A stretch of 27,438 nt of DNA, taken from contig CAZEBC010000030.1 in the NCBI GenBank assembly GCA_964510165.1, forward strand, positions 1 to 27,438, written 5' to 3'. The stretch comes from an uncultured bacterium (GTDB lineage Bacteria > Abyssobacteria > SURF-5). The notes beneath the pieces were generated by a model. It saw only the letters and a program-made list of their open reading frames with translations. It did not search any database and had not been told where the DNA came from. Made by a program: the position numbers and the translations under genes. Numbering within the stretch: position 1 is the first letter of the stretch; every line of letters begins with the position of its first letter. This document shows positions 1-27,438 of this stretch, one piece after another.

Positions 1-186
1 GTGGCTGGCGAAATAGCTCTCCGAATAGATTTCGGAGGCAAGCGGGGAGGGCATGCGCGGATTTGTGTAGAACAGTCCGCAGTTCGCGCACCGGACGACC
101 TTGAACTTGCCGACCGTGCAATATTGTGACGCGGTGTCTCGTCCGCACAGAGTGCAGGCGACATGTTCCAACGCGGGCGCCTTCAT
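1..186 (-). CDS. 5' part (truncated at window edge) of a probable class I SAM-dependent methyltransferase with an N-terminal Zn-binding domain
   Basis: Not in the ORF track. Manual translation from ATG at 186 gives MKAPALEHVACTLCGRDTASQYCTVGKFKVVRCANCGLFYTNPRMPSPLASEIYSESYFASH, open to base 1. The CxxCG...VVRCxxCGLxYxNPR...Y pattern is typical of the N-terminus of this methyltransferase group; the SAM-binding motif lies outside the window. Confidence 0.65.
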   Translation of the reverse strand, partial: MKAPALEHVACTLCGRDTASQYCTVGKFKVVRCANCGLFYTNPRMPSPLASEIYSESYFASH

Positions 187-214
187 CTCGTCATCGTCAG
201 GCTTGCAGCCCCTC

Positions 215-251
215 AAAAGCGAAAGCCCGGATAGCCAAGGCTTTCCGGGCT
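215..251 (-). terminator. Probable intrinsic terminator of the two-gene coiled-coil operon
   Basis: The minus strand reads AGCCCGGA-aagccttggcta-TCCGGGCT-TTCGCTTTT: an 8-bp stem followed by a U-rich tail, ~24 nt after the stop at 275. Confidence 0.7.
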
Positions 252-274
252 GGTTGTATGACCGATGTTGTCAC

Positions 275-1246
275 TTAAAGCGGTGGAAGCGATTCGATCC
301 CTTTGCGGCCGATTTCGTCCTGAAGCTCATATGGTAGAAGCGCCGCCGCCTCCGCGCTTTCAACTCGTGACGGTTCCAGCCGGGCTTTGAGTTGTTCAGT
401 CTCGATTTCGGCTTGTCTGATCTGATCAAGATTCTTTTCGGTCGAGGTCACCAGGTAATCATTTCGGGCTTTGAGCTGCTTCACCGCTTTTTGGACATTA
501 CCCAAAGCCCCTTTCTGTATGAGCAACTCGCGATTAACCTGAACGAGCCTTGCGGATACCTGGTCCAGCCGTTCCTCGACCGCGGCCTGATCCGCTATCT
601 TCGACTCGATAGCGCCAATCTCGGACGACATCTGGTTGCGTTTCTGGAATTCCTGTTGGATGGCGAGGATTTCCTCGATGTTGCCGACGGCCCGATATTT
701 GGCAAGCTGGTCTTCCAGTTGCTTGTTCTTCATTGTAAGATCGGCGAGTTGCTCCTGGAGAGTGGGTCCACCCTTCAGGATCTTCTGAACGAATTCGACA
801 GCCGGCCGCGCCGCGAAGAATCCGCCCACTAACCCGACAAGAGCAACGGCCGCGATCGGGATGGCGGACTTTATCTTTCCCTTCCGTTTTCGGGGGGCAA
901 ATGCTTCAACTTGCGGGAGAGGCGAAACGGGTTCTTTTTCTTCGAGTTTCGGACCGCCAGGGGCAGCCCCTCCCTCTTCGAAATCCACGCCAAGGCCCAA
1001 ATCTTCATCGAGCGGCGCTTCCGTGACTCCAACCGGCTCTCCAAAGCCGCCTGAATCGGCAGGAGGACCCGAGGAAAAACCGCCGTCACTCATACCGGTC
1101 TCGAGGCTTATGGTATCGGCGTCGAAATCTTCCTCGAGGCCGGCCTCGCCGACGTCAAACATGTCCTCACCGGTGTCACCCGGTATCTCCTGGGATACGT
1201 CCGCCTTCTTCCGTTTCCGAAAAATTCCGAAAATCTTTTCGAACAT
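275..1246 (-). CDS. Uncharacterised bitopic membrane protein: amphipathic N-terminus, acidic linker, one TM helix, C-terminal coiled coil (paralog B)
   Basis: 323 aa with a GGAGG RBS upstream. MFEKIFGIFRKRKK N-terminus; D/E/G/P-rich region; basic stretch RKRKGKIK before the TM AIPIAAVALVGLVGGFFAA; heptad-rich C-terminus. Confidence 0.85.
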   Translation of the reverse strand: MFEKIFGIFRKRKKADVSQEIPGDTGEDMFDVGEAGLEEDFDADTISLETGMSDGGFSSGPPADSGGFGEPVGVTEAPLDEDLGLGVDFEEGGAAPGGPKLEEKEPVSPLPQVEAFAPRKRKGKIKSAIPIAAVALVGLVGGFFAARPAVEFVQKILKGGPTLQEQLADLTMKNKQLEDQLAKYRAVGNIEEILAIQQEFQKRNQMSSEIGAIESKIADQAAVEERLDQVSARLVQVNRELLIQKGALGNVQKAVKQLKARNDYLVTSTEKNLDQIRQAEIETEQLKARLEPSRVESAEAAALLPYELQDEIGRKGIESLPPL

Positions 1247-1266
1247 CTCTGCCCTCCAAACTTCGG

Positions 1267-2349
1267 TCAGTTGCCCGAGTCTGCCCCCTCAACCCCGGAC
1301 ATCCCGGCGGCTTCCCCTGAACTCGCAGACAAGTCAATGGGTTGTAACTGCGACAAGTGCCTCTCAAGCCGATCCAACTCCGCCTGAAGCTTCTCGATGT
1401 CTTGCATTCGCAACTCGGCCACCATCCGCTGTGAAAGCTCGGCGCGGCTCAACTCGACACGGAACCGTTCATAGGCTTGTGCCGTTTCGCGCGCCAGGGA
1501 ATTCACCTGAAGCCGGGTCTGCTCGATCTCGGATTGCACGTTCCTTATCTCCGAACGTGTATCGGCAATCTTGGATTCGAGCTCTTCCGTTTTCTTCACC
1601 AACTCATTGTAAGCGGATTCCTGTTCTTTGGCGAGATTATACTTGCTTTCGAATTCGCTCAAGGGACCTTGAGAATCGCGCAACTGGGCGATGTTCTGCT
1701 TGAGTTGCGTTACTTCGTTCGGGCCGCCCAGTTTAGTGAATTCCTTGACTTCCGACGCGAGTTTTGCGTTCTTGCGTTGTTCGGTATTGACCAAGGCTTG
1801 CAGGTCAAGCTTGGGCTGATCGGAGCCTTTGCCGATCATCTTGCTGACAAGAGGCCAGGCGAAGTACTGACCTACTCCGCCCAGTATCAGGCAGATAACC
1901 CCCACAACAACCAGGGTTACCACCTTCTTGACAGGAGAAGCAGGCTCAGGGGGCGCCTCGGCGGGCATCTCAAAGGGGGCTGGCGATTCGCCCTCCGCGA
2001 AGAAATCTCGCGGGGCTGCCGCCTCTTCTTCAGCGAGTCCGGTACCCCCCGATATCTCGTCGCTTATTGTACGCTCGTCAAAATCGCTTGCGCCCGTGGA
2101 GATATCGGTGTTCAGCCCTCCGAGTTCCGAGTCAATAAGTCCGGGGCTGCCCGGCTCCCCAACGGAAACCGCTGGCGCCGTGGACACTCTGTCAATCGGC
2201 TCCTCGAGGCCGCCGAGTTCCTCGAAGCCTGTGTCCAGCCCGAGTTCATCCAAGCCGGCCTCTTTGCCATTCATGATAGTTGTTTCGCCGCTTCGCTTTT
2301 GACGCCTTCGCGTGAAACGTTTGAAAAAGCCGGAAATCTTTTCAAACAT
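1267..2349 (-). CDS. Uncharacterised bitopic membrane protein: amphipathic N-terminus, acidic linker, one TM helix, C-terminal coiled coil (paralog A)
   Basis: 360 aa with a GAGGGA RBS. MFEKISGFFKRFTRRR N-terminus; acidic linker; KK before the TM VVTLVVVGVICLILGGVGQYFAW; long coiled coil. Same architecture as 275..1246. Confidence 0.85.
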   Translation of the reverse strand: MFEKISGFFKRFTRRRQKRSGETTIMNGKEAGLDELGLDTGFEELGGLEEPIDRVSTAPAVSVGEPGSPGLIDSELGGLNTDISTGASDFDERTISDEISGGTGLAEEEAAAPRDFFAEGESPAPFEMPAEAPPEPASPVKKVVTLVVVGVICLILGGVGQYFAWPLVSKMIGKGSDQPKLDLQALVNTEQRKNAKLASEVKEFTKLGGPNEVTQLKQNIAQLRDSQGPLSEFESKYNLAKEQESAYNELVKKTEELESKIADTRSEIRNVQSEIEQTRLQVNSLARETAQAYERFRVELSRAELSQRMVAELRMQDIEKLQAELDRLERHLSQLQPIDLSASSGEAAGMSGVEGADSGN

Positions 2350-2406
2350 GCGCGTATCCCTCTATTGATAGACTTGACGGTGCACGCTATGTCCTCTCTG
2401 GATGGA

Positions 2407-2435
2407 ATTATACATCAAAACCTGTTGATTGTCAA
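2407..2435 (-). promoter_or_regulatory. Consensus sigma70 promoter for the 2349/1246 operon
   Basis: The minus strand reads TTGACA (2435-2430), a 17-nt spacer atcaacaggttttgatg, then TATAAT (2412-2407). It lies in the intergenic gap, 57 nt upstream of the ATG at 2349. Confidence 0.88.
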
Positions 2436-2472
2436 AATCTTTCGCGTCTTCGAGCGTCCCACGAAGCGCAAG

Positions 2473-3123
2473 CTACTGAATAAACACGGAATGGAGCGTT
2501 CTGACGCCGTAGGTAGCAAAAAGCAGGCCGAATATGAGCAAAAACATGCCGCAGGCCTGCAGAACACGCCGATAAAGCCTTCCGTCGAGCATTCTCTTGC
2601 CCGAACCGGCGAGTAATCCGACGAGCCCAAACCACAGGAAGTCGGCCGAGATATGGCCTGCGTAGAACGAAATAACGCCTGCCGCCCCTGCCTTTCTGGC
2701 AATAATCACTTGCGCCAGCCCCGCGGTGAGCCACCACACCGTCCAATAGGGGTTCAGCACGCTGACTGCGGCCCCTCCAAGCACCAAGCTATGGGCGCCG
2801 CCCTGGCTCATGCTCGCGTCCAGAATCGAACCGCCGCGCACCTCTTTGAACGCGCCGATGCCCATCCACAGGAGCATGGCGCCTCCCAAGAGGCCGACGG
2901 GCCCCGTGAGCTGATTGACAGAAACCAGCTTCATGACTCCGCCGACGAGGGCGGCAACCATGGCCATTTCACAGATGGAGTGGCCGCACGCAAGCCAAAG
3001 CGGAGCAGTCTTGCCGCGCCCCACGGACTCCTTCACCGTGAGCGCCAGCAAAGGACCGGGCATAATCGCGCCGGTCAATCCTATGCCGAGGGATGCAAGG
3101 AAGATTGTGACCAGATTTGCCAT
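2473..3123 (-). CDS. LysE/RhtB family transporter
   Basis: 216 aa, hydrophobic. N-terminal GLTGAIMPGP motif, GH..E, and S.LNPYWTVWW..G, all typical of LysE-type exporters. Confidence 0.85.
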   Translation of the reverse strand: MANLVTIFLASLGIGLTGAIMPGPLLALTVKESVGRGKTAPLWLACGHSICEMAMVAALVGGVMKLVSVNQLTGPVGLLGGAMLLWMGIGAFKEVRGGSILDASMSQGGAHSLVLGGAAVSVLNPYWTVWWLTAGLAQVIIARKAGAAGVISFYAGHISADFLWFGLVGLLAGSGKRMLDGRLYRRVLQACGMFLLIFGLLFATYGVRTLHSVFIQ

Positions 3124-3159
3124 GTCGAGTTACACGGGGCTGCGTAGCTGTAACCAAGG

Positions 3160-3199
3160 CCCCTCACCCAACCCTCTCCCACTGGGAGAGGGTTGGGGC
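3160..3199. repeat. REP-like palindrome, CCCTCACCC..CCCTCTCCC..GGGAGAGGG family, copy 1
   Basis: cccctcacccaaccctctcccactgggagagggttggggc; near-identical to 14327..14371, with a partial copy at 5979. Confidence 0.8.
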
Positions 3200-3266
3200 A
3201 CAGAGGATCGTGTTACATGTTGCGCGCTAGTTAAAGACCAATTGTTGGGCAACAGCGTCAACGGGT

Positions 3267-5321
3267 TTATTTCTCAGCTTCTTCCTTCTGTTTCTTGGCC
3301 TGCTCAATGATTCTTTGCGCGATATGGGGAGGAACTTCCTCATAGTGAGAGAACTTCATGGCGAAGCTGCCGCGACCGCCGGTCATCGAGCGCAATTCGG
3401 CGGAGTAATTCAGCAATTCGGCTTCCGGCACCATGGCTCGAATGACTTGTCCGTGCGGGCCGCGCTCCATTCCCAGGATGCGGCCTCGTTTGGAGTTGAA
3501 GTCGCCGGTCACGTCGCCCATGTATTCTTCAGGGACAATGACCTCGACTTCCATCAGGGGTTCGAGCAAGCACATTTCGCTCTGGGAGGCCGCTTTCTGG
3601 AACGCCATCGAGCCGGCGATCTTGAACGCGAGGTCGGATGAGTCGACCGTGTGCATCATGCCGTCGTAGAGGCGGACTTTTGTATCAACCACGGGATAGC
3701 CGGCGAGAACGCCGCGTTCCATGGCCTCCACGACGCCCTTTTCGACTGACGGGATGAAGTTTTTGGATATGACGCCGCCGACGATTGCGTCGACAAACTC
3801 AAATCCTCCTCCCCTGCCCTGGGGGATGATCTCGATCTCGACTTCCCCGAACTGGCCTCGGCCGCCGGTTTGTTTCTTGTGGCGATACCGGGCCGATGCG
3901 GGTTTCTTGATGGTCTCCTTGTAGGGGACTGACGGAAGGGCGGTATCGGCGGTGACATTGAACTTATTTTTGAGTCGGTCCATGATGACACTGAGATGGA
4001 GATCTCCCATACCTGAGATGATCTCTTCTTTTGTTTCGCGATTGCGATATGCCTTGAACGTCGGGTCTTCCTCTGCCAGGCGGTTGAGAGCGTTCATGAT
4101 CTTGTCTTCATCCGCTCGCGACCGCGGCTTGACCGAAAGACGAACCATTGGTTCCGGGAACTCGATGAGCGGCAAGGTGACCTTCTGGCGTTCATCGCAC
4201 AACGTATCGCCCGCCGATGTCACTTTCAACTTCGGCACTGCTGCGATTTCTCCCGGGCCAACCGTGTCAACACTGGTCTGGTCTTTGCCCTGCATGATAA
4301 ACAGGTTGCTAATCCGCTCCTGCACTCCCTTGTTTGCATTGTAAAAGCCTGCGTCGGCCCGCACGGTTCCGGAGAAGACGCGGAAGTACGTCAATTGGCC
4401 GATGTAGGGATCGGTCATGGTCTTGAAGACATGTGCCGCCAAAGGCGCAGAGGGGTCCGGTCGGAGTTCGATTTCTTCGCCCGAAGCGGTTTTTGCCTTT
4501 CGGGGGGGGACGTCGAACGGAGACGGGAAACAGTCGACGATGAAATCGAGCAACTCGTCGATACCGACCTCTTTTTCGCCGACTGCGCAGAGGATGGGCA
4601 CGATTGCGCCTCTGGCAATTCCCTTCTTGAGACCCGTTGAGATTTCCTCGTCGGAGAGGGTTCCCTCCTCGAGGTACTTTTCGGTCAAAGCGTCGTCGGT
4701 CTCGGCAGCAGCCTCGAGCAGCTTCTCACGGTATCCGGCGAAATCATCGCGGACGTCTTCGGGCACCTGTGACTCGTCGGTGACTTTCCAAAGGCTCACC
4801 ACGCCTTTCAGGCCGGCCTCCTCCCCGACGGGGAGCATGAAGGGGATACACTGGGGTCCAAAGCTTTCCTGCAACAGACGAACCACCTTATTGAAATCAC
4901 TGTGTTCCTTATCCAGTTTGTTGACGAGGACCGCGCGAGGAATCCCGTATTTCTCGCAATAGCGCCATGAATTGATCGTGCCGACCTCGATGCCCGCGAG
5001 ACCGTCCACCAGGAGCAGCGCATTATCGAGGACCGACAGGGACGCCGCCATTTCGGCCACAAAATCGGCATAGCCGGGGTTGTCCACAAAATAGATGCGG
5101 GCTTTCTTCCAGTCCGTGTGCGTGATTTTCAGGGAAATGGTGAACTTGCGGGAGATTTCCTCCTGGAGGTAATCGCCAACGGTATTGCCGGCGCCCACGG
5201 AGCCTGCGCGGGTGGTTTTCCCCGTTTTGAACAGGATGTGTTCCACGAGGGTCGTCTTGCCTGTACCCCCGTGGCCCACTAGGCCCACGTTGCGGATGTC
5301 CTTCACGTCGAATTTGCTCAT
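3267..5321 (-). CDS. fusA: Elongation factor G-like protein (EF-G2/EF-G II type)
   Basis: 684 aa. P-loop GHGGTGKTT, NKLD, GMGDLHL, HKKQTGGRGQFG, VDSS and ELRSMTGGRG. Switch motifs are divergent (RKFTI, DNPGY) and the gene is not in an rpsL-rpsG-tuf context. Confidence 0.92.
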   Translation of the reverse strand: MSKFDVKDIRNVGLVGHGGTGKTTLVEHILFKTGKTTRAGSVGAGNTVGDYLQEEISRKFTISLKITHTDWKKARIYFVDNPGYADFVAEMAASLSVLDNALLLVDGLAGIEVGTINSWRYCEKYGIPRAVLVNKLDKEHSDFNKVVRLLQESFGPQCIPFMLPVGEEAGLKGVVSLWKVTDESQVPEDVRDDFAGYREKLLEAAAETDDALTEKYLEEGTLSDEEISTGLKKGIARGAIVPILCAVGEKEVGIDELLDFIVDCFPSPFDVPPRKAKTASGEEIELRPDPSAPLAAHVFKTMTDPYIGQLTYFRVFSGTVRADAGFYNANKGVQERISNLFIMQGKDQTSVDTVGPGEIAAVPKLKVTSAGDTLCDERQKVTLPLIEFPEPMVRLSVKPRSRADEDKIMNALNRLAEEDPTFKAYRNRETKEEIISGMGDLHLSVIMDRLKNKFNVTADTALPSVPYKETIKKPASARYRHKKQTGGRGQFGEVEIEIIPQGRGGGFEFVDAIVGGVISKNFIPSVEKGVVEAMERGVLAGYPVVDTKVRLYDGMMHTVDSSDLAFKIAGSMAFQKAASQSEMCLLEPLMEVEVIVPEEYMGDVTGDFNSKRGRILGMERGPHGQVIRAMVPEAELLNYSAELRSMTGGRGSFAMKFSHYEEVPPHIAQRIIEQAKKQKEEAEK

Positions 5322-5348
5322 GGTTTCCTCCAGACTATTGCGATGCCA

Positions 5349-5888
5349 TCAGATGGATTTTGACATCATGCGGTTTACCTTCAACAAACCCACCAGCGTC
5401 TTGGCGTCCACTATCTCGCCGGTCTCGACCTTGAGGAACGCGTCCTCGAGGCTCATCCTGTGCGCCTCGATGCGTTCATCCTTATCGGGGTCCGCCTCAC
5501 AAGGCTCAAGTTCGGTTGCCAGGAACAGGTGGAGAAATTCGGTGCAGAAACCCGGCGATGTAAAGAAGCCGCCCAATGGGGTCATCTTTCCGGCCCGATA
5601 ACCCGTTTCCTCGACAAGCTCACGCCTGGCGCAGTCCAGGGGTGTTTCGCCCGCCTCGAGGGTGCCGGCCGGAATCTCCCATAACTCTTTTTTCGCTGGA
5701 TACCGAAATTGCCTGAGCAGGATCACCTCGGTCGGCGAGATCAGCGGGACCATAGCCACAGCGCCCGAATGCTGCACTACCTCGCGGGTGGCTTCGTTTC
5801 CATCGGGCAGGACTATGGTTTCGCGGGAAAGCCCCACGACTCGACCGGAGTAGATCTGCTCTTTTTGTTTGATTTTAAAGTCTCTCAT
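5349..5888 (-). CDS. NUDIX hydrolase, ADP-ribose pyrophosphatase (NudF)-like
   Basis: NUDIX box GTLEAGETPLDCARRELVEETGY, plus REVVQHSGAV, RQFRYP, EIPAG, SPGF and DAKT motifs of the ADPRase subfamily. Confidence 0.88.
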   Translation of the reverse strand: MRDFKIKQKEQIYSGRVVGLSRETIVLPDGNEATREVVQHSGAVAMVPLISPTEVILLRQFRYPAKKELWEIPAGTLEAGETPLDCARRELVEETGYRAGKMTPLGGFFTSPGFCTEFLHLFLATELEPCEADPDKDERIEAHRMSLEDAFLKVETGEIVDAKTLVGLLKVNRMMSKSI

Positions 5889-5916
5889 GTTTGAATTCAG
5901 AGTCTAAGCAAATCAA

Positions 5917-5941
5917 TGGGCGCACGCCGTGCGCCTCTACA
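5917..5941. repeat. GTAG-type REP palindrome, copy 1
   Basis: tgggcgcacgccgtgcgcctctaca; the reverse complement is TGTAGaggcgcacggcgtgcgccca. 24/25 identical to 12904..12928. Confidence 0.8.
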
Positions 5942-5978
5942 AGCAAACGCACCCTGCGGTCGGGCCACAACCGAAGCT

Positions 5979-6010
5979 CCCTCACCCTGCCCTCTCCCTG
6001 AGTGAGACGG
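5979..6010. repeat. Partial or degenerate copy of the CCCTCACCC..CCCTCTCCC REP-like palindrome
   Basis: ccctcaccctgccctctccc is identical to the left arm at 14328-14347; the right arm is degenerate (tgagtgagacgg). Confidence 0.65.
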
Positions 6011-6017
6011 TTCGTTC

Positions 6018-6539
6018 TCACATCACTTCGGCGCCGTATGTCTTCCGCATGCGTTCGAGCGCAATCTTGTGCATTCGCTGATCGAAGTCAGCGACTCCCT
6101 TCTTGAACACCGTCACCGGATAGCCGCGAACGCGAAGGTCGCCCACGGTGTCCATAACGCAGATGGAGGTGCACACTCCCACAACCACAACGCTTTTCAC
6201 CTTGTGCTTCTTGAGCACATCGTCCAGCCGGGTTCTGTAAAAGCTTGAGAGGGTCGGCTTGCGAACGACCTCATCCCCGCGCCGAGGCTTCAATTCAGAG
6301 ATGATTTCGGCGCCCGGAGTTCCCTTCACGGCGTGTTTCGCGAACATCTGGAATTCCGGGTCATCCGGCTTGTGGTTGTCGGTGATATAGATAACGACGC
6401 CGCCGGCTTTGCGGGTCTCGTCGGCTTTCTGTTTTATGAACTGAACGATCTTCTCGCCGGCGGGACCGCAATAAAGGGCGCCGTCCTTCTCGATAAAGTC
6501 CCTCAGCATGTCAATTATGAGCAAAGCGGTTCTGGTCAT
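6018..6539 (-). CDS. Cysteine hydrolase (isochorismatase family), nicotinamidase/pyrazinamidase-like
   Basis: ALLIIDMLRDF (catalytic Asp), D-N-H...H metal ligands, K...SSF, GVCTSICV (catalytic Cys). Confidence 0.85.
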   Translation of the reverse strand: MTRTALLIIDMLRDFIEKDGALYCGPAGEKIVQFIKQKADETRKAGGVVIYITDNHKPDDPEFQMFAKHAVKGTPGAEIISELKPRRGDEVVRKPTLSSFYRTRLDDVLKKHKVKSVVVVGVCTSICVMDTVGDLRVRGYPVTVFKKGVADFDQRMHKIALERMRKTYGAEVM

Positions 6540-6575
6540 GGCAACTTCCTCCCACTCAAGGGCATGAGGTCTGTC

Positions 6576-6920
6576 TCACCCCTTGTCAAGCCGCCGCAGA
6601 AAATCGTCGACGTCGAACGGGGGCAACACCGAATGGGGGTTGTCGGGCCTGACACCCAGCGGATTCTTAAGGAATTTCTGCTGGCACGCGCGACACAGGT
6701 CGAAGCTGAGCCGCTTGAAGACGTCCTCCTCGAGCTGTTTGGGGTTCATGCCCTGCATCTTTTCGATGAGTTGTTTGATTTCCTCTTCGTAATCCCTCTC
6801 CATGTCCGCTTGTTCAATTTTCAAGGTGTCATACGCGGCGAAAAGGTCCATTCTGAGAACATAGCGCAGTTCGTTTATGTCGATCTTTGCGCCGCACATA
6901 TCGCAGCTATAGTATTTCAT
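6576..6920 (-). CDS. Hypothetical small protein with two CxxC motifs (putative Zn-binding)
   Basis: 114 aa with an ATG start. CDMC at the N-terminus, FDLCRAC near the C-terminus and an acidic helical spacer; co-oriented with its neighbours. Confidence 0.75.
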   Translation of the reverse strand: MKYYSCDMCGAKIDINELRYVLRMDLFAAYDTLKIEQADMERDYEEEIKQLIEKMQGMNPKQLEEDVFKRLSFDLCRACQQKFLKNPLGVRPDNPHSVLPPFDVDDFLRRLDKG

Positions 6921-7103
6921 ATTGCAAATTATTCATCTTTCATGCAATCTATCAAGCTGCCCGTTCATTCTAATCTATCATAAAGTGTGGGCTTTTTCAA
7001 TCGGGAAATCGGTTTTCGGTTTTCGATGGGAGACGGCCCCTTTAACCAAAGAGGCGCAGAGACGCGGAGAAAGACAGGCCCGAGGACTATGAACCAAGGG
7101 AAA

Positions 7104-9653
7104 TCATGCCGGCAACTCGGCTGAGCGATGGCGACGGAAGGAGTCGAAGAATTTCCGGAATTCTTCGAACACCGTATCCGATGGGCCACGCATGACGCGG
7201 CACGCCGGCAAGGAGTTGAGGAAAGTGCGGCCGTAATTCTTTTCGACGACGCGCTTGTCGAGAATGAGGACGGCGCCGTGGTCGGTCCGGTTTCGGATGA
7301 GGCGTCCGAAGCCTTGCTTGAACTTGATAACGGCGAGCGGGACCGAGTATTCGGTGAAGGAGTTGCCGCCCCGCCGCTCGATGGCTTCGGCGCGCGCCTG
7401 TGTGACCGGCTCGTCAGGCACTTTGAAGGGGAGTTTCGCAAGGACGATGCATTCGAGGGACTCGCCCTCGACATCAACGCCTTCCCAGAAGCTTAAGGTG
7501 GCGAAGAGAACCGAGGTGGTGTCGCGCCTGAAGCGGTCGAGAAGAGCGGTGCGGTTATCGTCGCCCTGGCGGAGCACGTTGACGCCCAGCGCTTTCTCCA
7601 AGGCCGGGGCAAGCTGCCAGTACACCGACTCCAGCATATGGAATGAGGTAAACAAGACGAACGCGCGCCCCTGGCTGATGCAAAGGCATTTGAAGATGGA
7701 GTCCACCAGCGCCTCGCGATATCGTGGGTCACGCACGACCGGTACGTCGGTCGGCACTCCGATTATCGCCTGGGTTTCATAGTCGAATGGGGAAGGGAGC
7801 ATGAGGGACCGCAGGCGGTCGCTCTCGGCATGGTCCAGCCCGACGCGCTCGGCGAGGAAGTCGAAGCGGTTGTCAACGGTGAGAGTGGCCGACGTGAGGA
7901 TGACGGTCGGGAACCGCGAGTAGACCTTCTCGGCAAGCACGGGGCCAATGGCGAGAGGGACGGAGAAGAGTCGCACGATGTAAGTTTTTCTGCCGGCGTA
8001 AGTCTCGATCCAGCGTATGCGGTCAAAGCCCTCGCCAAACAGAACGTCCTCGACGTTGGCGGCGGCGACATCGAGGCGATTGGCGAGCGCCTGAAGCTCG
8101 ATGCGATTATCCAGGAAATCCTCGTCCCCTTCGCCTTTGATGGGTTCCAGTTCTTTCAGCAGCATTTTGATACGGGAGACGAGCGTGCGCAATTCGCGGA
8201 TCATATCCTCAACGGGCGGCTTGAAACGCTCGTTCCATTCCTGGTCGTTGTGGAATTCTTCCCCGATTCGCAGTTTGATTTCGCCGTCGGTTTCCTTCGC
8301 TTTACTGACAGCAATCAAATGGATGGCGTCGAAGGCCTCGCCGATCAGGTTTTCGAGTTGCTGTTTGAGGGGGAGGATATCATTTTGGATGTCAACGACT
8401 ATTTCGTCAATCCGGTCGTCTGCCTTGGCTGCGCGCAACAACTTGGTTCTGAGGACGGCAAGCTGGCCGCCCTCCTCGGCCGCGGTCTTGCGGTTGTGGA
8501 GGCGGCCCAGGAGCCGCAGCAGCCCGATCCGCGTCACTCTTGCGCCGAAGTAGGACGTGGCGGAGTCCTCGACGTTGTGCGCTTCGTCGAGGATGATCCG
8601 CTTGTAGCCGGGGAGGATGGCCATGTCGGAGTCGGTGAGCCCCCTGAGCGCGAGGTCGGCGAACAAGAGATGATGGTTGACTACGAGCAGGTCGGCGGAC
8701 GCGGCCTCGCGCCGGGCGCGGTTAAGAAAGCAGTCGTTATAGTGAGCGCAGCGCACGCGCAGGCACGTATCGCTTTCGGCGTTCACCTTATCCCACACGT
8801 CGGCCTTGGGGACGAAGTTCAGGTCGGAACGAGTGCCGTCCTTTGTGTGTTTTGCCCATTCCAGGATAGAGCGGAGAACCTCGCGTTCGTCGGGCGCCGC
8901 CAAAATATCGAATTCCTTTTCGAGCATCGCGAGCTTTCGACGGCAGACGTAGTTTCCGCGGCCCTTCACAAGGACGGCCTTGCAGTCGCTCTTGAGGGCG
9001 GAGAGAAGCGCGGGTATATCCTTGGTCATCAACTGTTCCTGCAGGTTGATGGTGTGGGTGGAGACGACGACACGCTCCTTGTTTTGTTTTATCCAGGCGA
9101 GCGCGGGCACGAGGTAGGCGAACGTTTTTCCGGTGCCGGTGCCGGCCTCGATTGCGGCGATGCTTTTTTCGTTGAACGCGAGGGCCACTGCCCGCATCAT
9201 TTCGACCTGCTGTTCCCTGTGCTCGTACTTCGGGAGCTTGCGTGAGACAGGTCCGCGCGGCATGAGCAGTTTGGACAGTTTGTCCGTATCGAGCGGGACA
9301 AGCTTCTCGCGTTCGAAAGCGACGACGACATCGTACACTTTGCTGACGGCGTTGTTGATGATGTAGAAGGCGACGCCGGCCTGGCCGATGCTGCTCGCGA
9401 TGGAGATGTCGGCGGGCGAGGGCGTGAGCGGTCCGGATGGATGGTTATGTATGACGACGTCGCCCGGGCGCGCGAGTTGCGTGATGGCGGGAACCGAGGC
9501 CTCGTTGCCGTGAGCGAGCGGGATGACCTTGGTGACTACGCGATCGTCGTCGGTGCTTCCGATGAAGAACACCTCGTTGCCGCCCGAGGCTTCGATCTCG
9601 GCGCGCATTTCGCGGATTACTGCTTCGGAGAAGAGTCTTGTTGCAGATTTCAT
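7104..9653 (-). CDS. DinG/YoaA-family Fe-S DNA helicase with an N-terminal JAB/RadC-like domain
   Basis: JAB motif NEVFF...HNHPSGPLTPSPAD; Q motif REQQ; Walker A EAGTGTGKT; four Fe-S Cys (YVC; DTCLRVRCAHYNDC); DEAH; TSATL; FWEGVDV; KQGFGRLIR. Start moved from 9686 to the ATG at 9653, which fits the promoter just upstream. Confidence 0.92.
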   Translation of the reverse strand: MKSATRLFSEAVIREMRAEIEASGGNEVFFIGSTDDDRVVTKVIPLAHGNEASVPAITQLARPGDVVIHNHPSGPLTPSPADISIASSIGQAGVAFYIINNAVSKVYDVVVAFEREKLVPLDTDKLSKLLMPRGPVSRKLPKYEHREQQVEMMRAVALAFNEKSIAAIEAGTGTGKTFAYLVPALAWIKQNKERVVVSTHTINLQEQLMTKDIPALLSALKSDCKAVLVKGRGNYVCRRKLAMLEKEFDILAAPDEREVLRSILEWAKHTKDGTRSDLNFVPKADVWDKVNAESDTCLRVRCAHYNDCFLNRARREAASADLLVVNHHLLFADLALRGLTDSDMAILPGYKRIILDEAHNVEDSATSYFGARVTRIGLLRLLGRLHNRKTAAEEGGQLAVLRTKLLRAAKADDRIDEIVVDIQNDILPLKQQLENLIGEAFDAIHLIAVSKAKETDGEIKLRIGEEFHNDQEWNERFKPPVEDMIRELRTLVSRIKMLLKELEPIKGEGDEDFLDNRIELQALANRLDVAAANVEDVLFGEGFDRIRWIETYAGRKTYIVRLFSVPLAIGPVLAEKVYSRFPTVILTSATLTVDNRFDFLAERVGLDHAESDRLRSLMLPSPFDYETQAIIGVPTDVPVVRDPRYREALVDSIFKCLCISQGRAFVLFTSFHMLESVYWQLAPALEKALGVNVLRQGDDNRTALLDRFRRDTTSVLFATLSFWEGVDVEGESLECIVLAKLPFKVPDEPVTQARAEAIERRGGNSFTEYSVPLAVIKFKQGFGRLIRNRTDHGAVLILDKRVVEKNYGRTFLNSLPACRVMRGPSDTVFEEFRKFFDSFRRHRSAELPA

Positions 9654-9659
9654 GGTTCT

Positions 9660-9688
9660 ATTATAGTCATGGGCGCGGCGGGACACAA
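9660..9688 (-). promoter_or_regulatory. Putative sigma70 promoter giving a leaderless JAB-dinG mRNA
   Basis: The minus strand reads TTGTGT (9688-9683), 17 nt, TATAAT (9665-9660), agaacc, then ATG (9653). There is no Shine-Dalgarno sequence. Confidence 0.65.
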
Positions 9689-9735
9689 TGCTTAGACTGG
9701 GAACACCATACCATATGGTGTCCCCAAATTAAGCA
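9689..9735. repeat. Nested inverted repeat (hairpin or REP-like element) between pgeF and the dinG promoter
   Basis: tgctta-gact-gggaacaccata-cca-tatggtgtcccc-aaat-taagca. Confidence 0.6.
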
Positions 9736-9750
9736 CACCAAGATTTCTAA

Positions 9751-10533
9751 TCAGGTTTCTTTGATGGCGATGACAGAGAGGGTGCGGCCGGCGCGGGGGC
9801 CGTGTCTGCGGGCGGAGAAATACTGGTGGGAATTGCAGACGGAGCAGATTTCCGGATTGATGATCCTCTCGTCTCTAATGCCGGAATCTATGAGCTGGCG
9901 TCGGTTAGCAAGCCAGAGGTCGAGATGCCATTTCCCGTTGCCGGTCTCACGAAAGAGGGAATGTCCGTAGTCGAAGCGGGTCGAAAATCTTTCGTACACG
10001 TCGGCTCCGACCTCGTAGCAACACGGGCCGATGCAAGGCCCGAAGGCGGCCCAGGTGCGGGCAGGGTCGGCGCCCAATTCCTTTTTCATTTCCGCGACGG
10101 CCTTCGCGACGATGCCGAGGACTGAGCTGCGCCAGCCTGCGTGGACTATGCCGACCGCGCTGCGTTCCGGGTCGTACAAGAAAATTGGCACGCAGTCGGC
10201 CGTGAACACGCCGATGGGCACGCCGGGCACATCGGTTATGAGCGCGTCGGTCGCCGGAATGGCGTCGTCGTAGCGGCGCGCTCCCCTGCCCCGCTCCCTC
10301 TGCGTTACTCGGGCGACGGTGTCGCCGTGCACCTGCTGGGCGGCGGTGAACGAGTCGGGGTCGAGGCCTAGTTCACCGAAGATGCGTTTGCGGTTTTCGA
10401 GGATGTTGATAGGGTCATCGCAAGTATGGAGGCCGGTGTTCAGGTTCCGGACGGTGAAGGCCGCAACGATTTTATCGAACGGAGCGCCTTCCGGGAACGC
10501 GTGCCGAATCAGGTTGTTCTCACTCGCCGACAA
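9751..10533 (-). CDS. pgeF: PgeF/YfiH purine nucleoside phosphorylase (peptidoglycan editing factor, laccase-domain family)
   Basis: QVHG, DALIT, TADCVPI, HAGWR, GPCIGPCCYEVG and YFSARR motifs. The TTG start is uncertain. Confidence 0.92.
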   Translation of the reverse strand: MSASENNLIRHAFPEGAPFDKIVAAFTVRNLNTGLHTCDDPINILENRKRIFGELGLDPDSFTAAQQVHGDTVARVTQRERGRGARRYDDAIPATDALITDVPGVPIGVFTADCVPIFLYDPERSAVGIVHAGWRSSVLGIVAKAVAEMKKELGADPARTWAAFGPCIGPCCYEVGADVYERFSTRFDYGHSLFRETGNGKWHLDLWLANRRQLIDSGIRDERIINPEICSVCNSHQYFSARRHGPRAGRTLSVIAIKET

Positions 10534-10936
10534 TCTTGATAATCACTCCTTTGTCGCGCTGTCCGTCAAATTCAGCATAATAAATGGTCTGATATGGGCC
10601 GAGGTCGGGACTGCCGTCGGTGACGGGGATCGTTACGTGGTGACCGGTCAGGATGGCGCGCAGGTGCGCGGCGGCGTTTTTCTTATTTTCGGCCTGGTCG
10701 TGCTGGTAATAGCGGTTCTCGGGGGCGAGTTCCGCAATGATGGCGCTGAAATCGTCGGTGAGCGCGCGATGGCAGTCGCTCACGTAGACGGCGGAGCTTG
10801 ATTGGCGCGGGAAAATAAGCGCGATGCCGTTCTGTATGCCGCTTCGGCTGCAGACCTCGGCGACGTGCTGGGAAATGTCGATGACCTCGACCCGTTTTTC
10901 GGAGCGGATTGTGATTTCGGCGCGGAATGAAAGCAT
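10520..10936 (-). CDS. yjbQ: YjbQ/UPF0047 family protein
   Basis: YQHD...NAAAHLRAIL.G...IPV.DG...LGPYQTIYYAEFDG; the usual HTTA segment is divergent. Confidence 0.85.
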   Translation of the reverse strand: MLSFRAEITIRSEKRVEVIDISQHVAEVCSRSGIQNGIALIFPRQSSSAVYVSDCHRALTDDFSAIIAELAPENRYYQHDQAENKKNAAAHLRAILTGHHVTIPVTDGSPDLGPYQTIYYAEFDGQRDKGVIIKIVGE

Positions 10937-10940
10937 TGTT

Positions 10941-10989
10941 GGGTTCAGGGTCTAGAGTTCAGCGTTTAGAGTTTAGGGTTCAAGGTTCT
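10941..10989. repeat. Imperfect heptamer tandem repeat (7 units)
   Basis: gggttca gggtcta gagttca gcgttta gagttta gggttca aggttct, located between hslU and yjbQ. Confidence 0.75.
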
Positions 10990-11022
10990 CTTATTCCGTG
11001 TTGCGTGTTAAGTGGTTCGTAG

Positions 11023-12393
11023 TCACAGGATGAAGCGGCTGAGGTCTTCGTCCTTCAGGATTTCCTTGAGGCGCTCGCGCACGTATTGGGAGTCGACAGT
11101 GATGGTGGTGCCGGTGCGGGCGGGCGCATCGAAGGATATGTCCTCAAGAACGCGCTCCATGATTGTATGCAGCCTCCGGGCGCCAATGTTCTCGGTCTGC
11201 TCGTTGACGAACTCCGCGCTTCGGGCTATTTCCTTGATGGCGTCATCGGTGACGATAAGTTCGATGCCTTCGGTCTTGAGAAGGCCCACGTACTGGCGAA
11301 CGAGCGCGTTCAGCGGTTCGCGCAGGATTCGCTCGAAGTCGGCGGCGGTCAGGCTCGAAAGCTCGACCCGGAGCGGAAACCGGCCTTGCAGTTCGGGAAT
11401 GAGGTCGGCAGGCTTGGTCATGTGAAATGCGCCCGCGGCGATGAACAGGATGTGCTGGGTACTTACCGGCCCGTATTTTGTCAGGACCGTGCTCCCCTCG
11501 ACGAGCGGGAGCAGGTCGCGCTGCACGCCCTCTCGTGAGACATCCGGCCCGTAGCCGGGCTGTCCCCGGCTTGCTATCTTGTCGATTTCGTCAAGGAACA
11601 CGATGCCCGCTTCCTGGACGCGTTTGAGCGCAAGGGAGACGACCTCGTCCATATCAATCAGCTTTTGGGCTTCCTCTTGCGTGAGGATTTTTCGGGCTTC
11701 GTTGATCTTAACCTTCTTGCGCTTGGTCTGGGAAGGCAGAAGCTTGCCCAGCATGCCTTTCAGGCCGACGTCCATTTCCTCGAGGCCTGAGCCGGTAAAA
11801 ATCTGGAGCGGCAGCGAGGGGGTTTCCTGGGTTTCGATCTCGACGTATCGTTCGTCCATCTCACCCTTGCGAAGTTTCTCCATGAGCTTGTCGCGAGTTG
11901 TCGAAGGAGCGGACACGGTGTCGTCAGGCCCGTGCCCGGCAAATGCTTCGGGTGCGCCTCCCGCCGGCCGGTATTGTGGCGGCAGGATTATGTCCATCAG
12001 GCGTTCCTCCGCCATCTTTTCGGCGATTTCCCGCACCTCGGCGGTCCTTTGCGACTTGACCATATTGACGGCGATTTCGGTAAGTTCGCGAATCATGGAT
12101 TCAACGTCGCGGCCGACATAGCCCACTTCGGTGAACTTCGAGGCTTCGACCTTGAGGAAGGGAGCGTCAGCGAGTCGCGCGAGCCGGCGCGCGATTTCGG
12201 TCTTGCCGACGCCGGTCGGCCCGATCATAATGATGTTTTTCGGGGCGACCTCATCGCGCAGATCGTCGGGGAGATGCTGACGGCGCCATCGGTTGCGCAG
12301 GGCGATTGCGACCATTCGCTTGGCGTCACGCTGGCCGATGATATATTTATCGAGTTCCGCGACTATCTGTTTCGGTGTAAGCGCGTCCCTCAT
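11023..12393 (-). CDS. hslU: ATP-dependent protease ATPase subunit HslU (ClpY)
   Basis: [63 protein letters not shown] and C-terminal DLSRFIL. Confidence 0.97.
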
Positions 12394-12845
12394 ACCCGGT
12401 CCAGTTCCTTCACCTCGATGCGGATGCCCGCCTCCTCAAGCATGTCGCGCGCCATCTCGTCGGGATATCCGCCAAGCACGACGATGCGCTCGACACCCGC
12501 GTTAATGAGCATCTTGGCGCACAGGATGCAGGGCTGATTCGTGCAGTACAGGTTTGAGCCGCGCAGGCTGATGCCGAACTGGGCGGCCTGGAGCACGGCG
12601 TTTTGTTCGGCGTGAATGCCCCGGCACAGCTCATGCCGTTCGCCGGAGGGAATGCCCTGTTGTTCACGGATACAGCCGACCTCGTCGCAGTGCTTGAGTC
12701 CACTGGGGGCGCCATTGTAGCCGGTTGCGAGCACACGCTTATCGCGGACGAATACGGCGCCGACCTGGCGTCTCAGGCACGTCGAGCGCGTTGAGACGAG
12801 TTTTGCGATTTCGAGGAAGTATTCATCCCATGATGGTCGGGTCAT
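12390..12845 (-). CDS. dCMP deaminase / ComEB-like cytidine-deoxycytidylate deaminase
   Basis: [29 protein letters not shown] and PCILC zinc motifs. Confidence 0.93.
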
Positions 12846-12903
12846 GATTGATCCTGTATACCACTTGCTTCTTGAGATTTCGTCGCGCCTTTCAGCGGAG
12901 GTT

Positions 12904-12928
12904 TGGGCGCACGCCGTGCGCCCCTACA
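12904..12928. repeat. GTAG-type REP palindrome, copy 2
   Basis: tgggcgcacgccgtgcgcccctaca; the reverse complement is TGTAG-GGGCGCACG-G-CGTGCGCCC-A. Confidence 0.8.
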
Positions 12929-12993
12929 GTCTCATATGATGTAGCCCCACGTTTCATTCTCTCATAAAAGGGGCGCTGGCCGCAAGGGATGGT

Positions 12994-14253
12994 TCACGCG
13001 TCGCCGGGCATGGGGAAACGGTCGCAGAGGTTCTGAACCCGCTGCCTGACCTGGGCGAGCCGGGCCTTGTCAGCCCGGGCCTGAAGGGCCTGATCGATGA
13101 GTTCCGCGATCAGAACCATTTCCTGCTCGGCCATGCCGCGCGTGGTGACGGAGGGCGTTCCCGGCCTGATCCCGCTCGTGACGGAGGGACCCTTCGTGTC
13201 GAAGGGTATCGTGTTCATATTTACGGTGATGCCGGCCTCATCGAGTATCTGCTCCGCCTCCTTGCCGGTGAGTCCCTTGTTTGTCAGGTCGACGAGCATC
13301 AGATGGGTGTCGGTGCCGCCGCTGACGAGCCTGAACCCGCGCTCCCGCAGTTCGGAGGCGAGCCGTCGCGCGTTGATTGCGATGCGGCGCTGGTAGTCGG
13401 CGAACTCCTCGGTCATCGCCTCTTTGAGACATACGGCCTTGGCGGCGATGATGTGCATCAGCGGCCCGCCCTGGATGCCGGGGAAAACAGCCTTGTCGAT
13501 TGCCTGCGCGAATCTCTTCTTGCAAAGGATCATGCCGCCGCGCGGTCCGCGCAATGTCTTATGGGTGGTGACGGTGACGAAATCGGCATGCGGAAACGGA
13601 CTGGGATGCACTCGCCCGGCGATGAGTCCGGCGATGTGCGCGATGTCGGCCATCAGGTACGCGCCAACCTCGCGGGCGATCTTTCCGAATTCTGCGAAAT
13701 CGATGATGCGCGGGTATGCGCTCGCGCCGACGACAATCAGTTTCGGCTTGCATTCGCGGGCCTGTTTGCGAATTGCGTCAAAATCGAGCATTTCCGTTTC
13801 TCGACTGACGCCGTAATGCATGACGTTGTAAAGCTTGCCGGAGAAGCTGGCGGGCGCGCCGTGCGTGAGATGGCCGCCGTGCGACAATTCCATTCCCAAC
13901 ACCACGTCGCCGGGCTTGAGCACGCTAAAATAGACGGCCATGTTCGCCTGAGTGCCGGAGTGCGGCTGCACGTTAGCGTGTTCGGCGTCGAACACTCTTT
14001 GGGCGCGCTCGATGGCGAGGGTCTCGACGATGTCCACATGCTCGCAGCCGCCGTAGTAGCGATGTCCGGGGTAGCCCTCGGCGTACTTATTAGTCATCAC
14101 GCATCCCTGCGCCTCGAGCACGGCAGGGCTGGTGAAATTTTCGGACGGGATCAACTGCAGCTTGCCGCGCTGGCGTTCGTGTTCGCAGTCGATCGCGCGG
14201 GCGACTTCGGGGTCTACTCTTGCAAGCGCTCCCAGTTTCTCAACTACTTCCAA
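12994..14253 (-). CDS. glyA: Serine hydroxymethyltransferase
   Basis: [47 protein letters not shown] (PLP Lys) and FPGIQGGP. Start moved to the TTG at 14253, which has AAGGAG 6 nt upstream; the ORF track starts at 14292. Confidence 0.97.
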
Positions 14254-14326
14254 CGTGCGCTCCTTTCCATAATCTTGGCATTTTTTGCTCAATAAACTTC
14301 ACAACCCGGCAGAAGTACAACCGCAT

Positions 14327-14371
14327 CCCCTCACCCTGCCCTCTCCCACTGGGAGAGGGTTGGGGCGAGGG
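14327..14371. repeat. REP-like palindrome, CCCTCACCC..CCCTCTCCC..GGGAGAGGG family, complete copy
   Basis: cccctcaccctgccctctcccactgggagagggttggggcgaggg, located between rpiB and glyA. Confidence 0.8.
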
Positions 14372-14374
14372 CGT

Positions 14375-14809
14375 TCATTCATCGCCGTCGATTTTTCGGA
14401 TTCGCCTGAGATGGCGGCCACCCTCAAAGGGGGTATTCATCCATACCCGGATAATATCGCGAGCGGTCGGCTCGTCCAGGATTCGCGCCCCGAGCACGAG
14501 GACATTGGCGTCATTATGCGCTCTGGCCATTTCGGCCATGTAGGTATTCAGGCACAGCGCGGCGCGGATGCCTTTATGCCGGTTGGCCGTATAACTCATG
14601 CCGAGGCCGGTTCCGCACACGAGCACTCCACGCTCGAATCGGCCGTCAAGCACGCCCTTGCAGAGTTTTCGGGCGTACTCGGGGTAGTCGCAGGATTCGC
14701 TCGTGTAGCAGCCCAAATCTTCGACGGTGTGGCCTTCGGATTCGAGGGCCTCCTTGACTTTGGCCTTCAGATCGAGTCCGGCATGGTCAGACGCTACCGC
14801 GAGTTTCAT
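14375..14809 (-). CDS. rpiB: Ribose 5-phosphate isomerase B
   Basis: ASDHAG, DYP, CGTGLG, ANRHKGIRAA, HNDANVL and FEGGRHLRR. Confidence 0.96.
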   Translation of the reverse strand: MKLAVASDHAGLDLKAKVKEALESEGHTVEDLGCYTSESCDYPEYARKLCKGVLDGRFERGVLVCGTGLGMSYTANRHKGIRAALCLNTYMAEMARAHNDANVLVLGARILDEPTARDIIRVWMNTPFEGGRHLRRIRKIDGDE

Positions 14810-14832
14810 GTTCGCCTCGCTTCCGGATCATT

Positions 14833-15471
14833 CTATTGGAATTCGGCGATTACGGCCATAAGGCGCTCAGCCGCAATCGCACCCTCTCTTAATATTACTA
14901 TTTTCTTGCCCGTGACATCCACTATTGTGGAGGCCTCGCCTGCGGGGGCCGGTCCTCCGTCGACGACGGCATCGATCTCGCCCCTGAAGTAGTCCATGGC
15001 CTCGCGGGCGTTCCGGGCGGCGGGTGCGCCGGCCGGGTTTGCGCTGGTTGCCACCAGCATGCCACCGAGGGCGCCCGCGAGGGCGCGCGCAATCCTGCTG
15101 TCGGGCACTCTCAGGCAGATGGCACGGCGCGCGTCCAATGCCTCGGGCGGCAATGTTCCCGAGTCTTTGACCACGAGTGAAACAGGGCCGGGCCAGAACC
15201 TGTCTATGATAGCGGAGGCTGCGGCATTGAGGCGAATTCCCCATTCTGCGAGCCGCTCGGTCTTATCGATAACATAGGGAAACGGTTTCGCGCTGGAGCG
15301 GCCTTTCAGTATCCGGATTCTATGAATAGCCTCGGGATTGAACGCATCCCCCCCGAGCCCGTACAGCGTATCGGTAGGATAAGCAATGACGCCGCCCTTC
15401 TTGAGAAGCGAGGCTATCTCGTTCACGAATTTGGGGTCAGGCGATTTCGGGTCAAGAACAAACACTTTCAT
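14833..15471 (-). CDS. tsaC: L-threonylcarbamoyladenylate synthase (TsaC/YrdC domain only)
   Basis: YPTDTLYGL, KGR...KP, FWPGP, TSAN and STIVD...ILREGAI. Start placed at the ATG at 15471 (MKVFVLDP). Confidence 0.92.
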   Translation of the reverse strand: MKVFVLDPKSPDPKFVNEIASLLKKGGVIAYPTDTLYGLGGDAFNPEAIHRIRILKGRSSAKPFPYVIDKTERLAEWGIRLNAAASAIIDRFWPGPVSLVVKDSGTLPPEALDARRAICLRVPDSRIARALAGALGGMLVATSANPAGAPAARNAREAMDYFRGEIDAVVDGGPAPAGEASTIVDVTGKKIVILREGAIAAERLMAVIAEFQ

Positions 15472-16063
15472 GGCGCTTAAGGATACCTTCAAGAATGTGA
15501 CGCGCTTTTCTTAAAGCCTGCGCCCGATGGCTGATCTGGTTCTTGACCTCGGGTCCAAGCTTGGCGAAAGTCGCAGTGTATCCGTTTGGGATAAAGACCG
15601 GATCATAACCGAAGCCGGACTTACCGCTCGGGCGCGTGGCGATCCTGCCCTCACACCGCCCGGTGGCGATCCACACCTTCTTGCCGTCGGTAATCACGAT
15701 GACACAGACGAAGCGTGCGGTCCGCCTCTTGGGGCTGACGCCGCGCAAGTGTCGAAGCAACTTGCGTACGTTGTCGAGGTCAGCGGCGTTTTCCCCGGCA
15801 AATCGCGCCGACATGCAGCCGGGCTGGCCGTTGAGATGATCCACTTGGAGGCCTGAATCTTCAGCCAGAGTGAGCAGGCCCGTCTGCCGGTAATAGCCTC
15901 TCGCCTTGAGCCGGGCATTCGCAACAAAGGAGTTACCCGTTTCCTTGACGGAGACGATTTTCTCGAAATCCTTGAGACTGACGAGATCGAGCGGCAGGTT
16001 TTCGAGGGCGCGTGAAATCTCGCGAATCTTGCCGGAATTGCCAGTGGCAAGCAGGAGTTTCAT
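15452..16063 (-). CDS. rdgB: Non-canonical purine NTP pyrophosphatase (RdgB/HAM1)
   Basis: [33 protein letters not shown] and KNQISHR. The ATG at 16063 overlaps the rph stop (ATGA). Confidence 0.95.
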
Positions 16064-16797
16064 GAAACCCCGCTCCCCACGCCGAGCGCCCTGACCTGTG
16101 ATTCGACCAGTTTCAAAATGCCACATCGAGCAAGGTCCAGCATCTCATCAAGCAACTTCCGGTCGAATGGCGCCTTCTCCGCGGTTCCCTGCACTTCAAT
16201 GATGCCGCCATGCTGCCCCATGACCACGTTGAGGTCGGCCTCCGCCCGGGAGTCCTCCTCGTAACAGAGATCGAGCATCGGTACGCCCTCGACGAGGCCG
16301 ACGCTTGTCGCGGCGACGAACTCCCTGATTGGCATGGCTTCGATGACGTTCGCGCTGACGAGACGGCTCAGCGCCTCATGCAGGGCGACAAAAGAGCCGG
16401 TGATGGCGGCGGTGCGGGTGCCGCCATCGGCCTGTATCACGTCGCAGTCAATGATGACGGTCCGCGGGCCAAGCGCAGAGAGGTCTGTCACCGAGCGCAG
16501 CGCGCGCCCCACAAGTCGCTGTATCTCGTAAGTGCGTCCTGAGGGCCCCCGATTGGTTCGAGTGTGAGTCGAGCGCGGCAGCATCGAGTACTCGGCAGTG
16601 ATCCATCCTTTGCCCGTGTCGCGGAGGAAATCGGGTGTTTTCTCCTCGACGGAGGCGGTGCATATCACTCTTGTGTTTCCAATCGAGATGAGCGCCGAGC
16701 CTTCCGCGTATCGGGCACATCCTCCGCTGATATCGACAGGCCGTATCTCGTTCCATTTTCGGCCGTCGAGCCTTCGGATTTCCTCGGGGTTACTCAA
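16060..16797 (-). CDS. rph: Ribonuclease PH
   Basis: R.DGR...[49 protein letters not shown] and EVQGTAE. The likely start is the TTG at 16797 (GAGGA upstream) rather than 16851. Confidence 0.95.
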
Positions 16798-18232
16798 CGG
16801 GGACTTCCTCGGGCTGCGGAGTTTCGATGTCACCTTCGGACGGGTCCACATCTATCAGAGTCGGGGGTATCTCCGGCGACCCGGTCTCGGGCGTCTGCTC
16901 TTCCTTGGCAGCCTCCGGCTGGTTCTGTTTTGCGATGCTTATGTTCTGCTCGAGTGACTTGAATATGTCATACCCTTGCAGAAGCTCAACGGCCCTCTGA
17001 AGTTGGATGTCGACGACCTCCTCCTTCTTCTGGTCATCGGCCTGCTTCTTCGGTTCGCCATTGACTGCGCCCGGAATCTCCATGCTGGCAGTGAGCAAAT
17101 GCGCCTTTTGCTCCCTGGTCATCTTGACCTCGATATCGGGGGCGATGCCGACCTTGTTGATCGAATGCCCATTGGGCGTCAGATACTTCGCAGTGGTGAG
17201 GCGCAGGCCGGAACCATCCGAAAGCGGAATAATGCTCTGAACCGAAGCCTTGCCGAACGTCTTCTCGCCAAGGACAACGGCCCGATGCCAGTCCTTGAGC
17301 GCGCCAGCGACTATCTCGGACGCGCTTGCACTGCCGCCGTTAACCAGAACCACCATGGGGATGTTCGGGTCAACGTTGGCGTCGTGTTTCGCCTTGAACT
17401 TCATGTTCTGGTCCGCGTGTCTGGACTCGGTGTAGACGATGAGTTTTCCCTTGTCGAGGAATTCATCGGCCACATCCGCCGCGACGTTGAGGAGTCCGCC
17501 GGGATTATTGCGCAGGTCAACGATGAGCGAGCGCATTTTGGCCTTCTTGAGTTCATCGAGCGCCTTCCGAAGTTCGACCGTGGTCTGCTCGCTGAACTCA
17601 CGAATGCGCACGCGCCCAATATCGTCGGTCAGCATCTCCCATGTGACGCTTCGGATCTTGATGTCGTCCCGCGTGAGCGTGAATTCGAGTTCCTCGGGCA
17701 TTTGGCCGTTGTCCTCGTGCAACCTGAGCACTGTGATGGTGACCTTGCTGCCCTTCGGTCCCCGAAGCTTTTTCACCGCCTCTTCCAGGACAAACCCCTG
17801 TGTGCTCTCGCCATCGATCTTGATTATCTTGTCATTCGCTTGCACGCCCGCTTTATACGCCGGAGTGTCTTCGATGGGAGAGACCACAGTGAGGACCTTG
17901 TTTTCGTCAAGGCTGACGACAATGCCCAGCCCGCCGAAGTGGCCCTCGGTTTCGACCTTCAGTTCCTTATAGGTATCGGGCGGCATGAACTGGCTGTGCG
18001 CGTCAAGCCCGTTCAACATGCCTTTGAGAGAATTGTAAATGAGGTCCCTCGTGGTGACCTCGTCGACGTATTCGTTCTGCACGATGCCCAGCGCATCGGA
18101 AAACAACTCAAGGTCGGTATATGTTGATCCCGTTTGGGCGGTCACATAGCTTGACAGGCCATTGCCTATCAGGATACCCATAACAAGGACCGATAGCAGA
18201 AACAGAACAAACTCATTGCGGTGACGTTGCAT
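16790..18232 (-). CDS. ctpA: S41 family carboxy-terminal processing protease (CtpA type, PDZ domain)
   Basis: N-terminal signal/anchor, LDAHS, FGGLGI (PDZ), [14 protein letters not shown] (catalytic Ser) and FGKASVQ (catalytic Lys); acidic C-terminal tail. Confidence 0.93.
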
Positions 18233-20242
18233 TTACTGCCTCCTTTGAAGCCAGACAGCCGGATCAACGGGCTGTCCATTCTCCCTTATTTCAAAGTACA
18301 AGAAAGAGCCTTTGATGGAGCCGGTCTCACCCACAAGCGCTATGGGCTGGCCCGCGCTCACCGGGTCCCCCTTCTTGACCAGTATTTCGGAACAATGAGA
18401 ATAGATGCTGTTGTATCCCCCTCCATGGTCGAGAATCACAAGCTTTCCATATCCTCTGAACCAATCACAATATGCGACCACGCCCTGATGAACAGCCCGA
18501 ATTTCGGAGCCTGCCTCAGCCGAGATATCCACTCCCAGGTGCCTGGTATAGGTGTCAGAGCCGGGATTCCTGATGCGCCCGAAGGGAAGCGTCATCTCTC
18601 CCGTCGTCGGCCACGGCAGGAGCCCTTTCATTTCCCTGAAGGGAACGGAGGCGGCTGGCAGGGCCTGCGTCTCCGCGCGTTGAGAGTCAATCAACTCCTG
18701 CAGGTTCCGAGCCGATGTCTCGAGGTCCGCGATGGCAGCCAGGTAGATGCTTTTCTGCTCGTTCAGATTGTCGAGGAGGACCTGACGTTGCTTCTTTTTC
18801 TCAAGGTATTGCTGGGCTCGCAGGCTCGTGGTCTCCGTATACAGAGTATCCAATTCGCCGCGTTTTTGCAAGTTTTCCTGCTGTTTCAGCAGTTCGAGGC
18901 GCAGCGAGCGGGTGCGTTCGAACGCACGAGCCTCTTCGCGCGCCAACAGCGAAATCATCTTTCGGCGCCTCGTCAGTTCCGACTGTGGAACATCCCACAG
19001 GATCACCTCAACCACGCTGGGTTCGCGGCTATTGCAGAGCATCCTCAGCCATTGTTCGAGCTCCCGCCGTGACTGCGAGTATTCGGCCTCGCAACGAGCG
19101 AGGTCGAGCCTGGCTTTTTCTATCTCATCCTGATTCAACAACACCTTCGATTCACCGTCCTTTATCTGACGAGAGAGACCGTCGAGTTCTTTGTCAATCT
19201 GCTCGAGTTCGCGGATGACTGCCGTCTGCTTTCGCCCTATCCTTTCGGCGGCCTCACGGTTTTGCTGTAATTCGATCGTGAGCTGTTTCAGCTCATCTCG
19301 GTATTTGGCCAATTCCGATTCCAGACCACTCTCCGCGTACGCGGTAGATGTAAGGAGCGCAAGCGCAAAGATGGTAAAGGCTCGGCCTATTGCGCTGCGA
19401 ACCGAGAACCAGCTCGCCAATACGGCGAGTATGGGACCAACGGCAGCGACCGCGACGAAGACCGATACGGGCAACTCGAGCGCCCGCCCCATCCTCGAGG
19501 AGACCATGAGCGAGGCCAACACCAGAACAGCAATCCCGACGGCAGACCCCGCCACCCCCTGAGCAATGCCTTCCACGGTGAACACACGGCGGATGAAGCC
19601 GCCGCTGGCGCCCATCATTTGGAGGGTATGAGTGCCGGTTTTTCGCGTGGCAGACGCAAGCCGTGCGATGTTGACCGTTATTATTCCGAAAACCACTACC
19701 CAGAAGACGCTTGCGCCAACGGTGAATGCGGCGACATCCCGCCGAAACTGAAGGTATCGCTCCAGAAGGAGCTCTTCGAATTTGACTTCGTCCACTCCAT
19801 CGAGAGAATCGATCCTGGAGGCGAGTTCCTTGATGGCGCCAAGGCCGCGACTGCCTTCAGTCAATCGTACCACCACGGATGCAGGCAGCACTTCATCGAG
19901 CGGAACTCCGCCCAAGTCCAGCGAATCGCGCACCGCGGAAAATAGCTCCTCGTACGATTGCTGTCCGGTAATCAACCTGGCATCGGCTACTCCCGGGATA
20001 GCCCCGATGTCAACCGCGAGTTTTCGCGAATCCTCTTCACTCATCCCCTGTGTGAGGAATGCGACCAGCTCCACCCGACTTTCCCAGCGCCTGAGTGTCG
20101 CATTCAGATTGATGGCGCACAGCGCGAATGCGCCGAGGGCAAACACCGCAACCGCCACGCATCCAGTCATCGCCAGGCTGAGGGTGCGATCACGGCGGAA
20201 ATTCCGCAGTCCCTCCCTAAGCGCCAGACTATAATTTTCCAT
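18233..20242 (-). CDS. FtsX-EnvC fusion: FtsX permease (aa ~1-284), signal-peptide-like linker (aa ~287-303), coiled coil and degenerate M23/LytM domain (aa 304-669)
   Basis: FtsX part: LREGLRNFRR, TM1, a large extracytoplasmic loop (LPASVVV...GVDEV), MGAS..FIRRVF..EG and three further TMs. EnvC part: long coiled coil, KGLLPWP..G, FG, HLGVDI, GYGKLVILDHGGG, and LYFEIR..GQPVDP..WL. One uninterrupted ORF. Confidence 0.88.
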   Translation of the reverse strand: MENYSLALREGLRNFRRDRTLSLAMTGCVAVAVFALGAFALCAINLNATLRRWESRVELVAFLTQGMSEEDSRKLAVDIGAIPGVADARLITGQQSYEELFSAVRDSLDLGGVPLDEVLPASVVVRLTEGSRGLGAIKELASRIDSLDGVDEVKFEELLLERYLQFRRDVAAFTVGASVFWVVVFGIITVNIARLASATRKTGTHTLQMMGASGGFIRRVFTVEGIAQGVAGSAVGIAVLVLASLMVSSRMGRALELPVSVFVAVAAVGPILAVLASWFSVRSAIGRAFTIFALALLTSTAYAESGLESELAKYRDELKQLTIELQQNREAAERIGRKQTAVIRELEQIDKELDGLSRQIKDGESKVLLNQDEIEKARLDLARCEAEYSQSRRELEQWLRMLCNSREPSVVEVILWDVPQSELTRRRKMISLLAREEARAFERTRSLRLELLKQQENLQKRGELDTLYTETTSLRAQQYLEKKKQRQVLLDNLNEQKSIYLAAIADLETSARNLQELIDSQRAETQALPAASVPFREMKGLLPWPTTGEMTLPFGRIRNPGSDTYTRHLGVDISAEAGSEIRAVHQGVVAYCDWFRGYGKLVILDHGGGYNSIYSHCSEILVKKGDPVSAGQPIALVGETGSIKGSFLYFEIRENGQPVDPAVWLQRRQ

Positions 20243-20269
20243 CGACCTCTCTTGCCGGGGCGGGCTCTG

Positions 20270-20941
20270 TCAACGGGTTACAGATTTCGCGAGGCGTCCG
20301 AGCGAACTCTTGTCAAGCATAATGGCCCGCTTGCCGAATCGCTCGGCGAGTTCCACGCGATGGGTGGCTATCACGACGGTCGAGCCGCGCAGGTGCGCCC
20401 TCTTGAACATTTCCGCCGCGTTCTCGATACAATGCCAATCGAGGACTTCATAGGGTTCGTCGGCAAGCACAATCTTGGGGCGGCGCGCGAGTGCGCGACA
20501 GATCTTGACCATCTGCTTCTCATTCTCCGACACTTGCCGGGGAAGGAGAGCCGCCTTGCCCAACAACCCGACCTCTCTCAGATACTCATGCGCTTCTTTC
20601 TTTGCATTGACAAAGTGCGAACTCGCAAGCTCAAGAGATATCTGGATGTTCTCAGCCAGCGTATGATGAGGAAGCAGCGGGTCATCCTGGAAGATAACCC
20701 CAATCTCGCGCCGATACCTCGGGATGTCGCGCTTCTTGATCTCGGAAAGATCGCAGCCGTCCACGATGACGCTGCCGCCGGCCGGCGCCTCTTGCAGCGC
20801 CAGAATCCTCAGGAGCGAGGTCTTGCCCGAACCCGCCTGTCCACAGACAAACACGAAATCGCCTCGTTCAATGTGCAGATTGAGTCCATCTATAATCTGG
20901 TGGCTGCCTTGGCGCAGGCTGAGGTCAAGCGTTATTATCAC
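20270..20941 (-). CDS. ftsE: FtsE-like ABC ATPase with degenerate signature motif and D-loop
   Basis: Walker A GQAGSGKTS; FtsE-typical IP.YRREIGVIFQD..LL; Walker B VLADEP; ATH switch; directly upstream of ftsX. The GTG start at 20941 overlaps the transketolase stop (GTGA). Confidence 0.85.
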   Translation of the reverse strand: MIITLDLSLRQGSHQIIDGLNLHIERGDFVFVCGQAGSGKTSLLRILALQEAPAGGSVIVDGCDLSEIKKRDIPRYRREIGVIFQDDPLLPHHTLAENIQISLELASSHFVNAKKEAHEYLREVGLLGKAALLPRQVSENEKQMVKICRALARRPKIVLADEPYEVLDWHCIENAAEMFKRAHLRGSTVVIATHRVELAERFGKRAIMLDKSSLGRLAKSVTR

Positions 20942-21897
20942 TCGGCAGTGGCCTTTCTCGAAAGCGCCTTGCGAGCGGCTTCGGCTACGTGGCCTGCGGT
21001 CAATCCATAGTATGCGCACAGACCGTCAGGTTCGCCCGACTGACCGAACACATCATTCATGCCCACTCGGAACACGGGGGTGGGAACGGTCTCGCAGATC
21101 ACTTCAGCCACAGCGCTGCCGAGACCGCCAATGATATTGTGCTCCTCAACGGTGACGATCGCGCCGGTCTCCCCCGCCGCGGACATGAGCATCTCGCGGT
21201 CTATCGGCTTGATGGTGCTCATGTTGATTACCCGGGCGCTGATGGAATCTCGCAGCAATAATTCGGAGGCGGCTATCGCGACCTGCACCATCGCGCCCGT
21301 CGCTATTATCGAGACGTCGGAGCCCTCCATGAGAAGCGAGGCCCTGCCAAGCTCGAATTCATAGTCCTGATCATAAATGACTGGAACACCGGAGCGGCCC
21401 AGCCTGAGGTAGGCCGGACCAGGGGTTTCGGCCAAGACTTCGACCGCCTTCTCCGTTTCTACCGCGTCAGCCGGAACAACCACCTTCATGTTCGGGATCG
21501 CCCGCATCAGGGCGATGTCCTCGATTGCCTGATGGGACGAGCCGTCCGGACCGACTCCGATCCCGGCATGTGAGGCGGCGACCTTCACATTCAGATTTGC
21601 ATAGCAGATGGTGTTGCGTATCTGCTCCCACGCCCTCCCGGTAGCGAAGATGGCGAATGTGCTCGCAAACGCGATTTTCCCCGAGGCTGCCAGACCGGCG
21701 GCCGTGCCCATCATATCGGCCTCGGCTATGCCCATATCGAAAAAACGTTCCGGAAACTTGTGTTTGAACTTAATGGTGTTGGTTGACTTGGCCAGGTCGG
21801 CATCGAGCACGACAATATCGCGGTTCCGTTCCCCGAGCTTTACAAGCGCATTCCCGTAGGCCACGCGGGTTGCAATCTTCTCACCGGGCTTCGACAT
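20938..21897 (-). CDS. Transketolase, C-terminal subunit
   Basis: ATRVAYG, LDADLAKST, FFDMGIAE, GPDGSSHQ and TVEEH...GGLG. ATG at 21897 with a strong RBS (AGGAGAAAGGA). Confidence 0.95.
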   Translation of the reverse strand: MSKPGEKIATRVAYGNALVKLGERNRDIVVLDADLAKSTNTIKFKHKFPERFFDMGIAEADMMGTAAGLAASGKIAFASTFAIFATGRAWEQIRNTICYANLNVKVAASHAGIGVGPDGSSHQAIEDIALMRAIPNMKVVVPADAVETEKAVEVLAETPGPAYLRLGRSGVPVIYDQDYEFELGRASLLMEGSDVSIIATGAMVQVAIAASELLLRDSISARVINMSTIKPIDREMLMSAAGETGAIVTVEEHNIIGGLGSAVAEVICETVPTPVFRVGMNDVFGQSGEPDGLCAYYGLTAGHVAEAARKALSRKATAE

Positions 21898-21910
21898 TCG
21901 TCCTTTCTCC

Positions 21911-22741
21911 TCACTCGATCTCGATCTCGGCCAGAGCGCGGTCACGCTCCTCCTCAGTGGGCGCGACGCCGTGATAATCCACCTTGCCCTCCATGAAGGA
22001 AACGCCCTTGCCCTTCATGGTTCTCGCCACGATGACCGTCGGACGCCCTTTGACGACGCTCGCCCGGTCGAACGCGTCGAGAATCTCGCCCATATCGTGC
22101 CCGTCTATCTCCATGGCGTTCCATCCGAAACTGTGCCATTTCGCCGTTATTGACCCAAGCGATTTCACCTCGTCAATCCTGCCGTCGATTTGAAGCCCGT
22201 TGTTGTCCACTACGGCGCACAGGTTGTCGAGCCTATGATGCGCCGACGTCATGGCGGCCTCCCATATCTGGCCCTCCTGAAGCTCCCCATCACCTAGTAT
22301 GATATAGACGCGATGCATGCGTCCGTCGAGCCTGGCAGCCAAAGCCATGCCGTTTGCGATGGAAAGCCCCTGTCCGAGAGACCCGCTTGACATCTCCACG
22401 CCGGGGGTCTTGAGCATGTCGGGATGTCCCTGCAACGGACTGTTGAGCCTTCGCAGGGTATCGAGCCATTCGAGCGGGAAGTAGCCGCACCGCGCGAGAA
22501 CCGAGTACCAGGTGGGCGCACAGTGCCCCTTCGACATGAGGAAGCGGTCCCGGTCGGGCCAATCCGGACGCTTCGGGTCGTGCCGCATCACGTGGAAATA
22601 GAGCGCAACCACGATGTCGGCGCATGAAAGACTGCCACCAGGATGGCCGGAGCCGGCCTTCGCAAGCATTCGAATGATATCGCCTCGAACGAGCCTGGCG
22701 TGGCGCTCCAGGTCATTGATAACATTTTTGTCAAAAGGCAT
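21911..22741 (-). CDS. Transketolase, N-terminal subunit
   Basis: SGHPGGSLS, DRDRFLMSKGH, LQGHP, SGSLGQG and the TPP-binding GDGE...NN motif. Confidence 0.95.
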   Translation of the reverse strand: MPFDKNVINDLERHARLVRGDIIRMLAKAGSGHPGGSLSCADIVVALYFHVMRHDPKRPDWPDRDRFLMSKGHCAPTWYSVLARCGYFPLEWLDTLRRLNSPLQGHPDMLKTPGVEMSSGSLGQGLSIANGMALAARLDGRMHRVYIILGDGELQEGQIWEAAMTSAHHRLDNLCAVVDNNGLQIDGRIDEVKSLGSITAKWHSFGWNAMEIDGHDMGEILDAFDRASVVKGRPTVIVARTMKGKGVSFMEGKVDYHGVAPTEEERDRALAEIEIE

Positions 22742-22788
22742 TTACCTTCTCCCTGACTCACGGCATACAAACGCGGGAACAACGAGTC

Positions 22789-22817
22789 AGTTTATCAGAT
22801 TACGCGAAAAATGTAAA
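22789..22817 (-). promoter_or_regulatory. Putative sigma70 promoter of the tkt-ftsEX operon
   Basis: The minus strand reads TTTACA, 17 nt, TAAACT, with an extended -10 TGn. Confidence 0.55.
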
Positions 22818-22852
22818 CCGAGGGATTGGCCCTTCGGCTCGCCCGAGTAGTG

Positions 22853-22861
22853 TGATATAAT
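22853..22861 (+). promoter_or_regulatory. Extended -10 promoter for the SIMPL gene
   Basis: TGaTATAAT in the divergent intergenic region; the -35 element is weak. Confidence 0.55.
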
Positions 22862-22954
22862 AGTTATTCTGGAAGTCTTCCCCGCAACCGGGGGGGCGAA
22901 CATTGTGCTCGCTCCATTGTCCTGACGCGGTCATCTGGCCCGTTGGAGGAAGCC

Positions 22955-23677
22955 ATGGAAAACAAATCGTTTTCTCCCTTCGCCGTCCTCGGCATCACAA
23001 TAGGTCTGGGAATCGCCATCGCGGGATACCTGACGGGAAACGCGCTGTACAAGGCGCGAGCATCAGAGCGGTATGTAAGCGTGAAGGGTCTGGCTGAACG
23101 TTTGGTGGACGCCGACCTCGCTATCTGGCCGATCACGTTCAAAGAAACCGACAACGACTTGTCCAAACTCCAGGGAAAGCTGGACTCCAATCGGAAGGTG
23201 ATTCGCGAGTTTCTGATGGGCGAAGGATTCGAGGAGACTGAATTGTCGGAATCGCCCGTGCATGTCACGGACTTGCAGGCAGAGGCCTACATACAGGATG
23301 TGGAGAAACGGCCGTATCGGTACATGGCCGAAGCCACGCTGACTGTCCGCTCCGGCAAGGTCGCGCTCGTCAAGCAGGCTATGGAGAAATCGGATCAACT
23401 CGTGAAGAAGGGAATTGTGCTGCTTGGCGGATACGGCCAAAACGCCGAGTTCGTGTACACCAGCCTGAGTGACATCAAGCCCGAGATGGTGGCTGAGGCA
23501 ACTCAAGATGCCCGCAAGGCTGCGGAACAGTTCGCCAAGGACTCCGGCAGCAACGTGGGCGCCATCCGCAACGCATGGCAGGGCTTCTTCTCAATTGAGG
23601 ACCAGGACAGATACGCTCCCGACAGAAAGCGCGTGCGAGTCGTAACCACAGTCGAGTATTTTCTTGTGAACGATTGA
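22955..23677 (+). CDS. SIMPL domain (DUF541) protein
   Basis: N-terminal TM; R.VSVKGLAER.V.AD.AIWPI; IKPEM..EAT.DAR.AAEQFAKDSGS.VG.IR.A.QG.FSI; K.VRVVTTVEY. ATG at 22955 follows GGAGG. Confidence 0.88.
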   Translation: MENKSFSPFAVLGITIGLGIAIAGYLTGNALYKARASERYVSVKGLAERLVDADLAIWPITFKETDNDLSKLQGKLDSNRKVIREFLMGEGFEETELSESPVHVTDLQAEAYIQDVEKRPYRYMAEATLTVRSGKVALVKQAMEKSDQLVKKGIVLLGGYGQNAEFVYTSLSDIKPEMVAEATQDARKAAEQFAKDSGSNVGAIRNAWQGFFSIEDQDRYAPDRKRVRVVTTVEYFLVND

Positions 23678-23762
23678 CACGGACCCTGCGCAGTCCCGGC
23701 GAGCGCGCGTGCGGACTCCTTCGAGGTTATTGTGGGGGCGCAGCATGCCGGGCACCCTTCTC

Positions 23763-25025
23763 TTACTTCAGCTTATCACGCCCGAATCCGAGGATGTTCC
23801 GCGCAACGATTAGCATGTTGATCTGGCCGGTTCCCTCGAAAATGTCGTTGATCTTGCAGTCGCGCATCCACTTCTCGAGCAGATACTCGCGCGAGTAACC
23901 CAGCGGCCCCATCAGTTCCACGGCCTTTTGACACACCCGCGTCACGGCCAGCCCCGCCTTCGCCTTCGCCATCGAGGCCTCCAGGCTGTTGCGCTCGCGC
24001 CGGTCGAGCATCCAACAGGCACGCCACGTGAGTAGCCGCGCAGCCTTCAGGTTCGCCTCCATCTCGTGAATGTCCCTCTCGACCGCGCTCATCTTGTACG
24101 GCGAGATTCCATACCGAACCTCTATCCCCCGCTCCGAGAGCTTTTCCTTGACGAATTCGAGCGCGGCCCGGCCAATGCCGATTGCGCCAGCGGCTATGTT
24201 GGGCCGCGTGGCGTCAAACGTGGCCATCACGCCCTTGAACCCTTTGGTGCTGCCCTTGGCCTGAACCTCGGGGCTGCCAAGGATGTTGTCGAGCGGGATT
24301 CGGCAGTCTTCAAACACCACGGTCGCGGTATCCGAGGCGCGGATGCCGAGCTTGTGTTCGAGCTTCGTGACGGTCATGCCGGGAGTCCCCTTTTCCACAA
24401 CGAAACTCTTGATGCCCGCGCGCCCGGCCGATTTGTCAATCGTTGCCCACACGACCACGAATCCGTCGGTCTCCTCGCACGCCATCTTTCCGCTCGTCAC
24501 AAAAATCTTCTCGCCGTTTAGCACCCATGAGTCGCCGTCGCGAACGGCGGTACACGTGATTGCCGCAGTATCCGACCCCGCGTTCGCCTCAGTGATCGCC
24601 ATCGCACCCCATTTCGGCGAGCCTTCCGTAAACCTCTTGAAGAAACGCCGCTTCTGCTCGGGCGTACCGACCGCGTTGATCGCGGCGCCGCCGAGCCGAG
24701 GCCCCGGATTGCACAGGTTCAGGCCGGCGTCGCCCCAAGAGCGCTCCTCGGCCAAGACCGCACTCATGATCATCGGCTGGCCTCCTGCCCGTTCCAGTCC
24801 AAGCTTCCTGGCCTTCGCCCGCTCTTCTTCGGTCTGCTCGAGCGCGGCCAGTTGATCAGTCACCTCGGCCTTGACATCCTCCCAGATCATGTTGATGTAG
24901 TCCCACGGCTTCTCATGCTCTCGCTCGTCATATTCACGCGCAACCGGCCGCATGTGCGAGACGGCCGTGTCATGCATCTTTCGTTGCGCCTCGACTATCT
25001 GGGGCGCCAATTCAAAATCAATCAT
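23763..25025 (-). CDS. Acyl-CoA dehydrogenase family protein
   Basis: AMAITEANAGSD, LNGEKIFVT, KLGIRASDTA, EASMAK and LEKWMRDCKINDIFEGT.QI. Confidence 0.93.
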   Translation of the reverse strand: MIDFELAPQIVEAQRKMHDTAVSHMRPVAREYDEREHEKPWDYINMIWEDVKAEVTDQLAALEQTEEERAKARKLGLERAGGQPMIMSAVLAEERSWGDAGLNLCNPGPRLGGAAINAVGTPEQKRRFFKRFTEGSPKWGAMAITEANAGSDTAAITCTAVRDGDSWVLNGEKIFVTSGKMACEETDGFVVVWATIDKSAGRAGIKSFVVEKGTPGMTVTKLEHKLGIRASDTATVVFEDCRIPLDNILGSPEVQAKGSTKGFKGVMATFDATRPNIAAGAIGIGRAALEFVKEKLSERGIEVRYGISPYKMSAVERDIHEMEANLKAARLLTWRACWMLDRRERNSLEASMAKAKAGLAVTRVCQKAVELMGPLGYSREYLLEKWMRDCKINDIFEGTGQINMLIVARNILGFGRDKLK

Positions 25026-25077
25026 CGGAAATCCTCCTCATCTTCACCGAGTACAAGCTCGGTTCGACTGGACCCGA

Positions 25078-25410
25078 TTACGAGTCCTCAAGCGCCTTCA
25101 TGGCGACGGACGAATGCGCCATCGCGGCCCCGGCCGCCATTGCGACGCCGACCATGATGGCCTCCGCTATTTCCTCATCGGTCGCGCCGGCCGCCTTCGC
25201 CTTCCGCGTATGGCTGTCAATGCAATACGGACATCGCGTGATATGCGCGCACCCGACAGCGATCAGTTCCTTGGCCTTTTCCGGCAAAGCCCCAGCCTCG
25301 AACGCCTTGTTGTTGAATTGGCCGAATGAGGCCAGAAGGTCTCCCTTGACCTCCGCGAATTTCCCTATCCCGCTGAGCACGGCGTCCTTTGCATAGAAAT
25401 GTTGACTCAT
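25078..25410 (-). CDS. Carboxymuconolactone decarboxylase / AhpD-like protein with CxxC
   Basis: GAL..K.KELIAV..A....CPYCI..H...A...GAT.EEI.EA. ATG at 25410 with AGGAG/GGAG upstream. Confidence 0.88.
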   Translation of the reverse strand: MSQHFYAKDAVLSGIGKFAEVKGDLLASFGQFNNKAFEAGALPEKAKELIAVGCAHITRCPYCIDSHTRKAKAAGATDEEIAEAIMVGVAMAAGAAMAHSSVAMKALEDS

Positions 25411-25466
25411 CTCCAATCTCCTTGTGCCACACATCCTGAACCGAAAATAACATCAATTTCCCGGCA

Positions 25467-25496
25467 AGACTATCACCAACTGGGTTGGCCTGTCAA
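25467..25496 (-). promoter_or_regulatory. Putative sigma70 promoter of the AhpD-like/acyl-CoA dehydrogenase unit, with an inverted repeat in the spacer
   Basis: The minus strand reads TTGACA, 18 nt, TAGTCT with TGn; CCAAC-N3-GTTGG lies at 25476-25488. Confidence 0.55.
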
Positions 25497-25516
25497 TTGC
25501 GCACATTCCAATTCTC

Positions 25517-25546
25517 TTGACATCTTGAAGCACTTGTTGATATAAG
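25517..25546 (+). promoter_or_regulatory. Putative sigma70 promoter of the 4Fe-4S gene
   Basis: TTGACA (25517-25522), 18 nt, TATAAG (25541-25546) with TGn. Confidence 0.55.
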
Positions 25547-25624
25547 AAAAGTCGGACTATAGATCTGGCTGTCGCTCATCACATTCGACTCAAACCCTAA
25601 GCGACAAACGTGGGAGACAAGTAA

Positions 25625-26626
25625 ATGAATGACACCGAAGCATATCAGGAACTGGCTGACAGAATAATGATGGGAAGCTCCGAGGACGTCAAACAAGTCC
25701 TCAGAATGACCGCCAATGAGGATGAGGCCCGGCTGCTTCTCGTCATGCCCGGCACGGCCGAGCAGCTTGCCGAGGCCACCAACCGTCCCTTGGACGAAAC
25801 CAAGAGAATGCTGGATGCTCTGTTTCACAAGGGGCTGGCGTTCGTCTCCGGAGGTTCCGGGAAATACAGAATGTTCCGCGATGTCGTGCAACTTCATGAT
25901 GCCACCGCGCTATGGCCGGAAGCCCCCCGCCGACTCCTTGAGCTTTGGAAAAGCTGGACGGACAAGGAATGGGCGCCGACCGCAAAGGCGTTCGAGGCGT
26001 TCCTGTCAAATCCCCCGCAAAGGGTTATCCCGGTCAACGTCACAATCGAGAACAAGAGCCAGATACTCCACCATGAAAACGTCAAGGAAATAATCAACAA
26101 TGCGCAAAGGATTGCGGTAACCAAATGCCCGTGCCGACTGGTTGACGGCAAGTGCGGGTTGCCGATCGAAGTGTGCGTCCAGATCAACAGGGGCGCCGAC
26201 TACGCGATCACCCGCGGGACCGGCAGGGAGATAGATAAGGCGGAAGCAATGGAAATCATGCGCACCGCAGAAGAGGCCGGCCTCGTGCACGTGACCATGA
26301 ACACAGACCACACCGACCATTACATATGCAATTGTTGCCCCGACTGCTGCATCGGATTGCGCGCCGTCAGGTCGAAAGAGGCCGCCCAGTTCGTCGCGCC
26401 ATCGAGATTTCAGGCGGTCGTCGAGGAAGAAGACTGTGTCGGCTGCGGCTCATGCCTGGACCGTTGCTACTTCGACGCGCTAAGTCTCACCGACGGCGGA
26501 GACGAATCAAAGGCGTCGGTGGACGCCGCGAAATGCGTCGGCTGCGGCCTGTGCGCCGTTGTCTGTCCCTCGGACGCCATCCACTTCGATGAAGCGCGTC
26601 CGCCCTCGTTCATCCCGTCAAAGTGA
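25625..26626 (+). CDS. 4Fe-4S dicluster domain protein with an additional Cys-rich central domain
   Basis: C-terminal CVGCGSCLDRC and CVGCGLCAVVCP; central CPCR...C...C and ICNCCPDCC; N-terminal helical, HTH-like segment. Confidence 0.88.
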   Translation: MNDTEAYQELADRIMMGSSEDVKQVLRMTANEDEARLLLVMPGTAEQLAEATNRPLDETKRMLDALFHKGLAFVSGGSGKYRMFRDVVQLHDATALWPEAPRRLLELWKSWTDKEWAPTAKAFEAFLSNPPQRVIPVNVTIENKSQILHHENVKEIINNAQRIAVTKCPCRLVDGKCGLPIEVCVQINRGADYAITRGTGREIDKAEAMEIMRTAEEAGLVHVTMNTDHTDHYICNCCPDCCIGLRAVRSKEAAQFVAPSRFQAVVEEEDCVGCGSCLDRCYFDALSLTDGGDESKASVDAAKCVGCGLCAVVCPSDAIHFDEARPPSFIPSK

Positions 26627-27410
26627 TCCTCTCCATAAACCCGAGGACCGCGCGGTTGAATTCCTCAGGAGCCTCAATCGCGGCGGCGTGGCCCGTAGAG
26701 AGGATGCAGAGTTCCGCTTTCCCGATTGATTCCTTCATCGTCCTGGCAACATTGACATCCATAAGGCCGTCGTTTTCTCCCGCGATAATTAGCGTTGGAC
26801 ACTTCAACGTGTCCAGTGCAACGGGACTGTCAATTGTCTCGACGATCGCCTGCATTATCGCGTAGTATTCCGAAGGATCATTCTGCATTTTGATGCTCTT
26901 GTACTTCCGAAATGCCGCCGGATTCTTGCTCTCAAAATCGGGAGAGAACGAGGCGACCGTCATTATTTCGGATATCACATCAATATCACCCTGCTGCAAG
27001 ACACCCGCCATCATCTTTCGGCGCTCTTCCATATCCGGACTCGGCGCAGCGCCCACGCCGCTGTTGGCGAGTATCAGCCCCTTGGTCTTCTCGGGATGTC
27101 TAAGCGCGAATTCAAGCGCGATGCGCCCGCCCATCGAGTAGCCGAGCGCACACGCCGAGCCGATGCCGAGCGCCTCAAGCAATCCATGAAGGTCATCGGC
27201 AAAGAGGCGCATCGAGTACGGCGCCCTCCCCCCTCGCGTCTTGCCAAAGCCTCTCACATCATAGGTGAGCACGCGGTATCGCTTTGAGAATTCCGGCGCC
27301 TGGTTGTACCACATGCCAAGATTGTCAGTGAACCCGTGAATCAGAACAAGACACTCCCCCGCTCCCGCCAACTCATAGTTCATCTCGATACCGTTGGCCG
27401 ATATCTTCAT
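26610..27410 (-). CDS. Alpha/beta fold hydrolase (enol-lactonase-like)
   Basis: LIHGF oxyanion motif, YDVRGFG, nucleophile elbow GYSMGG, GEND and GH. Overlaps the convergent 4Fe-4S gene by 17 nt. Confidence 0.9.
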   Translation of the reverse strand: MKISANGIEMNYELAGAGECLVLIHGFTDNLGMWYNQAPEFSKRYRVLTYDVRGFGKTRGGRAPYSMRLFADDLHGLLEALGIGSACALGYSMGGRIALEFALRHPEKTKGLILANSGVGAAPSPDMEERRKMMAGVLQQGDIDVISEIMTVASFSPDFESKNPAAFRKYKSIKMQNDPSEYYAIMQAIVETIDSPVALDTLKCPTLIIAGENDGLMDVNVARTMKESIGKAELCILSTGHAAAIEAPEEFNRAVLGFMERITLTG

Positions 27411-27438
27411 CGCGTTCCTCCCATCGTCAAATTCCCGC

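Follow-up and report, generated by a model that had tools for sequence, protein, structure and literature searches.

The first lines of the window (the whole stretch of DNA analysed here, 27,438 nucleotides from an uncultured bacterium) contain two adjacent genes, A and B, and the question they raise is what a pair of related membrane proteins falling into no known family may do in the bacterial envelope. The initial annotation had read them as a self-contained operon of uncharacterised paralogous coiled-coil proteins under a perfect consensus promoter. Our best reading is that A and B would make up a lineage-specific stalk or adaptor of the inner membrane, which is probably heteromeric.

The locus and its transcription signals

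The promoter, both genes, the gap between them and both ribosome-binding sites are present on the minus strand as first described (Table 1), and the genes and the promoter can be taken with high confidence. The A promoter lies 54-67 nt upstream of the start of A in 9 of 9 genomes, matching the consensus at 12/12 positions in seven of them and at 11/12 in two, and its spacer (CAA...GTTTTGA) is kept in the eight closer genomes and differs in the divergent genome G001. It had been argued from such a promoter that the product is an abundant structural protein, an argument which fails because perfect TTGACA-N17-TATAAT sites number 54 in this genome, that of A among them, and some lie upstream of regulators: the genes downstream of the 30 perfect sites examined include TetR, MerR, LexA and PhaR-type regulators, S12 and a tRNA. 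Of the 6 runs in which the stretch occurs, none is listed as RNA.

On the 3' side of gene B, a hairpin of 11 pairs (~251..224) is followed by UUCGCUUUUG. The 70-nt terminator stretch has a minimum free energy of -25 kcal/mol (z = -2.07), with 5 of 200 shuffles folding equally well, and a simple terminator scan picked up the inner part of this hairpin only. A hairpin and an interrupted U-tract stand where a terminator was first proposed, but the element is terminator-like and not a proven terminator. The description of the operon as self-contained has to be qualified: in all six genomes in which the downstream DNA is visible, the gene after B encodes a Zn-ribbon SAM methyltransferase, in one of them with zero gap. 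The N-terminus of the methyltransferase in the window agrees with that of full-length neighbours in relatives, which match Methyltransf_23 at 6e-28 and 2e-26. We regard it as a syntenic neighbour and at most as a putative member of the A-B unit, and apart from it the gene neighbourhood offers no functional clue. A and B themselves are best explained as co-transcribed.

Table 1. Coordinates of the A-B locus and of the protein segments it encodes, counted from the first letter of the window
Feature	Position	Strand	Remarks
Sigma-70-type promoter TTGACA-17-TATAAT	2407..2435	minus	12/12 consensus match
Gene A RBS, AGAGGGA	2357..2363	minus	7 nt 5' of ATG, read from sequence
Gene A, 360 aa	1267..2349	minus	ORF; predicted N-terminal peptide, acidic disordered tail, one TM helix, periplasmic helices
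A residues 1-12, MFEKISGFFKRF	2314..2349	minus	membrane-targeting-like amphipathic peptide, then basic run
A residues 20-26, SGETTIM	2272..2292	minus	invariant motif, predicted cytoplasmic
A residues 89-101, DFDERTISDEISG	2047..2085	minus	conserved motif, predicted cytoplasmic
A residues 139-171	1837..1935	minus	AlphaFold2 helix with membrane anchor; top 19-residue hydrophobic window from residue 143
A residues 230-334	1348..1662	minus	105-residue helix in AlphaFold2 model, coiled-coil-type stalk
A-B intergenic gap	1247-1266		20 nt
Gene B RBS, GGAGGG	1252..1257	minus	5 nt 5' of ATG, inside the A-B gap, read from sequence
Gene B, 323 aa	275..1246	minus	ORF; paralogue of A, same architecture
B residues 40-51, DFDADTISLETG	1094..1129	minus	conserved motif, predicted cytoplasmic; counterpart of DFDERTISDE in A
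B TM anchor, residues about 126-148	803..871	minus	RKRKGKIK just before; top hydrophobic window from residue 128
Terminator-like hairpin and interrupted U-tract	213..251	minus	after gene B, by fold
Zn-ribbon SAM methyltransferase, 5' part	1..216	minus	truncated by contig end; CxxC...CxxCGLFYTNPR N-terminus

Paralogy and architecture of A and B

On the evidence of their sequences, A and B are true paralogues. BLASTP aligns them at E 3e-10 with 23% identity over 321 columns, and hhalign of the two family profiles gives a probability of 99.0% (E 3.2e-18, 182 columns). The 19 identities in 115 ungapped positions that had been counted by hand prove exact, and this similarity exceeds that of shuffled coiled-coil controls: 3 of 5000 full shuffles attain it, as do 13 of 5000 heptad-register shuffles. 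Other offsets from -14 to +14 yield at most 13 identities. In a tree of the membrane-plus-helix region, A-type and B-type proteins from two families of the class fall into separate clades (support 94/96 and 99/99), and the duplication is therefore older than the split of these families, in keeping with the old duplication originally suggested. Within the phylum, A is present in 10 of 11 species genomes, the one lacking it being 77% complete, and all 10 genomes with a match have A followed by B at a distance of 17-50 nt, one A being cut by a contig end and one tandem being a divergent high-GC pair. Conserved linkage of the tandem is thereby borne out, and the paralogy and the conservation of the pair are as firm as the genes themselves.

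An N-terminal peptide, an acidic linker and a single transmembrane (TM) segment occur in both proteins, as had been claimed, and the two are best explained as bitopic inner-membrane proteins with a predicted cytoplasmic N-terminus. In 36 of the 39 A sequences and 41 of the 44 B sequences, lysine plus arginine is more frequent on the N-side of the TM segment than on its C-side, and in none is it less so; this topology signal, of which we are highly confident, agrees with the N-in orientation put forward earlier. In A, 28 acidic residues stand ahead of the TM segment, and the N-terminus is not signal-peptide-like. Both linkers are acidic and G/P-rich (A residues 21-138: 28 D+E, 4 K+R, 24% G+P; B residues 16-117: 27 D+E, 2 K+R, 27% G+P), but the length of ~120-140 aa first given for them does not suit B, in which the linker is ~100 aa.

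In the AlphaFold2 model of A, residues 1-138 are disordered and are followed by helices at 139-171, 183-206, 210-226 and 230-334, the last with pLDDT >90 over about residues 240-330. Conserved G/P turns separate the latter three, and the coiled coil of the initial annotation survives as a coiled-coil-type helical stalk, but not as one unbroken coil. Because gene B encodes an invariant G246/N250 within its presumed long helix, the two strands need not form one continuous rod. The B C-terminus is conserved in the family (…LSSL), the last four residues being LSSL in 16, LSSS in 7 and LSAL in 4 of 44 sequences.

Forty-six homologues were found for each protein, and motif conservation was counted over 39 sequences for A and 44 for B; the motifs, which we likewise hold with high confidence, stay invariant over orthologue identities of 39-77% in A and 44-80% in B. 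In SGETTIM of A, the first six positions (S20, G21, E22, T23, T24, I25) show no variation, while M26 is kept in at least 90% of sequences, and in DFDERTISDEISG D89, T94, S96, D97 and E98 are invariant, with F90, D91 and G101 at 90% or more. Likewise, A43, T45, I46, S47, L48, E49, T50 and G51 are invariant in DFDADTISLETG of B. At the N-terminus of A (MFEKISGFFKRF), M1, F2, E3, S6, G7, F9, K10 and F12 are invariant, position 4 is K or R, and KRFTRRRQKR comes after; B begins with MFEKIFGIFRKR, in which M1, F2 and K4 are conserved, and continues with RKRKK. Residues 1-12 of A have a hydrophobic moment of 0.69 at 100 degrees, equalled by 126 of 5000 shuffles; for B the moment is equalled by 1813 of 5000 and amphipathicity is not significant. 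AlphaFold2 gives no helix for the A peptide (pLDDT ~50).

PMC12448750 describes the bactofilin membrane-targeting peptide, MFSKQAKS with the consensus MFSKKKK, as inserting into and binding anionic membranes. An N-terminal Met-Phe, Lys4 and further basic residues are found in both A and B, and it is this set of shared features (Met1, Phe2, Lys4 and basic residues) by which their peptide resembles the bactofilin one and becomes a putative membrane binder. Unlike the bactofilin peptide, that of A and B sits on a TM-anchored protein, is longer and is richer in Phe, and the likeness would be one of functional analogy, not homology.

Family assignment and the long form in Hydrogenedentota

That neither protein could be assigned to any family, as the initial annotation conceded, holds for Pfam, NCBIfam and PDB-sequence families. 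Scanned against Pfam and NCBIfam, the two proteins yielded nothing beyond sub-threshold coiled-coil noise (SMC, Rad50, OVT1, crescentin), none of the A homologues carries a Pfam domain, and a scan of all 83 family members yielded no consistent family, the commonest being RNase_Y_N (13/83). Among PDB sequence profiles, A came closest to designed helix bundles, IF1 and Lpp (E 0.006-0.02), and B had no match. Searched by structure, the A model had no Foldseek match in the PDB at E <=0.001 and, in a VIA wide search, generic single long or coiled-coil helices only (Z <=7.7). In the ESM Atlas the best feature score, 0.80, is at chance level, and the structure rows for the PcsB coiled coil, M23 and NlpC/P60, with a TM score <0.5 by query, are no more than leads.

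The pair is uncharacterised in the sense that no curated family covers it, but it is not an orphan, since Hydrogenedentota has a larger family, likewise uncharacterised, to which it is related. The members of this family, here called the long form, are encoded by a single gene of about 570-630 aa (roughly 590), and all 10 named records are from Hydrogenedentes/Hydrogenedentota, on which ground a planctomycete origin, considered in view of DUF1559/N_methyl neighbours, was rejected. Against the long-family profile hhalign gives 99.0% (E 2.5e-18) for A and 99.1% (E 9.2e-19) for B, over the TM helix and the first ~150 periplasmic residues, and a search of this genome with the same profile found only A and B (6e-14 and 5e-14); of this homology, too, we are highly confident. 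The module common to A, B and the long form includes a Y/F-[KR]-x-[VL]-G turn, and a 370-aa model of the long form has the same helix-turn-helix-turn-long-helix layout as A.

Like A and B, the long form carries Thr motifs in a long cytoplasmic tail that is acidic or Pro-rich, and its C-terminal [FY]-x-S-L resembles the LSSL of B. It differs from them in being one gene, in lacking the MFEK N-terminal peptide and in having an extra C-terminal alpha/beta domain of ~150 residues (strands at 261-319 in the model), which would be periplasmic; the motifs W-A-E-C ... Y-[FY]-R-T-L-D-G-K of the long-form C-terminus are absent in A and B, which both end soon after the long helix. Foldseek found nothing for the long-form model at E <=0.001, and a VIA wide search returned three-helix bundles only (residues 188-260, Z <=9.7, below the meaningful level for helical models). 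A split of one long gene into A and B was considered and rejected because each carries its own tail, TM segment and stalk. The A-B pair is best explained as one form, with two genes and few domains, of a lineage-specific superfamily, of which Hydrogenedentota has the one-gene form.

Pairing, rival readings and significance

In models, long helices tend to be placed side by side. A modelled complex of A(135-345) and B(118-323) scored 0.55 as against 0.00 for the best of three controls, these being unrelated natural proteins and not other coiled coils, with a partner pLDDT of at least 75 and with runs agreeing in at least 73% of contacts. Of the 157 solved complexes used for benchmarking 116 reached the pass mark, as did 2 of 215 mismatched pairs, and the passes at a score of 0.60 or less comprise 18 of the 157 solved complexes and both mismatches, whence the tool's verdict of 'weak support'. 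The heterodimeric parallel coiled coil first proposed is thus weakly supported.

In the reading that we infer, each protein would have three parts: an acidic, disordered cytoplasmic tail of ~100-140 residues, with the Met-Phe-x-Lys peptide and basic run at its start and the invariant Thr-containing short motifs along it (SGETTIM and DFDERTISDE in A, DFDADTISLETG in B); one TM helix; and a periplasmic all-helical stalk of two short helices and one of ~105 residues, the latter ~15 nm long if straight. The stalks of A and B would pair side by side into a rod reaching from the inner membrane into the periplasm, and this pairing would be parallel, because both stalks are anchored in the same way. 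The N-terminal peptide would rest on the inner leaflet, like the bactofilin membrane-targeting peptides, and would therefore make a membrane-tethered loop of the acidic tail, the motifs of which may dock a cytoplasmic partner, such that the pair would serve as a scaffold or adaptor linking a cytoplasmic factor to a periplasmic position or partner. Taken whole, with its paired stalks, membrane-looped tail and scaffold or adaptor role, this explanation is a tentative one, to which we give a little less than an even chance.

Homo-oligomers are no less possible than A-B pairing, for which the complex model gave weak support, and self-association is common among paralogues that share an architecture. 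The fuller proposal, that A and B are separate homo-oligomeric stalks, independent or redundant, whose tandem arrangement merely reflects their duplication, appears unlikely to us: both copies stay in tandem behind one promoter in all 10 genomes with a match, even where the proteins have drifted to ~40% identity and the GC content has changed, and the invariant motifs and C-termini kept by A differ from those kept by B in a family-specific way, which together with the retained tandem argues for distinct, non-redundant roles.

How the tails of the scaffold or adaptor might be read is the subject of a refinement, in which they would be phospho-Thr platforms, a Hanks-type kinase phosphorylating the invariant Thr and FHA proteins docking there; instead of a passive scaffold, the pair would be a substrate or adaptor at the membrane for Ser/Thr-kinase signalling. 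T23, T24 and T94 are invariant in 39/39 A and T45 and T50 in 44/44 B sequences. The D, L or M at Thr+3 (TISD, TISL, TTIM) would fit the preference of FHA domains for pT-x-x-D/I/L. Divergent A-type relatives keep motifs of the types ETTA(M/I)/ETAML and ETFETL, the long-family tail keeps ETP-x-F/I, and in this genome 14 FHA-domain matches exceed the Pfam cut-off. However, the motif fit is loose, Thr occurs in many acidic disordered regions, frequent FHA proteins provide an opportunity and not a link, and the window ORF scan revealed no kinase or FHA gene linked to the locus; we consider the refinement distinctly unlikely. An extension of it, which we put at the level of a long shot, would make the pair and its Hydrogenedentota relatives an undescribed trans-envelope organiser, with a rigid stalk in the periplasm coupled across the membrane to a membrane-looped acidic tail whose invariant Thr motifs are phosphorylated and FHA-read, that is a kinase-controlled ruler or landmark positioning envelope machinery (LPS transport, wall synthesis, polarity).

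Equally improbable is a reading in which the pair, inherited from a DUF3450 (TtpB-like) ancestor, would assist an energy-transducing or envelope-transport machine of the Exb/Tol type. DUF3450 proteins occur together with TonB2 systems, in some cases as fusions to ExbB-type subunits. TonB2-dependent iron transport is reported to require TtpB2, a DUF3450 protein, as an essential component (PMC6957404), and DUF3450 is reported as an appendage of Exb/Tol-type A subunits (PMC12505986). Some long-form proteins match DUF3450 (PF11932) above the cut-off of 32.6 bits (P0111 at 37.6 and L090 at 34.4 bits), and other long-form relatives reach 27-30 bits, but the match begins where the homology to A and B stops, and A and B lack the region concerned; DUF3450 is neither among their matches at E <=1 nor one of the 25 leading families in the scan of the 83 members, and this genome has no match to it over the cut-off. 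In 3 of the 12 long-form loci examined, the genes immediately upstream are LptF/LptG, yet long-form contexts vary, with RbsD/FucU in 5 of 12, and the 25 window ORFs scanned include no ExbB/ExbD/TonB genes.

FtsB/FtsL of the DivIC family follow the same plan, two related bitopic N-in proteins with parallel periplasmic coiled coils, adaptor-like and without an enzymatic domain, and sub-threshold DivIC matches occur in 6 of 83 family members (best E 2.5e-4). A role as a heterodimeric bitopic coiled coil of this kind, bridging the divisome or serving elongation, is nevertheless very improbable, since the genome has DivIC-family ORFs of its own above the Pfam cut-off (58.2 bits for a 106-aa and 32.8 bits for a 163-aa frame, the latter also its best FtsL match at 17.4 bits), A and B match neither DivIC (PF04977) nor FtsL (PF04999) at E <=1, have three times the length of those ORFs and do not lie beside dcw genes, and the FtsE/FtsX-like genes are 16 kb off with unrelated genes between. 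The small FtsB/FtsL differ further in that A and B, ~3x longer, have acidic tails of 100-140 aa with motifs of their own and a stalk of ~150 residues as against a leucine zipper of ~30-40. HubP/FimV, to which a loose analogy had also been suggested, are marked by a LysM peptidoglycan-binding domain and a FimV C-terminal motif, and A and B gave no match to either in Pfam/NCBIfam at E <=1.

Two further systems invite comparison with the proposed scaffold or adaptor. PilN/PilO and GspL/GspM are tandem paralogous bitopic proteins in which a cytoplasmic N-terminal peptide docks a partner and the periplasmic coiled coil heterodimerises; A and B share with them the tandem paralogy, the short conserved N-terminal peptide, the one TM segment and the periplasmic coiled coil, but the A model is all helical after the TM segment, with no ferredoxin-like periplasmic core, and neither a Pfam match of A or B to these proteins at E <=1 nor a surrounding pilus or secretion cluster was found. 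Lpp, a trimeric lipoprotein of 58 residues that sits in the outer membrane and is bound to peptidoglycan, is likewise a long rigid periplasmic helical rod that could set or sense distance, whereas A and B are much longer, anchored in the inner membrane and provided with cytoplasmic tails, and the Lpp profile match (E 0.02) is at noise level.

Paired bitopic coiled-coil proteins are the usual means by which bacteria couple cytoplasmic and periplasmic halves, as in the divisome, pili and secretion systems. The A-B pair is a conserved, lineage-defining example without a curated family, and it presents an unusual mix: one tail carries both a membrane-targeting-like peptide and a TM segment, the Thr motifs are invariant and the stalk is perhaps ~15 nm long. 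The host lineage is small, of phylum level and without cultured members; the immediate impact is modest and no long-standing question is touched, and the motifs, the N-terminal peptide and the putative pairing offer specific handles. With its evolutionary link to a one-gene form in a sister lineage, the pair marks a piece of envelope biology in Abyssubacteria/Hydrogenedentota.

Organisation and conservation of the locus

The observations of the initial annotation are confirmed and its interpretation is partly supported. All the elements it described, from promoter to putative terminator, are present on the minus strand of the window, the promoter lying 38 nt downstream of the stop codon of an unrelated LysE-family gene. 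The 70-nt stretch past B folds at -25 kcal/mol (z = -2.07), which is equalled in 5 of 200 shuffles, and its terminator-like hairpin is a candidate for the end of the transcript.

Coordinates of the features discussed (L001 and L020, Abyssubacteria loci; L090 and L104, Hydrogenedentota loci; G000, the genome carrying the window)
Feature	Locus	Position	Strand	Basis or remark
Zn-ribbon SAM methyltransferase, start of gene	window	1-216	-	contig and window end inside the gene
11-pair hairpin, then UUCGCUUUUG	window	downstream of B	-	folding of 70-nt stretch
Gene B, 323 aa	window	1246..275	-	ORF
A-B gap, 20 nt, contains GGAGGG	window	between 1267 and 1246	-	sequence
Gene A, 360 aa	window	2349..1267	-	ORF; AGAGGGA precedes start
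Promoter TTGACA-17-TATAAT, sigma-70-type, perfect	window	2435..2407	-	sequence
Promoter spacer	window	2413-2429	-	
S41/PDZ C-terminal processing protease	window	16790-18232	-	after 669-aa ORF
669-aa FtsX/M23 ORF	window	18233-20242	-	domain matches
FtsE-like ABC ATPase	window	20270-21019	-	precedes 669-aa ORF
Methyltransferase copy	L001	7152-8039		
Methyltransferase copy	L020	4334-5245		
Long-form gene	L090	5332-7095		
Long-form gene	L104	5392-7125		
Other perfect promoters in G000	C38/L038, C45/L045, C24/L024			

The closest named relatives of A and B carry the label Candidatus Abyssubacteria and are 77-80% identical. Gene A is present in 10 of the 11 species genomes of the phylum, the lone genome without it being 77% complete, and B comes after A in all ten, such that the linkage extends to the relatives. 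Both genes are complete in eight of these (gaps 17-50 nt) and A is cut by a contig end in one, while the tenth genome, which belongs to a different family and is far richer in GC, carries a divergent A-like gene (MFERITGFFRRF...) and then a B-like gene (MALFDRFRRGKR...). A methyltransferase (Methyltransf_23 with an N-terminal CxxC...CxxC zinc ribbon) stands directly after B in 6/6 genomes whose downstream DNA was seen, a count that leaves out three further genomes with too-short flanks; the intervening gap is 58-144 nt in close relatives, and there is none in the divergent high-GC genome. Since the methyltransferase follows B so regularly, the description of the operon as self-contained is likely to hold for the window but is not certain across the lineage. 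A functional tie between the methyltransferase and the A-B pair is possible. RecG is found downstream of the methyltransferase in two of the loci (L001 and L004).

The promoter of A is likewise retained, matching the consensus at 12/12 positions in seven of the nine genomes examined and at 11/12 in the other two, 54-67 nt from the start codon. Its spacer is conserved in the eight closer genomes (window, L009-L015) as TTGACAA-n-CAA-n3-5-GTTTTGA-nn-TATAAT, in genomes whose A proteins are merely about 50% identical, although this conservation is absent from the divergent genome (L020). The spacer, which in the window contains ATCAA-n6-TTGAT, could serve as an operator or be constrained in its shape. 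The consensus promoter had been taken to suggest an abundant structural protein, a step that fails because the perfect promoter is not special here: the 4.17 Mb genome contains 54 perfect TTGACA-N17-TATAAT sites, while the reversed pattern occurs 0 times. Among the elements downstream of 30 such sites are genes for ribosomal protein S12, LysRS, PilM, an FHA protein and TetR, MerR, LexA and PhaR-type regulators, as well as a tRNA identified by eye. The protein assignments come from 22 scanned ORFs; 7 possibly spurious ORFs of under 115 aa were left out, and the remaining site, that of the tRNA, had no qualifying ORF. In this lineage, promoters close to the consensus seem to be usual, and the conservation of this one shows that expression matters, from which abundance does not follow.

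Elsewhere in the window, the 669-aa ORF, in which an FtsX extracellular domain occupies residues 57-153 and an M23 peptidase domain lies towards the C-terminus (567-661), looks like an FtsX-EnvC-type fusion.

Paralogy and the longer single-gene relatives

A and B are paralogous (BLASTP E 3e-10). The 19 identities in 115 ungapped positions originally counted by hand are exact. Of 5000 full shuffles only 3 do as well, and of 5000 in which the heptad register is preserved only 13; the other offsets from -14 to +14 give at most 13 identities. A profile of A (39 sequences) finds that of B (44 sequences) with probability 99.0% and E 3.2e-18 over the transmembrane segment and 150 residues beyond. In a tree of the membrane-plus-helix region, for which every third sequence of each alignment was used, the A-types of the two taxonomic families form one clade and their B-types another (support 94/96 and 99/99), so that the duplication, presumed old, indeed predates the family split; at the deeper level, where these clades meet the long form, support is only 55/41.

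Among curated families none fits A or B, in agreement with the initial annotation. Of 1.84 billion representative proteins, a joint A+B profile matches 64 at E <=0.001 and 29 at <=1e-10, comprising, beyond orthologues, divergent pair types, two proteins of similar architecture (N-termini MGLGDFFKRFRK and MRFLDRFRRR) and one family of longer proteins, each encoded by a single gene. This long family matches A at 99.0% (E 2.5e-18) and B at 99.1% (E 9.2e-19), the homology spanning the transmembrane helix and about 150 periplasmic residues, and A and B are its sole matches in the genome carrying the window. All ten of the long-form records carrying names belong to Hydrogenedentes/Hydrogenedentota, the lineage within which, according to their description, Abyssubacteria were first placed (PMC6121073).

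The long form has an additional C-terminal alpha/beta domain, modelled with pLDDT >90 (strands 261-319), for which a PDB search with the model gave no match. Some members match DUF3450 above the Pfam cut-off, in a region outside the part that the long form has in common with A and B. In 12 long-form loci the neighbours vary and include LptF/LptG upstream (3/12, immediately so in L067, L104 and L110), RbsD/FucU (5/12) and BacA downstream (3/12). The tail motifs of the long form (GLGNLPPLSDFDS, DFSPETPEIGPGP, METPxFDSAFG and TPxPDF) are strongly conserved, and the protein ends in [FY]-x-S-L.

Protein anatomy and a proposed membrane stalk

The N-in topology is upheld by an excess of K+R on the N-side of the transmembrane segment in 36/39 A and 41/44 B sequences, the reverse never occurring, and the 28 acidic residues of the tail, together with the lack of a signal peptide, make its export unlikely. 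In the AlphaFold2 model of A, residues 1-138 are disordered, helix 139-171 holds the membrane segment, helices 183-206 and 210-226 are bounded by conserved LGGP and QGP turns, and a single helix occupies 230-334 (pLDDT >90), which at the alpha-helical rise of 1.5 A per residue would extend about 15 nm. B retains the first turn (VGN) and has invariant G246/N250 further along. In both proteins conservation is strictest in the tail, where an N-terminal MFEK-x-x-G-x-F peptide and basic run are accompanied by SGETTIM and DFDERTISDE in A and by DFDADTISLETG in B; related E/D-T-hydrophobic motifs are also kept in the long family and in divergent relatives. B and the long family both end in ...S-[SD]-L, as LSSL in 16/44 B and as FDSL, YSSL or FSSL in 15/34 long-form sequences. 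Free C-termini of the S-x-L type are reminiscent of class I PDZ ligands; a periplasmic PDZ protease is encoded in the same window.

We propose that A-B would act as an inner-membrane stalk or adaptor, a proposal carried by four inferences: pairing, membrane binding, tethering and docking. Since A and B share the same anchoring, their periplasmic stalks would pair in parallel. The modelled A-B complex scores 0.55 against 0.00 for the best control (partner pLDDT at least 75, run agreement at least 73% of contacts), in a comparison that covered the A-B complex and controls other than coiled coils. Of 157 solved complexes 116 reach the pass mark, as do 2 of 215 mismatches; scores of <=0.60 account for only 18 of these complexes and for both mismatches. 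The heterodimeric parallel coiled coil suggested earlier is thereby weakly favoured by modelling. That A and B instead form independent homo-oligomers is possible, but agrees poorly with both genes being strictly retained and with invariant motifs specific to each family.

The N-terminal peptide may bind the inner leaflet in the manner of the bactofilin membrane-targeting peptide, for which a consensus MFSKKKK is described whose Met/Phe insert into the bilayer while the lysines bind phosphatidylglycerol (PMC12448750). The peptide of A is amphipathic (equalled by 126/5000 shuffles) and that of B not significantly so (1813/5000). Such binding would leave the acidic tail fixed to the membrane at both ends; its invariant motifs would dock a cytoplasmic partner. 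As a refinement of this stalk or adaptor reading, the tails could dock FHA domains through phospho-threonine, the Thr residues being invariant and the genome containing 14 FHA matches, although no link was found between these matches and the A-B pair. The FtsB/FtsL-like role raised by analogy is disfavoured because the genome carries its own, separate DivIC-family ORFs, and an Exb/Tol or DUF3450-related role would derive solely from the additional domain of the long form, absent from A and B.

Together, A and B make up a genuine, conserved pair of bitopic membrane paralogues that is specific to the lineage. They belong to a wider uncharacterised superfamily, and their architecture is a variation on a familiar kind.

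Follow-up and report, generated by a model that had tools for sequence, protein, structure and literature searches.

Among ABC transporter-like machines that govern cell-wall cleavage by relaying a signal through the membrane, FtsEX-EnvC is the best understood. EnvC, the partner of the membrane protein FtsX, activates the enzymes responsible for splitting daughter cells. Canonical FtsEX-EnvC structures come from Escherichia coli (8hd0 and 6tpi), Pseudomonas aeruginosa (8i6o), and Vibrio cholerae (8tzk and 8tzl). The E. coli complex contains one EnvC for two FtsX according to the excerpt of PMC11139282, which bears out the one EnvC per FtsX dimer assumed in the original prediction for the locus studied here, and a construct named in the same excerpt has mature EnvC starting at residue 35. 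The excerpt of PMC12505981 describes N-terminal heptads of E. coli EnvC that pair with the restraining arm; when they are deleted, EnvC still binds FtsX but activation is blocked. Both the stoichiometry of 2 FtsX to 1 EnvC and the free EnvC N terminus are central to the current model. In Gram-positives and mycobacteria, as far as the excerpted literature goes, FtsX likewise holds a secreted coiled-coil cell-wall protein (PcsB, CwlO, or RipC), but these are separate proteins and are themselves hydrolases.

The natural FtsX-EnvC fusion that we describe is a real, new variant of this known amidase-activation machine. Adjacent genes whose products interact often become fused in evolution. FbcH, the cytochrome b-c1 precursor of Bradyrhizobium japonicum, is a membrane polyprotein from which cleavage at an internal signal peptide yields two subunits of one complex; a polytopic part with a cytoplasmic C terminus is followed by a periplasmic partner with its own signal peptide, and the processing has been documented experimentally. 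Like FbcH, the FtsX-EnvC fusion joins a membrane protein and a periplasmic partner with a signal peptide in one chain. It belongs to another protein family with another function, and its processing is predicted. A literature search covering titles and the starts of abstracts, with supplementary tables outside its scope, found no paper on a natural FtsX-EnvC fusion, and where the excerpts of PMC12505981 and PMC11139282 speak of a "fusion," they mean tags and two-hybrid constructs. The literature search also returned no relevant paper on a bacterial precedent for internal signal-peptide cleavage.

Layout of the fused locus

The window is the whole stretch of DNA that we analyzed, 27,438 nucleotides of contig CAZEBC010000030.1 from an uncultured bacterium of the Abyssobacteria. 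The features around the fusion are the following.

20270..20941, minus strand: ftsE, an ABC ATPase (ABC_tran, 101 bits; listed ORF 20270..21019)
18233..20242, minus strand: fused ftsX::envC ORF, 669 aa plus TAA stop, ATG at 20242, GAGAGG 5 nt upstream
19400..20242, minus strand: FtsX part, residues 1 to 281 (TM1 at about 20 to 45, periplasmic domain at 57 to 153, TM2 to TM4 at about 172 to 281)
19334..19399, minus strand: junction, R282 to A303, read as an internal signal peptide from its motif and conservation statistics, with putative cleavage
18236..19333, minus strand: EnvC part, residues 304 to 669, from predicted secondary structure, alignment to E. coli EnvC, and Foldseek
16790..18232, minus strand: ctp, an S41 C-terminal processing protease with a PDZ domain (Peptidase_S41, 198 bits; PDZ)

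The fusion gene lies on the minus strand, a point on which the original prediction was silent.

A single 669-residue ORF carrying FtsX, a junction, a coiled coil, and an M23 domain had been proposed, and the ORF list, the translation, and the Pfam and NCBIfam matches agree with this description. The listed ORF translates without internal stops. In its product, a complete FtsX is followed by a hydrophobic junction of 21 residues, an EnvC-type coiled coil, and a degenerate LytM domain. The ABC_tran ORF lies 27 nt upstream of the fusion on the same strand, which places FtsX right after FtsE. Translation of ftsE probably begins at the GTG at 20941, which shares the sequence GTGA with the transketolase stop; the best NCBIfam match of its product is TIGR02673 FtsE (188 bits against a cut-off of 264.85), with profile position 13 at residue 38. 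The same succession of ftsE and fusion was found in all 10 loci from relatives (L002 to L011). On the other side, the ctp ATG immediately follows the fusion TAA (TAAATG), with AAGGAGG within the last codons of the fusion, and the ctp product scored 356 bits with TIGR00225 prc, over the cut-off of 218.6. This gene occupies the same position in all nine relatives with enough downstream sequence. The order of ftsE, a four-TM FtsX with a periplasmic domain, and EnvC is that of the canonical system. Unlike in the canonical 2:1 complex, FtsX and EnvC here are one polypeptide and are made 1:1.

For the FtsX half, Pfam placed FtsX_ECD at residues 57 to 153 (41.1 bits against a cut-off of 23.5) and the FtsX TM domain at residues 177 to 285, with a score of 24.9 bits that falls just below the cut-off of 25.5. 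Residues 8 to 283 cover positions 5 to 289 of the 292 in the NCBIfam profile TIGR00439 (FtsX_Gneg), which makes the FtsX part complete, with the junction starting at its end. The score with this profile, 123.1 bits, does not reach the equivalog cut-off of 255, which we read as divergence of the phylum and not as a different fold. AlphaFold predicted helices at residues 19 to 54, 157 to 199, 214 to 251, and 259 to 275, and Foldseek matched FtsX chains 8ymc_C, 8i6o_A, and 8hd0_C with target-normalized TM-scores of 0.61 to 0.68. Pfam, AlphaFold, and Foldseek together give the FtsX architecture of four TM helices, the first two of them separated by a large periplasmic domain. Identity to the solved chains is low, at 17 to 22% over FtsX and full-length EnvC chains. 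The full-length AlphaFold model has a pTM of 0.41 and holds no trustworthy domain geometry, and we drew no domain arrangement from it. A search of the genome (G000) returned no second FtsX match and no second coiled-coil EnvC match.

The EnvC half divides into five segments.

Residues 304 to 321: N-terminal heptads
Residues 322 to 403: coiled-coil helix 1 (AlphaFold secondary structure)
Residues 404 to 419: conserved tip loop (conservation)
Residues 420 to 521: helix 2 with the presumed restraining arm (AlphaFold secondary structure)
Residues about 546 to 664: degenerate LytM domain (beta-rich at 549 to 659 in AlphaFold)

This half thus has the long antiparallel two-helix coiled coil followed by a C-terminal LytM domain that characterizes EnvC. 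Residues 33 to 419 of E. coli EnvC (8hd0_E) align to residues 311 to 667 of the fusion by phmmer, and Foldseek matched the EnvC part to 8tzl_E (E value of 1.1e-16), 6tpi_A (7.5e-14), and 4bh5_A (target-normalized TM-score of 0.83). Peptidase_M23 was found at residues 567 to 661 (106.5 bits; Pfam). The EnvC equivalog NF008644 scored 101.4 bits against a cut-off of 270, in a match confined to the LytM domain at 540 to 667. The tip loop, at residues 404 to 421 in the alignment of fused homologues, is among the most conserved segments, with a top-residue frequency of 0.81.

We judged the LytM residues against the canonical M23 motifs. The HxH positions are F647 and Y649 in the fusion, and Tyr replaces the second His in 33 of 33 fused homologues; E. 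coli EnvC shares an x-L-Y-F-E-I-R pattern at this site. The fusion keeps H568, D572, and H616 of the M23 site, a set that the aligned positions of E. coli EnvC do not preserve. The active site is thus degenerate and is predicted to lack catalysis. Given a degenerate LytM domain, the EnvC half is of the activator type, in contrast to PcsB, CwlO, and RipC. It shares with canonical EnvC the signal peptide, the coiled coil of two helices, and the LytM domain without HxH. The genome has four Amidase_3 matches. The best of them aligns with E. coli AmiA, AmiC, and AmiB and covers the regulatory insert without a break, so that the genome encodes an AmiA/C-like client-type amidase with that insert.

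Conservation of the single reading frame

We found one uninterrupted frame over both halves in 10 of the 11 genomes of the phylum (two families and nine genera, G000 included); in the eleventh, the fusion is cut by a contig end. Another 32 fused proteins, at 29 to 80% identity, come from independent assemblies. The search of relatives for single proteins with both FtsX and M23 domains, proposed with the original prediction, thus had a positive outcome. The junction carries no indels in contigs from three sequencing runs, X1, X2, and X4, which span position 19387 with 0 gaps, and X4 belongs to a study that is not flagged as a source of this assembly. The sole junction variant in the run contigs, G to C at 19344, is a conservative T300S by codon count.

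These data bear on whether the fusion could be an artefact or a private mutation, in which an indel introduced during assembly or sequencing would have merged two distinct genes. Adjacent same-strand FtsX and EnvC matches occur in 5 of 20 outgroup genomes (G013, G022, G025, G028, and G029), where, unlike in the fusion, each partner has its own ORF and the frames differ. In unfused genomes such as G028 the two genes abut or overlap, so that a single-base error could fuse them. The G028 locus (L012) has the same gene order and strand as the fused locus, and its envC starts at the ftsX stop with its own signal peptide, but ctp does not follow envC there. The contigs of run X3 stop at 19380 and resume at 19394, inside the junction; we took this for a contig break without evidential value. 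Against an artefact stand the same continuous frame across the phylum and in the further proteins, the three gap-free crossings, one of them from the study not flagged as a source, and the conservative nature of the only variant. We rejected an artefact or private mutation on the conservation across the phylum and the gap-free contigs over the junction, and give it practically no credence. The feature is far beyond chance on sequence comparison, because the same single frame recurs in relatives at 51 to 63% identity. These results show that the fusion is genuine and conserved throughout this small phylum.

A continuous frame could still yield two products if EnvC, or an FtsX ending near ..SVRSA, were made separately by internal initiation or frameshifting and the fusion protein were minor. 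A TAG lies out of frame at 19387 to 19389, where codon counting placed it as predicted, relatives have scattered in-frame GTG and TTG codons near the junction, and the distant fused cluster P0202 has a Met just ahead of the junction signal peptide. The original prediction saw no in-frame ATG or GTG with a ribosome-binding site near the junction. From 12 codons before R282 to 24 after it, the only in-frame ATG, GTG, or TTG is the TTG at L275, with 2 of 6 matches to AGGAGG, in keeping with that observation. Across 10 loci we found no positionally conserved in-frame start near the junction, and the best Shine-Dalgarno match was 4 of 6. The data are explained without a slippery site, and nothing in them points to a frameshift. 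We set an internal start aside because none is conserved among the 10 loci, and consider separate products very unlikely.

The junction segment

The junction reads R282-SAIGR-AFTIFALALLTST-AYA/E304 in the translation, where the slash marks the predicted cut, as the original prediction had it. Signal peptides have a basic n-region, an h-region of about 10 to 15 residues, and small residues at −3 and −1. The junction has this Sec anatomy, with an n-region of R282 to R287, the h-region AFTIFALALL, the c-region TSTAYA, and a predicted signal peptidase I site between A303 and E304. What departs from a signal peptide is its position, since four TM helices precede it and it begins at residue 282 instead of the N terminus. 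Stand-alone EnvCs, from their residues 2 to 20, align to residues 282 to 300 of the fusion. The coiled coil begins about 7 to 9 residues past the predicted cleavage site, as in E. coli EnvC, where residue 33 corresponds to 311.

The −3/−1 rule is permissive, as its loose form occurs at 0.141 per position, or about 0.6 per 6-position window. We scored a strict site pattern, [AVSTGCIL]-x-A/[QEDKGAS], and found it 20 to 27 residues past R282 in 33 of 33 fused sequences, which are kin, so these counts are not independent. Only 1 of 650 alignment-anchored windows has a strict site in all 33 (median of 5; background of 0.22 per 9-position window). Around the site, Pro is at −6 in 17 of the 33, A, G, or V is at −3 in 30, and bulky residues are at −2; Ala at −1 in all 33 follows partly from the way in which the site was chosen.

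These features have to be weighed against a permanent tether, in which the junction is an uncleaved, stable fifth TM helix and an FtsX dimer carries two EnvC in a geometry unlike that of E. coli. At the junction, the median uncharged span is 20 residues (range, 15 to 28), compared with 21 for TM4 and 24 to 31 for TM1 to TM3, and stand-alone EnvC signal peptides have a median of 20 (interquartile range, 18 to 21.25) among the 76 of 81 with a hydrophobic N terminus. Since the junction span overlaps that of TM4, its length by itself is compatible with a stable helix. The conservation pattern argues against one. No other segment of the protein is conserved as poorly as the junction, which has a top-residue frequency of 0.45 and 0 of 21 columns at 90% or above, whereas TM1 to TM4 have frequencies of 0.62 to 0.77 in the same alignment; hydrophobicity at 289 to 296 is retained at 0.83 to 1.00. 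An AxA-type site kept in every sequence, often with Pro at −6, within the most variable segment is hard to explain without selected cleavage. AlphaFold also builds no helix at the junction, where the pLDDT is 33 to 36 (below 50 over 277 to 318, against 64 to 85 for the TM helices), although low values may merely mirror a variable region in a 33-row alignment. From these comparisons, the junction looks like the former export signal of EnvC and seems to act as a signal peptide in a nonstandard position.

Probable release of EnvC and fusions in other lineages

The topological logic of the original prediction holds. The C terminus of FtsX is cytoplasmic, so export of EnvC needs a further membrane-crossing segment after it. 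We consider it quite probable, from the junction motif and by analogy with E. coli, that signal peptidase I frees EnvC between A303 and E304, and we favor this over a permanent tether. The E. coli EnvC N terminus must pair with the restraining arm (excerpt of PMC12505981), which favors release. Only 18 residues separate A303 from helix 1, itself 82 residues long in the AlphaFold model, and the conserved tip loop lies at the far end of that helix. A tether of this length would be too short if FtsX holds the tip, judging from the E. coli mechanism and the predicted secondary structure. The solved complexes, with one EnvC per two FtsX, also argue against two tethered copies. The genome contains signal peptidase I, with two Peptidase_S26 genes (147.9 and 128.8 bits).

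In the proposed mechanism, the stop of ftsX and the start of envC would have been lost, and the Sec signal peptide of EnvC would have become internal, right after FtsX TM4. FtsX would insert with its four helices, a turn of 2 to 6 residues with the invariant R282 would follow, and the junction would form a membrane hairpin with TM4 and start Sec export of the 366-residue EnvC part. A cut after A303 by signal peptidase I would leave an FtsX of 303 residues whose C terminus retains the signal peptide as a short hydrophobic tail, unlike in the canonical complex, and a free periplasmic EnvC beginning ESGLESELAK. The heptads at the freed N terminus could then pair with the restraining arm while two FtsX periplasmic domains hold the conserved coiled-coil tip. 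ATP turnover by FtsE would free the degenerate LytM domain, and an AmiA/B/C-type amidase would be activated. Taken as a whole, this account of a phylum-wide in-frame fusion with an internal signal peptide, predicted cleavage, and rebinding of EnvC to FtsX is on balance probable. The rebinding itself, and the fate of the surplus EnvC expected from 1:1 synthesis for a 2:1 complex, are points that we infer; the tightly coupled Ctp protease gene hints at a removal route for surplus activator.

A permanent tether remains the unlikely reading, even though retention of the fusion across the phylum and its recurrence elsewhere could reflect an advantage of a physical link. An uncut chain, which we regard as improbable, would give a five-helix FtsX with a covalent activator whose N terminus is pinned at the membrane, so that activation would proceed without restraining-arm pairing. 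The accepted activation geometry could not then apply, and the FtsEX machine would be differently wired. A milder form would be half-of-sites processing, in which one EnvC per dimer would be released and captured and the other would stay tethered or be removed by Ctp. If release is correct, the fusion would be a rare bacterial membrane polyprotein processed at an internal signal peptide, with FtsX keeping the signal peptide tail. A lineage forced to 1:1 synthesis from one chain is a natural experiment on the stoichiometry and on the free N terminus, and the fusion is an independent line of genomic support that FtsX and EnvC are partners in never-cultured phyla.

Fused forms in other lineages are probably of independent origin. 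We built a tree of the EnvC halves using FastTree only (236 rows), which gave several long-branch warnings. It showed 10 raw changes between the fused and alone labels, a count inflated by P0036, P0037, and P0188, which are labeled alone but are fragments of fused genes. The length and coverage filters removed P0039, P0129, P0185, P0259, and P0176 from this tree. Because of the inflated count, the filtered rows, and the long branches, we limit the claim to more than one likely origin of the fusion, as suggested by these sequences. Automatic annotation already calls some fused proteins "cell division protein FtsX/septal ring factor EnvC." P0202, from the Armatimonadota by its source name, is the only fused cluster with all five canonical M23 residues.

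A single reading frame for FtsX and EnvC

The original prediction joined FtsX and EnvC in one open reading frame (ORF) of 669 amino acids, and the translation of 18233..20242 on the minus strand indeed contains no internal stops. The ORF and its two neighbors carry the following features.

Upstream of the fusion, minus strand: ftsE; ABC_tran (Pfam), with FtsE as the best NCBIfam match (188 bits, below the cutoff)
18233-20242, minus strand: ftsX-envC fusion
Fusion residues 57-153: FtsX_ECD (Pfam, 41.1 bits)
Fusion residues 177-285: FtsX transmembrane (TM) domain (Pfam, 24.9 bits, slightly below the 25.5-bit cutoff)
Fusion residues 567-661: Peptidase_M23 (Pfam, 106.5 bits)
16790-18232, minus strand: S41 C-terminal processing protease (ctp) with a PDZ domain, downstream of the fusion

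The NCBIfam model FtsX_Gneg aligns residues 8 to 283 to profile positions 5 to 289 of 292, so the FtsX part is complete and the junction begins at the usual end of FtsX. The junction reads R282-SAIGR-AFTIFALALLTST-AYA|E304-SGLESELAK. An out-of-frame TAG is present at 19387-19389 as predicted, and the claim that no in-frame ATG or GTG occurs around the junction held; the sole in-frame start candidate there is a TTG at L275, preceded by a 2/6 match to the Shine-Dalgarno consensus.

The ftsE stop is separated by 27 nt from the fusion ATG, which has GAGAGG 5 nt to its 5' side, and ftsE probably starts at a GTG at 20941 that overlaps a transketolase stop. The ctp ATG immediately follows the fusion stop (TAAATG), with AAGGAGG within the final codons of the fusion, and ctp is translationally coupled to it. 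The ctp gene lies 3' of the fusion in 9/9 relatives with sufficient downstream sequence (loci L002 to L009 and L011) and in genome G028, an outgroup without the fusion, no ctp was found behind envC. Two ORFs with a 35-nt overlap (20938-21945 and 21911-22741, both minus strand) encode transketolase, one its N-terminal and the other its C-terminal half. At the end of the C-terminal ORF, the stop overlaps the likely ftsE start as GTGA, so ftsE-ftsX::envC-ctp may share a transcript with transketolase. As listed, the ORF for ribonuclease PH (16060-16851, minus strand; TIGR01966, 334 bits, above the cutoff) shares 62 nt (16790-16851) with the 3' end of ctp, and its true start is probably farther downstream, since the profile match starts only at residue 27.

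Confirmation and conservation of the fusion

The fusion is confirmed and conserved. The stretch was found in five sequencing runs from three studies, and contigs from runs X1, X2, and X4, the last from a study not flagged as a possible source, span position 19387 with 0 gaps, which answers the possibility of an indel at the junction raised with the original prediction. The sole junction variant is 19344 G>C (T300S by codon count). The assembly of run X3 is interrupted within the junction, between a contig stopping at 19380 and another starting at 19394; this break is probably strain variation in the contig graph.

We searched 31 genomes and, separately, the 11 available genomes of the phylum (2 families and 9 genera). 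One stop-free match over both halves was present in 10/11 phylum genomes; identity to the window protein was 51 to 63% for members of its own family and 31% in the other family. In the eleventh genome, G002, the halves are on two contigs, the first breaking off at the contig end. The 20 more distant genomes searched contained no single match over both halves, and in 5 of them FtsX and EnvC matches adjoin on one strand. The window's own genome (97% complete) has no second FtsX or coiled-coil EnvC match; its three further matches are to the M23 domain only. A protein search gave 424 matches with an E value of ≤0.001 among 8000 scored candidates, from which 32 fused proteins were aligned with the window protein (33 rows). 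These homologues have 653 to 687 amino acids, are 29 to 80% identical, and are spread over many assemblies. Their source names include Hydrogenedentota, Abyssobacteria, and Poribacteria, and one of the JGI product names given to them is "septal ring factor EnvC/cell division protein FtsX."

The junction and its predicted processing

The junction has kept the anatomy of a signal peptide. In the unfused outgroup, the ftsX ORF terminates with ...DFLKI, and envC, which has a Met and signal peptide of its own, starts at or over the ftsX stop. In an exhaustive representative search, stand-alone EnvC proteins aligned from residues 2 to 20 onward to query residues 282 to 300, which places their N-terminal signal peptides in register with the junction. 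In the simplest history, the stop of ftsX and the start of envC were lost, and the EnvC signal peptide thereby became internal.

A strict [AVSTGCIL]-x-A|[QEDKGAS] site occurs 20 to 27 residues past the invariant R282 in 33/33 aligned sequences. When 650 windows of 9 residues anchored in the alignment were compared, a count of 33/33 was reached only by the windows starting at 297 to 300 (median count, 5; background probability, 0.22 per window). Around it, Pro is found at -6 in 17/33, A, G, or V at -3 in 30/33, and Gln at +1 in 19/33, and the residues at -2 are bulky. The median uncharged span of the junction is 20 residues, equal to that of stand-alone EnvC signal peptides (interquartile range, 18 to 21.25; the 76 of 81 examined with a hydrophobic N terminus); the spans of TM1 to TM4 are 31, 24, 25, and 21 residues, and length alone does not discriminate because TM4 is 21. 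Across the 31 proteins of the main clade, conservation is lowest in the junction (top-residue frequency, 0.45; entropy, 2.16 bits), with 0/21 columns at ≥90%, versus frequencies of 0.62 to 0.77 and 3 to 12 such columns in each of TM1 to TM4. Hydrophobicity at positions 289 to 296 is nevertheless retained at 0.83 to 1.00. By eye, all 14 distant fused sequences in a second alignment have basic, hydrophobic, and small-residue c-region stretches at the junction. An AlphaFold model from the 33-row alignment (mean pLDDT, 74; pTM, 0.41) gave residues 277 to 318 a pLDDT of <50 without a helix and the four TM helices values of 64 to 85.

The original prediction left open whether the junction is a permanent tether or a site that releases EnvC. 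Signal peptidase I probably cleaves it, since the site looks to be under selection within an otherwise freely drifting segment and the genome encodes two Peptidase_S26 genes. The E. coli EnvC N terminus is an exposed three-heptad helix that, in the activated form, pairs antiparallel with the restraining arm, and its deletion abolishes activation while FtsX binding is kept (PMC12505981); this requirement also favors cleavage. In the AlphaFold model, 18 residues separate A303 from the 82-residue helix H322-403, at whose distal end lies a tip loop (404 to 421) among the best-conserved segments (top-residue frequency, 0.81); homology suggests that the FtsX periplasmic domains hold this loop. With the tip so held, a membrane-anchored N terminus would be unable to reach the restraining arm, so that permanent tethering of EnvC to FtsX seems unlikely; dual products seem very improbable. 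Most likely, the chain is a polyprotein cut at the signal peptide that it has retained. Residue 311 of the fusion corresponds in the alignment to residue 33 of E. coli EnvC, and the mature E. coli protein used in PMC11139282 begins at 35, so the predicted mature end agrees within about 7 to 9 residues. If cleaved, FtsX would retain residues 283 to 303 as a hydrophobic C-terminal tail with a periplasmic end.

Relation to known FtsEX-EnvC systems and distribution

In every part open to test, the system is an FtsEX-EnvC machine. Its scores fall below NCBI equivalog cutoffs, which we read as divergence. The closest solved chains by sequence are EnvC proteins of P. aeruginosa (8i6o_E; E value, 2.9e-33), V. 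cholerae (8tzk_E), and E. coli, and solved FtsX chains match the fold of the first half (target-normalized TM-score, 0.61 to 0.68). The LytM domain retains H568, D572, and H616 and has no HxH, the positions being F647 and Y649 (Tyr in 33/33 fused homologues); E. coli EnvC shows the same degeneracy. The best of four Amidase_3 matches in the genome is a 518-amino-acid secreted protein that aligns without a break to E. coli AmiA, AmiC, and AmiB through residues 380 to 430, where its alignment to an amidase without the regulatory insert splits. A separate 756-amino-acid open frame on contig C261 (L016 and L017) has two Amidase_3 domains, and this tandem amidase is unrelated to the AmiA/C-like candidate on contig C9. 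The solved E. coli complex contains 2 FtsE, 2 FtsX, and 1 EnvC (PMC11139282), so 1:1 synthesis would leave surplus EnvC. We speculate that Ctp could trim EnvC or clear such a surplus.

What is new is the covalent link, its phylum-wide fixation, and the internal signal peptide. Judged by title and opening of the abstract, none of the papers listed in literature searches concerned a natural FtsX-EnvC fusion, and automatic annotation already gives some fused members both names. Mechanistically, the closest precedent known to us is the Bradyrhizobium cytochrome b-c1 precursor, which is split at an internal signal peptide.

The representative search gave additional end-to-end fused clusters at 26 to 33% identity (P0122, P0125, P0126, P0127, P0129, P0130, P0185, and P0259), two matched stretches each in P0131 and P0202, and a partial match in P0176. 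Source names are known for two distant clusters, P0202 (Armatimonadota) and P0259 (Candidatus Eisenbacteria). In a FastTree phylogeny of EnvC halves (236 rows, 43 fused and 193 stand-alone), the main fused clade is one well-supported group with P0038/P0122 as sister, and the remaining fused clusters are scattered elsewhere among stand-alone EnvCs. P0202, for example, lies beside P0210, which is complete and starts with a Met and signal peptide of its own. The fusion likely arose repeatedly; we go no further than this because three rows labeled stand-alone within or beside fused clades are fragments, filters removed five fused proteins, and the tree carries long-branch warnings. P0202 retains a Met immediately before the junction signal peptide, and none of its five canonical M23 residues (H, D, H, and HxH) has been lost, so the partner of FtsX in this protein may be an active endopeptidase instead of an activator.
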